A DNA stretch of 64,000 nucleotides. It comes from Octopus vulgaris. Lineage: Eukaryota. Under the pieces are notes generated by a model, which worked only from the letters and a program-made list of their open reading frames with translations, was not told the DNA's origin and did no database searches. Numbering within the stretch: the first letter of the stretch is position 1; each line of letters begins with the position of its first letter. The stretch is from positions 174,282,001 to 174,346,000 of the forward strand of contig OX597816.1 in NCBI GenBank assembly GCA_951406725.2. The letters are read 5' to 3'. Shown here piece after piece: positions 1 through 64,000 of this stretch. Both the position numbers and the translations under genes were made by a program.

Positions 1-1250
1 ATTGCTGTATAATAAATGTTTGACCTGGGTCAAACAAACTGACCCAGTAGGCTCCTCTCATTTGGTGATGGGAGCTGGAGATAGCACGGATATCTGCAAT
101 TTTATAGGACTGTATATACAAGAACACCTAAAAGAAGAGGTTCCCATCAGTCATCTCTGACCTGTACAGAGATAACACAATGGCTATCTCTAGAGGAACT
201 AACAGGTATACCTTTGACAGGCTTAGGAAAGACCTAATTAGCACCCTTAGTTCCATAGGGCTCAAGATAACAATCAATACCCACCTCATCACTGTAAACT
301 TTTTAGATTATGTTAGACCTAGACAGGTCCTACTACAAACCAAACAAGAGATTGTCCTATATCAACACAGTCTCTTGCCACCTGCCTAACATGTTCAGGA
401 ACCTAGTGAAGGGAGTCAGTAGAAAGATCTTGAACCTATCCACAAATCAGGATATTTTTGATGTCACAGCTTCCAATTACAGTGAGGCTCTGGCATCCAG
501 TGAGTTTAAGGACTGCATCTCCTATATGCCGAGCCCTGGCACACATGGAAGGAAACACCACTGTCATTTGGTTCACCCTGCCCTTTTCTCCCAACATTAA
601 GATTTGCATGGGAAGAATTTTTCTTAGATTGGTGGACAAACACTTCACACTTCAGATGTTTGTTTAATAGACATAACTTTTAGTTGTGCACCCAAATTTT
701 AGAGAGCAAAGGACCACGTTTCGGACTTCTCCCATCTTGTGAGCTCTGGGACGAAGACCGTTTGCTCAACAGCAGAAACGACACCAACATTGCAGCCAGA
801 AATGGTGACAACGCCAGCAACAATGAAACCACCAGGATCATGTCCAGGAACAACAGTATTGGCAACAACAACAGTGACACCAGACCTGGAGTTAATGAAA
901 GAAACATTAGTAGTGGTATCACATTCAGTGCACAGACACAGAAATATATTAGTTCAACCAGGGGCCGTTTTAAGCAACATCTGAACTACTGCAGATTCTC
1001 GTTTAAGATACTGGAATGGTACAACATCACATCTATGATCAGCCACATATTGTACTTAAAAGAGAAAGAAACCCATACATAATTAAATGAAAGCTCCTTT
1101 AGCAACTGGGGACTTATATAAATAGGAGCAAACAATGTAAGTGTTGCTTGGCAGAGATAACCAGGATCCTAAAATACTTACTTGATCCAGGGACCCTTTT
1201 AAACTCCAGGAAAGAGGTATTTAGCTCTCATGTAAGGTAATACACATGAC
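1..1250 (+). mobile_element. Degenerate Penelope-like element, Naiad type (RT, thumb, GIY-YIG remnants)
   Basis: Fragments MGAGDS, LYRDN, VNFLD, YKPNKRLSYIN..SCHLP, WFTLPFS, KYISST..FKQH and CKCCLAE..LLNSRKE across several frameshifts. Confidence 0.85.
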
Positions 1251-1300
1251 CCAACAAACCATCCTCAGAGCCGATACATTCATACATACATACATATATT

Positions 1301-1520
1301 CATTTATTCTTTTACTTGTTTCAGTCATTTGACTGGCATACCACCTTAAACGATTTTAACCTAAGAAATCGACCCCCACCAGGACTTATTCTTTGTAAGC
1401 CCAGTACTTATTGTATTAGCCACCCTTGATGAACCACTAAGTTATGTGGATGTAAACACACCAACATAGGTTGTCAAGCAATGGTGGGGTGACAAACACG
1501 GGCACAAAGACACATACATA
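1301..1520 (-). mobile_element. tRNA-derived SINE family A, 3' half
   Basis: Matches the tail of the full copies (TTTTACTTGTTTCAGTCATTTGACTG...GTCAAGCAATG). Confidence 0.85.
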
Positions 1521-1571
1521 TATATATATATGAAAGAAAGTTTGAAACTGCAATTTTAAACATGTTTATTC

Positions 1572-1614
1572 GCTTGACCGGTTTCACTTTTTTTAGTAAA
1601 AGATTGTCAAAAGT
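1572..1614 (-). ncRNA. Candidate minimal hammerhead ribozyme in a PLE pseudo-LTR (variant core UUGACAA)
   Basis: Minus strand reads CUU-UUGACAA-UCUUUUACUAAAAAAAGU-GAAA-CCG-GUC-AAG: stem I CUU/AAG, stem II CUUUU/AAAAG, palindromic stem III ACCGGU. Confidence 0.55.
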
Positions 1615-1820
1615 AAAATGTAAAAGCTTTGTATGAGCTTTGTTGTGTTAAGTACAGATTATCACAAAAGTATTAAAATAAAGTTATACAGTCTTTGATA
1701 ATAATAAAAAAAATTTAAAAACAGTTTACAAGAAAGTATTTAAGACAGTAAGCAGAATGGAACTCCAAAAAGTATTTTGAGTTCAATAAAAATCATGTTT
1801 GTTTGGTAGTATATATAGAC

Positions 1821-1970
1821 ACAGAAGGAGATGTATTCAAGAATTTACAAAAAACTGCAGAGGAATAACTGACCTGTCTTTCTGACATTTTCTGACAAGA
1901 GAAAATGTCAGAAAGACAGGTCAGCCACTCCTCTGCAGTCCCTTGTAAATTCTTAAATATATCTCCCTCC

Positions 1971-1972
<2 letters not shown>
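1821..1972. repeat. Fold-back inverted repeat, 73-bp arms and 6-nt loop
   Basis: 1821-1893 aligns without gaps to the reverse complement of 1900-1972 with 10 mismatches. Similarity resumes beyond the TA tract (TACTACCAAACAAA near 2054-2067 versus 1798-1811). Confidence 0.92.
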
Positions 1973-2055
<83 letters not shown>

Positions 2056-2560
2056 CTACCAAACAAATTTCAGAGAAATTTCCCGCAGTAAAAAGTTACA
2101 ATAAAAAGTTATTGCCAGGAACTTGGGCTCCTAGCTAAACAAAAGCATTGTCCATCTTGTAAAACTATACTGAGCAAAAGTGAAGTGGGTCAGAAGATCT
2201 GACTCAAAGTGCAGGTTTCAGTGCAACAAGAAACATTGTAAAGAATCAGTGAGAAACCAAATACTACTTCGGAAAGGAACCTAGTTTGGTCATAACAATT
2301 TGTCTGGCAAAAAATTAAGAGAAAGTCTTCATTTTTTTTTCTTTTTGTTTGTTTTACAACTGACAGTGTTGGAAATTCCCAAAGTGTTTTTATTTTTCTA
2401 CAAAATGAAACTTGAAATGGCATTTACCAAAAAGAATGAGTATCGAAATAACAGCTAAATCTCCAATAAAGTCTCTTGACACATACCCACACATCTGTAT
2501 GTGAAGCACATACAACACGAATTCTTTGAAAATATCAAAGAAATTTCATGTTAGATACCA
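1905..2560 (+). pseudogene. Degenerate Merlin/IS1595-like transposase fragment
   Basis: Frameshifted QELGLLAKQKHCPSCK...RFQCNKKHCK...LRKGT*FG resembles the Zn-ribbon N-terminus of Merlin transposases. Confidence 0.55.
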
Positions 2561-2567
2561 TTGGAAT

Positions 2568-4205
2568 TTATGGGGAAATAAACCTTGTACTTATAATTTT
2601 GTTATAAAGCGTTCTATAATGTCGTTGGGGATCAATAGATATATTCTTGGATCTCTGAATTCCGATTCCTGCATCGACTCCATATTTTTCCCCTAACCTA
2701 TCATAAAAGACTGAAAAATTATCAAGTTTGTTTTCGAGTACAGTTCTAGTTTTATCTATTTGCTGTTTACAATACACTATGTCATGACTTTTACTCTGGA
2801 GTATGTTAAATAAGACGTCAGTAAAAGAAAAAATGTCACTGAATACCTCTAACAAAAATAAGAAATCAGGAGCTTTTAAAGTGTGTAAGAATCCAATTGC
2901 TGAATTTATGGTGGTCTCATCCCATGCTTCAGGATTTTCAATGATGTGTTCAAAAAGGCTGATTATGAAATTATAATTTTCCTTTGTGGTAATAATAAGA
3001 CGTGAGGAGTAATTCCATCTAGTTGCTGTTGCTTTCGGAAATCTTTTTTTAACAATATTATCTAATGCATTAGTCCTTTTCGGTGATTTCGTAAAAAATG
3101 TACCGAGTCCATTTATTGTAGAAAAAAATATCTTGCATTCTTTCATAGCAGAGCATGATTGTGAAAGAACTAAATTTAGGATATGGGCACAACAATGAAT
3201 AAAGATCGCACATTCATATTTCTTTCTTACTTTTGCCTGTAACCCATTTAGTTGTCCTGCCATTGTAGCGGCACCATCATATGTCTGCGCAATCAATTTG
3301 TTTCCACATTCCCACGTCTCAATGCATTTAAAAACATGTTCAGATAAAGCATTTGCAGATCGATCTGCACTAACATCACTAAAACCGATAAATCGTTCTT
3401 TCGTCACACAGTCTTCTGTAACATAACGTAAAACTGTTGACAGTTGTGAAGATGCTGAGACATCAGATGTCTCATCAACAAGAATAGAAACAAACTTAGC
3501 TTGGTCAATTTCCTTCTGCATCTCATTCAACATAACTTTATGAATTGCTTCGATCAAGTCATTTTGAATTCTGTTCGACAGACCAGTGAAGATAGAAGCT
3601 GTATCTAAATGACTTTCCATTTGTTTGTCATACTTACTGATCAAATAAACGAGTTCTTTATAATTTGCCCGATTATTAGAGCCTTCAGATTCAAAATGAC
3701 CCCGAAACGATAATTCCTGGAGGCCTAAAAAAATAACAACATCGATCAATCGTTGCAGAATGGATCTGTTTCGTCGAACTTTCTCATTATGCTGTTGTAT
3801 GCTTTGATTTTTACGTGCATCTAATTGTAAGTCTATGCGAACATTCCCGAATATTTTAAGGTCTATCAAACATTTTATATGCCTTTGAGAACGCTCGTGC
3901 TTTAGCATAGCCATATGTAAATTATTTAAATCATCATAGCCTTTATCATTCCAAACATTTTTTTCTAAGCCAAAAAGTAAACACGGCCAACAGAATAATT
4001 TATTAAGAGCAACACTTCCAGTTAACCATTTCTTCTTTTCATACGAATTAACCTGAAATTGTCTCGTGAATTTCTTGTTGTAGCTTCGCAAATTAGGTAA
4101 ATTCGGTGTTGGTCTCCCGCGATTTATAATTAATTTTTTCCCATCGAAGTCCCTTTTAGAAAAACTAGTTCTCAAAATATCGTTTATAGCACACATTTCA
4201 CTCAT
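2568..4205 (-). CDS. hAT-family transposase (ZMYM1/DUF4371-like), C-terminally truncated
   Basis: Uninterrupted 545-aa ORF with LFCWPCLLF, LSFRGH, NYKEL, SNRIQNDLI, ILVDETSDVS, QTYDGAATMAG, FIHCCAHILNLVL and TRW; no hATC dimerisation domain. Confidence 0.9.
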   Translation of the reverse strand: MSEMCAINDILRTSFSKRDFDGKKLIINRGRPTPNLPNLRSYNKKFTRQFQVNSYEKKKWLTGSVALNKLFCWPCLLFGLEKNVWNDKGYDDLNNLHMAMLKHERSQRHIKCLIDLKIFGNVRIDLQLDARKNQSIQQHNEKVRRNRSILQRLIDVVIFLGLQELSFRGHFESEGSNNRANYKELVYLISKYDKQMESHLDTASIFTGLSNRIQNDLIEAIHKVMLNEMQKEIDQAKFVSILVDETSDVSASSQLSTVLRYVTEDCVTKERFIGFSDVSADRSANALSEHVFKCIETWECGNKLIAQTYDGAATMAGQLNGLQAKVRKKYECAIFIHCCAHILNLVLSQSCSAMKECKIFFSTINGLGTFFTKSPKRTNALDNIVKKRFPKATATRWNYSSRLIITTKENYNFIISLFEHIIENPEAWDETTINSAIGFLHTLKAPDFLFLLEVFSDIFSFTDVLFNILQSKSHDIVYCKQQIDKTRTVLENKLDNFSVFYDRLGEKYGVDAGIGIQRSKNISIDPQRHYRTLYNKIISTRFISP

Positions 4206-4948
4206 TTTAAAAAAGGCTGCTCTTATTTAAGGACCCACGTGGAAGCGCCGGCGTAAATTTTAAGTCAATTTCAACAAAACGGAAAAATACCCTTTGTTAA
4301 ATTAATTTAAGATTAATTAGCTATTTCTGAAATAAGAAATATAATGTAGATATTTTTGCTTTCAAAACTTTCTAAAAATATGATAGTGCAAACGGATGTT
4401 TTGGATAAAAAATTTCAAACTTACATGCGAAGGCTATTCCAACATTTCAGCTGGCTAAAACAAGAATTATGGGACGGCTCTTGTTCCAGTCAAAATAGCC
4501 AGAGAGCGTGATATGCGATCTAAGCACAGCATGACAAGCCAAACTGAATTTGTCGAATCGCTGAGAGAGAAGGGGGTGACCATTCCTCGTAGTATATCTT
4601 TTAAACAAAGAAAGAGGGAGAAGGGACAAACTATCAAAGACAGAGAGAAGGGACTCATGCTGTCTTCCCAACGCATGACAAGCGATAAATTTATCGAGTC
4701 ACTAAGATAGAGAGAGAGAGAGAGGAAGGAAGGACAAACTAATACAGACAGAGAGGGAGTGTGTATCATGCGATCTTCTAAAAGCATTTATCAAAGCAGA
4801 TGTACGAAGTGGAGACAATATTTCTAAAACAACTGGACGTATTTTCTTTGAAACAAGGAAGGCATGCAGCGCATACCTTGCATTGCTGAGAGTGCACGCC
4901 CCTGTATTAGAAAGACAATAAAGTACATCTTGAGTTTGTTCCACAGTG
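2590..4948 (-). mobile_element. hAT-like DNA transposon, one end missing
   Basis: CpG-richer block containing the transposase and a 5' region with repeated GAGAGAAGGGAC-like motifs; composition changes near 4948. Confidence 0.65.
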
Positions 4949-5106
4949 CAGGGTAGCAGTCAGAAATGTCCTTTTGCAATCAAAAACCTTAGCATGATTT
5001 CCTGAGCTTTGGCCTCAGCTCAATGTCATTTTGAAGTGAAATCAACTCTTTCTCCACAATTCTTATTTCCTCATTACTGATTATAGTGTTTTGCAGACAC
5101 ACTTAA

Positions 5107-5757
5107 CTCTTACTCTTTTACTTGTTTCAGTCATTTGACTGTGGCCATGCTGGAGCACCACCTTTAGTCGAGCAAATCGACCCCAGGACTTAATCTTTGT
5201 AAGCCTAGTACTTATTCTATCAGTCTCTTTTGCCGAACTGCTAAGTTACGGGGACGTAAACACACCAGCAGCAGTTGTCAAGCAATGTTGGGGAGACAAA
5301 CACAGACACACAAACATACACACACACACACACATATATATTTATATATATATATATATATATATATAAATATATATATATAAATAAATGAAAGAATGGA
5401 GTCGAACGACGATTTAACAAAATTCCTTTATTCTCGACATATGTTTCGAAGACTGCATATTCTTAATTCTGAAGGAATAAAGGGTGCATTATGTCGCCTT
5501 CTCATCTGACGTGAATTTGCTACCCGGGTATCGGTTAACCGAATTATCCATACTAGGATAATTCATTCAACTACTTACATATATATATACATATATTCGA
5601 CGGGCTTCTCTCAGTTTCTGTCAACCAAATCCACTCACAAGGCTTTGGTCGGCCTGGGGCTATAGTAGAAGACACTTGCCCAAGGTGCCTCGCAGTGAGA
5701 CTGAACCCGGAACCATGTGGTTTGTAAGCAAGCTATTTACCACACAGCCATTCCTAT
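5107..5757 (-). mobile_element. tRNA-derived SINE family A, interrupted in its microsatellite by a PLE pLTR remnant (about 5385-5580)
   Basis: Head with A/B-box-like motifs TGGCTGTGTGG and GGTTCAGTC; the insert carries GAAACATATGTC (hammerhead stem III motif) on the minus strand. Confidence 0.85.
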
Positions 5758-6039
5758 GCTTACTCCTACACTAAGTACAACTCTTTCAATAAACTGATGA
5801 AGCACTGATGACAACCTACCATCAATGCTATCCTGTCTATTGCTCAAACACAAAATACTGACATTTCTTTTGTATTTGTTTCTAGTCTTACAATCAATAG
5901 CTTTTGAACCAAATGTTAATCTTTGACAAAACTAACATAAGAAAGAACCATACTTTTATTGTCTGGCAAAGGGGACTGATCTAACTATAAGCTAATTTTG
6001 GTTGTTCTAAGTATGTTGCACAATATATCTTCAGTGCTG

Positions 6040-6270
6040 CCTCGACTGGCTTCCGTGCCGGTGGCACGTAAAATGCACCAATCCGACCATGGCCGTTGCC
6101 AGCCTTGCCTGGCACCTGTGCGGGTGGCATGTAAAAAGCACCCATTACACTCACGGAGTGGTTGGCGTTAGGAAGGGCATCCAGCTGTTGAAACATTGCC
6201 AGATAAGACTGGAGCCTGGTGCATGGAGAACGGACGTTAAACGATGATGATGATGATGATGATGTTGATG
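6040..6270 (+). mobile_element. RTE-type 3' tail with (GAT)n end
   Basis: GTTAGGAAGGGCATCCAGC...GGACGTTAAAC(GAT)n; related copies at 10787-10950 and 40657-40900. Confidence 0.7.
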
Positions 6271-6780
6271 TTATAGTATTCAACATTTTGAAACACTTGT
6301 AACATGCATTTTTAGAGAAAAAAAATTTTGTTCCAAAACATTTTTCCTGAATAAAGATGGCTAATATGTGTTTCAGAATGTGGAATACTGCAACATGATG
6401 AAAAAAAAAAAAAGCCTATTCTTATTCTAGCAGCTATGCTCTCACAGTATCGACTCCTGCTACTGACTTAGTCATCTAGGTAACAGAAGCAATCAACTAC
6501 TTTTAAGTATCCCCGCCCCCTGGCATTTAATGGAGTCTATTTTCTGTACATTTTTAGTGTTTATAATACCTGTGCACCTTCCATATACAAAAACTATTTT
6601 CCCTGTTAACCTTCCTCTAAAATTGCTGCATCTCTTATGTGTCCATAGCTTACACCGGGTATATCTTATGGAGTTTTTACCTATGCCTTTTCTACAGATC
6701 GAGCAGGGCCGTCTACCGGAAAGGATTTATCAAAACTGAATACTTGATCAGCTCTCTAGTCATAGCCATTCTGTCTTTAA

Positions 6781-7001
6781 CCCTTTAGCATTTAAACCGG
6801 CCATATCTGGCCAAAAGTATTCTGCCTGTTTTATGTTCAAACTGGTCAGATCTGGTCTCTCACACCAACCCTACAATATCATTTTAAAAATCAACAGCTA
6901 CCTCATCAAAATCTCATAGCTACAAGATTAATGAATGATTAGTTCAAAACAATGTGGAAAAAAAGGATTAATTTTGGCAGAATAATGTGAACACTAAAGG
7001 G
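6781..7001. mobile_element. piggyBac-like MITE
   Basis: TTAA|CCCTTTAG...CTAAAGGG|TTAA. Confidence 0.85.
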
Positions 7002-7820
7002 TTAATAGGGGACACAATATCCTTAATTTTCAGACTTTAAAAATATTTGATTTCAGTCATAGATGGTAAGTAACTTGTTGAAAGACTTTTTCATCAATTA
7101 TGATGTGGGTAATCATTTACAATTATAATCTTGCAAAAACTTCTATTGTCTTGGGAGGGTCGTTACGCCAATAATAAGAAGAATTAATCTTATACCTGTG
7201 TATGTATGCCTGTATGTATGTATGTAGAAGTGTGTTTGCTTACAAAGAGCTTGTGTGTGTGTTTGTGTGTACACTCATGTAACTGCCTGTATGTGCATTG
7301 TATTTGCAAGTGTGAGTGCATTAGCTATCCATGACCTCTTTAAGGGTTTGGCCTTTTGTTCAAAGTCAGTTTGGTCTCAGATCTATTGGGATTCATTTAT
7401 CATCCTGTAAAGATTTATGGATGTAGTTCCTTATCTAGAGAGGTGTAGGGGAGGTGTGTGTGTGTGAGCATCTGCGTAAGTGCGCATGTGCATGTGTATG
7501 TCTGACCTGTCTTTGTTTAAAAAATTACAATGGTTTCGTTGAGAGAAATAGCCACGATGTATAAATCATTTTTTATTTGTCCTTTGTCCCCTTGTATCAA
7601 TTTGAGAAATTATTATTGTAATTAATGTTTTTATTCTTAAATATTTAATTTAATTTGATTTTTTATTATGAATGTTATTGAATCATCAACTCATTAAGAT
7701 AAAGTTGTCCAGATGCTTGAGAAGACCGATAGATTAGCTATTTTTAATTTGTTGCTTTTTAGACAGAATCAAAAGCATTCCAGTTGTGGCTGTTTAATAT
7801 TTTTTCCCCCAGTAATTATA

Positions 7821-8225
7821 TACTCTCTTTTACTTGTTTCAGTCATTTGACTGCGGCCATACTGGAGCACCGCCTTTTTTTAGTCGAGCAAATCGACCCC
7901 GGGACTTATTCTTTGTAAGCCCAGTACTTATTCTATCGGTCTCTTTCGCCGAACCGCTAAGTGACAGGGACGTAAACACACTAGCATCGGTTGTCAAGCA
8001 ATGCTAGGGGGACAAACAGACACACACACACACATGCATATATATATACATACATATATACGACAGGCTTCTTTCAGTTTCCGTCTACCAAATCCACTCA
8101 CAAGGCTTTGGTCAGCCCGAGGCTATAGTAGAAGACACTTGCCCAAGATGCCACGCAGTGGGACTGAATCCGGAACCATGTGGTTGGTAGGCAAGCTACT
8201 TACCACACAGCCACTCCTGCGCCTA
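7821..8225 (-). mobile_element. tRNA-derived SINE family A, full length
   Basis: Head AGGCGCAGGAGTGGCTGTGTGG on the minus strand, central CA/TA tract, AAAAGAG tail. Confidence 0.92.
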
Positions 8226-9162
8226 TATATATAGGATTACATTATGAAAGGACATGAGTTTTGGAAGAGCATAAAGTTGAGGCAGATATGGTTGCTATTT
8301 AAGCAGCTTGAGCAACCATGTAGATGCTCCTTTCACTGCTTCATAATGACATAAAAGCTCTCTCATAAGCTCATAATGGTATAGAGGCTCTTTTATCAAA
8401 TTAGTGCCAAAGGAACTCATTGATTCATAATGGTGTAGAGATATTCTCATCGGCTTTGGCTGTGCTGTGACTGTCTCACTGAGCCTGGAACTATGTAGAG
8501 GCTCCTTTTGTTGATATTTCTCACTCATTGTTGATGCTGTAGTGTTGCTGACACTCATATACCCAAGTTCACCAGATGTTAGTCAATGCCACAGGCTATT
8601 GAGGAATTATAGATTATTGTAGAATTGCTTCATAGCTGTAGTGTTGATTCAGGACCATCCCTAGCTTAACTTGGAGTGTGGTAGCAGGCTGTTTTAGATA
8701 CACTGTTTGAAGACAAAGTTTTCAGTGACACTTGTGTGTCCGAGGGGACAAAATAAGCCATTCATTCATGCAAGTCCAAGGTTTACATTCTTAACAAATT
8801 TTGGAGGAAGGAGAATACCTGATTAAATCAAATCCCAGTACATAAACTAATTTCATCAAGATTTGACATTCTCATTATACTGATTTCTAATGAAGATACC
8901 AAACAAATTTGGGAAAAGAGTGAAGTCAACTAATTCAGTCCCAGTACTTGATAGTACTCAATTCAACAACCTCAGAAAAATGAGAGACAAGGTTGATTCT
9001 GGCAGGATATCAACTAAGAATGTAAAGAGCAGTAACCATATACCACAACATAATAGGTCTGCCCCACTTTTGATTGTGGTTCCATGTATCCATTACCATT
9101 TCTTTCTGGTTATAATTATTAAAAACCCAGTTACAATAACAATAACAGCAATATTAACCTAC

Positions 9163-9278
9163 TTTTGCGAGATGTACTGATGGAGCTGTCCAATAATTTT
9201 AACTTCTGTACCAGCGGAGCCTGGTAGTGGCTTTTCTGAATGTACCACCAAGCAAATTTACTGCTGTACTGAATCAAC
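9163..9278 (-). CDS. PEX11: PEX11 second coding exon
   Basis: 116-nt exon, TTTCTAG acceptor and GTAGG donor, phase matches exon 1; encodes LIQYSSKFAWWYIQKSHYQAPLVQKLKLLDSSISTSRK (QY and SxxRK motifs). Later exons were not found in the window. Confidence 0.88.
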
Positions 9279-10666
9279 CTAGAAATATAAAGATATAAAG
9301 TGTGAACTATTAGTCAAAGTAACATACAGAAAATGTGTAGTAGTACTTATTTTAATGATCTGGAAAAATAAAAGGAATATTAATAATTTCTTACACTGGC
9401 CAAGAATCACAACTTAATCAACACCAGCATTTAAGCAGTACTTATTTTATTGACTGCTCCACTCCACCTCAAAGTCCTGAATGTATGAAAAACAAAATTT
9501 TAACGTTTCATTATATAAGAAATAAGTAGACTCAGCAAAAATAATAAGAAAGTAGAAATATAGGACTTACAACAAAATACATAACAAAAAAAAACCCGGG
9601 GCACCACCTTCAGAGAGGAATGTCCAAGGCCTATTGTGGTCATCTCTGTGTATATCTTGGCCCCCTAATTTTTCAGTGTACATAACATCTCTAGTTTGGT
9701 TGAGTTTGCTCTACTTTGGTAGTAGCCTTTTGTATATGGCTCATCTGGTATGTTAGTCACATTTGATAATTCTTTTGGTAACTGAGGACATTTAAATGAC
9801 AAACTATTGCAGAATCGAACAAATGATGCAAGAATTTGAGGAAGTGGGTGTTTAGATCTGACAGCTATCCCTAATTCCTCTTATTTTTTCCTACACAAGA
9901 TGTTTAAGAATCTTTCACATAGATATTATGGCATACCATTCCTACCAGCATTCCAAAGAGTAGAGAAAGTCCCATTCAGAGATGTTCATAATAACTACGA
10001 TCTCCAAATTTGCTCATATTTTTTAGTGAATGTTTTTTGCAAATCTTTCCAATTGGTGGATATGAACTGGGCTGCTAGTATATCATAGTTGTCAGCAGTA
10101 GTTTGAGCTTCATAAAGTAAGGATTTCTAAGTGCCAATATTACTGTCAGGTAATATCCTCAGTACACAATCACTGATCTCTCAACATACTGACAGTTTGT
10201 GAATATGGTTAGAGAAACGTGCATTTGCAGACACAGCAATGCTCATATAACAAATGTGCTCAGGGTTTTGAATTGGTATAAATATTAGAAGAAGCCTAAA
10301 AGAAGTTATGATTTTTTTACTTTCTCACTAGAAACATATCAGTAACAGTTCCAGCTGAGAATTAGAACAAACTTACTTATCTAATTTACTGAGACTTACT
10401 ACTACACCACACCAGCAAAATTATACTGATTATAAAATTTCTATTGTATTTATATTTTCCCTACTAGGTAAAATGTATGAACTGGTATATTTGATAAAGC
10501 ACTTACTTTCAATCATTCAGCTGTAGAGTAACTAAATACTGTGAAGTATCTGATCTGGCAATTTATATATTTTATGTTCATTCACCATTCTAGTATCAAA
10601 AATAAATTCCAACAGTGGCATAAGTCCACAAACTTTGTGCACTGGGAGATACTAGAAAGTCAGACA

Positions 10667-10897
10667 AGGGCTGGCAAGCTGGAAGGCTGCACCAGGCTCC
10701 AGTATGATTTGGCATGGTTTCTACAACTGGATGCCCTTCCTAATGCCAACTACTCCAAGAATGTAATAGGTGCTTTTATGTGCCAAAAAAGCACCCATTA
10801 CACTCTCAAAGTGGTTGATGTTAGGAAGGGCATCCAGCCATAGAAACCATGCCAAATCAGGCTAGAGTTTGGTGCAGCTTTCCAGCTTGCCAGCCCT
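10667..10897. repeat. Head-to-head inverted pair of RTE-type tails forming a hairpin
   Basis: 10667-10777 aligns without gaps to the reverse complement of 10787-10897; roughly 85% identity by eye. Confidence 0.85.
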
Positions 10898-11039
10898 GGT
10901 CAAACTGTCCAACCCATGCCAGCAGGGACAATGGACGTTAAATGATGATGATTGGTCAAAAGCAGATAATAAGGTTGCTCTTGACTGCTTTTAAGACAAA
11001 GTACTTCCTAAACATGGTATCAGAAAAAATGTCCACCAA

Positions 11040-11640
11040 CTTTGGAATAAAAAGGAAATGTCTGAGATCAGTATGACCCAACCTACCTGCCAAATTCATG
11101 TTATATGGAAAACAACTGGTTTATTGTCATAGAAATTGAAGTAAAGCACAGCATTGAGAGAAGACTACAAGATCTGCATGACTTTAATGAGCTTGATGAA
11201 ATTATCATTGAACTTGAGAGAACAGAGGAGGATGTAGTCAGCAAGATAGGTGAAAAATAATGGAAACCAGGATAGTGATATGCGTACAATGGAGTATGCT
11301 TGTAATACTAGCACCCTAAGTACAGTTACCATCTGATCTGGAGAATGAGGAACAGGAAATACTCAACAGACTATCTGAATTGATAGTGTGTGGTAATCAA
11401 CAAGGGCCAATTAACCTATGATAAGGAGAAATTGCATGAAGGTAGATAGGGTCTTGCAGTATGTACAGACAGATGGTATCACAGAATTACATGATTTGTT
11501 TAGGGCAGCTACAGTTGTAGCGGGAGAACAAGTAGCTATTAGGCAGAAGGAAAATGTAAAGTAAAAGGAGCCCTGGCAAAAGAGGTGAACTGAATGTGAA
11601 AGTAATTCTGAAAAAGCACCTTGGGAAGATAGAGTTGGTA
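11040..11640 (+). mobile_element. Degenerate R4/Dong-like non-LTR retrotransposon fragment
   Basis: Translation TDGITELHDLFRAATVVAGEQVAI...KEPWQKR resembles the R4 region ending EPWWKRR. Confidence 0.5.
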
Positions 11641-12257
11641 TAAGGACAGTTGGGTCTGTCATGAGCCATAGAACACATAAGACCAGAGCTTAATCCAGTT
11701 TCTAAGTAACTGAGATTACAACATTACCCCCTGAATGGGATCTGTCGCAGGGTTAACTTCCCAGCTATTGCTGAGCAGGCTGAAGCAATGTGAAAATAAA
11801 GTGTTTTGCTCAAGAATATAATGCACCACTCAGTCAGAGAATCAAACCATGATGTTATGATCATGAGTGCAACATCCTAAGCACTAGGCCACAAATCTTC
11901 ACATGGTGCATTTATTTGTGGCCAAATTATTGTGAAAATTGGCAATGTTGCAGGAAAGACTCAGTTTTTTTTTTTTTATGTAAATAGTCATTTGAGCTAA
12001 AAATAATAAAAATTGTGTTTATGAGTAACTAAAACTATGCACCGAAAAAAGACGAAAAGAAAGATATTAGTAACAAATTAAATTCAATTAGAAAAGACAT
12101 AGATATACAACTGCAAACAAAAAACAAAAGTTTTTCCCTGATACACACATCAATTTTAGTAGCAAATGTTACAGAATGTAAAATGATAGAGAAAAGTATT
12201 AAAGTTTTCTTCTTTACATTGGAGAGAGATCATAACTTTCTTTAAAATAAACATAAA

Positions 12258-12653
12258 CAGGCGCAGGAGTGGCTGTGTGGTAAGTAGCTTGCTAACCAAC
12301 CACATGGTTCCGGGTTCAGTCCCACTGCGTGGCATCTTGGGCAAGCGTCTTCTGCTATAGCCCCGGGCCGACCAATGCCTTGTGAGTAGATTTGGTAGAC
12401 GGAAACTGAAAGAAGCCTGTCGTATATATATATATATATGTGTGTGTGTTTGTCCCCCCCCCACCACCTAGCATTGCTTGAGAACCGATGCTGGTGTGTT
12501 TACGTCCCCGTCACTTAGCGGTTCGGCAAAAAAGAATGATAGAATAAGTACTGGGCTTACAAAGAATAAGTCCCGGGGTCGATTTGTTCGACTAAAGGCG
12601 GTGCTCCAGCATGGCCGCAGTCAAATGACTGAAACAAGTAAAAGAGTAAAAGA
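12258..12653 (+). mobile_element. tRNA-derived SINE family A, full length
   Basis: Near-identical to the reverse complement of 7821-8225. Confidence 0.92.
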
Positions 12654-12890
12654 ATAAACCATAGCAGATTGAGTCAGGCCAGATAGGGCTGAGAGATACA
12701 GGTGTTGTTGAGCAGATTTCTGTCATATATTTCAACAGATAGTGACCATCATGAATAAACGCATAGCAATAACAATATCAAATATATAAATTGTATAAAT
12801 ACATAAAAACTTGCTTCTACAAAGAGTATACATAACCTTGAAAGACCACAAAGAAAAACTTCACTGCAAAATCTTGAGTTCTATAATTTT

Positions 12891-13112
12891 TATTTCTTTA
12901 CTACCCACAAGGGGCTAAACACAGAGGGGACAAACAAAGGGATTAAGTCGATTATATCGACCCCAGTGCGTATCTGGTACTTAATTTATCGACCCCGAGA
13001 GGATGAAAGGCAAAGTCGACCTCTGCGGAATTTGAACTCGGAACATAATGACAGACGAAATACGGCTACGCATTTCGCCCGGTGTGCTAACATTTCTGCC
13101 AGCTCGCCACCT
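12891..13112 (-). mobile_element. tRNA-derived SINE family B
   Basis: Minus strand GGCGAGCTGGCAGAAATGTTAGCAC...GAGTTCAAATTCCGC...; older copies near 19790-20000, 35940-36150, 44660-46490 (cluster) and 55257-55475. Confidence 0.85.
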
Positions 13113-13659
13113 TTAGTTCTATAATAATCCTGAGTTCTGTAATAATCTTGCAAAGTATGAACTTGGTGTAGCCAGCAAACATATTCTAAACAAAATTATT
13201 CAATGACAAAATTAGGAAAGCTATCTACAATGAACAATATCATGCATTCATACATACACACACACACACATACAAACAAACGAACAAGAAAAAAATAACT
13301 TTGGCTTTGAAGTACTCTCTCAAAGAGAGAGTATTCTCTACCAAAGTGTTGTATGGGGAATCTGTTCAGCCCCATGATTGGCTAAGTGAACTATACTAGT
13401 TAGTACAAATGAGCATGTGCAGAACAGTCTGAGAAAAGTGTCATATGCTTTTTTGTGTTTTGGTAGCTGGCTGGTGAGTTTGCAGTGGATTTTTTGCATG
13501 CCATATTATTGTTAATAAACCCTTGTTGTTGAATTTGAAAAATTGTCATTTATGGACTTTGTTGACAAAATTGTTTGCCTCCCTTACTTTGGGAAGGATT
13601 ACTATTGTTTTATTGTTTTTGTGAACTGTTGTATTGTTGTGATCACGGAGGTCAATAAC

Positions 13660-15520
13660 TATGGAGAGAAAAGAAATTACGCGGAAGTTACCAATACAGT
13701 GTCCATAAATGTTAATGTGACCAGAACGGATTGGCAGGCATGTTACGGCATGTTCCGCATCTCCCCACCAAGTGAAGTAACCAACAAAAGAGACAATAGG
13801 ACATTTGCAATATTGGAGAAGACAAAATTTAAAAGTGCCTCAGACCACTTTGAAAAAATATTACATACGTGGCCTGAGGCAAAAGGTTTACCTCCATAGA
13901 TGTGCGCTTTAAAGACACTGAAACATTCAGTGACAACATTGAAAACTACAGAAGTGGCATTACTACCATCATATCTGGGACGTAAAACGTTCCGGATCAA
14001 AATCAAAGAAGTTCCACTAGAGGTAGATATACACTGGATTATTGTGGCACTCTGCTATGGCAGAGACAATAAAATCAATATTTTGCAAATCACATGCTCT
14101 GCCCCACCAAAATTGGTTGGGTCAAAACATAGAAATCCTGATTCAGGTCACTCTGATGGACCTTGAAGAAATTCCCAATCGAAAGGTAATCAGGGAAGAA
14201 GCTATTCTAAAAATACAAGTCGAGGAGGAGGAAGCTGTGCTGCTACAAGTGTGGCAAAAAAGGCCACATAAGGGAAGAGTGTGGCACCTCAAAAAAGAAG
14301 GATGACAACAAGCCGCCCCCCCTGACTACAGAAGAAACTGGAAAAACAGAAGCAAAGGAAACAAAAAAAACAAAAAGAAACCAAAAAACAGACAAAAGGG
14401 AGAAATGAACGAAGAGCCCCCACCCCTCCCCGGCAGACGACATGGAGACTGCCATAACGGAGGAGGAATTTCAAGAGGTAAAAAGGAAACCAGGTAAAAG
14501 GTAATGTGTGTTACCCATGCCCTGCCAGCTCCACACACCCACAAAAATATCAAGACCCCCACCCCCTTAACCATAAGGCCCCCACAGACACGACCATCCT
14601 GATCATATATAACAAAAAGGACACATACCGCGCAGGAGTGGCTGTGTGGTAAGTAGCTTGCTTACAAACCACATGGTTCCAGGTTCAGTCCCACTGCGTG
14701 GCATCTTGGGCAAGTGTCTTCTGCTATAGCCCTGGGCCGACCAATGCCTTGTGAGTGGATTTGGTAGACGGAAACAGAAAGAAGCCTGTCATATATATGT
14801 ATATATGTATATATATATATATATATGTATGTATGTGTCTATATGTTTGTGTCTGTGTTTGTCCCCCTTGCATTGCTTGACAACCGATGCTGGTGTGTTT
14901 ACGTCTCCATCACTTAGCGATTCAGCAAAAGAGACCGATAGAATAAGTACTGGGCTTACAAAGAATAAGTCCCAGGGTCGATTTGCTCGACTAAAGGCGG
15001 TGCTCCAGCATGGCCGCAGTCAAATGACTGAAACAAATAAAAAGAGAAAAAGAGTAATACCTGGATGGCATTATCACAAAACATCACCTGTCCAAGGTAT
15101 ATGGTGTAAGCGAGTGTGCCTGCATAGCTTTTTACATGATATAAACAATTGAAAGGGAGGAAAGGGGGGGGGTATCTTCAAATTAAGTGAGCTACCAAAG
15201 CTAATGGAGCCGCAACCCGAGAAGAAACAAAGAACGGTATGGAGAGGAAAGAAGTAGTGATACTGAGGGTAATACAGCCCACATCTCTCGGCATGAGAGG
15301 CTAAGTGCTGTGAAGGGCCGATCACAGCCGAAGAGGTCATCGAGGTACTTTCTGAATGCCCTGGGGAGAAACCGCTGGGACTTGATGGTCTGCCCTATGA
15401 GTTTTATCAAAGTATGCCAGACTTGTTCGAGCACCTATTGGCAGGAGTATGACAACTGCAGCAGAATGGGAGTATTCCCAAAGCTGTAAGCCAGAGTGTG
15501 ATGACTCTGGCCAGGGTACA
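13660..15520 (+). mobile_element. Degenerate Tx1/L1-like LINE: ORF1 with Zn knuckle plus an ORF2 fragment
   Basis: CYKCGKKGHIREEC (CX2CX4HX4C) near 14241-14282; LGLDGLPYEFY near 15375-15407. Confidence 0.7.
14629..15055 (+). mobile_element. tRNA-derived SINE family A, inserted in the Tx1/L1 remnant
   Basis: Full head, microsatellite and tail structure. Confidence 0.9.
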
Positions 15521-15823
15521 CTTAATTACTTTAACTATAACCTAAAAAGTAAGATCCATAGCATGTTTTGAAAAAGATGGATGAATGTAGTGAGAAAGTT
15601 GGTAATGGAGCCAGCTAAGCTCAGCCACCCTAAATGGAAAAAAGGAAATGTTGGTCAATAGAGCCCAAGTAAATTACATTTTTAAACATTGTTACTTGTA
15701 ATTATCAAAATTTTTAAACAATTATATTGAACTATAATTTTGTAAAAATAAAAAAGGAAAATGCACTCTTAAAAGTTTGTCCCTCTGTGTTGGGTCCTTA
15801 GTGGCCAAATAAAGAAATAAGAG

Positions 15824-16250
15824 TGTCATATGTGCAGTCATATAGTGTACAGGTCATAGTAATTATTGAATAGAGATGTTGTGGAGTGCTTGTTGAAGAT
15901 ACACAGTTGGAGAGTAATAAGAGAATATCAAGAACATTTGATATCATAACAGTGATGACGAGTAATTATATGTCATATCAGTGGCAACGAGGATACCTCC
16001 CACTCTATAATGGTGTCATTATAACAGTGGTAACAAGGTTACGAAAGCTCGGAATGGAAGAACTACTAGCTTTCATAGTGAAGCAACAACAGTTGCAGCA
16101 GCAGCAAGAATACCATGAACAGCAACAGCAACAGCAACAACAACAGCTAAACCAGCAGTTGATAATAGAGTTATTGCTAAAAATCCAAGAACACAGTGGC
16201 ATCGCATTCGGAAGAGCTGTTCATTTCAATTCCAAACCTTTTTACCAATT
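15824..16250 (+). mobile_element. Gypsy-like 5' fragment (LTR, PBS-like sites, poly-Q gag start)
   Basis: TGTCAT...ATAACA, TGGCAACGAGG PBS-like motif, then MEELLAFIVKQQQ. Confidence 0.5.
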
Positions 16251-16269
16251 CAAAAGTATATTCCCGTAA

Positions 16270-16580
16270 ACGGCAATAATTTAATTATATTGTTTGCATG
16301 CTGAGCAACAATCCACTGCAAGAGTTCAATCTCCAGATCACTAAGTGCTGGTCCTCTACCTCCACCAGTTAATCTGAGCCTCCTCTTGTCTGACATATGG
16401 ATTAACTCAGTTTCTTTTGTGCACCATTCTCTCAACTGTTTTCTATCAATACCTGTCTCTTGACGCAGCAGATAAATTGCCAGAATGTTCTTTCACTCGT
16501 TTAATGGCTCTCAATTTTTCGCTAATGGTATATCATCGTTGAATATGTTTTGATACATTTTCTCTCGACTCCATTATTGG
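16270..16580 (-). pseudogene. pogo/Tigger-like transposase N-terminal (CENP-B HTH) fragment
   Basis: RLRLTGGGRGPALSDLEIELLQWI. Confidence 0.65.
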
Positions 16581-16729
16581 GAATAAAAATCCTTTGAATT
16601 TATCTACAGACGTGGAGCAAACAGAATGCAAACAAGAACACTAATCTGTTTCAACTTGTAACCTCAAATAACTGCCCATGGATGATCTAATGGATGGGCA
16701 GATTTTCAGAAAACCCCAGTACTACCTTC

Positions 16730-18070
16730 ATTCCTCTCCAGCCTACACATATCCTCCACAGTCAAAGCCCATGTCTCACTATCATGTAACATAGCTGTTC
16801 TCACACAAGCATCATACAACCTACCTTTCACTTTAAGAGAGAGTCCTTTTGCTGCCAACAGAGGTAGCAGGTCTCTGAACTCCCTCTACCCTAATCTTAT
16901 TCTAGAAACAATACTTTCAAAACATCCACCACTGTTACTAATTTGGTACCCAAATAGCAGAAATTATCTACTATCTCAAGAGAACCTCCTAGGCATTTAA
17001 GAGAGTTTAAGTCCCTCATGCCCTTAGTATTTATTGTTCCTGTGCATCTGCCACACATGAAAGCAACCTTATCTGATAACCTTCCCATGATTCCACTGCA
17101 TCTCTTATGTGTCCATAGCTTGCACTTGGTGCAACATGTGAAATTATGTCCCACTTCTTTCCTACATATTGAGCAGGGCCATTTACCAGCCAGAATGATA
17201 GTCTTATCTCCTTTCTCACTAACAACTTTAGTCTCAGCTAAGTTAACTTCAAGTCCCTTTGATTCCAAGTTTTACTTTCAAACAAGGAACTTCTCCAATT
17301 CTGCTTCAGAATCTGCAATAGAAGCAAAACCATCAGCATATAGTAGTCCCCATGGGCATCCAGTTTCAAATGATGATGATGATGATGATTGCCTGGAGAA
17401 CTATGATGAATAAGAATGGAGTAAGAACTGATCCCTGGTGTACTCCAACTTGTGTGCTAAATTCATCACTGTATTCAAGGCCAACTCTCACCTTACTGAC
17501 AGCATCCCTGCACATGGCTTGAACAGCTCTAGCAAGCCACTTCCTTAGAGACCAACAGATAAGAGAGGGGGAACCCTGTCAAAAACTTTCTCTGGGTAGA
17601 CAAAAGTTAAGTACAATGGCTTACTTTAGGTCAAATACTTTTCCTGCAACTGTCTCACTATGAAGATGGCATCTGTGGTACTTGTCCCAGGAACAAAACC
17701 ACGCTACATCCCATCTATCTTAATTCTATCCATAATTAGTTGAGATATAACTGTCTCTGTAATTTTCATGACCTGATCCAATAATTTGATACCTCTGTAG
17801 TTGTTTCTATCTAAAACATAATCTTTACCCTTGTAGCAGCTGACTATAATACTGCTACACCAGACTTTTGGGATGACACCTTCCTGAATAACCTGATTAA
17901 CTATGCAAGTGACTAGGTTGTATCCCACACTACCTGATATTTTAATCATCTCAGTAGTGATACCTGAAGGTCCAGGGGCTTTCCTAGTCTTCATTCTCTT
18001 AATTGCCCTATCTACTTTGATGGCTGGTCCCTCAATTGGTACAATATTTGAAAGACTCTCCTTCTCCTAA
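16730..18070 (-). mobile_element. RTE LINE RT fragment with Cys/His (PHD-like) insert
   Basis: KAPGPSGITTEM, YKGK..DRNNYRGIKLLDQVMK, KWPCSICRK..CTKCKLWTHKRC and FCYLG. Confidence 0.88.
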
Positions 18071-18369
18071 TTAGAAAAATAATATTATTGCCATGGTCAC
18101 AGGTTTTGCTTTGAACTCAAAATGAATAACAGCAAAAATGAAACGAAAACATGGACTGCCAATAAAAGAAACCAATGATGAAATAAAACAAAATTTTTTT
18201 TGAAGAGGTCACATCTTTTGTACCTGCAGTTCCACATACACCCAGAAATACAAATCCACTGAAGAACAATTTGTGCCACAGAACCATTTATTCCTTCACA
18301 TGAGAAAGGCCCAACTGCTTTCTACTTGAATATGGGTTCTGTCTTGCAAGTTTACTAATTCAATGTTGT

Positions 18370-18760
18370 GTTTCACCATTTTATGGTGAAATTGGTACCA
18401 TAGTAACACAAGAATATACAAGTATGCATGTCACAGGTCACTGTAAATAGTTATTCTTGGCAGAATTGATTGTTGAATGCAATCTGCAAGTGCATCATGA
18501 TCTCAAGAGAGCACAGTGAACAGAAAAAAAAAAAAACTTCTTGAGTTTCGTGATATACACCACCAAAATATTCCACTGTTCAGGTAGCATTCAAACCCCG
18601 ATTGTTGTATTTTCTCCTCGAAAATAGTTTCATCTATTTCAACAGTTCTGCTGGGACCACTATCAATCTTCATTGGACAGCAGGGTAAATCTTCTGTGCA
18701 GTTCTCCTGTATAGTCTTCTGTAATAGTAACACCAATCCTTAATTCTTCCTTACAAAACT
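18370..18760 (-). pseudogene. Merlin (IS1595/ISXO2-like) transposase fragment
   Basis: SGPSRTVEIDETIF matches the Merlin motif GxxxxVEIDES. Confidence 0.7.
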
Positions 18761-20128
18761 AGTAGCTGTCAATTCTTTCACCCACAGCAGTATGAGTAAA
18801 TAATGTTACTGGGGCTTTCATGATAACACACTATTACGACTTCTTGCTTTGAGGACACTTGTTTAAAATTCACTGGGTAAAAATATGCAAATTTAAATGC
18901 TACTAACTTCTTTATTATACAATTTCCAAAATAATATTTGCGATATTCGTCATCAGTATGCAACACTATATCAAAAGTACATTTTTTGAAAATTTTAAAA
19001 TCAAAATTTGTGGTTGAAATAAAATGAAAAAGAACTATTTCACCTTCAAAGTGAGAAAGTGATAAGAGAAAAAATTGGCTGCAATTTTGAGTTCACTATC
19101 ACCAGCAATTTTTATTTGTCAATTTTTAGATGGATATCAATGTAGCCAATTTTTTGATGGATATCAATGTAGCTAAATATATCTTAGTGTTTAAATATCA
19201 TAAAGTATCAAAAAGCTAATAAGCATTATAATAATATTCTTGAGTTAATCTAATAAGTATGAGAGACAACCCTAGGCATGTTTTGATTTTATTCTGACTT
19301 ATTCAGTGAAACACTGTTTTCACTGTATTTGCCAACAGAATCACTCAACTGTTATTAGAAGGATATCTCTATGCTATTTCGAACAAGCTGAAGAATGTCC
19401 CTCTTTAGGATATGTAACTAGCACTTATGAACTTGGAAGACTGGATGGCATTCTTTTGATATTATGAAGTACTTCGAAAGAATGCCAATTAACACAAGGG
19501 GTCAAAACAAATGTGATAAAACATGTAATCTGGCTCTCTTTCTCTTACATTCTCTCTCTGAATATGAGGATTTCACATACTAGGTGTAATCATTTTTAAC
19601 ATTAAGCACAGGGAGGGAGAATATCTATGAATCCAACTTCTATATTGTCGATTCTGGGCAAAAGGAAGACAAAGTTGTTTTTATGGAAATTTGTAATTGC
19701 TGAGTTTCGATGCTGAATAGTGCACATGTCTCACAAGTAATTCAAAAGCATCCACCTTAATATTAACAGTAACTTCAGATACTGATTTCAAATCTTGACA
19801 CAATACCAGCGATTTTGGTGGGAGGAGATAAGTCAATTACATCAATCCCAGTGCTCAACTGGTACTTATTTTATCGACGCCAAAAGTATGAAAGGCAAAG
19901 TCAAACCTGGTGGAATTTGAACACAGAATGTAAAGTCAGAAGAAATACCGCTAAGCAGTTTTTCTGGCGCAGTAACGATTATGCCAGCTTGTCACCTTAG
20001 TAATTTCAGATAATGATATTTGTAATGGTATGGAACAGATCGACTAAATCGACAAACAATACAACTCATGCTTATTTTGTTGTCCCCAGAAAAAAGGTAA
20101 AGCAAATGACCCACATGGAATTTGAACT

Positions 20129-23100
20129 TGTAGCATACTCATTGTGCCTGCTTGGATTATCTCAGGGCTAAACATAAAAGGCCAGAAGAGACGAAACAGG
20201 CAGCCACGATGCATGTGCAAAACACAACAGCCCTTAGCAGAAGATATAAAAGGCATATAAGAGCCCGACTGACAGGATTCTTCCTCTCTTTTCCCCTCTG
20301 GGTAGTCAGCTTGCCAACTGCCCACAGCTAGGACTGCTAGCTCTCTTTCTTTATTTTAGCATCCTACAAGTGGTGTTGAGATGACACTCTCACAGTAGGT
20401 ACTTCCTGATGATATATCTGCTTGCTTTGTGTTTTTGCTTAAACTGTACATGCCAGAATGCCATAACATCTTGCAACGAATCTCCAACAAAATAAAAATC
20501 ATTACAGCTATATTTAGTGAGCGTTCATTCCTCATTTACATGCAGCCTGCATCTAATCAGCCCTTCACCAACCTAACAATGAAAACACCCGTACACCTAC
20601 TAAAGTGGTGAACCCAATGTTGGAGAAAACCAAAACATTTCTCATGTGGCAGTACAGAGCATCATAGTGACATTTCTTTCGCCAAACTCACACCCTTGGC
20701 AAGTAACAATGGCTTCACCTTCCATGGCTGCTGTTTCTCATCCACCTGTGCCTATTTACACTGGAGAAAAAGTTCCATAAATGTATTAATGATGAACAGC
20801 AAGGGAGACTGAGCCCTGTCACAACCACTAGGCAGAATGCACCAGCTTGCTGAAGGCAATTCATTAGAGAGCAGTTTTCTCAAATACTATTTTCTTCTTG
20901 TCTGCCCTTTTACATCCAAGCCATTTTCACACCCATGTGCGACTTCAATACTGTTGAACAATTGGCAACATCAGCCAATAAAATAATGGAGATAACCACT
21001 TTAACGTTACCTTCTCCTTAATACCGTAGCAGTTATAACATCCCAGGATTTTCGACACACTACAGAAAAAACTATCGAAGATTTGATAGTGCAAGTTCGC
21101 AACCTCCATAGGGAAAGGAATACAGCCCCACATGCTAGATGCCAATCCCGCTCTAGGTCTCTATTTAGGCATCAATATGTTGGCAATCAGGGATTTGTAT
21201 GTTGGTGTCATATCAATTTCAGTGCCAAGACAAGGAATTGCACACCACCTTTCTCTTATAACACCCAGGGAAACGCCTGAACAGAGCAGTAAGCACGGCT
21301 ACTGTCTCTGGTATCACTCCACCAAGTCGTGCAATATTTATCCAAGATGAAATTTCCGGAGGAGCTTCCTGATTGCTGGAAAGCAAGAATTTTACGATCT
21401 ACACTGATCACAAGTTGCTATCCTTTGCTTTGAAATACAAGCCTGATAAATTCTCACCCCGAGATACCTGTTACTTGGATTTCGTTTCCCAATTCACCAG
21501 TGATATCCAGCACGTTCCTGGAAAAGAGAATATCGCTGCTGATGCTATCGACACCATATTCTATCGACACCATATTCTCATCTGTTGAGATCAATTCGGA
21601 TATGGCAAAAGATCAAATACGAGCAGAAGACAACAAACCAGAATTCTCTCCCTTTGACCTTCAACGACTACCTGTAACAACTTGCAACTCTGAGATTCTT
21701 TGTGACATCTCCACCAATTGGCCTCGTTGACTTGTGCTCGGGAACCACAGACACCGAGTGTTTTGTGCGCTACATAACATAATACACACGGGTGTTGCTG
21801 CCACTTTGAAGCTAATTTCAACTCATTTCGTCTGGCCTAACATGAAGCGAGACATCACTGAATGGGCCAGGAACTGCCTGCCTTGCAGAAAGCGAAGGGT
21901 CACAGTCACATCAAAGCTCCGCTGGGAACATTCACCCATCCCGACGCTCATTTCCAACATATCCATATAGGCCTTCTAGGACCCTGGCCTTTGAGTCAAG
22001 GATTTACGTGCTTGTTGACGTGCACAGACCATTTCTCATGATGGCCAGAAACCATACCTGTCACAGGCATGTCATCACTAACTGCCGCTCAAACTCTTGT
22101 ATCGGGTTGGATTTCTCATTTCAGTACATGTGCAACAATTACCGACAGAGGTCAGTAATTTGAATCTCAACTTTTCTACGATCTGACAAAAATCTATCAT
22201 CCTGCCTCAAATGGATCCATCAAGCGATTTCATCGCCAGTTAAAAGCATCTTTGCATGCATATCCTGACCCACAGAAACGGACAGAATATTTCCCCGTTG
22301 TTCTTCTTGTTCTGCTGGCAAAGTAAACATTGGTTTTTCCCCAGCAGAATTGTCGTATGGACCACCTTTATCGTTAACTGGTCAAATGATCACTCCAGTT
22401 TCTTTGCATTTACCAGATTACTCAAACTATGTGGATAGTCTTAGACATTATATGGAGACTTTGCCTCCCACTAACACAAGACAGCAATTCACTAAGTCCT
22501 ATGTTCTGGCTGACATATTATCCTGGACTCACGTTTTTGTAAGGAATGATGCAGTTAGCCATCCACTAACCCCTCCACACCAAGGACCTTATCGAGTGTT
22601 ATCTCATGCAAATTCGTCACTGTTGACTATAAAGATGTGAAAGACACTGCCAGTGTAGATAGACTAGAAAAGGCCTACATAGACATGTAACAGGATCTGG
22701 AATCGGTATCACTGAAGGGGTGTCCGATCCGATCCCGTCACATTCAATTTAGTTAGATATAACAGACGAAGTCAGGTTATCTGGGAAAGACAGCAAATTG
22801 TGGTTTATTACTCGTGATGGTGTAGATCTGGTGTACGTATTTCTGAGGGGAACCGACAGCCGAATCTTTGTACTGCTTCTTGTTGGTTGGTTGAAGTGAT
22901 TCGATGTGGTTCGTTGCTAAGCCGGTGTAGAGTTCTCAGAGACTACCAAATGCACGTCTGTTCACGAGGGCTGAAAGGGCCAGAGAGAGTGAGTGAATGG
23001 ACTGTGGTTTTAGGGGTCAGTTTCGCGCACATGCGCATGGGGAAGACTTCCGGTGGCCACCCGAAAGTAGTCCCATTCTGCGCATGCGCGCTGAACCTTA

Positions 23101-23255
23101 CACAGTAGCATCACTACAGACACAACTGTTCCCACCACACACAATGCACGCACTGCCCTCACAGCAAACTTCAAATTCGCCCTCCATAACAACTAGGAGC
23201 AGACGAAAAGTGCATTGGCCAAAAACATTGACTCATACTTACTATATCTAAAGGA
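20129..23255 (+). mobile_element. Degenerate Gypsy LTR retrotransposon (LTR 20129 to about 20604, gag, RNase H, integrase; RT largely deleted)
   Basis: TGTAGC start; PBS-like TGGTGAACCC at 20606; FTIYTDHK, HVPGKENIAADA, HHCC motif H..H..FVWPNMKRDI..W...C..C, and GPY. Confidence 0.88.
22686..23102 (-). mobile_element. Probable solo LTR inserted in the Gypsy 3' region
   Basis: TGTAA...TTACA termini, CpG-rich, AATAAA on the minus strand near 22804-22809; no clean TSD. Confidence 0.65.
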
Positions 23256-23341
23256 ACATTGAATGAATTCTTTTCTTGAAATCTGATATTTTACTTTCAT
23301 TGCTTATGCATGCTATTTTCATTGTGGTGTTTGCACCTCTT

Positions 23342-23742
23342 ACTCTTTACTCTCTTTTACTTGTTTCAGTCATTTGACTGCGGCCATGCTGGAGCACCGC
23401 CTTTAATCGAGCAACTCGACCCCAGGATTTATTCTTTTGTAAGCCCAGTACTTATTCTATCGGTCTCTTTTGCCGAACCGCTAAGTGACGGGGACGTATA
23501 AACACCAGCATCGGTTGTCAAGCAATGCTAGGGGGAACAAACACAGACACACAAACACACACACGCACATATATATATATATATATATACGATGGGCTTC
23601 TTTCAGTTTCCATCTACCAAATCCATTCACAAGGCTTTGGTCGGCCCGAGGCTGTAGTAGAAGACACTTGCCCAAGGTGCCACGCAGTGGGACTGAACCC
23701 GGAACCATGTGTTTGGTAAACAAACTACTTACCACACGCCTA
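23342..23742 (-). mobile_element. tRNA-derived SINE family A
   Basis: Same structure as 7821-8225. Confidence 0.9.
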
Positions 23743-23860
23743 TTTTTATTGTCGTATTGTTACATATTACATTTCTTTTGTATCTTAAAAGCTTCTGGTA
23801 TGTTTTGCTCTGTAGATACATATTTTCTTTCATCTCTCGTTACTGCCATAACTTTACGAC

Positions 23861-25076
23861 TGTAGCAGCGCACCCGTCGTGCCTGATGTGTGTTATCTCA
23901 TTGCTAAACATAAAAGGCCCGAAAAGGTCGAAGTGGGCAGCCACCACGCATGCGCAAAACACAAACAGCCCTTAACAGAAATCGTAAAAGGCATATATAT
24001 TTCTTTACTACCCACAAGGGGCTAAACATAGAGGGTACAAACGGATTCAGTCGAGTTTATCGACCCCAGTGCATAACTGGAACTTAATTTATCGACCCCG
24101 AAAGGATGAAAGGCAAAGTCGACCTCGGCGGAATTTGAACTCAGAACGTCGTGACAGACGAAATACCTATTTCTTTATTACCCACAAGGGGCTAAACACA
24201 GAGGGGACAAACAAGGACAGACATAGGTATTAAGTCGATTACATCGACCCCAGGGCGTAACTGGTACTTAATTTATCGACCTCGAAAGGATGAAAGGCAA
24301 AGTCGACCTCGGCGGAATTTGAACTCAGAACGTCGTGACAGACGAAATACCTATTTCTTTATTACCCACAAGGGGCTAAACACAGAGGGGACAAACAAGG
24401 ACAGACATAGGTATTAAGTCGAGTTTATCGACCCCAGTGCATAACTGGTACTTAATTTATCGACCCCGAAAGGATGAAAGGCAAAGTCGACCTCGGCGGA
24501 ATTTGAACTCAAAACGTCGTGACAGACGAAATACCTATTTCTTTATTACCCACAAGGAGCTAAACACAGAGGGGACAAACAAGGACAGACATAGGTATTA
24601 AGTCGATTACATCGACCCCAGGGCGTAACTGGTACTTAATTTATCGACCCCGAAAGGATGAAAGGCAAAGTCGACCTCGGCGGAATTTGAACTCAGAACG
24701 TCGTGACAGACGAAATACCGCTAAGCATTTCGCCCGGCGTGCTAACGTTTCTGCCAGCTCGCATATAAAGAGCCCGACTGAGAGGACTTTTCCCTTTTTG
24801 CTAGGACTGCTATCTCTCTTTCTTTGCATCAGTGCCTTACACGTGGTGACGAGATCACTCTTTCATAGTAGGTACTTCCTGACGAGATATTCGCTCGCTC
24901 TGGTTTTTGCTTAAACTGTACATGCCAGAATGCCATAACATCTTGCGACGAATCTCCATCAAAATAAAAATCGTTACAGCTATATTTAGTGAGTGTTCAT
25001 TCCTCATTTACACGCAGCCCACACCTAGACAGCACTTCACCAACCTAACCATGAAAACACCCGTACACCCACTAAA
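23861..25076 (+). mobile_element. Second LTR homologous to 20129-20604, split by a SINE concatemer
   Basis: Shared blocks GCTAAACATAAAAGGCC, GAGCCCGACTGA, GCTTAAACTGTACATGCCAGAATGCC and ATGAAAACACCCGTACAC. Confidence 0.88.
23998..24760 (-). repeat. SINE family B with four tandem body units (period 184 bp)
   Basis: Units start at 23998, 24168, 24352 and 24536; one head at about 24720-24760; GCATATA on both sides. Confidence 0.92.
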
Positions 25077-25230
25077 AATTCGGAATTTGGAGGCATGAAA
25101 TGACGAATGTAGTGTCAGTCAATGAATCACACTTTTTGATAAAAATAAAAGCTGCAAAATTATTAATTCTACCAATGTGAAGGCAATAAACTGAATTCAT
25201 AAATTCACCCAGTGTTTGACATTTTATTGA

Positions 25231-25708
25231 GTGGAAGCACTCCGTCGGTTACGACGACGAGGGTTCCGGATGATCCGAATCAACGGAACAGCCTGCTCGT
25301 GAAATTAACGTGTAAGTGGCTGAGCACTCCACAGACACGTGTACCCTTAACGTAGTTCTCGGGGATATTCAGCGTGACACAGAGAGTGACAAGGCCGGCC
25401 TTTGAAATACAGGTACAACAGAAACAGGAAGTAAGAGTGAGAGAAAGTTGTGGTGAAAGAGTACAGCAGGGATCACCACCATCCCCTGCCGGAGCCTCGT
25501 GGAGCTTTGGGCGTTTTCGCTCAATAAACACTCGCAACGCCCGGTCTGGGAATCGAAACCCCGAGTCCGCTGCTCTAACCACTGGGCCATTGCGCCTCCA
25601 CCAACCATGTATTCTACCACTTTACAGATAGTGTAGGTAATTTGCATAACAGGAATATACATGGAATCAAAACCCGCGAGTCCGCTGCCCTAACCACTGG
25701 GCCTCCAC
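25231..25708 (-). mobile_element. tRNA-derived SINE family C with a duplicated head
   Basis: Head GGAGGCGCAATGGCCCAGTGGTTAG on the minus strand; 12-bp TSD ACATTTTATTGA at 25219-25230 and 25709-25720. Confidence 0.85.
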
Positions 25709-25792
25709 ACATTTTATTGAAGAAGAAGGGTGAAAGGCAAAGTCAAATCAAAGTAAATACAAAAAAAAACCCAGGTGGTCTATAATATTTAC

Positions 25793-25968
25793 CTGCAAAG
25801 TTTGTCCCGACCAGAAGTCTTGGAGACAAACTGGATGTAATGGTCAGTCAGTTCTTTGACGGGGCCCATTTGTGCAGGTAAAGCGCTGATGTTGTTACTC
25901 GGACGTTGATCAATGACAGCCACGATCTCTAAGGCGCCCAGGTATTCGTTATTGTTTGTGTCTCCCAT
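25793..25968 (-). CDS. PEX11: Peroxisomal membrane protein PEX11 (alpha/beta-like), first coding exon
   Basis: Encodes MGDTNNNEYLGALEIVAVIDQRPSNNISALPAQMGPVKELTDHYIQFVSKTSGRDKLCR with a phase-2 GT donor; F...T.GRDKLCR is the PEX11 N-terminal motif. A second in-frame ATG lies at 25869. Confidence 0.85.
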
Positions 25969-26292
25969 GTCACCTGTGGTAACGTTGACACTTCATAAAA
26001 AGCTCAATACCTTAGTTACCCTCAACAACAACTTGTTTTATGAATAAAGCATTACAAACGATACATTTCCTGGCAAAGGACGACCAACGAATGGCAAAAT
26101 CTCGTCTATTCTCGTTTATGTTTTCTCATTCTCTTTTATTCCTCCTCTCTTGTCATCCTTTTTTTTTTTTTCCTACTCTGTCTTTCGATTTTCCTTTATT
26201 CTCTTCTCACAATATATTTATTGCTGCTTTCTCTTAGTCTCTTTCGCTCTCATTACTTCAAAAGTTCCCACAAGCCCATATGTAAAAAAAAA

Positions 26293-26730
26293 GGCGATCT
26301 TTCGTCTCTAGTAGACCTTTCCGTCGATTTCCGTAAAAAACTTCTTTTTTTTTTACATATGGGCTTGCGGGAACTTTTGAAGTAATGAGAGCGAAAGAGA
26401 CTAAGAGAAAGCGATTGTATGACGAGGGAAGTTCTTTTGAAGTTACCGTCCAGGGGAAGCATTGATGTACATGTGTGTGTGTGTGTGTATGTGTGTGTTT
26501 GATGGGGTGTGGGAGACAGACAGTATGTTGTGTACGTGAAGTGCTTCTGTTAGTGTGTGTGAAGAGACAGAGTAATGTGTGAAAGAAAGAGATAACTGAA
26601 ATTTTTTACTCGGTGTATGTGTATATGTATGTATATTACTTCAAAAGTTCCCGCAAGCCCATATGTAAAAAAAAAGAAAGATTTTTTTACGGAAATCGAC
26701 GGAAAGGTCTACTAGAGACGAAAGATCGCC
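26293..26730. mobile_element. MITE with about 95-bp TIRs
   Basis: GGCGATCTTTCGTCTCTAGTAGACC...GAAGTAAT (26293-26386) is inverted at 26636-26730. Confidence 0.85.
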
Positions 26731-27316
26731 TTATTTTCTTACTCACTTGCTCTTACTCTCTCCTACCCTGTCTCTAATGTTATTTCTAAAATCACTAAGC
26801 GATGAGAGTGACATCTGTAATGTCGAACAAAATGTCTTGCAATATCTAAAGTGGCCGGCTGACAGAATCGTTAGCATACCTGGTGAGGGGCGTAGCAGCA
26901 TTTCGCATTGAAATTCCGCCTTTCATCCTGTTAGGGTCGCTAAAACAATTACTGGATCTTTTCCTTTTGATGGACGGAATTTTCTAGTTAACTAAACAAT
27001 TTGAAACTTCGTATACTGGTAGAATGTGTCAAAAGAAAACATTATTGTAAACAAAATTGAAATTTGTAAGTTTAACGTAGTTTAATTCTTCGAGTTGAAC
27101 ACTGGAGTTGATGTAATCGACTTTCCCCTTCCCCAAAATTGCCGGCCTTGTGAGAAAATTTGAAACCAATGTTTATTATGATTCTTTAAGTAATATAAGT
27201 GTGTAGCGGAAATGTTCAGCAGCCAGATCACTACACCTAATGTCACGATTTCGCTAAAATATTAGGGGCTAATGTGGAATGGCACCTCACCTTGGAAAAT
27301 GCATTTTTCTGAAAAG

Positions 27317-28865
27317 AGATCTTTACCCTTTGAACGGCAGATCGAGAAATTAATTTTTTGTATCTAAACACTTTCAAACTTCAGACAATGGAAAAATGTG
27401 TCATATAAAACATCTTTTACTCTTAGTATTGTTGGGAAAAGTTTATATTTTCAAAGTTATTTCGCGTTAAAGTTGTCGTATTTCAGTAATTTCAACCAAT
27501 CAATGACGTGTATTCAACTGAATAAAATTACTGCTGTTGTTTGTCTACTACAACTTCCGGCGGTGTATATTTCATTTGTCACTGTTATTTATGACATATT
27601 TCATCTCAGTTACGTTTGCATGAATAAACGAGGGATCTTTTCGGTTTGAACGGCATTTTTAAAAATAATTTCTATGTAACTAAAAAATTTTAAACTTCGT
27701 ATACTGGTAGAATGTGTTTATAAAACATCTTTTCCTCTTAGCTTTCTTGAGAAAATTCTATAGTTTGTAAGATATTTGGTTTTTAATTTCTTGCATTTCC
27801 GCAATTTCAACCAATCAATGACGTCTATTGAGGTGAAAACGATTTCTACCATAACATTTTATGACGGCATCATATGAAAGTGTCCCTGTTTTTTGAGAAA
27901 AAAGATACCCTGTGACCATAAACTGAGGGGTCACTCGTAAACAGAGCTGGATAACAAAGTCGTTCCCTCTTTAGTGTTCACCCATAATTATGACCCTAGT
28001 ATCGATCTATTGCATTTCAATCTGTGTTAGGGTTAGGGGTGGGGGGAAGAGTATCTTTTTTTTCTTCAGAAATGTAAATAAACCCAATCTGTTTCTTAAA
28101 CGAGGGACATTTTCATATTTCACTGCCAGAAGATTTTATGGCAGATAATGTTTTCACCTCAATAGACATCATTGATTGGTTGAAATTACCAAAATTGAAG
28201 AAAATATCTTACAAACTACAGAATTTTCTCAAGAAAGCCAAGAGGAAAAGATGTTTTATAAACACATTCTACCAGTATACGAAGTTTAAAAGTGTTTAGT
28301 TACATAGAAATTATTTTTAAAAACTGCCGTTCAAACCGAAAAGATCCTAAATGAGTGTATCTGAAGCATGTTTACTTCATGACACCACCACAATCGTTCG
28401 TGCATTTCTACTGCTTTTGTTTTTCTTTTTTCCTGTTTTCAGCTACTATTTTCGGAAAGACTTTTGTGCCCCCCTCCCCCTCCAATTTCTTTTTCACTTT
28501 TTTTTGTAACTCTAACCCTAAAATCCCAACCCTAATCCTAAAACCCTAACCCTAAAGCTAAAACCAGTACAAATGCATGAACGATGTCATAAATAACAGT
28601 GACAAACGAAATATACACCGCCGATAGTTGTTGTTGATAAACAACGGCAGTAATTTTATTCAGCTGAATATATGTCATTGATTGGTTGAAATTACCGAAA
28701 TACGACAACTTTAACACGAAATAACTTTGAAAATATAAACTTTTCTCAACAACACTAAGAGTAAAAGATGTTTTATATGACACATTCTACCAATGTCTGA
28801 AGTTTGAAAGTGTTTAGTTACAAAAAATTAATTTCTCGATCTGCCATTCAAAGGGAAAAAGATCC
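27317..28865. mobile_element. GGATC-ended long-TIR MITE, 8-bp TSD (Merlin- or MULE-type)
   Basis: About 280-bp TIRs; flanks CTGAAAAG and CCGAAAAG. Confidence 0.85.
27633..28347. mobile_element. Related GGATC-ended MITE nested inside the previous one, 8-bp TSD
   Basis: GGATCTTTTCGGTTTGAACGGCA TIRs of about 210 bp; flanks TAAACGAG and TAAATGAG. Confidence 0.85.
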
Positions 28866-29639
28866 CCGAAAAGGTTTGTTCGAATTCCTAGGTTTTACAT
28901 GTTGGGGATTACGAATATGTAAAAAAAATTCAAAATTTAACACCCCAACCCAATTTTAAATGTATATTAAAGTTGAAATTTCATTAACATGGAAAACTTC
29001 GAAGATTTTAACATCAATATCGAAACAACAATTTCTACAGTTTCTACATAGAAAGTGAACTTTACATACCTGCTTTAATGAAATTTCCACACTTGAATAT
29101 ACAACAATACTTTGAAAATTGGGTGAGGATTTAAAACTTATTTTTTTATTTTTGCATATTTGTAATCTCCGACATGTAAAATGCAGGAATCCAAATGAAC
29201 TTTTTCAGAAAAATGCATTTTTCAAGGTGAGGTGCGATTCTACATTAGCCTCAAATATTACCCACAAGGTAAAAAATTCTAACCTATCACAACTTCTCCT
29301 AGAACTGGTTCCAGCAACAATCCCATCCTTTCATGCCTGTCTCAGCCCATCAAGCACTATAAATTCAGCACAGTTTGACAACTTCACAGAGAGCACTGAG
29401 GAATGGCAGATAGACAGTGAACAGATGTGGACCACTGATGACTTAAACAGACAGCGGCTAAACAATGACGAATGATGACTGCTATTACAATCACACCAAG
29501 AACAATAGTATTCAAACTTTCTTGATGTTTTGTCATTTGTAGTAATGACAATATTTGCTTTTTGTTTATAGGAAGAATAAAAAATTTGGTTTATCATAAA
29601 TCTTAGAGATTTAGTTGTCATCTTCATAACAGTGGTAAT

Positions 29640-32543
29640 CAGTGTTGCCAACTTAAAATCAGAATTTTATGCTAAATTTCAATAGAAAAAATACCCAAAA
29701 ATGCTAGATATGACAGAAAAATGCTAAAGACTAACTATATCAAAAAAGCTCAATTCTTATTTACATTTTCATCTACTTTGTTTAATTATATTCAGCATTG
29801 AGAAATTCTTGAATTTCACTGGTTTGATCACTTTCAGCTGCAGTGCCTAGGTCTTGACTTCTGTATACATTCAAGGTCTCAATCTTGTTAATTACATGTT
29901 TTGCAACATTTGCCATCTCTTTTCAGGCCATATTTTATAGACAGTATTCATCTAAGCATAGGAAGATGCATTTTGTTTTTCAGTTTTGATTTGATTACAC
30001 CCATACCACTGAACAACCGTTCAACTTCTGCATTTGAATTTGACAATGTCAATAGATTAATGGCAAAATTTGCTACATCTCTAAAAGTAGCATCTTTATA
30101 TTCCAAGACTTCCTGCTAGAATGCCTCAGTATTAGACATATTTGTCCATTTAACTAAATGAATGCTATTAAACTGAATTTCAATTGAAGCAATTTTTTCT
30201 TCATTTAAATGCATTTCTTCTAAGACAGGTAAAATTGGCTCTTTGAAATGCTGTAAAATATTCTCTACTAAAAAACATTTTACATTCCTCAGTATATTAA
30301 TATTTTCTGGCAAGCAGTACTTGAGCTCTTTATAAAGGAGAGTAAGAATTGTTGTGCTCTTTTGCAAATATTATTTTCTTCGGTGGCTGTTACAGTCTTC
30401 TTTGATAATCATTTCTGCTATCTTTCTCTCGAACCTGTAGCCTAAATTTGGTTTAGGATCCAGAAAATTTTCAATAGAAGCATCCAGATCAATTCTACAT
30501 GTTGGCAACACTATCATATTAGCAACAGATTTGATCAAATTTGAAAGATCTTCAAGTAATTTTGTTTTGTCGACAGTGTTTGATTCAAACAGTTCATTCA
30601 CTTCCTGAACATGTTTTAAAATTGTATGCAAAAATAATTCCTAGAATCACAAAACATTTTATGTAACGTTTGTGCTGTAAAGCATTTTTCTTTTGTAGTT
30701 GTAGTTTGGAAGTGAGTTTGAAATTCAAACCATTGGCTTAAAATTCTATTTACCACTGGTTCTATTGACAGCCACCTAGTTGTACAAGAATTTGTGATCT
30801 TCAAAGGCTCTTTATCATTGATAGCAAGGTAAAGTTTTTTGTAGGCACTTTGTCTTGTGGAAGAATGAGAGGACCATTTAAAGGTTTCGGATACTAAAAA
30901 TTCTAAATTTATGGGCAAGCAATCAACACAAGTGTGGGATAAATGGCAAACACCATTGTTGACTTATTCTAGCATTGTCAGTTCCTATAGCCAGTAAATT
31001 TTTAAAATCTAATTTCTTTTTCACTAATTCAATTTTTAAGGCATCTACAAAACTATCTGCATCACGTTTCTAAATATACTGAGATGTGTATGTACCACTT
31101 TTTTGTGAGTGTCACTATAATATATGATAACAATTCCTAACAACTTCTTTATTGATGTATCATTGGATTCCTCTTGTAACAGGCTAAATTTTCTGTCTCC
31201 AATATCAGAAATCAAATCTCCATCAAAATATGGAGCTAGAACATTTCTCACAATATTTGCACATTTTGTACGATGCAACTTCACTTTGGATATAATATCA
31301 CTATCAGACATATAATTCTTACACAACTCTATTAACTGATCACAGCTATTAAAGATGAGTGGCAACAAATAAACATTGCCAAATTTGCTTCAAGAATAGA
31401 TGTCTTATCATTTTTGGTTTTAATAAAATTGGTAAGCAGAATCATTTGCTGTGGAGTTGATGCCTTATGTTTCTTTGCTTCACAGTAGCGTACTAAAAGA
31501 GAATATTTTGCCAACCTATTACATCCACAATATCTGCAATGTGCTTTAGGTTGGTCACTAGGTACTTCACACAACCACTTAGTAAACACTAGCATCTTAA
31601 GCCATTCCTTTTGGAATTTTTGCTGGTGTAACTTTGTTTTTTCTTTGCTCATTATAATGTAGTGGGAAGCAAGAAAATAATTTGAATTATTAATAAAAAT
31701 ATAAAACTGGAAACACAACTTAACAGTTTGCTGCTAACAATTCTTTCATTCATCATTAACAGTTCTTATGTTTGCTGCTTACAAAGTCTTGAGGTGAAGA
31801 ATACTGATTTTGGATGCAGGGGGAACAACGTATAAATGGAAAAGTAAAATCTGCAGAAATCCTAAAACTGTGTTTTGATATAAACCTGGGAACATCAGAT
31901 TTCGCTTCCAATCTTACATTTAATATCTATTGGTAAAACCACAAATATAACTACAAAACTTGAAAAAAAAAAAAGTAAGTAGAAATATAAAGGGGGAGAC
32001 CCTGCCACCCCTGTACTTCTATACAAGATATATAATCCAAAACAAGCATGAAAAAATACAGGTCTATTTTAAAACAGTCGAACTGAAAGTAAATCAGTCA
32101 ACCTGTCCTGCTAAAAACTCATCACTACAGAATAAAGCATTGTTTAGACGAATTTCCATGCTTTCATTCTTTGCAACATTATTGTGTAGAGTTCAGGTGC
32201 TGACATGAGTTATCTTCTCTTCCTCCTCCCACCAGCATCACTCTGCATCCAATCCGATGGTGAGGGGGGGGGCTTGAAAAGTTCATAACTTGATAAACTT
32301 TTATTTGAAGTTTCAAGAAAGTGAAAGTAAAATTCAACAATAGCCGATAGTACTAAAATTTAGCTATAAGATATGTTAACGAAAGTAGAAAAGGAGGAAA
32401 AAGAAGAAAAAAAAGTAACTATAGTGGAAATGTCATGATCAGAGAAAAATGCTAAATAAAATTTTGAACCTGCTATTTTCCCTGCTAAATGCTGAAAAAA
32501 AAATGCTAGATCTAGCATAAAATATGCTAAATTGGCAACCCTG
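29640..32543 (-). mobile_element. Full-length decayed hAT transposon
   Basis: TIRs CAGTGTTGCCAA and TTGGCAACCCTG; perfect 8-bp TSD GTGGTAAT; fragmented transposase with BED-like C..C, LHRTKC, TTRWLS and SNAEVERLFSGM. Confidence 0.93.
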
Positions 32544-32959
32544 GTGGTAATCCCAAAGCAAGAATATGACACAGCCTAGAAACAATTCACCAGTGATTCC
32601 ATATAGGTAAACTGCCACTACACGGCTCACTGCCAAGAACTATAGTATTCTCTTATTAATTCTTTTCTATAATAGTAAATATTAGGTAAAAATATAAGGA
32701 CCTTATTTTGAACTGAGTATGCAATCATGGTGCAGTATTGAATGATGTTGTCTTTACTTAGTATAAAATCATGCATTATGATTGTCAGGCAGCCATGATC
32801 AATGGTTTAGATGGTAAGCAGAACAAGTTTGAATAAAAGCCTTCTTTTGAGTTGGTTTACAACACTTACCAACACCCTGTGAGTTCACATGAACAATGCC
32901 AACATGTCTCTCTGCTGCCTAAAAGCCAACATGAACTAAAAGTTGGAGGGGGACGGGAT

Positions 32960-34108
32960 CAACTACCTGCTTCAACTTGCTATAAAAGCACTTATTCTTA
33001 GTGCAAGTTTTGAAGAGTACAGTTCGATTTTAACAGTTACTTTTTCAAAGTAATGGAAGTAAGAAAGGAGCATATTTTGCTTTATGAGTTCAATAAAGGC
33101 AACAACACAATGGAAAGGGCAAGGAATATTAATGCAGTATGGGGATCAGGCAGTAAGTGTAAGCCAGTGGCTCCAGAAATTCCAAGCCAGAACCTACAGC
33201 CTACAAGACAAGCCTTGTCCTGGAAGATCTGTGGAGCTTGATGAGGACGTCCTGCAAACCCTGTTGGAACAAAGTTTCATTGTAACTGTTGAGGAACTAG
33301 CAGAAAAGCTTGGATTTGGTCATTCAACCATTCATTGGCACATGCGTGCCATTGCAAAAGTCAGCAAATTGGGTCAATGGGTTCCTCACAAACTTTGTGA
33401 GTCTAATTGCGTGCAGAGAGTGAATGTGTGCTCTTCTTTGCTGTCACCTCTCATGAATGAACCTTTTTGAACCGAATAGTGACTGGTGACAAGAAATGGG
33501 TTCTCTGTAAAAATGTCAAGCGCTGAAGACAGTGGGTAGGGAAAAGAGAAAGACCAGCACCCCAAGCTAAAGAAGGTTTTCACCCACATAAGGTGTTATC
33601 TGTTTGGTGGGATATGAAAGGTTAATCCACTTAGAACTTTTAAACCCAAACCAAATGATAACAAAGGCAATTTACTGTGGCTTAATCAGCACTAGAAGAA
33701 AAACGACCATCTTTGGTTTCGAGATGAAAGGTGTTCTTCCATCAGGATAATGCTTGGCCACACAGTGAGGATAACATTCCAAAGGCTGGAGCAGTTTGAA
33801 TGGGAAACGATACCCCACCCACCATATTCGCCAGACATTGTCCTATCTGATTATCATTTATTCCGCAGTCTTCAAAATCATTTGGATGGAAAAAGCAAGG
33901 TCAGAACAGTACTGGAGGAGTATTTTGCATCACAGACAAGTGAATTTTGGAAGAGAAGCCTTGCTAGCCTGCCAGATAGATGGAAGAGCATTGTAGAAAA
34001 TGAAAGAGAGTAGATTTTTTAGATTAAAAAAGAACTTGGTTTATTTTAATTTTGAAAAATAAAAGAAGGATAAAAAAAAAAGACATTATTTATGGAATGA
34101 TCCAATAA
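32960..34108 (+). mobile_element. Degenerate mariner transposon
   Basis: WVPHKL, IVTGDKKW, HQDNA and HPPYSPDI..SDYHLFRSLQNHL; probable right TIR near 34084-34108; left TIR not found. Confidence 0.9.
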
Positions 34109-37100
34109 TTTCTGAACCAACTTTCTTTGTCTCAAGAACATTGTTTAATCTCTAATCCAGCTTCATCTTAAGAATTACTTCACCTATTTTCAAAATTTGT
34201 ATTGTATGAACATTAAACATATCATTGGCAAAGTCTAATACAGACATTTCTTAAGAAGGTCATTTTTTAATGCATCAAATGAAAAAGGAATTTCAGTTAT
34301 AAATTCAATTATAAAGCACTACTTTAAAAATGTAAAAGTTTCTTTAATTATAAAAAAAAAGCAATAATTAGGATAATACTTTTTCTATATTTCTGAGGTG
34401 AGTAATTATGTACATCATTTACAATGTACAGATAGGTATCCTCACCTTGTTTGTTGTACATCAGCTGAAAAATTGTGATAACAACAAACAAGGTGAGGAC
34501 ACCTGTGCAATAAATTGAAATTTAGTAATGTTCAGTAACATTTTAGTGTTTTTACTGATAGTGCAATGGAGTGGATTGAAAGAAAAGCTAGAGCAAAAAA
34601 ATAAAATATCTTTTAGACCAGAATTTGCCATATGTATAAAGATTATTCTTCATATTAAAGGGGTAATTTTAAAATTCATTGATTTACAACATCAAGTATG
34701 CTAGCATCCGTTTTACTGAAATATATTTAGTTCAATGCTCTTCCATTTAAGATACTTCACAATCTTCTGCTGTATAAAATGATAAGTGACAATAAAGCTA
34801 TGAATTCAAAGTTTATTTCAGCAGTATGTAACTTTCTGAGCAAACCAAATAAGTTTGACAGAGTAATGGGGAAGTGGTAAAACTATAGACTGCTGGATTA
34901 AATGCACAGCAACATTTAATTTTGTCCCTCTATGTACTGAGTTCAAACCTCATGAGGACTAGCTAAAACAAGTAGCAGTTAATTCAGTTGATCCTCTAGC
35001 TCTGCACTGCTATACCACAATAATGAGTTAATTTATTAGCTCAAGACTGAAAACTTTGGGAAAAGAATGTAGTTAACTCATTCTTTCCTAATTCATGACT
35101 AGTTTTATCAAACCTAGTGAGAATTGAAGTTAACATAGAGAGACAGTACCAAAGGCTGTAGTTTCAAGCTCTAATAGTGTTGCTACTTGACCACCTGGAG
35201 AGGTGGCTGCGTATTGGAAATATGTGTTTTTTGCAAGGGTCAGAAGTGAAAGGTGTTAACCAGGAACCTGCATTATGGATTTTCCATCACTTCATGCTCT
35301 ATATATTTATACCACAATCACAACAACAGTACTACTAATCAGTCTTAACACTAAGCAGATGGTCACACATTTTGGAAAAGGGTATATTTACTGAGGGAAT
35401 ATGAAGTAAAAGGGCAAGTAAACCCCTGAAAAATTTGAATTCAGAACATAGGGAGAAAATTAAATACTATATGTTTCATCTAGCAGTTTATTGTTTCTAT
35501 CACTTCACTAACAAGCCAACAAGGAAATCCTTGCATGGTTACTTGGCCTGCTAGAAATAGAGGCCAAATCTTTCTCAAATCATACCCTACCATCTTAAAA
35601 AAGGAAGAACACATTGATTACTGTAGTCTTAAATATACTACCTAAATAAAGACATAATGGTTATGACTGGAATGCCTTTATAATAAAAAATAATAATGAA
35701 ATTATTGTATACAGTGCTCAGGTGCACCACAACTTTGATCATTCAGATCTCACCTAGAGCTAAAAAAATAGTAATAAAATTATTAATAATTGTTTTGAAC
35801 ATAGACAAAAAAGCAGAAATTTGGAGAAGGGGAATGGTTGATTATATTGATCCCAGTCCTTGACTGGTTCTTTATTTATTGGCTCTGAAAGAATGAAAAG
35901 CAAAATAGTTCTGGCAAAATTTGAAATCAGAACATAATAATGATTTCAAACTTTGGCACAAGGCCAGCAATTTCAGGAAAGGGGCTAAGTCAATGAAATC
36001 GACCCCAGTGTTCAACTGGTACTTATTTTATCAACCCTGAAAGGATAAAAGGTGAAGTTGACCCTGGAAGCCTTTGAACCCAGAATGTGAAGATAGATGA
36101 AATCCCACAAGGCATTTTGCCCAGCATTCTAATGATTCTGCCAGCTCACAACTTTAACCCAGAAAACAGTAATAATCATGTGATAAAATAAAAAACATAA
36201 GTAACAGATAAAAATATGAAGCAGTTTATTAATAATAAAGCATCAATTTATAAAGATATGCAATAAACATATCATGCATTACGTATCGATACAATAAAAA
36301 AAATAACAGATCAGGATGGAGAGACAGATATTCCAGTAAAATGGTTATGAGTAATAATAATGCTGGTATGAAGCAAAAAAAAAAACAAAAAATGGAAAAA
36401 GCGAAAAATAGAATTGAAATATAATGTTCAACTTGATAATTAATCCAAATTAGGCCCATTTTGGTCTGGTGATGACAAATTTGGTTACGATACATGCTGT
36501 ATATAAGAGAGTTCAGCTCAGCATGCTAAAAGCATTGGTTGGATAAAAGTAATGATGCAGTGTGCCCACTATTTACAGTGGTGAGATGGACGTGTTTACT
36601 GTAACAAAATGTCATTTTTTTAGTGTCTGTTTACAGCTTGATGGCCTAGCAGCAAGTGTAAAGTATATATTGGCTATGGTTACAGCAGAATAGCAACTAC
36701 TGACCCTTTCAGTTGGGCATTCTATTGACTTTGTCATCTGTAACACTTGATAACTCAAACAATGGAAGAAAGTTAATAAAAAGAAACTGTAGAAAATTTA
36801 ATGTTTTTGTATAATTGTATACAAAAAGGTAAATATTAGAAATTTTTTAAAAGCAGCATAGTGAATCCTATCAAGGCCTTGCACACCTGACTCATCTTCT
36901 TATCTATTGCCTCTCTTTTTTCCCATTTAATCCAATCATTTCATTTATCACTCATACCCCTCCATCTCTTATGTTCCCCACTACCTACGAAGTTCACAAA
37001 CTATGAATGGCTGCCCTGCATACTACTTCCATCCTTCACTAGGCCTATATATGACAGAATGGGTGTCCATTCACACCCCACCTTCCCTCCTCTATCCATC

Positions 37101-39675
37101 TCTCAGTTATGACCCTAACATTCACATCTCTCATCTTATTACCCATGACACTTGCTTACTCACTCACTCTCTGCTTCTTTTTCTTTCTCTAGTTTCTCCC
37201 CAAATCTTCTATATTATCTGAACACATTCACTGTTATACTCCCACGACCTACAAACCTTTCATTTCTTCAATGACTTTCTGAACCCTCAACATCCTCATC
37301 TACTTTCTTTCTTGTGCAGGTTCCCTTTCTCTCAAATTTTCCACCCCTGTTTGCCCTTATAAGCACCCAATACACTTAATAAAGTGCTTGGCATTGTAAA
37401 GAGCATCCAGTTATAAAAGCCATGGAGAAGCAGACACTAGATCCTGTCAAACTGTCCAACAAATGCCATCATGGAGAGAGGATGTTGTATGAGAAATATA
37501 TATATATATATATATCAATATACGCATATTTCCAACCCTATGTCACCCTGGCCTCATCCCTGACATTGCACAGCTCTCACGTACCCCCCCACACACACTT
37601 CTACCAATTATCTCTCTAACCCACTCCTATTTCCACTACCTTACTAATCACCACTAACTGATATTCACTATTGACCATGCTTCCACTCATGTTCACCTTT
37701 ATCCCATCTCTATCCATCTGCTACTCTTTTCTCATGAATTACCTACCCATTCACATGGTCTGATTTTCTATTTACCTATCTTATATTCACCTTCCTGTAT
37801 CTTGAGGACACACCATGATACCTCATCAGTAACATCTCTTTTTCCAACTAGAGTAGCTACTGTCTCTTTTCTAAAAGACACCTGCTCCTGTCTATCCTGG
37901 TTTAATTTCTCATTGCCTGGCATAAAGCCCTATAGTAGAAGACACCTGCCCAAGGTGCTACTCAGTGGGACTGAACCCAGAACCATGCAGTTGGAAAGTA
38001 AGCTACTTACCAGACAGCCATGCCTGTGTGCATATATATATATATAAATCATGTGCATGTAAGTATATTATATATATTTATATATTCAGATACACATGAA
38101 TGTATATATTATATATTACATACATATATATGTATGTGTATGAATATATTGCACACACTCATACACTTTTGACATCTCTCGTAAACACCGAGTAAAATCA
38201 TTGACACTACAAACTTTTGTATTTTAAAAGAGAAATCAATTTGTCATGAACATTTAAATGCCAGATCAATAGTCTTTATACTTCAAACACCGAATTTGAA
38301 TAAGTGCTTTGAGTTAAATATGAGAATGATTAAGAAAAATAGTTTTTATTATATTATTAATGACAATTTAATTTTTAGTGACTTTAATGGTTTATTTCAG
38401 TTGGTCATCATTCAGAGACAAGATTTGTACAAAAAGTAGAAAACATTGAGAAGTAAGGAGAGAAAGGGAGTATCTCCTACCTTCTATGTTAATTTCTTTG
38501 TTTCTTAATCTTTCATTCATGTTTTTTAACTATTGTTTTAAGTTTGGTATCAAAATCTTTAAGGCTGCCAATAATTCTCAAATTTCACACAAACTATCGC
38601 TATGACCAATAACAACGAGAAACCAGTGGCTAGAATCCTGTATTTTACTTGCTAATTAAGGGATTCTGAAGTTTGTGTGTATGTTTAATTTTTAAAGAAC
38701 ACATTCTGAAAAAAATTCATCTTGTTTTAAAAGTTTGTACTGCATTGGATGTATAAAGATAAATTAATTTAGAAAATAATACAAAATCTATTTGAAACAT
38801 ATTTTTATAAATAATGTTGTTGATTGAGGCAGCTTCTACTGCTCATTTAGTAAAAGCAAAACATATTTAACCTTTTGTCAATTTATTACCAGATATATGG
38901 CACAAGCTAATCTAAAGCTCTCAGTAATACAGCAGTGCTAATAATGATTCCTTCCATTAGCAAAAAGCCAGTGTCAAAAACAATAATAATGATCATAATA
39001 ATAATAAACAATATATAATAGAAGCATAATTAATGTGTTGTAGGATTATGAGCAACTCTTCAAAATATTTAGATAACATCATAAAACAAAATAATTCTTT
39101 GACACAGTTTGAAAATATTTAGGATAATAAAAAAGATGTTTACATGGTTTTCAATTCTATATCTTTGTTTTTTTTTTAACCCTCTAATTTTAGAAAGATA
39201 TCTAAGAAATTTGTTGACACAAATCAGATTTCTTAATCTAAATTTGTTTTCCTTTGTTGATTAATATTGATTATTACAAAACACTTAAAATTGAAGATAG
39301 AGTTTAAGACCTAAACATGTTGCTTGTGTAGGAATATTCTTGGAATTCAACTTTCAAACATTTTTCTGGATTAAAAGATAATCTCATAAAAAATTCAAAT
39401 TTCAATCTTAGATTTATAATACTATGCACTTGAAAACCAGAAGAGGAAGTATATAATGTATATCTGTTGGTGTCTGTTATTATTTTTAGTGAGTGTGTGT
39501 GTGTGTGTGTGTGCGTGCGTATGTGTTTGTGTGAATAATAAAACTTTAATTTGAAAATGATTGTGAATGTCTTAAAACATCAGTTTAAAGGATTTAGGGA
39601 GTTGTTTATGTTTCAAACCAAACAAAGAGATATTAGGATATGAAATATCTAATATAACATGTTTCAAAGAGAAGC

Positions 39676-39739
<64 letters not shown>

Positions 39740-39741
<2 letters not shown>

Positions 39742-39925
39742 TAGCAGTATCGCCTGGCGTTGCTCGGGTTTGTAAGGGAAATAACTATATAAGCATTTTT
39801 AGAGATGTAAAGTATAATAGCCATCTCAATATGGCTAACCACAAAGGGGGAGGGGGTTTGCTGTAGCTTTTTACTTTCTGAGATTTAATAATAAATTTTT
39901 AGAGAGTTACTTCCCTTATATAATA
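39740..39925 (+). mobile_element. Short non-autonomous Helitron/Helentron-like element in a TA microsatellite
   Basis: ACTAGCAGTATCGCCTGGCGTTGCTCGGG start with a short GC hairpin and inverted subterminal AAGGGAA.TAACT motifs. Confidence 0.45.
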
Positions 39926-41789
39926 TCTGAGATCAGTTGTTCTAAATAGAATTATAATGTTTTTGAATACTTATCCCTTCTCAAGAGATGAAACTTAGCA
40001 TAGATGTAAATATTAAAAAAAGATTTTTGCTTCAAATGATAAAATTTTAATCTGAAAAATTACAGTATATTCAAAGGAAAGAAAAAGTTGCTGCAACATG
40101 ACAACATTAAGAAAGAAGTGAACACGTGTCTGAATGTGTAACTGTAAACAATTGGTAACAACTATTTTTAGAAATGAGTTGACTTTTCCAAGAGATTTTG
40201 GTTTATCACAATTAATAATAATAATAATGAAATTATTGTATACAGTGCTCAGGTGCACCACAACTTGTCAGAAAGTGCATATAAAGTACATGCAGTAATG
40301 TAATGTATGAGTCAGATACATGCTTGTGTGTGTATGGAGGGGAGAAAATCAGGTGTAGTGTTGGCTTTTGTTTCTTTCCAGTAGATACGAATTTGTTTTC
40401 TGAAATATTAGCCACTGCCTGGCATCCATTTTAACCTGCTAACATGTTAAATAGGTTTTTGCAAGTTCAAAATTTTTTATATTGTTAAAACAATTGTTTA
40501 TGCAGTCGGTCACTTCTTATTGCTAATAAATGAACTGTAAGCTGTAAAACAAGCAGAGTTATTTGTGTTGACTAAAAGCTGTAGTAAGATTCAAACTTAT
40601 CATAACCAAACCACATATGGTCATAAAAGACATACATACACACATACAGATATATATCATCATCATCATCATCATTGTTTAACGGCCGCTTTCCATGCTA
40701 ACATGGATGAGACTGTTTCACAAGAGCCAGCCAGGCAGAAGCCTGCACCAGATTTCTGTGACTGTTTTGGCAGGATTTTTACAGCTGGATGCCCTTCCTG
40801 ACACTAACCATGCAGCAGAGTAGACTTAGTGCTTTTTACATGGCACAAGCATACGGGAGGTCAGTATTGGCAAGGCTTTTACAGCTGAATGTCATTCCGA
40901 ATACCTACCACTTTACAGTGTTGACTGGGTGCTTATAAGTGGCGCCTGCACTGACAGGGTCACCAAATACTTGCAAGACAAAAAAAAACTTTCAAGAGGG
41001 GAGGGGGCATTGGAGGAGGTGATCTTGTGCCAGAGGATGAAAGGTTATAGTGAGACAGAGAGACAGAAACAGGTGTCTTGTTGTAGAGACAGTACAAGGT
41101 GAGACACAGAGAGAGAGAGATATTAGGAATGCAGACAGAAACATGTGAGTTACTGCAAAAGAAATACATGTTACCTAACTTGAGAGAAGTGCAGGAGAAG
41201 GAGAGAGAGAGAGTGGGAGACAATAGGATAGAGATGGTGGCTAAATGCCAGGCATACTCACAAGGGCCAGGGATCAAGATGGTTGAGTAAAGGAAGAGAA
41301 ATATATAGATGGTGGCAAGTGCCAGGGCATATACTTGAGATTTGAATGCCATAATATAAGTGGCAGGATATTGCGAAAGAAGTATGATTAAAGAGTGCAG
41401 GGGGGTGGTGGCAATATATAGAGTCGGGGGGGGGACTACTGGATAGTAATGATACAGAGAAACAGGGTCATGAGGACAGGATTGGAGAGAGAGCTAGGCA
41501 TAGTGCATGGAGGAAATGTGAGGAAAAGAAGAGATGTGGAGATGTAGATTGGTTTGTTGGGGTAGGGTGAGTGAAAAGTTTTCTTGTTACATGTGGGTGG
41601 AACACACAGGTTGGGGGCAAACGGAAAGCAATGACACAGTGGCACAGGGCCAAGAGAGCAGGATTGGGAGGTAAGCATAGTGCATGAAGCAGAAATGTAA
41701 GGAAGAGAGGAGATATAGTTTATTTTGTTGTGATAGTGTGAGAAGTTTTCTTGTTCAGTGTGAGTGGGACACAGTACTTCTAGAATTCA

Positions 41790-42640
41790 GTTTCACTGAC
41801 GTGGGTGGGTCTTCTCTAGAAGTTCGTATCGCCAAACATCTTGGTCCAGTGTCATTTCCTCCATGAGGTCCAACATCCTGAGATCGGTCCTTACCACTTT
41901 ATCCCATGTCTTCCTGGGTCTCCCTCTTCCACGGGTAACATCCACTTTCAATGATCGGCACTTCTTTATGCAGCTGTCCTCATTCATACGCATCACATGT
42001 CTGAATCAACGTAGTCTTCTCTCTTGCATGTTACATTTGATTCCTCTTATGCCTAACTTTTCTCTCAATACGTTTGCACTTTGCTGTACATGTGCACTGA
42101 TGTTGCACATCCAACAGAGCATATTACCTTCACTTCTTTACAGTCTACGCATGTCTTCTACATTCAGAGCCCATATCTCACTATCATGGAATATAGCTGT
42201 TCACACACAAGCATCATTTCGTCTACCTTTCACTCTGAGAGAGAATCATTTTGCTGCCAACAGAGGCAATAGCTCTGTGAACTTCCTCTACCCAATTCTT
42301 ATTCTACAAACAATACTTTCACAGCATCCTCCACCATTGCTAATTGGTCACCTAGGTAACAGAAAATACCTACAACCTCAAGGGAGCCTCCTGTGCATTT
42401 GAGAAAATATAAGTTGTGTGTACTGCTAGTGCTTATTGTTCCTGAACATCTGTCACATACAAAGATGACTTTATCTGTTAATCTACCTGTGATTACGCGT
42501 CCATAGTTTACACCGGGTGCACTGAATGGAATTTCTGCCAAATCCTTTCCTACATATTGAGCAGAGTTATTTACTTCACGGAAAGAGAGTTTTATCTTCT
42601 TTCTTACTAACAACAACTTTGGTCTTCGCTAGATTAACTT
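41790..42640 (-). mobile_element. RTE LINE 3' ORF fragment
   Basis: RGRGRPRKTWDKVVRTDL and FCYLGD. Confidence 0.85.
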
Positions 42641-45600
42641 TTAATGTGAATTAAAATGATATCTATCACTCACTGGATGGAGTACTTTTTTTTGTTATTT
42701 CTACCTATATAGGATCTATAAACAATGCATGTGTGTGTGTGTATATATTTGCATATCATGCTGAGTGAGCTTTGAAAGACAGATCACTTTGAATGTATAC
42801 CATTGTGTGACTGAGTAGAACAGAGCCCTTTAACAATCAGACTGATTGTTGAAGAGGCTCTAGGAAAATATAATATATAACTGGCTGAAGCATTAAATGC
42901 AATGTTTTATGTTGAAATAAAAATTTCTCAGACAAGCATGATTTGTTTACAATTCCCCCACACCCCGTCCAAATACGCAACCTCCATTCAATTACTATTA
43001 ATTTTGCTATTGTAGGATAGATGCTACTATAAGAGTAGAAAGGAAGGAGGCATTGTTAGGAGGGTGAGGTTTAAATAAATTTTATGAACAATCTAAATTT
43101 CATATCAGGCTAGCAGGAATTATTGACAATATTAAGAGAATACAGATATATTAGATTGGGTATTTTAAGAAATAAGAATAGCAAAACCATACAGCTAAAG
43201 AGAGCGAGAGAGAGAGAGTGTGTGTGTGTGTGTGTGTGTGTGCGTGCATGAGAGCTACCTAACAACAAATAAGTTAATTGTCCACAATCAGTTTTAAATG
43301 ACAGATATTAATTGTACGATATAAATGTATGTTCCAAAAGCCACATTGAATATATTGTATGTATGTGTGTATGTGCATATATACACAAATACACTGCACA
43401 CACATCAATGAATAAAGAAATCATTGAATGTTTCTCTTGTTTGCAAGAAAAGTAAGTATGAATGTGGTGGAAAGGAATTCCAAGAAGTTGTTGGACTAGA
43501 CAAAGGGTTATGTACAAGATCTGGGAGGTGAGTCAATGAAGTAATGCAAGATAAAGATGGGTAGATTGGGTGTGTCTGAGTGGAGAAGCTGTGCTTTTGG
43601 TTCGTTAAAAAAGAGCAGTGACCATTAAAGAGGCAAAGAGAGAAAACTATGTTTCATGAGCCAGAAGTTGAAGCATGCTAGTGACTGAATCTTTTCAAAA
43701 TCAGTTGAACAGATTTCTTTGAAATGCATCCTGGGATGTAAGTATGTGCAGCAATAGCAATGTCTCTTATATGTGTGCTGTACTCCAAAGTAGCTTTGTA
43801 GAACATCAGCAACTTATCAGGGGTCAAGTATTACCTGGCCTTAAAAAGGAATTCTAATCTTTGTAATGGCAGTTTTAGTTATATATATATATATTGTAAA
43901 TTTTTTTTGAAAGGAGGTATTTTTTTTTATTAATGATAAAATGGAAAGTATAACAGTAAAAAATATGGGTAAAATAGAAAAAATATCTTAAAAAAGGTTT
44001 ATTTTTTATTCTTAAAATGGACACAGAAACATTAAATTTCAAAACACTGAGATTAAAGAGATAACATAGGGAGTGTAAAAGCATTTTTTAATAGATATCA
44101 CAATATATACATGAGGCACACCATGTGTCATTTTAAAATATACTTTAAAAAAAGCATTTAGGTCAGTTCAAATACAATGAAAAAAGTTTTCAAAAAAAGA
44201 TTAAGTAAAATGATAATAATGAAGTTCTTTCACACACACATGTACACGAGGTTAATAATTGCCATAGAGAACATATGCAAGCAACTGAATCTATCTTAGT
44301 ATATATTACTGGTATATATTTTATCAATCTGGGATGTTTGAAAAGCAATGTAAGATATAAAAGTTGGTACTGCAAGAAATAGAATTAAACACTGTCATGA
44401 ATTTAGTCCAGAGTTCTACTGGTTTAACACTCTTTATCACACTCAATGTAATAATGATTGTTTCTAACATAAGTAGAAGCCTTGAAAATTGGAGGAACAC
44501 AAGTTCTTGACTGATACTATATTTTATTGCTGCCCACCCCCAAGACAAAATTGATCCCTGCGGGATTTGAACACAGAATGTAAATCACTGAAACAAATAC
44601 TGCAAGGCATTTTTTTTCCACTGCTTACTTTTGTCACTCAATCAGCCCTATAATAATAGCTTCTGATTTAGGCAAAAGGCCAACAATTTTGAGGGGAGGG
44701 GGCCCGTTGAAACTATCAATAACAGTATTTGACTGGTACTTTATATCATCAAACCCTAAAAGGATGAAAGGCAAAGTTGACCTTTGCAATAGTGGAAGCC
44801 AGAACATAAGGTGTCAGAACAAATACTACATATCATTTTATCTGACACAAATCATTGTCAATCTACCAGCCTTATAATTATAACACTAATACTAATGACT
44901 AAGTTCTGAGCTATTTTATAACAAAGCTGATAAAACTTCTTCTTTTAGCTTCATCTTAGTACATTATTTTTTGTTTTTACTCTAGGCACAAGACCTGAAA
45001 TTTTGGGGGAGGGGGCAGTCAATTAGATTAACCCCTGTATACAACTGGTACTTAATTTATCAACCCTCGAAAGGATGAAAGGCAGAGTCAACCTTGGCGG
45101 AATTTGAACTCAGGACGTAAAGACAGATGAAATGCCGCTAAGCATTTCATCCGGCATGCTAACATTTCTGCCAGCTCACCGCCTTTATCTCAGTATATTA
45201 TTATTACTCTACTGATTTCATAACTGAAGAAGTGAATGATTTGGTAAATCTCAGCAGTATAGGATCAGAAAACAATGAAGTACCAAATCTAAATAACAAA
45301 TCACTCAGCCCCATCTCTAACTGTTTCACTCATCTCTGGCAATAATATTTTTGAGGAGAGGAAGAGAACAGTTCATTATATTGACCTTGGTTATTGAATG
45401 GTACTTATTTTATTGACCCCAGAAGGATTAAAGGCAAAGTTGACCCAAACAGGATTTGAACTCAGAATATAAAGGGATGCAACTAAATGCTACAAGATAT
45501 TTAGTCCATCATTCTATCAATTCTAACAATCTAGCCTTCTAACAATAGGAATTTTAATAAGAATATGGTATAAATTTATAAAAATAGATTAGAGCTCAAA

Positions 45601-46508
45601 ATTAAGTAATTAAAAAGCTATAATATTTTCTTATAAAGCCATGTAACTCAAATCAAAAGATATTAGAAGTTGTAACATAAATGCATTTCCTAAAGACGAA
45701 GTAGTTCCAACATCAAGTCATGTGTCTAGTGTTTGTCATAAGAAATGATAATTCTTTCTATTTTAGGTACAACACCTGGAACTTTGTGGAAAGGGGCTAG
45801 TCAATTATATTGAACCTAGTGATCAACTGGTACTTTATTTTATCAACCCTAAAACGATGAATGGCAAAGTCAACCCTGGCAGTATTTGAAACCAGAATGT
45901 CAAGTCAGAAGAAATGCTGCTTAGCATTTTTTATGACATACTATCAATTCTGCCAGCTCACCACCTTGAGAAGAAAAAGAAATAATAATAATAATAATCC
46001 TTTCTACTATATCACAAGACCTGAAATTTGGGAGGGAACTAGTCGGTTACATTGACCCCAGTATTTAACTGGTGCTTAATTTATCAACCCCATGAGGATG
46101 AAAGACAAAGTCGACCTTGGCAGAATTTGAACTCAAAACATAGTAGCAGATGAAATAGTGCTCAGCATTTTGCCCAGCGGACTAACTGTCCTGCCAGCTC
46201 GCTGTCTTAATAATAATAATAATAAAGAATGTTTTCTATGATTTTCTGAAGTGATTTCTAATGTAATGCAATAATAATGGTTTCAAATTTTGGCCAGTAA
46301 TTTTAGGGAGAGGAGTTGGTCAATTACATCAACCCCAGTACTTGTACTTGACTGGTACTTATTTTACTGACCCCAAAGAATGAAAAAGGTAAAGTTGATG
46401 TTGGTGGAATTTTTAATTCACAATAAAGAGCTGGAATAAATGCTAAGAATTTTGACTGGTATGGTAACAATTCTGCCAGCTTACCACCATAACAACAACA
46501 ACAACCAC

Positions 46509-46561
<53 letters not shown>

Positions 46562-46677
46562 TGATGATGATGAAAATAACCACAAATTAATTGTCTTTAA
46601 ATGTGTCAGGTACAATTTGAAGAAAAAAGTAAAGTAAAAGATAGAGGATATTTTTTATAAGAAGTTTATGAAAATAA

Positions 46678-46860
46678 TCAGATAGCCATGAAATCAGTTT
46701 TGTTGGTGATTTCAATGAGTAACTTGCCAGGACGTTGAATGTCTCCTTCTTTTCCACGCCCAAAGAGCTCCACTTCTTTAATTGTTCTATCACATTCGTC
46801 TATTGTAGTGAACACATGCTTCCCCATGTATTCATCTTTCAGCAGATTGTTGTTCCAGAT
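46678..46860 (-). CDS. CAPN5: Calpain-5 terminal coding exon
   Basis: TTTTTGCAG acceptor, then IWNNNLLKDEYMGKHVFTTIDECDRTIKEVELFGRGKEGDIQRPGKLLIEITNKTDFMAI-TGA; resembles the recalled CAPN5 C-terminus (VWNH..KDEFLG..LMAV). Confidence 0.92.
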   Translation of the reverse strand: MWNNNLLKDEYMGKHVFTTIDECDRTIKEVELFGRGKEGDIQRPGKLLIEITNKTDFMAI

Positions 46861-46934
46861 CTGCAAAAATAGATGAGGTACACAATAAGCAAAATATACT
46901 GCTATATATATAATACAACTTGTATGTGCAAGTG

Positions 46935-46975
<41 letters not shown>

Positions 46976-47065
46976 TAATAAATAAAATATATGCATACAT
47001 ACATACATATATGTACGTACCTACATCTACATGTATATATACATGCATATATAAATATATATACG

Positions 47066-47232
47066 TGAGTACAGGACACCACAAATGGACGTAGAACTCA
47101 ACAAGAAACGAAAACGTAAAAACAAATGTGGAAACGGACCTAAATGAAAAAAACAGAGTACAAGACAAACTACACAAGGAAAAATCCCCTTCATCAGCTG
47201 TCCCTAGTTCAACTCCAGCGTGTTTCGAAGGT

Positions 47233-47238
<6 letters not shown>
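47066..47238 (-). mobile_element. Probable PLE pLTR remnant within a TA microsatellite
   Basis: Unique block between (TA)n tracts containing CGAAAC and CTGATGA on the minus strand. Confidence 0.5.
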
Positions 47239-47279
<41 letters not shown>

Positions 47280-47651
47280 TATATACGCACACACAACAAA
47301 TATCAAAGAAAGGGGTTAGCAGATCATTTTAATACTTCATTTACAATCATTTCATAATTATTCAATACAATCCATCTTGGATAATGCTATAGTCATTCTG
47401 ACAACTACACATTAATTTTCATGTGCTATGTAGGAATTCTTTTATTAACACATGTTGAACACGATCCTTCAGAATTCTGAAAAAAAATGATTGGCTATGA
47501 AATTATCTAAATACACGACAAGGAACAAATGAATGCAAGAAATCAAGTGGGCAGCATCTTTTGATGAGATAACTATCTGCCCTAATAAACACCAGGGGTA
47601 AATACCAGAGTTATATATCCCTACCCGTTATATATATATATATATACATAT

Positions 47652-48131
47652 AAATGTCCTGAACGCCTTACTTCCCTGGGCATGGACACATTGAAACTCT
47701 GACGTCTGGCAGCTGACTTGGCAGACACCCATAAAATTATCAACCATCGTACAAACAATAACTCTGAGCACCTCTTCAAACTCCACCCATCTAACACCCG
47801 TGGACATATTTACAAAGTAAGAGAACAGCACAGCTCCCATGACTTCAGGAAACATTTTTTCATGCTGAGAGTTGCTGAAGCATGGAACAAACTGCCGGCA
47901 TCGGTTGTTAGTTGTCAGAGCACTGCATCCTTCAAAACTTCCATGCTTCCTGAGATTCGCCAACACTACACCTGATTTTCTCCCCTCCATAAACACACAA
48001 GCATGTATCTGACTCATACACTGTTCACTTTCCAGACATTTCTACATTACTGCATGTACTTTATATGCACTTTCTGACAAGTTGTGGTGCACCTGAGCAC
48101 TGTATACAATAATTTCATTATTATTATTATA
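47652..48131 (+). mobile_element. CR1 LINE 3' end
   Basis: NTRGHIYK..FRKHFFMLRVAEAWNKLP, then GTGCACCTGAGCAC hairpin and (ATT)n tail; other copies at 58715-59110, 40217-40300 and 35690-35733. Confidence 0.88.
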
Positions 48132-48352
48132 TTTAAATAGGCAAGTATCTTCTACAATATCCTTGAGTGGATTTTGTAGACAGAAATTGAAAGCAGCTCA
48201 TTGTTTATGTATGTGCATTTGTCTTCCAAACACCCTGTATATATGAGGGGAAAATGAAAGCACTCAATAGTATTTGTGCAAATTCTGACTACTTGTGTGT
48301 GTGTGTGTGTGTGTGTATGTGTGTGTGTGTGTGTGTGTATACATATACAGTT

Positions 48353-48685
48353 AAGGTGCATGGCTCAGTGGTTAGAGCTTCGAGCTTATGACTGTCAGGT
48401 TGTGAGTTCGAATCACAGACCGGGCTGCATGTTGTGTTCTTGAGCAAGAAACTTCATTTCACATTGCTCCAGTTTACTCAGCTGTAGAAATGAGTTGCGA
48501 CATCACTGGTGCCAAGCTGTATTGGCCTTTGCCTTTCCCTTAGGTAACATTGGTGACGTGGAGAGGGGAGGCTGGTATGCACGGTTGACTGCTGGTCTTC
48601 CATAAACAACCTTGCCCAGACTTGTGCCTGGGAGGGTAACTTTCTAGGTGCAATCCCATGGTCATTCACGACCAAAGGGAGTCTC
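48353..48685 (+). mobile_element. tRNA-derived SINE family D
   Basis: TGGCTCAGTGG A-box, GAGTTCGAATC B-box, CTTGAGCAAG central domain. Confidence 0.8.
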
Positions 48686-48896
48686 CGATACATACACACA
48701 CACGTACACAATTTTGGCTGAGTCAGTCTCTTGGTACTCTGAATATCACCTGTGGATGCAAAGGGTCTTAAGGCAAAATTCTGAGTACCCACAGGTGTAA
48801 CTCAGAGTAGCAAGAGATTAACTCAACCAAAATAAAATATCAATCTCTACTCCATCCCATGCAGCAGGGGGAGGTTGTTTTTTTTTTTATACAAAG

Positions 48897-49048
48897 GCAA
48901 AACATGCCACCCCCTCAAAATAAGGGTAGACAAACATCGCAAAGCTGTGACATAAGGAGATTTTTCAGCTGATATCCCCTCCAACCTTCATCAGGTGTCT
49001 TGGGGAAATTTTGAACCTAGGTTCTCATTCCTAAGGTATTTTCCGATG

Positions 49049-49084
<36 letters not shown>

Positions 49085-49157
49085 CCACTGCTTGGAATCG
49101 AAGTCGGAATCTTGGGGTTAGTAGCCCACGCTCTTAACCACTACGCCATATGCCCAT
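48897..49157 (-). mobile_element. tRNA-derived SINE family E
   Basis: Minus strand GGGCATATGGCGTAGTGGTTAAG...TTCGATTCC followed by (AAT)n. Confidence 0.7.
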
Positions 49158-50210
49158 GGGCATGTATGGAGTCCAATAATACTATATTTGTTCCACGTCC
49201 TCGTGTTGTGTTTTTTTGTGTTTTCTTGTTTGGATTAACTATATATATGTGTACATCTATACGTATTATATATATATATGTGTACGCATTATATATACAA
49301 CTTATACACATACACACACACACATATATATACACACACACACACATATATATATAAATACAGATATATACACACACATATATATAAATACAGATATATA
49401 TACACACATATATATAAATACAGATATATATACACTTTGTATATATATATACATTATATACACATATTTATTTATAGATACGCACACACACACACACACA
49501 TGTATAAATTAACCCAATAAATATCTGATGCATAATATTTGTTCTCATGATTGTGTGATGGTAGTGGGCAATAATAATTCACCGTTGTAAAAGACCTGTG
49601 ACGGGAATATTCAAACTTTTGCAGCTGCTAAACCTTTCTCTCTATGAATGCAGACAGACGTACAGAGAGAGAGGCGGTGGGAGAGTGACAGAGCCGGAAA
49701 AGGTGGCGGGGGAAAGAGAGTGGAAGCTGTCATACGTCGTTATAGAGAGAATGTGGAGGGAAGGGAGGAAAGAGAGAGATCGAGGAAGAGAGGGTGATAT
49801 CTGAAAGAGAGAAATGACAAACACTTGTCTAAGTTTGGGTTTTGTTGCCCTAGTAACCACAGTTTTTGAGATAGGGGTTTCTAACCTAGTCCAGTCGCTT
49901 CCTCGCCTCTTTTTACATGTCCCTGTAAATTTTGGAGCCAATCTGACCCCATCTACCAGCCCTTAAACCATTTCCATCCCAAAATGAGACAACTTTTTCA
50001 CATATCAGCTTTATAGATATTGATTTGTGCATTGTGTTCTGTGGTGGATATGCATATATCTTTCTGTAACTAAATGTAAGATCAAACACCTACCAAATGA
50101 GAGGCAATGATAAAAATAACTGACATGACAAATGAGAAAAGGCAGCTCTGTGACTCAGCACCCTCTTTAATATACAAGATAAAAAATATATAAGATAAAA
50201 GTTAAATGCT

Positions 50211-50633
50211 ATTAGGCACAGGAGTGGCTGTGTGGTAAGTAGCTTGTTTACCAACCACATGGTTCCGGGTTCAGTCCCACTGCATAGCACCTTGAGCAAG
50301 TGTCTTCTACTATAGCCTCAGGCCGACCAAAGCCTTGTGAGTGGATTTGGTAGATGGAAACTGAAAAGAAGCCCGTTGTATATATGTATATATATATTAT
50401 ATATATATATGCGTGTGTGTGTTTGTGTGTCTGTGGTTGTCCCCCTAGCATTGCTTGACAACCGATGCTGGTGTGTTTATGTCCCCGTTACTTAGCGGTT
50501 CGGCAAAAGAGACCGAAAGAATAAGTACTGGGCTTACAAAAGAATAAGTCCCGGGGTCGAGTTGCTCGATTAAAGGCGGTGCTCCAGCATGGCTGCAGTC
50601 AAATGACTGAAACAATTAAAAGAGTAAAAGAGT
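50211..50633 (+). mobile_element. tRNA-derived SINE family A in the last CAPN5 intron
   Basis: Full-length copy ending about 70 bp from the exon donor. Confidence 0.92.
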
Positions 50634-50705
50634 AGAATAATGAAAACCAATAGACATAACTAAAATTCAGTTTTCCAATTTATAAAATTATCTACTCAAA
50701 CTTAC

Positions 50706-50845
50706 CTGTACTTTTAGTGGAGATTTGTCTGGATTTCTTCGATAGAAAATAGCAGAACTATTGAAGTCTGGGTCTGTGGTGTCTTTAACCACTTTGGTAT
50801 AAACTTTTTCTCTTTCACAGGAGATAACACAGTATGGATCAGCAC
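50706..50845 (-). CDS. CAPN5: Calpain-5 exon, C2 domain
   Basis: 140-nt exon, CAG acceptor and GTAAG donor; encodes GADPYCVISCEREKVYTKVVKDTTDPDFNSSAIFYRRNPDKSPLKVQ (C2 motif DPY). Confidence 0.92.
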
Positions 50846-51539
50846 CTGGTCAGGTAAATAAACAAGGTTTTACTCAACAATGGTGATATGTGATCATAGG
50901 AAACTGGACAAAAAATTAAATTGTAGGTCACATCCAAATTACACAAAGGCACTATTTGAATCAACTATGAGGCTACTTGATCTGCAAGAAAATATAAGTG
51001 AAATTCCTTTCAAATCACATTCAATTGGCTTAAGAAATTAAGGACACATTACAAACTGTAGTGCTTGATATGTTGTGTCTGAAACAGTAACAGCTTTTGA
51101 TTTTTAGATCTGTTCAGTCAGAGGTAAGACATCAGCAAAGAATCAGTTGTAAACAAGTCAACTCTGGCAATCAAAAGTTATATATGAACAAATTCTAGGT
51201 TAAATGGTTGAGTAACTCTAAGTAGCTCTGTTCGTCATTGGTAAGCAATTACAGACAATTCTAAACAAGATCTACTCTATAGTTGCTAAAAGTTTAAATT
51301 GACTAATCTTATCTGAGTTATCTCCTTTGCTTGTTAAATTTTAAACATCACTAGAAAGTTTTTATTTTCTAATTGCAAAGTTGATGCTTTACTGCATCTA
51401 TTACATACGATTTGCTGCAACCACCTCTGATCATCATTTTTAAGTAACCACATTTGTTGTACATTTCTTATCTTTGAATAATCTCCTAGTAACTGATTAT
51501 TACCATTACATTCCCTTAACTCCTTACTTTGGATAGCCT

Positions 51540-51635
51540 TGTAAGAAATATGAACGCATGTGGTCGCATTGTGTAGGGAATACGATCGCACATGGTCATA
51601 TTTCTTACACTGGTGACCCCGACGTGATATGATCA
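51540..51635 (+). mobile_element. Micro-insertion: palindromic 70-bp LTR-like unit plus tRNA-Trp PBS
   Basis: TGTAAGAAATATGA...TCATATTTCTTACA, C, TGGTGACCCCGACGTGAT, ATGATCA; GCCT on both flanks. Confidence 0.75.
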
Positions 51636-52279
51636 GCCTATTTAAAGAGTTAAGATGGCTCAAATGAAAAGTCCTATCCGAAAGCCGTGATTGGTCAGTT
51701 TACACACTGGCGCGAAGTAAGTAGAGAGACAGACCGTGCTTAGATGCTAACCAATCAAAATAGTGGACACAACAACATTAAACTAGCCAAAGATGTTTGT
51801 AATCTCAAACGAGATCATTCTTAATATTTTTCTCAAACAGTGAAGATAGCAATGAAGAAAACAATATTGCTACAGCCTCAATCAGCTGTGTTTTTGTAGG
51901 TTGTGTAGTTCTATCAGACCTACTCAAGCAAACTTAGTATAACAACAGTACTGAGAACAGCAGTGTTTGTAAGGGAGGTATTGATAATTGCATAGTTTTC
52001 TGAGTGGAATATGACATTAAGGTAGTCCATCAAAATGTTAGCAAAGACTAAGTAACATTATTTTTTGTTACCCTTGTGTTTATTTGGTTTTATTTAGCAT
52101 TGTTCATTACATCTCAATATAGGATGTTTTTTATCCACACAATATAAGTTAGCACTTACTTTACAACATCAAAATAGTTGCTTAAGAGTTTCCAGTATAA
52201 TCCCAATCATAATATATTGGTAAGAATTAAAATTATTGATTCATGACTATGGACATCAACACAAGTTCGCAAGTAGCAA

Positions 52280-53000
52280 TTACTGAGCATCTGATTTTCC
52301 CCTGGCTAAATACACTTGTCTTCTAGCCTCCCTCCTAACTATCTGATATAGTTCCCTACTAACACCACTCTTCCAGTCTTTCCAGGCCTGCTTCTTTACT
52401 CTAATGGCCTTGTCTAAAACATCACTCCCCCACCTGGTCACCCTAGTTCTTGTTGGGACTTTGCACCAGCTGCAAATTTCTTCTGTAGCACTCAGCAAGA
52501 TGTCCTGCAGGAATTTTCAGTTGCCCTCTATGTTACAAGTCCTCCTTCTCATCAAATTTCTCAATTAAGGTGTCCCTAAACCTCTGACCATATAAAGGAT
52601 CCTTAAGATTCTAAATCTTCTTTTCCAGATTGGTCTGCTTCTAGGCAACCTTCTGGCCTGAAGTCTAAAGTCTCTGATGACTAGTCTATGCTGGGGGGTA
52701 CATTTTTCACAAGGGGAGGTCTTTGCATTTATGAACAACCATATATCTTGCTGTCTGGTGAGAATGAAATCAATCTGGCTAGTGTGGTCACCTGATTGAT
52801 AGGTAAGCAGGCAACTGGCTTTCTGAAGTTGGTGTTGCAGATCATTAAGTTATTTGCATCGCAGAACTTCAGTAGCCTTGTTCCTTCCTCATTTCAAGAA
52901 CCAATTTCATGACCCCCATGTACTCTATGGAAGGTACCTAGCTGCTGCTCAAAATATCCATATGAGACCCTTGTCTTTGAGTTAGCCTGCAGAAGGATTG
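52280..53000 (-). mobile_element. RTE LINE endonuclease-side fragment
   Basis: EEGTRLLKFCDANNLMICNT, SQIDFILTR, QHRLVI and AIRVKKQAWKDWK. Confidence 0.8.
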
Positions 53001-53074
53001 AAAGAGTAGTGGCAGCAGGGAACTATATCAGGTGGCTAGAAGGGAGGCTAGAAGGGAGGCTAGAAGCGGAAAGA

Positions 53075-54133
53075 CTTAGATATTTCTTGTGTAATGAAAC
53101 CAGTCATTTCTGAGGTGAACTTCATTTAGAGTCATGCTCTTAATCACTGCCAGTTCCAGGCTTTTCTTGAAGAAATTGATTCTGAATTCTGTGCAGTAAA
53201 GTTCTGTTTTGTTTTTATAAACTCTGAAGAGAAATAGATATTTCCTTCACTGAAAAGGATAGAGCTGATTCACTTTGGTTAGATCCTACCTGGCTGTAAA
53301 AGTTATCATTTTTGGTTGATATCATATCCCACTTGAATGAATTGAACTTGAAGCTTCAGGTAAAGGATAACCTTATCTGTAATCTCTACAGAATCATCAA
53401 GGGATTTCAGAGAAAGCTATTATTGTTTCAAGCACAATTGGAAGGAGGAGACTTCTCACATTTTAAGGGTTTAAAGAATTTCGGGCTAGAATCACAGATG
53501 TCAACCTTGAGCTCTGAAGATTATTTGTGATTTTGGAGTGGTTTTCAGATTTCGACAGAATTGAGTGACATTATTCTGGTCCAGAATCCATTTGATGATG
53601 TACCAGTCAAACTACAGTTGGTACTCATTGATTTGCAAGCAAATGACTTGTTGAAAGAGAAGTACAGAGAAGGAAAACTTGCAGAATTTTATCCCTGATT
53701 ATCTGATGATGAGATTTCAAGTTTGAAGAAATTTGCCTCTGGCATGGCATCAGTGTTTGGAACAACTTATGTCTGTGAAGTCAGCACATCGAACGAGGTT
53801 GACTGATGAATATTTGAAAGCAATTCTCTTGGCTGGATGCAGCAATTTCAAAGCAAATATTGATGAGATCTTAAAGCTAAACACCAGTTTCACACATCAC
53901 ACTAACCTTTTTTGCTGTTTAGTTTGTGACATTTGAACACGTGCACACTGAGTGTGATATAATTATCTTATTGCTAATGTCAGCTTCTTAGATAATATTT
54001 CGGTAAATAAATATGTTGATTGTCTTTAGTTTTTGTGTATTTACTGTCGTGTATTGAACAAAATGGTTATACAGCTCATGCTCATCATTCTTTGTTATCT
54101 GGACCCACTGTGTAAAAAGTTTGGTGACACCTG
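53075..54133 (+). mobile_element. hAT-Charlie (GTF2IRD2/SPIN-like) remnant
   Basis: DIISHLNELNLKLQ, VFGTTYVCE and HRTRLTDE; right TIR-like TTTGGTGACACCTG. Confidence 0.82.
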
Positions 54134-54373
54134 CACTACACTAATACCACAAATAATTATAAGGTATCATATTAGGTGCTATAAAGCATTTTTGTACAGC
54201 TATAAATTCACTAAACTACTGCACCGTCAATTGTGAAATACTATTGTCTTGCTCCCAGTAATATACCAATACTACAAAAATGTAAGGTCCTGTATTGTAA
54301 AGAACATCCAAAAAATTAATAAATAATTACTTAGCTTTCATACCCATTCTACAACCAAACAAAAAAATCTTAC

Positions 54374-54492
54374 CAACATCATCTTGCTTTTCCAAGCCAA
54401 CAGCCTTGAGGACCTTGACACGAGTTAAAAGAACTGGCTCTCTTGAAAAGCATTGCCAAAAGCTCTTCACGGGTTGGTCATGGATTAGATGC
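54374..54492 (-). CDS. CAPN5: Calpain-5 exon, domain III to C2 linker
   Basis: 119-nt exon with canonical splice sites, phase-compatible with both neighbours; encodes HLIHDQPVKSFWQCFSREPVLLTRVKVLKAVGLEKQDDV. Confidence 0.9.
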
Positions 54493-54736
54493 CTATAAGA
54501 AAATTATAGATGTAAAGCATTTTCTACTTATTTACATTTCATAGTATATCTTGATTATCAGTATATATATCATGTTTTCACAACACTATGTTCTTGTTTT
54601 CATGTTGTGTGTCAAAAGAAAGTCAGCTTGCCCATATCCATTCCTTTAAAGACCCCTTACAATTTCCAGAAATTGAGATTTAAAGAGTGAAGGAAGTGAA
54701 GTGAAATTTAGATCAGGAGAGCTTACCACAACTCTA

Positions 54737-55691
54737 TTACATGGAAAATGCGAGCAAGAGAAATAATATTCCTAAGATATTAAACCTGGAAAAAAGTACA
54801 GGACAAGTTATTACACTTGGAAAAGTTCAGGACAACTTATTACATCTGGTAAAGTACAGAACAAGAAAATTTATACTTAAATCATTGCAGCTAAGGATAA
54901 AATTTCAAATAAAATATTTAGATTTAGAAAATATTAGCTTTTATTAAAACTAAAAATTTTATTACAAGTTATTACTTCTATTAAAAATAAAAAATAACTC
55001 AAAATATTTTTGCACTTTAGAAATAATACAAAAATTAGTTATATATTACACTAAAATCTACCTATAACAACAAATTCACAGTAAAATTTATTTGAGTTAT
55101 TGCCAAGTCTTCATATTTTTAGTCTTGACCCAATGTCTATTTTTTACATAATGAATTTGCCTGCCACATGTGCTATTCTACTTTGCATAAAACTTTAGCT
55201 ATTTTGGTTCTGGTTCTCCTTTTTCAAGTATTCTAGTGTGTCAATATTTAAAAAAAATAAGGCGGCAAACTGGCAGAAATGTTAGCACGCTGGGCAAAAT
55301 GCTTAGTGGTATTTTGTCTGTCTTTATATTTCTGAGTTCAAATTCTGCCGAGGTCGACTTTGCTTTTCATCCTTTCAGAGTCAACAAATTAAGTACCAGT
55401 TGCATACTGAGTTGATCTAATTGACTGGCCCCCTCGTCAAAAATTTTGGGCCTTGTGCCTAGAGTAGAAAAGAATATTGTAACAAAATGATGGTACCTTT
55501 TTTAATTATGTTACTTTGTAAATTAAAATCAAATAATTTTTGATATTCAAATTTTATCCTTAGCTGCAATATTTTAAGTAAAAATTTTATTGTTCTGTAC
55601 TTTACCAGATGTAATAACTTGTCCTGTAATTTTCTAAGTGTAATAATTTGTCCTGTGATCATTTCTCTTGCTCGCATTTTTTCATGTAATC
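54737..55691. mobile_element. Foldback/long-TIR element with an internal family B SINE
   Basis: 54737-54920 matches the reverse complement of 55535-55691 (AAATGCGAGCAAGAGAAAT...TTATTACATCTGGTAAAGTACAGAAC). Confidence 0.8.
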
Positions 55692-55795
55692 CATGTTTTT
55701 CCAGGCTATGCTATTATGCTAATTAATAATGTGTCAATTAGCAGTGTCACAGATAATGTTTTCCTTACCTCAATGACACCGGTGACATACATTAA

Positions 55796-56016
55796 CCCTT
55801 TTGCTACCGTATTTATTTTGAGATGCTCTGTGTTTCTTTCAATTATTTTAAATATAACAAAGAATTTAGTAAAATAACTTAGTTATCATTAAGCTAATGT
55901 TAGGAACATAAATTGTGACTAAGGTTTGGTGGAAGATTTTAATTGAAAACTTATGAAAAGAAGACATTTATACTACAGAGCCAAAGCCGGTTTTAGCCGG
56001 GTTGGTAACGAAAGGG
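55796..56016. mobile_element. piggyBac-like MITE
   Basis: TTAA|CCCTTTTGCTACC...GGTAACGAAAGGG|TTAA. Confidence 0.85.
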
Positions 56017-56199
56017 TTAAAAGTCCCTTTATAGAACTATATTCATAAAAAAGTATAGAACTATATCATTACCCTCAAACTTGAGAAACAAACACTCATA
56101 ACTTTTTCTTTTAAAACTTCATTACACGAGATTGATACCATGAAATTCCTCAAATAGAGGTCTATCAATTAAGCTTAATTAAAATATAGCTTTCTATTT

Positions 56200-57225
56200 T
56201 CTTCCAGTACTGTCTCAACAATGGTGCTACTCCGGAGCAGTGGAAAACTGCCAGTGTCATTCCTCTGTTCAAAAAGGGCGACCGCACATCACCTGTCAAC
56301 TATCGCCCAGTCAGTCTCACTAGCTGTATTGCAAAACCGATGGAATCGTGTGTCAGAGAAACACTTTGGAACTTCTGGAGCTCTCACAGTCTCATCCGAC
56401 CCTCACAATATGGATTTGTCCCTAACTCCAGCTGCAGTGATCAGCTTGTCGAGTTCCTTGAGGACATTACTCAGATCACTGTGGCTCATGGGTGGATGTT
56501 GTCTACCTTGACTTTGCTAAGGCTTTCAACTCTGTGCCACACAAAAGGCTTATGGTGAAACTCTCTGCAATGGATGTAAGGGATGACCTTTTTAACTGGT
56601 TGAAATCCTTCATTCTCAACCGAAAGGAGGTAGTCACAGTTCTAGGACAGCATTCTACACCATATGAGATGTCATCGGGTGTACCACAGGGATCTGTCTT
56701 TGGTCCCCTCTTGTTTGTGGCATACATTAATGACATAGATGCAAATTTAAAGAATGCCACAGTATTGAAATATGCAAACGACATCAAGCTGTACCTTGAA
56801 ATCAAGAGGACAGATCCTGTTGTCTACAGCTCTTTCCTGCAATCAGACCTGGACACAATGCAGCAATGGAACTGGCTGTGGACAAGTGTACCACCATGCA
56901 TTTTGGGAGAAAAAAACCCTGCGTCCACATACTCCCTCCACAACACTGATATCAAGAAATCCTCTTGTGAGCGTGACCTAGGCATCACTGTCAGCAGTGA
57001 TTTGCGTTGGACAAAGCATATCTCTAAAATTGTCAAGAAGGCCGAGGGTGTCTTGGCATCACTCAGCAAGACTTTTGTTAGCCGCTCTCCAGCCATCTAT
57101 TTAAAACTGTATACAGCTATGGTACGACCACACTTGGAATTCGCATCATCAGTTTGGAACCCCTATCTTGCTCAGAACATTGACCTCCTGGAATCTTTTC
57201 AGAGACGTGCAACCAAACGCATAAC
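56200..57225 (+). mobile_element. CR1 LINE reverse transcriptase fragment
   Basis: NYRPVSLT, DVVYLDFAKAF, SGVPQGSV, YAND (decayed YADD), ERDLGI and VRPHLEFAS.VWNP. Confidence 0.92.
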
Positions 57226-57605
57226 CAAACTGAATTAGCAGCAAGCTCTGAAAGGTGATGCACATGAGTAAATTGCAGCCTTAAGAATATTATTCAACTA
57301 CTACCATAGTTGAATGATACCAGCAATTCATTGCCTGTTTATTAGTCACTGATACCTACTTTCAATCCCTCCATCTGCCACTCTAGTCATCTATCCAATC
57401 ATGCCTGCCTGCCACACCTGTCTGTTTTCCAGGCCTGTTTGCTATACAAGTTATACATGGAGATGAGGCAAAATTTAGTTTTAAACCATACTCTAACCTC
57501 TTCCTTCAGTAATAAAAAAATAACAAACTATTAAATAAGCAAAAATATTTTTTTTTAACTATCAAATAGTAAAAAAAAAAGCCAAAGAAAGCAACAATTA
57601 CTTAC

Positions 57606-57808
57606 TTAAAAGAATTGTCTGAAGATGTATATACTCGCAGTAAAAAGCTTCCTTCAATGTCAGCTTTAAATGTGCATGGGATAATTACATAACGGCCCTT
57701 TTTCAGACTGTCTTTAAAAAATATAGAGCGGCTGTTTCGAAAAACGGTACTATTCAATACTTCTTGATAAAAGAGATTGTGAATACGATAGCGACGGTTC
57801 TCTTCAAC
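57606..57808 (-). CDS. CAPN5: Calpain-5 (TRA-3-like) internal exon, domain III
   Basis: AG..GT-bounded 203-nt exon encoding VEENRRYRIHNLFYQEVLNSTVFRNSRSIFLKDSLKKGRYVIIPCTFKADIEGSFLLRVYTSSDNSF, matching the recalled CAPN5 motifs VEENR..YR, GRYVIIPxTF and FLLRV. Upstream exons were not found in the window. Confidence 0.93.
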
Positions 57809-58399
57809 CTGTTTAAGCAGAGATTTATGTGGAAAGAAACAGAAAGAACAATGTGTTATTGAAACTGAAATGAAGAGATTTTGCTAAAGCAAGTTAAATT
57901 TGTCATGAAGCAAATAGTCTGGGGTATAAACAAGGAAAACTAGCAACTCACAATTGTGATATTTTCTATTGGTGATTTGTTATATATAAAGTTAGGGCTC
58001 TTAATTCTCTCTCTCTCTCCCTCTCTTTCATATATGTATCATCATTATTATCTTCTTTATAGTTCAATAGGATCCAACAGGTCTACAGTCTTTATCATGC
58101 TCCAATGTCTGCCAACCACCTTACAGAGTGTACTGGGTGCTATTTTCATGGCACCCACACTAACGAGTTTGCCTTGCAAGTTACAAGTCTATAATCACCT
58201 TCAAGTGAATGGGGCTACAGCAGTGAGGGAGGCAGCTTTATGCTAGATTATGTAGGGTTAAAGTATGAAAGAAAAGACCCTGAATCAAAGGTATCATCAA
58301 TCAGTTGTGGACCTGAGCCCCCACTGGTCAAGGCATTCAACTGTGCCATTGTTTTCATACTGTCTTTACATACATCAATATATTCCATTCACTCTTACC

Positions 58400-59350
58400 T
58401 CCCATCTATCTTCCCGATGAAACAAAAACTCATCTTCAACTTCTGTATTCTACTTTCTGACACCACAATCTCTCTAATCTTTACTGTACTTCCAATAATC
58501 ACCTTTAAAAATGATAAGAACCTTGAAAATCTCCTTGCAAGAAGCTACACACTATCCAGCCCCACACAACTAAACACTTTTAAATGTGCACACTGGCAAG
58601 GCAACAGCTACCCCTACATTAACAATACTACTACTGTCATCATTGGTCCTAAGACACAATATCATATTATTCAGAACTTCTGTTGCACATCATCTCACCT
58701 TATATACTACATCATAAATTATCAACCATCGTACAAACAATAACTCGGAGCACCTCTTCAAACTCCACCCATCTAACACCCGTGGACATATTTACAAAGT
58801 CAGAAAACAGCACAGCTCCCATGACTTCAGGAAACATTTTTTCACGCTGAGAGTTGCTGAAGCATGGAACAAACTGCCGGCATCAGTTGTTAGTTGTCGG
58901 AGCACTGCATCCTTCAAAACTTCCATGCTTCCTGAGATTCGCCAACACTATACCTGATTTTTTCCCCTCAATACACACACAGGCATGTATCTGACTCATA
59001 CATTGTTCGCTTTCCAGACATTTTTACATTACTGCATATGCTTTATATGCACTTTCTGACAAGTTGTGGTGCACCTGAGCACTGTATACAATAATTTCAT
59101 TATTATTATTATCATATGCAAACTTTGAGACACCCTTAACATTGAGGAAACCGACCTACTTCAATATTACAAGCCATTCTATTGTTCATTTATCAGCATG
59201 CAGCATTGCGACACACATTTCATATTCAAACTTGGCACCATGGCACCAAGTAAAAATGAACATTTCTCAGATTTTTTGCCATTCTCCTCATTTTCAACTT
59301 TGCCTGTTTTTCCTCATTCCATTGCTCTTTCCTTCTCCCTACTTACACTA
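58400..59350 (+). mobile_element. Penelope/Poseidon-type PLE remnant interrupted by a CR1 tail
   Basis: PIITFKNDKNLENLLARS and NFCCTSSHLIYYI (GIY-YIG linker); ATCATA at both ends of the CR1 insert; FIFKLGTMAP afterwards. Confidence 0.65.
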
Positions 59351-59715
59351 TTTCTTCTACTACTTCTTCTTTACATGTGAAGCTCATGTGGTCCTGTATT
59401 TTTCATCAGTTGCAACCAGTTTTTTTTTTAACATAGAGGATGTGTATATATGGTAAAAATGTGTATGTATGTGTATGCACACACACAAAGTAAAATTGAT
59501 AAAGAATACAATGAACATTTAAAACTTAGAGGGTGTAAAACTGCTCTTATTTAGTTCTCTCCCTTCAACTTTTCCTGAAGAAGGATCATCATCATCATCA
59601 TCATCATCATCGTTTAGCGTCCGTTTTCCATGCTAGCATGGGTTGTCTCAAATGTTGGATTTTCTGCTCTTTATGGCAAGTTCACTGGGTTCTTTATTGA
59701 TTTTACTTGTGTGTA

Positions 59716-59764
<49 letters not shown>

Positions 59765-59769
59765 GAAGG

Positions 59770-59820
59770 AGCTTCTACAGGACTAGAACTGTTTCATTCA
59801 AGAGAAATCATCTGGAAGCT
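59770..59820 (-). ncRNA. Type I hammerhead ribozyme motif with a core variant (CAGAUGA)
   Basis: AGCUUC-CAGAUGA-UUUCUCUUGAAU-GAAACAG-UUCUAGUC-CUGUA-GAAGCU: 6-bp stem I, UUC/GAA stem II, ACAG/CUGU stem III, GUA triplet. Confidence 0.7.
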
Positions 59821-60029
59821 AGTTAACAAGAATTGTATTGGCATTTATACATTTAGGCAGGTTTAAAGGGGTGGTGGTGGGGGACTTTTTGGGGGTAGGC
59901 ATAGCGCAAAAATATCATACTTGGGGGAGTGGTCAAGGAGTCAGTGGTAAATTAGATAAAAGAATAAATAAAAGAATAAAAAAATATATAGAAGAATAGA
60001 GTTTTAGGTAAATAAGGAGATTCTCACTT

Positions 60030-60123
60030 ATACATATACACATATGTATATATATACACACACACACACACATATACATACATACACACACACACATATA
60101 TATATACATATACATACACACAC

Positions 60124-60154
<31 letters not shown>

Positions 60155-60327
60155 CATATATATGCATACATATATATACAGACACACATGTATATATACA
60201 CACACGACCACACATACATATACACACAAAAATATATACATACACACACATACACATACACACACATATCCACATACACACATGCACACACAAGTCCCTA
60301 TATACACATATATACATATATATATAC

Positions 60328-60362
<35 letters not shown>

Positions 60363-60784
60363 CACATATGTGTACCTATACATACCTACACATACACACA
60401 TATACATACAAATACAAACCCATTCCCTAATTTTAATTTTATTATTATCTTCATTTATTACTTTTGTTATCTTTGACCGCAGGTCACAAGCATCTTGGCT
60501 ACGACAGCAAGTCCATTTATCTTTCTACTTGAACACAAGCACTCACTCACGCACGCACACTCATTAGCACGCACACTCACTAGCACGCACACTCACTCAT
60601 TCGTACACTCATACACATACACGCACGCACGCGTTATATTCATACATACATACATCTACATACATTCACATATATACACATACGTACGCGTACCTACAGA
60701 TTCATGTCTACACGCTTAGAAGACTAGTCCATACATATACACCAATAAATATATATACACACATACATATACACCTACATACAA

Positions 60785-60828
<44 letters not shown>

Positions 60829-60954
60829 GTATATATACATACATACATACACCCATACATACATACATATATACACATACACACACATATACATACATAT
60901 ACGCGCATACATACACATACATATACATACACATACACATACATATATATATAT

Positions 60955-60985
<31 letters not shown>

Positions 60986-61387
60986 CATATATACACATAC
61001 ATACATGTACATACATACATATACATATATACACACACATACATACACAAATACATACACACACATACACATATACATGCGTACCCATACACACACACAC
61101 ACGCGCATCCATATATACACATAAGTACACACATGCGTCAAAGTATACATATATCTATACATATGCTTACACATACACACACACACACGCGCCTCCTTAT
61201 GTTCATATACATACATGCATACTCAAAAAATAAATAATAAATATTAAGTATATATACGTGCAGTTACCTATTATACAGACGGATACATACATATAAACTT
61301 ATGCACATATATACATATATATATGTATATATATATATAAATATATATACATACTTACACATATGTACATATACATACACACATATG

Positions 61388-61443
<56 letters not shown>

Positions 61444-61678
61444 TATACATACACATACACACACATACACATACACATATATATATATATATATATATAC
61501 ATATACATACATATACACACATACACACACACACATATATATATACACACACACATATACATATACATACACACATATACACATATATATATATACATAT
61601 ATATATACACATGTGTGCATACATACATACATACTCATACACACACACACACTTACACATACATATATACACACACTT

Positions 61679-61719
<41 letters not shown>

Positions 61720-61926
61720 TATACACACACATATTCACATATATATATATATATACATATACCCACACATACACACATATATACATATATACATACATAT
61801 ACACACATACTCACACACACACATATATATATATACATGCACATACACATACATATATATATACACATATATACACATGCACATACGTATAATTCTACAT
61901 ACCTACATATACATACACATATATAT

Positions 61927-61973
<47 letters not shown>

Positions 61974-62165
61974 CACACATATATATATACCCATCTACAA
62001 TCTGTATATACACACATACATGCACATACACATAACTCTACATACCTACATATACATCGACATACTCGCGTACACTTATATATATATATACATATACACA
62101 TATATATACATATATATATATATATATTTATATATATTTATATATAAATATATATATATACACAC

Positions 62166-62198
<33 letters not shown>

Positions 62199-62199
62199 T

Positions 62200-62239
<40 letters not shown>

Positions 62240-62650
62240 ACAATTGAGGGTAAAGTTAATTAGTTATTAATCAATTTCACCAAGTATTCAGTATGTAAAA
62301 GGACCATTATTTTTTGAGTAAACAATGTCTGAGGGAAAATATTCTCTAAGTAGTGGAAGAGGCTAAAAAACTTTTTGGGCTGCTATTTCTAGAAAGTTCA
62401 GTATGTGGCAAAGTAATTTATTTTACTAAGCCCTAATTATATAATATTTTATATATACATACATATATATACACACATACATATACATATGCATACACAC
62501 ATATATACATATATATACACACACACACACACACATACATATATATATATTTTTACATACATACACACACACATAATACATGCGTATATTCCTACTATAC
62601 CCATACATTTCTATACATATATACGATACACATATACAAGCGTACACATA
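60030..62650. repeat. Compound (CA)/(TA)/(CATA) microsatellite field
   Basis: About 2.6 kb of degenerate purine/pyrimidine alternation with short unique islands; source of the spurious Y/I/H/T and V/C/M/Y ORFs. Confidence 0.95.
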
Positions 62651-62735
62651 CAATATGTGAAAGGTCTTAGGAGAAAAGGTAATCGGGGGTGCTAGGGGAA
62701 CGGTGGGATTGGGGGGGTTTGTGGGTGGGGTGTCA

Positions 62736-64000
62736 TCAATCTGGTTGCAGGGTAGGTCTATAGTTCTTGTAGTTTGCATAATTCTTATGCATGCAATTTG
62801 GGGAGTGTTCTGAGATCTTGTTAAGGAGAGGGCCTTTGGCGAACAAGATCTCTAGGCTCTCCGAAATGCAAAGGTCACAGCAGGTATGGCCTCCTGTGTA
62901 CGAACGCGCCTTCTGTAGTAGTTTCCACTTGGTCTTGAAGGGGATGGAGTTCCTTTTAAGGTACCAGATGTGGGCGGCGAGGGTAGTTTGGTTGGATTTA
63001 TCTGGTCGCCAGAACGAGTGTGTGTGGGCGTACCAACGGGTCTTAAAGCTGTTTGACGTCATTCCGATGTAGGATTTTCTTTTATCATCAGGGCCTGATC
63101 TTACCTCGCATGTATATACTAGGTCCCTCTGTAGGCAGTTGTTGTTGAGGGGGCAGGTGGTTTTATCAGGGCAGTTGCAATTGCTATCGGACGTTGGATG
63201 GGCCTCGGAAAAAGTAGATATATTAAGTTTTTTCACATTGTTGTTGGCTAGGTTCCTGGCTAGATTGGGCGTGGTAGAGTAGGAGAGTCTAATAGTGTTC
63301 TTATTTAGGATAGTGTAGTACTTATGTTGGGTGGGGAAGTGTTTCTGTAGGAGAGTGAAGAAGATTTTAGCTACAGGTGTAGCGACCTCACGGTTGAAGG
63401 GGGGTTGTACCAGCTAATGTGTCTTCGTCTATTTTTCCTGGGTTGGCGTGGGGCTATACTAGTATAGGTAATCTTATCTTTAAAGCCACTGCGGGCCAGG
63501 GCCTCGTTGTAATAGGGGGCTGCGGCCTTAAAGATATCTTCCGTGGCGGACAGGCTAGAAATTCTAATTGAGACACTTTTTACTAGGTTATCTAATATAT
63601 TTTTGGGGTGGTTGGAATTAATGTCTATATATCTAAGGGATTCATTTGGTTTGTAGTACGGGTAATAAAGTGAGGTTTTTAAGTCGAGGGTGACGTCAAG
63701 GAAGTTAGCTTTGGTTAAGTTGGATTCTAAGGTAATCCTAAGGCCTAAGTTTTTAAAGAAGGTGTAAAGATTTTTCCGGAACCCATCCGTGGTCCTGGGG
63801 TTTATTTTGTGGAGGGCGAAAAGGCCGTCATCGCGGTAAAGACCACCGGAGAGGCCTGTGAATAGGGTCTTCAGCCTATGGAGGATGAAAAGGCCCACTA
63901 GGTCACTTATTTCAGCAGAGTCGTTAGCACCCATGCTGACGTCGAAGGGGGTCACAGATTTTTTGTTGATCCAGTGGGATCCGTCGTGGAAAAGAAAAGT
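62736..64000 (-). mobile_element. Naiad-type Penelope-like element, RT plus GIY-YIG, nearly intact, runs off the window end
   Basis: FDVSMGANDSAEISDLVGLFIL, GLYRDDGL, NFLDVTLDL, SNHP, CNC.....CPL...C, VY..SYIGMT, FKTRW..H..SF, CDLC and LLNK..CMH; one frameshift near 63400. Confidence 0.92.

Follow-up and report, generated by a model that had tools for sequence, protein, structure and literature searches.

Does a hairpin in the Octopus vulgaris genome preserve RNA edits that reverse transcription has written back into DNA? The fold-back in question lies near the left end of a 64,000-nt window, which is the whole stretch of DNA analyzed here (G000:C3:174282001-174346000; the genome searched comprised 2.8 Gb), and positions below are those of the window unless otherwise given (Table 1). 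Its two arms, 73 bp each, pair at positions that sum to 3793 around a 6-nt loop. They differ at 10 sites, all transitions, as the original prediction had counted. At eight of these, in the clusters that it had singled out (AAA/GGG, ATAA/GTGG), the left arm has A where the reverse-complemented right arm has G (1823, 1826, 1851, 1852, 1853, 1865, 1867, and 1868); the other two are 1833 (left G versus A) and 1838 (left C versus T). Folding the stretch as minus-strand RNA turned 9 of the 10 mismatches into G-U pairs within a continuous helix, again as predicted, with a z score of -24.3 for a folded stretch that includes the (TA)n run.

Table 1. Features of the fold-back, the insert that carries it, and the neighboring elements
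Feature	Position	Strand	Remarks
In-window part of 5,373-bp insert	1..2587	-	Whole insert is G000:C3:174279215-174284587, starting 2,785 bp left of the window
LINE 3' UTR fragment, ~300 bp, with (GAT)n tail	~C3:174279215-174279515, outside the window	-	Left end of insert
Dispersed PLE-like repeat copy	1530..1893	-	Inserted at (TA)n; right-hand (inferred 5') end variably truncated, often with inverted second copy
Hammerhead-like motif	1573..1614	-	Read by eye; criteria from an excerpt of PMC4209133
Left arm	1821..1893	-	Truncated end of dispersed PLE-like repeat; 3' arm on minus-strand RNA
Loop of head-to-head junction	1894..1899	.	6 nt
Right arm	1900..1972	+	Inverted second copy of same PLE-like repeat; 5' arm on minus-strand RNA
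Expanded (TA)n and last ~20 bp of inverted copy	1973..2067	+	Pairs with 1797-1817
Merlin/IS1595-like transposon remnant, decayed	2064..2587	+	Inferred 5' end of insert; cut at 2587
hAT-type (DUF4371) transposase, N-terminal part	2588..4205	-	Split by insert; C-terminal part left of insert in L099

The repeat that supplies the arms

The left arm forms the right-hand end of a dispersed repeat, the match to which covers window positions 1514 to 1894. Two genome searches for this repeat gave 593 and 2,400 candidates, 40 of which were scored in each. Its copies are flanked by (TA)n microsatellite, stop at variable points on the right-hand side, carry arms on both strands in 15 of 53 loci, and show a family divergence of 4.6% (877/19,058 columns). 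Penelope-like insertions often carry an inverted 5'-truncated copy (excerpt of PMC8557442), and the likeness to such insertions, as the available text of PMC8557442 and PMC4209133 describes them, extends to variable truncation, the inverted copy beside it, microsatellites as targets, and a hammerhead-like motif of minimal form. In contrast, no PLE open reading frame (ORF) was found attached to the repeat, and helix II of its motif is noncanonical. The motif is a U3/A8 core variant with an extra base after position 9 and a palindromic short helix III, and it is without the usual G10.1-C11.1 pair; Rfam reported no hammerhead at this place, only sub-threshold hairpin matches. In the family loci with about 1.5 kb of flank, a tblastn search with the PLE-like proteins of the window gave matches in L040, L045, and L046 only, at inconsistent positions. 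Truncation and inverted copies fit and the motif does so in part, but no G10.1-C11.1 pair, Rfam match, or attached PLE ORF was found, which leaves the PLE label plausible but not proven. To this extent the predicted minus-strand PLE pLTR beside the hairpin stands, with the correction that the arms are themselves part of the repeat.

Elsewhere in this family, L018 is truncated farther out, in a TG-rich extension of the repeat, and has an inverted duplication of 464 bp there (L018:2451-2914). Two fragments within the window, at 307-1082 (plus strand) and 62736-64000 (minus strand), presumably encode PLE-like reverse transcriptase and GIY-YIG domains, judging by motifs; they match each other at 44% by tblastn and gave no Pfam hit.

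The right arm had been assigned to the start of a Merlin ORF, and this assignment did not hold. The Merlin-like remnant begins only at about 2064, and none of 28 loci of the Merlin-like repeat matches the arm, their upstream sequence being different. Three of these loci have a DDE-type ORF, and the one checked against Pfam matched PF12762.

Polarity and strand of the changes

We polarized each mismatch against 27 family copies of the parent repeat. At each of the 10 sites, 23 to 27 of the 27 copies hold the A/T state, and every derived state is a change from A:T to G:C, which rules out C-to-T deamination. The eight right-arm changes and 1838 are A-to-G changes on the minus strand, while 1833 is A-to-G on the plus strand. 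A search pattern allowing either base at six sites had three matches in the genome, with the C states in this right arm alone, and among the copies scored no second subfamily holds the G states; together with the family polarity, this removes both the C-to-T and the two-subfamily readings. A fold-back pattern with a gap of 8 to 38 had zero genome matches because the gap here is 44 nt, and a wider-gap pattern found four places, of which two are fold-backs of the family without edits and one is unrelated, the fourth being the focal hairpin. A 26-mer spanning the loop occurs once in the genome at up to one mismatch. The search for a master copy with the same head-to-head junction accordingly returned this locus alone, the sister locus described below being deleted there.

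The repeat search also found a sister locus, L040 (G000:C18:6207661-6213151; here C18), that is about 99% identical including the flanks. The two loci share a segment that begins 2,785 bp left of the window and extends to position 2587, and a flank search at an identity of at least 99% found two places in the genome only, C3 and C18. C18 has T at 1838, 1925, 1926, 1928, 1967, and 1970. Its stretch matching 1940-1942 is rearranged, with no C there, so that three of the nine sites are polarized by the family alone. C18 carries G at 1833, as does C3; this exception therefore predates the duplication, and all nine changes private to C3 fall on one strand. They comprise one T>C in the left arm (1838, beside the older A>G at 1833) and eight T>C, or A>G on the minus strand, in the right arm (1925, 1926, 1928, 1940, 1941, 1942, 1967, and 1970). 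Positions 1855 and 1858 were left uncounted, as their states are common to both arms and the sister is ambiguous there. Neither an even split of the changes nor CpG decay describes this result. The original prediction had offered, as a second option, that the left arm was copied from an ancestral right arm and underwent clustered C-to-T deamination; the family copies and the sister locus refute it.

In the assembled C18 haplotype, left-arm positions 1855-1897 are missing and about 1932-1955 are rearranged, and the insert on C3 differs from C18 by 0.84%, whereas the host hAT element differs from its siblings by 0.23%. This haplotype was therefore not the direct template, and an allele with an intact hairpin is assumed. 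The affected stretch of C18 (L040:1769-2110; G000:C18:6212291-6212632) has an apex deletion and a rearranged right arm, and short insertions resembling nearby sequence occur in its (TA)n run, as expected of an unstable AT-rich palindrome.

Outside the hairpin, C3 and C18 differ by 43 substitutions in 5,111 bp, a comparison that leaves out two junction columns belonging to the target; of 1,439 T, 4 show T>C. Other repeat copies allowed 20 of the flank substitutions to be polarized; 11 fell on C3 and 9 on C18, with T>C making up 1 of the 11. Of the 50 adenosines in the arms, 9 are thus changed, against 4 of the 1,439 outside. The binomial probability of nine such sites is 2e-14 at the flank rate, 7e-9 with the six directly confirmed sites only, and 5e-7 at the full per-site rate of the family. 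The pattern is real in the assembly sequence and far beyond chance. We accordingly give next to no credence to an ancestral right arm with left-arm deamination, to two subfamilies, or to ordinary mutation. All ten differences do belong to a common class, A>G and T>C making up 16.6% and 14.5% of family substitutions, but the left-arm state is that of the family copies and the sister locus, the C states occur in the right arm alone among the three pattern matches, and chance has a P value of at most 5e-7.

The changes are also clustered, with five neighboring pairs within 3 nt (P = 0.016 for the right arm), and they are unevenly divided between the arms (8 versus 1; P = 0.06). As predicted, none of the nine adenosines has a 5' G (A at six, U at two, and C at one), while 11 of the 50 arm adenosines do; this avoidance has a P value of 0.085 for both arms and 0.041 for the right arm. 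Clusters made by metazoan ADARs average about nine sites in about 50 nt, with U or A favored and G disfavored on the 5' side (excerpt of 10.1101/2020.01.19.911685). The neighbor context agrees with ADAR, although it is weak evidence alone.

A probable LINE retrocopy and its RNA strand

The insert on C3 splits a long ORF (2568-4226) that encodes a DUF4371 hAT-type transposase, both halves of which flank it. Eleven other hAT copies were examined, and in every one the site is empty; no target sequence was deleted. The two halves differ from their closest copies at 5 of 2,185 bp; C3 is therefore the copy, and a young one. The hAT family (window 2588-4905, L104-L115) is itself very young, 13 of 40 scored places being identical over 305 bp. 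In L104 the C-terminal part reads as an open frame, and the family is likely still active.

The left end of the insert falls exactly on a minus-strand (GAT)n tail; the tail on C18 is 4 nt shorter. The 300-bp repeat that ends in this tail was examined in 28 copies, and in two of them (L123 and L142, mutual duplicates) it forms the 3' UTR belonging to a reverse transcriptase frame; the frame in L142 matches RVT_1 (PF00078, E = 5e-15). These two copies, about 49 kb apart on G000:C12, are about 92% identical including the LINE and its flanks and represent an older local duplication. Its sequence motifs suggest that the LINE may belong to the RTE clade, active members of which are reported from octopus in excerpts of PMC9115989 and PMC13282606. 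At the right junction, where the insert is cut inside the Merlin-like remnant, there is a microhomology of 2 to 3 bp with the target; no clear target-site duplication was seen (0 to 2 bp, coincident with the microhomology). Relative to C18, the insert has no intron-sized gap, its indels outside the hairpin measure 1 to 33 bp, and no gene is known in the segment. The RNA step is thus marked neither by a clear duplication of the target nor by a lost intron.

The 5,373-bp insert is nevertheless a likely retrocopy: nothing would make a duplication at the DNA level stop at a LINE tail where the target is without a homologous element. The copied RNA was thus likely the minus strand, and this strand is named independently of the base changes. 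The mobilizing agent was likely a LINE that copied a 5.4-kb read-through RNA, not a Penelope-like element; the PLE-like repeat provided the duplex only and did not mobilize the insert. The strand named by the LINE tail is the one on which the nine private changes read as A-to-G, an agreement that alone amounts to a one-in-two test.

The first option of the original prediction, A-to-I edits fixed by reverse transcription, is thus well supported by the 27 family copies, the unedited sister locus, and retrocopy hallmarks that point to a minus-strand RNA. We consider it probable that the nine private changes, their bases taken from the assembly sequence alone, are ADAR edits of the minus-strand RNA that were fixed by LINE-mediated 5' transduction into the hAT element.

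The same bases could in principle have arisen at the cDNA level, by reverse transcriptase misincorporation (G opposite U under skewed dNTP pools) or by ADAR editing of the cDNA in an RNA:DNA hybrid. In model hybrids the DNA strand, too, is open to editing by ADARs (excerpt of PMC12925331), and if the sister locus is set aside, 1833 fitted this route as well as 1838 fitted RNA editing. However, minus-strand RNA yields plus-strand cDNA, for which A>G on the plus strand is expected, and the nine private changes are T>C on that strand; moreover, 1833 predates the copy, and the changes end at the arm ends. The orientation of the LINE tail largely refutes this route, and a separate, later origin of the hairpin on C3, which might rescue it, is argued against by the fold-back common to C18; we regard the route as very improbable.

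Another reading places real changes at another date, either on an unseen source allele or later on C3, when repair used an RNA or cDNA template or a DNA hairpin was processed in an error-prone way. The assembled C18 haplotype was not the direct template, and the hairpin is unstable, with deletions and short templated insertions. The arms are also more alike than the family divergence predicts, which makes arm-to-arm copying probable. But repair and conversion copy existing alleles and cannot make nine new one-strand A>G states, the C18 rearrangements show no such bias, and other fold-backs of the family have mixed substitution spectra. We consider a different date quite improbable.

Control hairpins and assembly error

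Long-read errors occur at inverted repeats, and the changes could be an artefact of the assembly, in which C was put for T either by miscalled bases in the second arm of a tight hairpin or by polishing that used edited RNA reads. Clusters of same-type mismatches have entered reference genomes before, as G-to-A changes in Sanger traces (excerpt of PMC2873906). A survey for further edited hairpins covered 216 records with 1.34 Mb of sequence. Hairpins with arms of fewer than 40 nonrepetitive columns or gaps of more than 300 bp were dropped, and 10 records of the focal locus were left out and the window used instead. Among the 153 distinct hairpins, the focal one ranked first with a score of 7 (nine same-strand transitions and one other mismatch in 70 columns); the next four scored 4, and none of the 152 others scored higher. 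The strand-biased excess of the focal hairpin was thus absent from these 152. In a further 800 kb, 98 hairpins had wobble-type mismatches on the two strands in numbers of 435 versus 478.

No clusters were found in 13 near-perfect tight hairpins of that further sequence, and the hairpin of the sister locus is clean. These controls indicate that the assembly does not as a rule put such errors into hairpins. In addition, the arms align without indels, and the affected strand is the one that the LINE tail predicts. We consider an artefact improbable.

Several other candidates were rejected as edited. L024 (1234-1953) has a strand skew of 0 versus 10 (uncorrected P = 0.002), but its changes are dispersed, with 14 transversions and A>G mixed with C>T. 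In L195 (7938-8761), seven T/C mismatches in one direction are dispersed over 404 columns, alongside seven transversions, and are unpolarized; L054 has seven T>C, but no fold-back of the repeat. A second, long-range inverted pair within the insert (74% identity, about 2.8 kb apart) showed no excess, its one T>C, at 1402, being polymorphic in the family.

Precedents, proposed history, and source locus

In plant mitochondria and kinetoplastids, retroprocessing returns edited RNA states to the genome by reverse transcription. There, the editing is organellar and of the C-to-U or U-insertion type, and the parent gene is replaced; here, a new nuclear copy was made. The closest likeness is to L1 in cultured human cells, in which 3 of 235 induced insertions proved to be pseudogenes whose T>C changes, attributed to ADAR, clustered within inverted Alu pairs only (excerpt of PMC11702581). 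As described there, a LINE copied host RNA in trans, and clustered A-to-I changes of the double-stranded part only reached DNA. Those cases were induced in human culture and concern Alu pairs in mRNA 3' UTRs, whereas the present one is natural, probably inherited, and from an invertebrate; its RNA would be a nonspliced read-through ending in the (GAT)n tail of a LINE, and its editing substrate is a PLE-like head-to-head fold-back. In avian retroviruses, ADAR-type changes in an inverted repeat were likewise recovered after reverse transcription (PMC12925331, a review, in excerpt); that viral RNA is copied by its own enzyme with nearly 50% of adenosines changed, compared with a presumed nonviral host transcript and 18% here. 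APOBEC3 footprints in endogenous retroelements are also one-type mismatch clusters left by a deaminase during retrotransposition, but they arise by C-to-U changes on cDNA, read as G-to-A, are not tied to hairpins, and have the opposite polarity (excerpt of PMC2873906).

The mechanism is in print for human L1 in culture and for avian retroviruses, and the present locus seems to be a case of it that arose naturally and was probably inherited. We found no report of such a case in an animal nuclear genome, including in the available text of PMC7703385, PMC9148063, and PMC11167929, in a search of limited journal coverage that does not prove priority. RNA editing is usually regarded as transient and nonheritable, and the excerpt of PMC7703385 makes this statement for cephalopods.

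We propose the following history. From a promoter upstream, minus-strand transcription of a C18 allele whose fold-back was intact would have crossed the hairpin and reached the old 300-bp LINE 3' end. Of the roughly 50 adenosines in the duplex of 73 bp, ADAR would have deaminated nine. A LINE protein supplied in trans may then have recognized the 3' end and used a nick in the hAT element for priming, slipping on the (GAT)n tail, after which its reverse transcriptase would have read inosine as G and stopped after 5.4 kb, giving a 5' transduction. The event would have taken place in the germline or early embryo, because the insert is present in the assembly consensus. The edited insert is probably a fossil with no function.

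If the bases are real, the locus is a natural case of edits turned genomic, in which the source, target site, RNA strand, and timing can be read. If the proposed history is true, nascent or intergenic RNA is a substrate of ADAR in the germline or early embryo, and a hairpin that contains inosine does not stop the reverse transcriptase of a LINE. The locus also offers a recipe for a genome-wide screen, in which young LINE-tailed transductions are compared with their sources for strand-specific A-to-G clusters in hairpins; one example gives no measure of how common such events are. Coleoids combine high ADAR activity, dense hairpin-rich PLE-like fold-backs, and active LINEs, yet that their germline retrotransposition regularly writes RNA edits into the genome is a tentative idea that we hold to be unlikely. 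Were it general in coleoids, such loci would record past ADAR activity in the germline as dated fossils, and retrotransposition would be a route of A-to-G mutation with a possible share in the reported A-to-G excess at cephalopod editing sites.

A candidate for the origin of the read-through RNA is a minus-strand single ORF of 384 aa that lies 8.4 kb upstream of the source locus (L103:8596-9747; G000:C18:6221596-6222747) and encodes a hydrophobic N-terminal stretch and lysine-rich repeats. A search among longer proteins, the only length class covered, found no homologue, and there was no credible Pfam family. Just left of the source locus, on the plus strand, L102:6437-9685 contains exons of a gene for an LPMO_10 (PF03067) chitin-active protein.

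Follow-up and report, generated by a model that had tools for sequence, protein, structure and literature searches.

Organization of the 335-bp unit

The stretch of Octopus vulgaris DNA analyzed here, 64,000 nucleotides long and called the window below, contains at positions 51540 to 51874 a unit of 335 bp. It is composed of a 70-bp LTR-like repeat (the 70-mer), one further nucleotide, an 18-nt primer-binding site (PBS), and the 3' portion of another repeat, designated R2. The tetranucleotide GCCT stands outside both ends; to call it a target-site duplication (TSD) is to rely on four matching bases at a border defined by contigs. The only overlapping open reading frame of at least 120 amino acids has no match in Pfam. 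The features are as follows.

51536..51539, +, left target-site duplication GCCT (sequence; flank single-copy in four of four runs)
51540..51609, +, 70-bp self-complementary LTR-like repeat, TG...CA (fold, inverted repeat, contig depth)
51611..51628, +, 18-nt PBS, complement of the tRNA-Trp(CCA) 3' end (Rfam, A. mellifera, tRNA genes)
51623..51628, +, 6-nt microhomology between PBS 3' end and R2, the chimeric junction (R2 contigs start at 51623 in X3, X7, and X8)
51623..51874, +, R2, 3' portion of another repeat with very high copy number, ends CA (contigs)
51875..51878, +, right target-site duplication GCCT (sequence; border set independently by contigs)

Read data over 51100-52100 come from four runs (X3, X4, X7, and X8, with four organism labels, from four studies), used as assembled contigs; 24 runs were listed, 20 of them with part of the stretch. 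Statements about contig pieces and joints refer to those listed, beyond which lie 237 loose ends and 1006 pieces. Depth summed over the 70-mer is 12-159x that of the flank in the four runs, and over R2 (51712-51847) it is 165-3200x, figures that are not copy numbers. What they establish is that the 70-mer and R2 are each multicopy, R2 being by far the more abundant.

A self-complementary LTR-like repeat

The sequence-only reading had described 51540-51609 as beginning with TG, ending with CA, and folding almost end to end, and the letters, the inverted repeat, and the fold energy agree in bearing this out. The terminal inverted repeat, perfect over 14 bp, pairs 51540-51553 with 51596-51609; in ungapped register 50 of the 70 positions (71%) are complementary, and the DNA fold of -16.9 kcal/mol (z -5.67) was matched in stability by none of 200 shuffles. 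A hairpin by itself is nothing unusual in this window, where four other places have perfect inverted repeats of at least 14 bp within 100 bp. Further short near-perfect hairpins, without TG...CA ends, lie at 1869-1924 and 34439-34499. A 28-bp TG...CA micro-hairpin at 17832-17859 has ends (TGTAGCA / TGCTACA) that match the start of the LTR at 20129 and the end of R2; a clear TSD is absent from it.

The 70-mer can also be read as two overlapping units of 38 nt in a degenerate tandem. The direct repeat within it has 23 of 32 positions identical at a 32-nt offset, a level reached by 2 of 5000 palindrome-preserving shuffles. Folded as RNA, the 96 bp that run from the 70-mer through the seven letters after the PBS are predicted to favor the hairpin of the inner unit together with a helix in which LTR and PBS pair.

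Neither the 70-mer nor the PBS nor R2 occurs a second time within the 64-kb window. Rfam gave no match at the gathering score, and its weak matches to MIR6217, Yfr19, and a snoRNA were rejected as identities, being at chance level. The LTR arms of the 70-mer found no match in a metagenome collection, nor did the LTR-PBS junction in viral contigs. No description of a 70-bp hairpin LTR family was found in the literature searched, and going by that literature, a short self-complementary LTR family of this kind appears undescribed; Repbase, Dfam, and the supplements of mollusc repeat surveys may include it. The silkworm element Mag has an LTR of 77 bp, and we therefore claim no record for shortness.

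The tRNA-Trp primer-binding site and a second locus

For a terminal CA to be followed, one base later, by an exact primer site of 18 nt, the chance is about 2e-7 per window. The 18-mer found in that place, across a gap of 1 nt, is the PBS of Rous sarcoma virus in the Rfam RSV_PBS alignment, and is the complement of A. mellifera tRNA-Trp-CCA as given in the supplement of PMC10886601. Rfam, the A. mellifera tRNA, and tRNA genes thus concur with its earlier identification as a tRNA-Trp PBS at the spacing usual for an LTR, an identity that rests on the tRNA-Trp of other organisms and not on the host's own gene. ARAGORN finds no tRNA gene in the 64-kb window, and Rfam at E up to 10 finds no tRNA match in 51400-51800. 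A scan of viral contigs with a 15-mer found 86 loci, nine of them with the full 18-mer and none with the LTR end of the 70-mer. In one of the nine, viral contig L028 (4302 bp), the surroundings of the 18-nt Trp PBS differ from those in the other eight.

In X7 and X8 the PBS is covered at no more than about 8-9x flank depth, versus 40-57x in the adjacent LTR bin. Most copies of the 70-mer therefore appear to occur without a PBS, as solo LTRs would.

A second locus with a PBS is represented by one contig each in X3, X7, and X8, at 0.7-2.2x flank depth, and is seen from contigs without strand. It has the same LTR end and PBS, followed by 18 other letters and then by a return to the LTR at position 51599. 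Twelve of the first 13 letters after the PBS match tRNA-Trp (the commoner gene variant), with the base at position 58 missing. The PBS with 11 of these letters has 129 matches, at 125 metagenome loci, and ARAGORN places 121 of the matches in tRNA-Trp(CCA) genes, one in a Cys gene, and seven outside any called gene; all ten metagenome loci that were rechecked are Trp. Viral contigs gave no match to the PBS with its extension. Judged by their letters, the extra residues of the second locus are primer read-through, and the 70-mer family, by implication, does leave strong-stop accidents. HIV-1 proviruses carry tRNA inserts of 7-54 nt at deletion junctions, ascribed to aberrant second-strand transfer in the part of PMC12657518 used here.

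Repeat R2 and the corrected borders

The sequence-only reading had placed a complete insertion in 96 bp, made up of LTR, PBS, and a 7-nt tail with a TSD of its own. AGCCT or GCCT does flank those 96 bp on both sides, and ATGATCA does follow the PBS. R2 contigs from elsewhere argue otherwise. At 16 and 25x flank depth, contigs match 51623-51716 (X7) and 51623-51710 (X8) with no differences in either and have other sequence before 51623; more diverged R2 contigs also begin at 51623 (X3, X8), and loose ends upstream of that position (X3, X7) are unlike the PBS. Because R2 elsewhere carries 51623-51716 behind different upstream sequence, the tail at 51629-51635 and the GCCT at 51636-51639 are native to R2. 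The repeat runs on to 51874, and the 96-bp unit with its own TSD does not stand. A bare strong-stop insertion with its own TSD was rejected as a candidate on the same evidence. So was tRNA read-through as the source of the 7-nt tail, of which only 4-5 of 7 letters match the tRNA complement, and which consists of native R2 letters.

We accordingly regard as very improbable an LTR-PBS-tail element of 96 bp with its own GCCT duplication beside an unrelated repeat fragment. AGCCT on both sides and a tail ending in CA speak for it, CAGCCT being expected within 20 nt with a chance of about 0.002 when taken alone. However, R2 copies elsewhere keep 51623-51716 unchanged, with a different upstream, and the leftover 51640-51874 would begin without TG and without a left TSD.

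In all four runs, loose ends have the last nine letters up to 51874 in common and diverge after it. In X3 and X4 a single-copy right-flank contig begins at 51846, roughly 30 bases before the repeat ends; in X7 and X8 most of the right flank is uncovered, which speaks neither for nor against the border. GCCT directly after 51874 has a chance of 0.0018 at a fixed site. On the left, single-copy flank contigs reach 32-50 bases into the 70-mer in four of four runs, so the left junction is common to them all. No joint that skips the insertion, leaving an empty site with a single GCCT, is among those listed for X3, X4, X7, and X8. Elsewhere in the window the flanks of the 335-bp unit have no match that could point to a hot spot.

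No sequence similarity links the R2 part with the 70-mer (a score as high is reached by 458-497 of 500 shuffles), and R2 has no match in the prokaryote genomes scanned. R2, known here from its 3' part alone, has a CA end and TATA-like and CCAAT motifs. The hexamer ATTAAA at 51777 is private to this copy, with another letter in 97-99.7% of the depth; it was therefore rejected as a poly(A) signal of R2, and gives no support to R2 as an LTR.

The PBS-R2 junction and its origin

The PBS and R2 overlap by six nucleotides, and the overlap stops exactly at the last base of the PBS. Microhomology of at least 6 nt has a chance of about 0.002. Folded as DNA, the LTR with its PBS is predicted to form a hairpin with all 19 of the 3' bases unpaired. 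The suggestion that the hairpin presents both att ends is at odds with this predicted structure, in which folding back yields one duplex end and a 19-nt unpaired 3' tail. Integration requires two duplex ends; the folded 70-mer offers one, and the second would here have come from R2.

We tentatively favor, at somewhat less than an even chance, an origin of 51540-51874 as strong-stop DNA that was mis-transferred onto R2 in faulty reverse transcription and then integrated. Plus-strand strong-stop DNA, consisting of the LTR and an 18-nt tRNA copy, would stop at m1A58 and fold into its predicted hairpin while the PBS tail stayed free. The last six nucleotides of the tail, rather than pairing with the correct PBS, would anneal to the minus strand of a co-packaged R2; synthesis would proceed to the CA end of R2, and a Gypsy-type integrase would insert the TG...CA-ended product and make the 4-bp duplication. 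R2, putatively, would have to be an LTR-type passenger. The resulting 335-bp copy is predicted to be dead.

Strong-stop DNA is a likely source because the junction falls at the 18th base of the PBS, where such DNA ends, one base before m1A58 (from the relevant part of PMC8599865). Mis-transfer followed by integration is favored further because the intact TG terminus directly follows the left GCCT, while the shared CA of R2 directly precedes the right one, and because the terminal letters are alike, TGTAAGAAATAT versus reverse complement TGTAGCAATATT. A Trp PBS with a 4-bp TSD is also the pattern of the CsRn1 clade, as far as PMC2582038 was drawn upon, and the second locus and the HIV-1 products in PMC12657518 show accidents of like kind. 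Several points weaken it. The LTR identity of R2, seen by its 3' part only, is putative. Both ends belong to one element in the HIV-1 precedent, so far as the portion of PMC12657518 used here describes it, whereas a foreign template is required here. The listed joints include no empty site, and the TSD is a 4-bp match at a contig-defined border; none of the listed pieces, which are the longest ones, bridges the PBS-R2 junction. Finally, the nearer AGCCT match, itself improbable, would have to be a coincidence.

A junction at the PBS end is equally expected if strong-stop DNA was captured without integrase. A resident full-length R2 would then own the two GCCT, the strong-stop tail would anneal at the 6-nt match and replace the 5' part of R2, and the left side would probably be joined through TGTA terminal letters that the two share. 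This works for R2 as either an LTR or a MITE, and cDNA of Tf1 and HIV-1 inserts without integrase at short PBS homologies, often in resident elements, according to the part of PMC11042837 consulted. Against it, the left crossover must hit exactly the first base of R2, the Tf1 target motif in that source matches the first PBS bases and not the last, and no allele with an intact R2 is among the contigs listed for the four runs. We consider capture, the main rival reading, unlikely. Strong-stop origin as such, common to capture and to mis-transfer with integration, is probable. The earlier proposal of a strong-stop intermediate thus holds for the origin and for the join at the 18th PBS base; it fails for a bare insertion with its own TSD, as tail and GCCT are R2.

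A microhomology of 6 nt is also typical of deletions. A longer element with 70-bp LTRs and R2 might have inserted at one site, in either order, with a later microhomology deletion from the PBS to R2; insertion of two elements at the same site is documented in Drosophila, in the portion of PMC5932611 used. Two extra events would be needed, the deletion would stop at the last PBS base by chance only, and the flanks match no hot spot elsewhere in the window, all of which makes this sequence of events improbable.

The 70-mer may, lastly, belong to a hairpin family that has no normal internal region and spreads as bare LTR or as LTR-PBS strong-stop DNA, folded into its hairpin with the primer tail free, borrowing its second integrase end from any template on which it happens to land. 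We hold this to be rather improbable. If it were true, the family would be a one-LTR parasite smaller than a SMART, the two PBS-bearing loci with visible continuation, each of which stops at the PBS or shortly past it, would be its normal products, and a proof that it has no internal region would establish a new minimal way to parasitize LTR retrotransposons.

Read as mis-transfer followed by integration, the unit would preserve, as a fossil in the genome, an error of reverse transcription that HIV-1 also makes, except that here a different repeat supplied the second end. It would show one route to chimeric mobile elements whose two ends differ. The mechanism itself has precedents in HIV-1 and Tf1; what is unusual is the short hairpin LTR family behind this accident. 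Nothing suggests a function for the host.

Comparison with known systems

Products of aberrant (delayed) second-strand transfer in HIV-1 resemble the unit in having a 5' LTR and PBS, with or without tRNA letters, joined to downstream sequence and integrated by normal ends (PMC12657518, in the part used). Here, in contrast, the right part derives from another repeat of the host, the setting is a retrotransposon in an animal genome, and the event is common to four samples. Integrase-independent insertion of Tf1 and HIV-1 likewise joins a PBS tail to resident DNA by short homology (the cited part of PMC11042837), whereas here the unit in its entirety lies within a 4-bp duplication and has kept its left LTR end intact.

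The unit also recalls TRIM and SMART elements. FRetro129, biv-TRIM, and Helenus are, in the portions of PMC3281118, PMC6934838, and PMC10886601 used here, non-coding, about 300 bp long, and equipped with short TG...CA repeats and a PBS. FRetro129, a SMART of 292 bp, has 85-bp LTRs (PMC3281118), and the 70-bp LTR is shorter. Animal Helenus elements, some of them Trp-primed, have a 4-bp TSD like that of the 335-bp unit (PMC10886601). As in TRIMs, a PBS follows the 5' repeat (after 1 nt), and the sequence is non-coding, shorter than 1 kb, and flanked by a TSD. The unit differs from those descriptions in having no second LTR copy, no PPT, and no tRNA gene in the LTR, and in an LTR of 70 bp that is largely self-complementary. 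ARAGORN and Rfam find in it nothing like the tRNA-like sequence in the LTR of Helenus (TRIMp3), the 70-mer has no 3' copy that a PPT could stand before, and no short LTR-PBS-LTR joint is among the contig joints listed. With second LTR and PPT absent, the unit is not a TRIM.

Likeness to the CsRn1 clade of Ty3/Gypsy elements consists in a tRNA-Trp PBS and a 4-bp TSD (PMC2582038), and the comparison rests on these two features, the unit having no coding sequence. In the part of PMC3601003 used, CsRn1 LTRs average 330 bp, and their end motifs, TGTGGYG / MSYYAMA, differ from the ends of the 70-mer.

TG...CA, similar termini, and a 4-bp TSD fit both Gypsy elements and Ginger transposons, the latter as presented in the part of PMC2836005 used. 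The 335-bp chimera might thus itself form a small mobile family whose ends differ, mobilized either by an integrase of Gypsy type or by a transposase of Ginger type, and the PBS depth allows up to about 8-9x flank (X7, X8), although this bound takes in all PBS-bearing copies. Ginger MITEs, however, have terminal inverted repeats of 40-270 bp, and GCCT is the target of neither Ginger1 (CCGG/CCGT) nor Ginger2 (RTATAY), according to the same source. A tRNA derivation of Ginger ends was dropped as an idea, since PMC2836005 nowhere mentions tRNA. The unit has an inverted repeat of 14 bp within the 70-mer, or a short, imperfect terminal match when taken as a whole. A mobile chimera is therefore quite improbable.

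Other features of the window

A possible helper lineage had been proposed in a Gypsy element elsewhere in the window.

20129..20623, +, broken Gypsy: 477-bp LTR and decayed Trp-type PBS (20606-20623, 12/18); RNase H and integrase zinc-finger fragments downstream

The decayed Trp-type PBS, with 12 of 18 positions matching, was confirmed. The helper role was not: the LTR bears no resemblance to the 70-mer (31-200 of 200 shuffles reach a score no lower), and for this reason the element was rejected as its parent. Similarity of the same LTR to R2 is at most marginal. All that the element demonstrates is the presence, at some time, of Trp-primed Gypsy elements in this genome. Its LTR has a diverged second copy at 23861-25077, interrupted at 24031-24762 by a four-unit 184-bp SINE-like array, and this copy may be the 3' LTR of the element. 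The SINE-like repeats of the window appear similar to those of octopuses. The flanks of the LTR pair, AACT and AATT, match at three of four positions.

Three long inverted repeats, MITE- or foldback-like, lie at 27322-28859 (283-nt arms), 10655-10909 (126), and 54789-55665 (120). An open frame of 552 amino acids at 2568-4226 (-) contains DUF4371, and is presumably the remnant of a hAT-type transposase. Another, of 258 amino acids at 56462-57238 (+), contains an RVT_1 domain.
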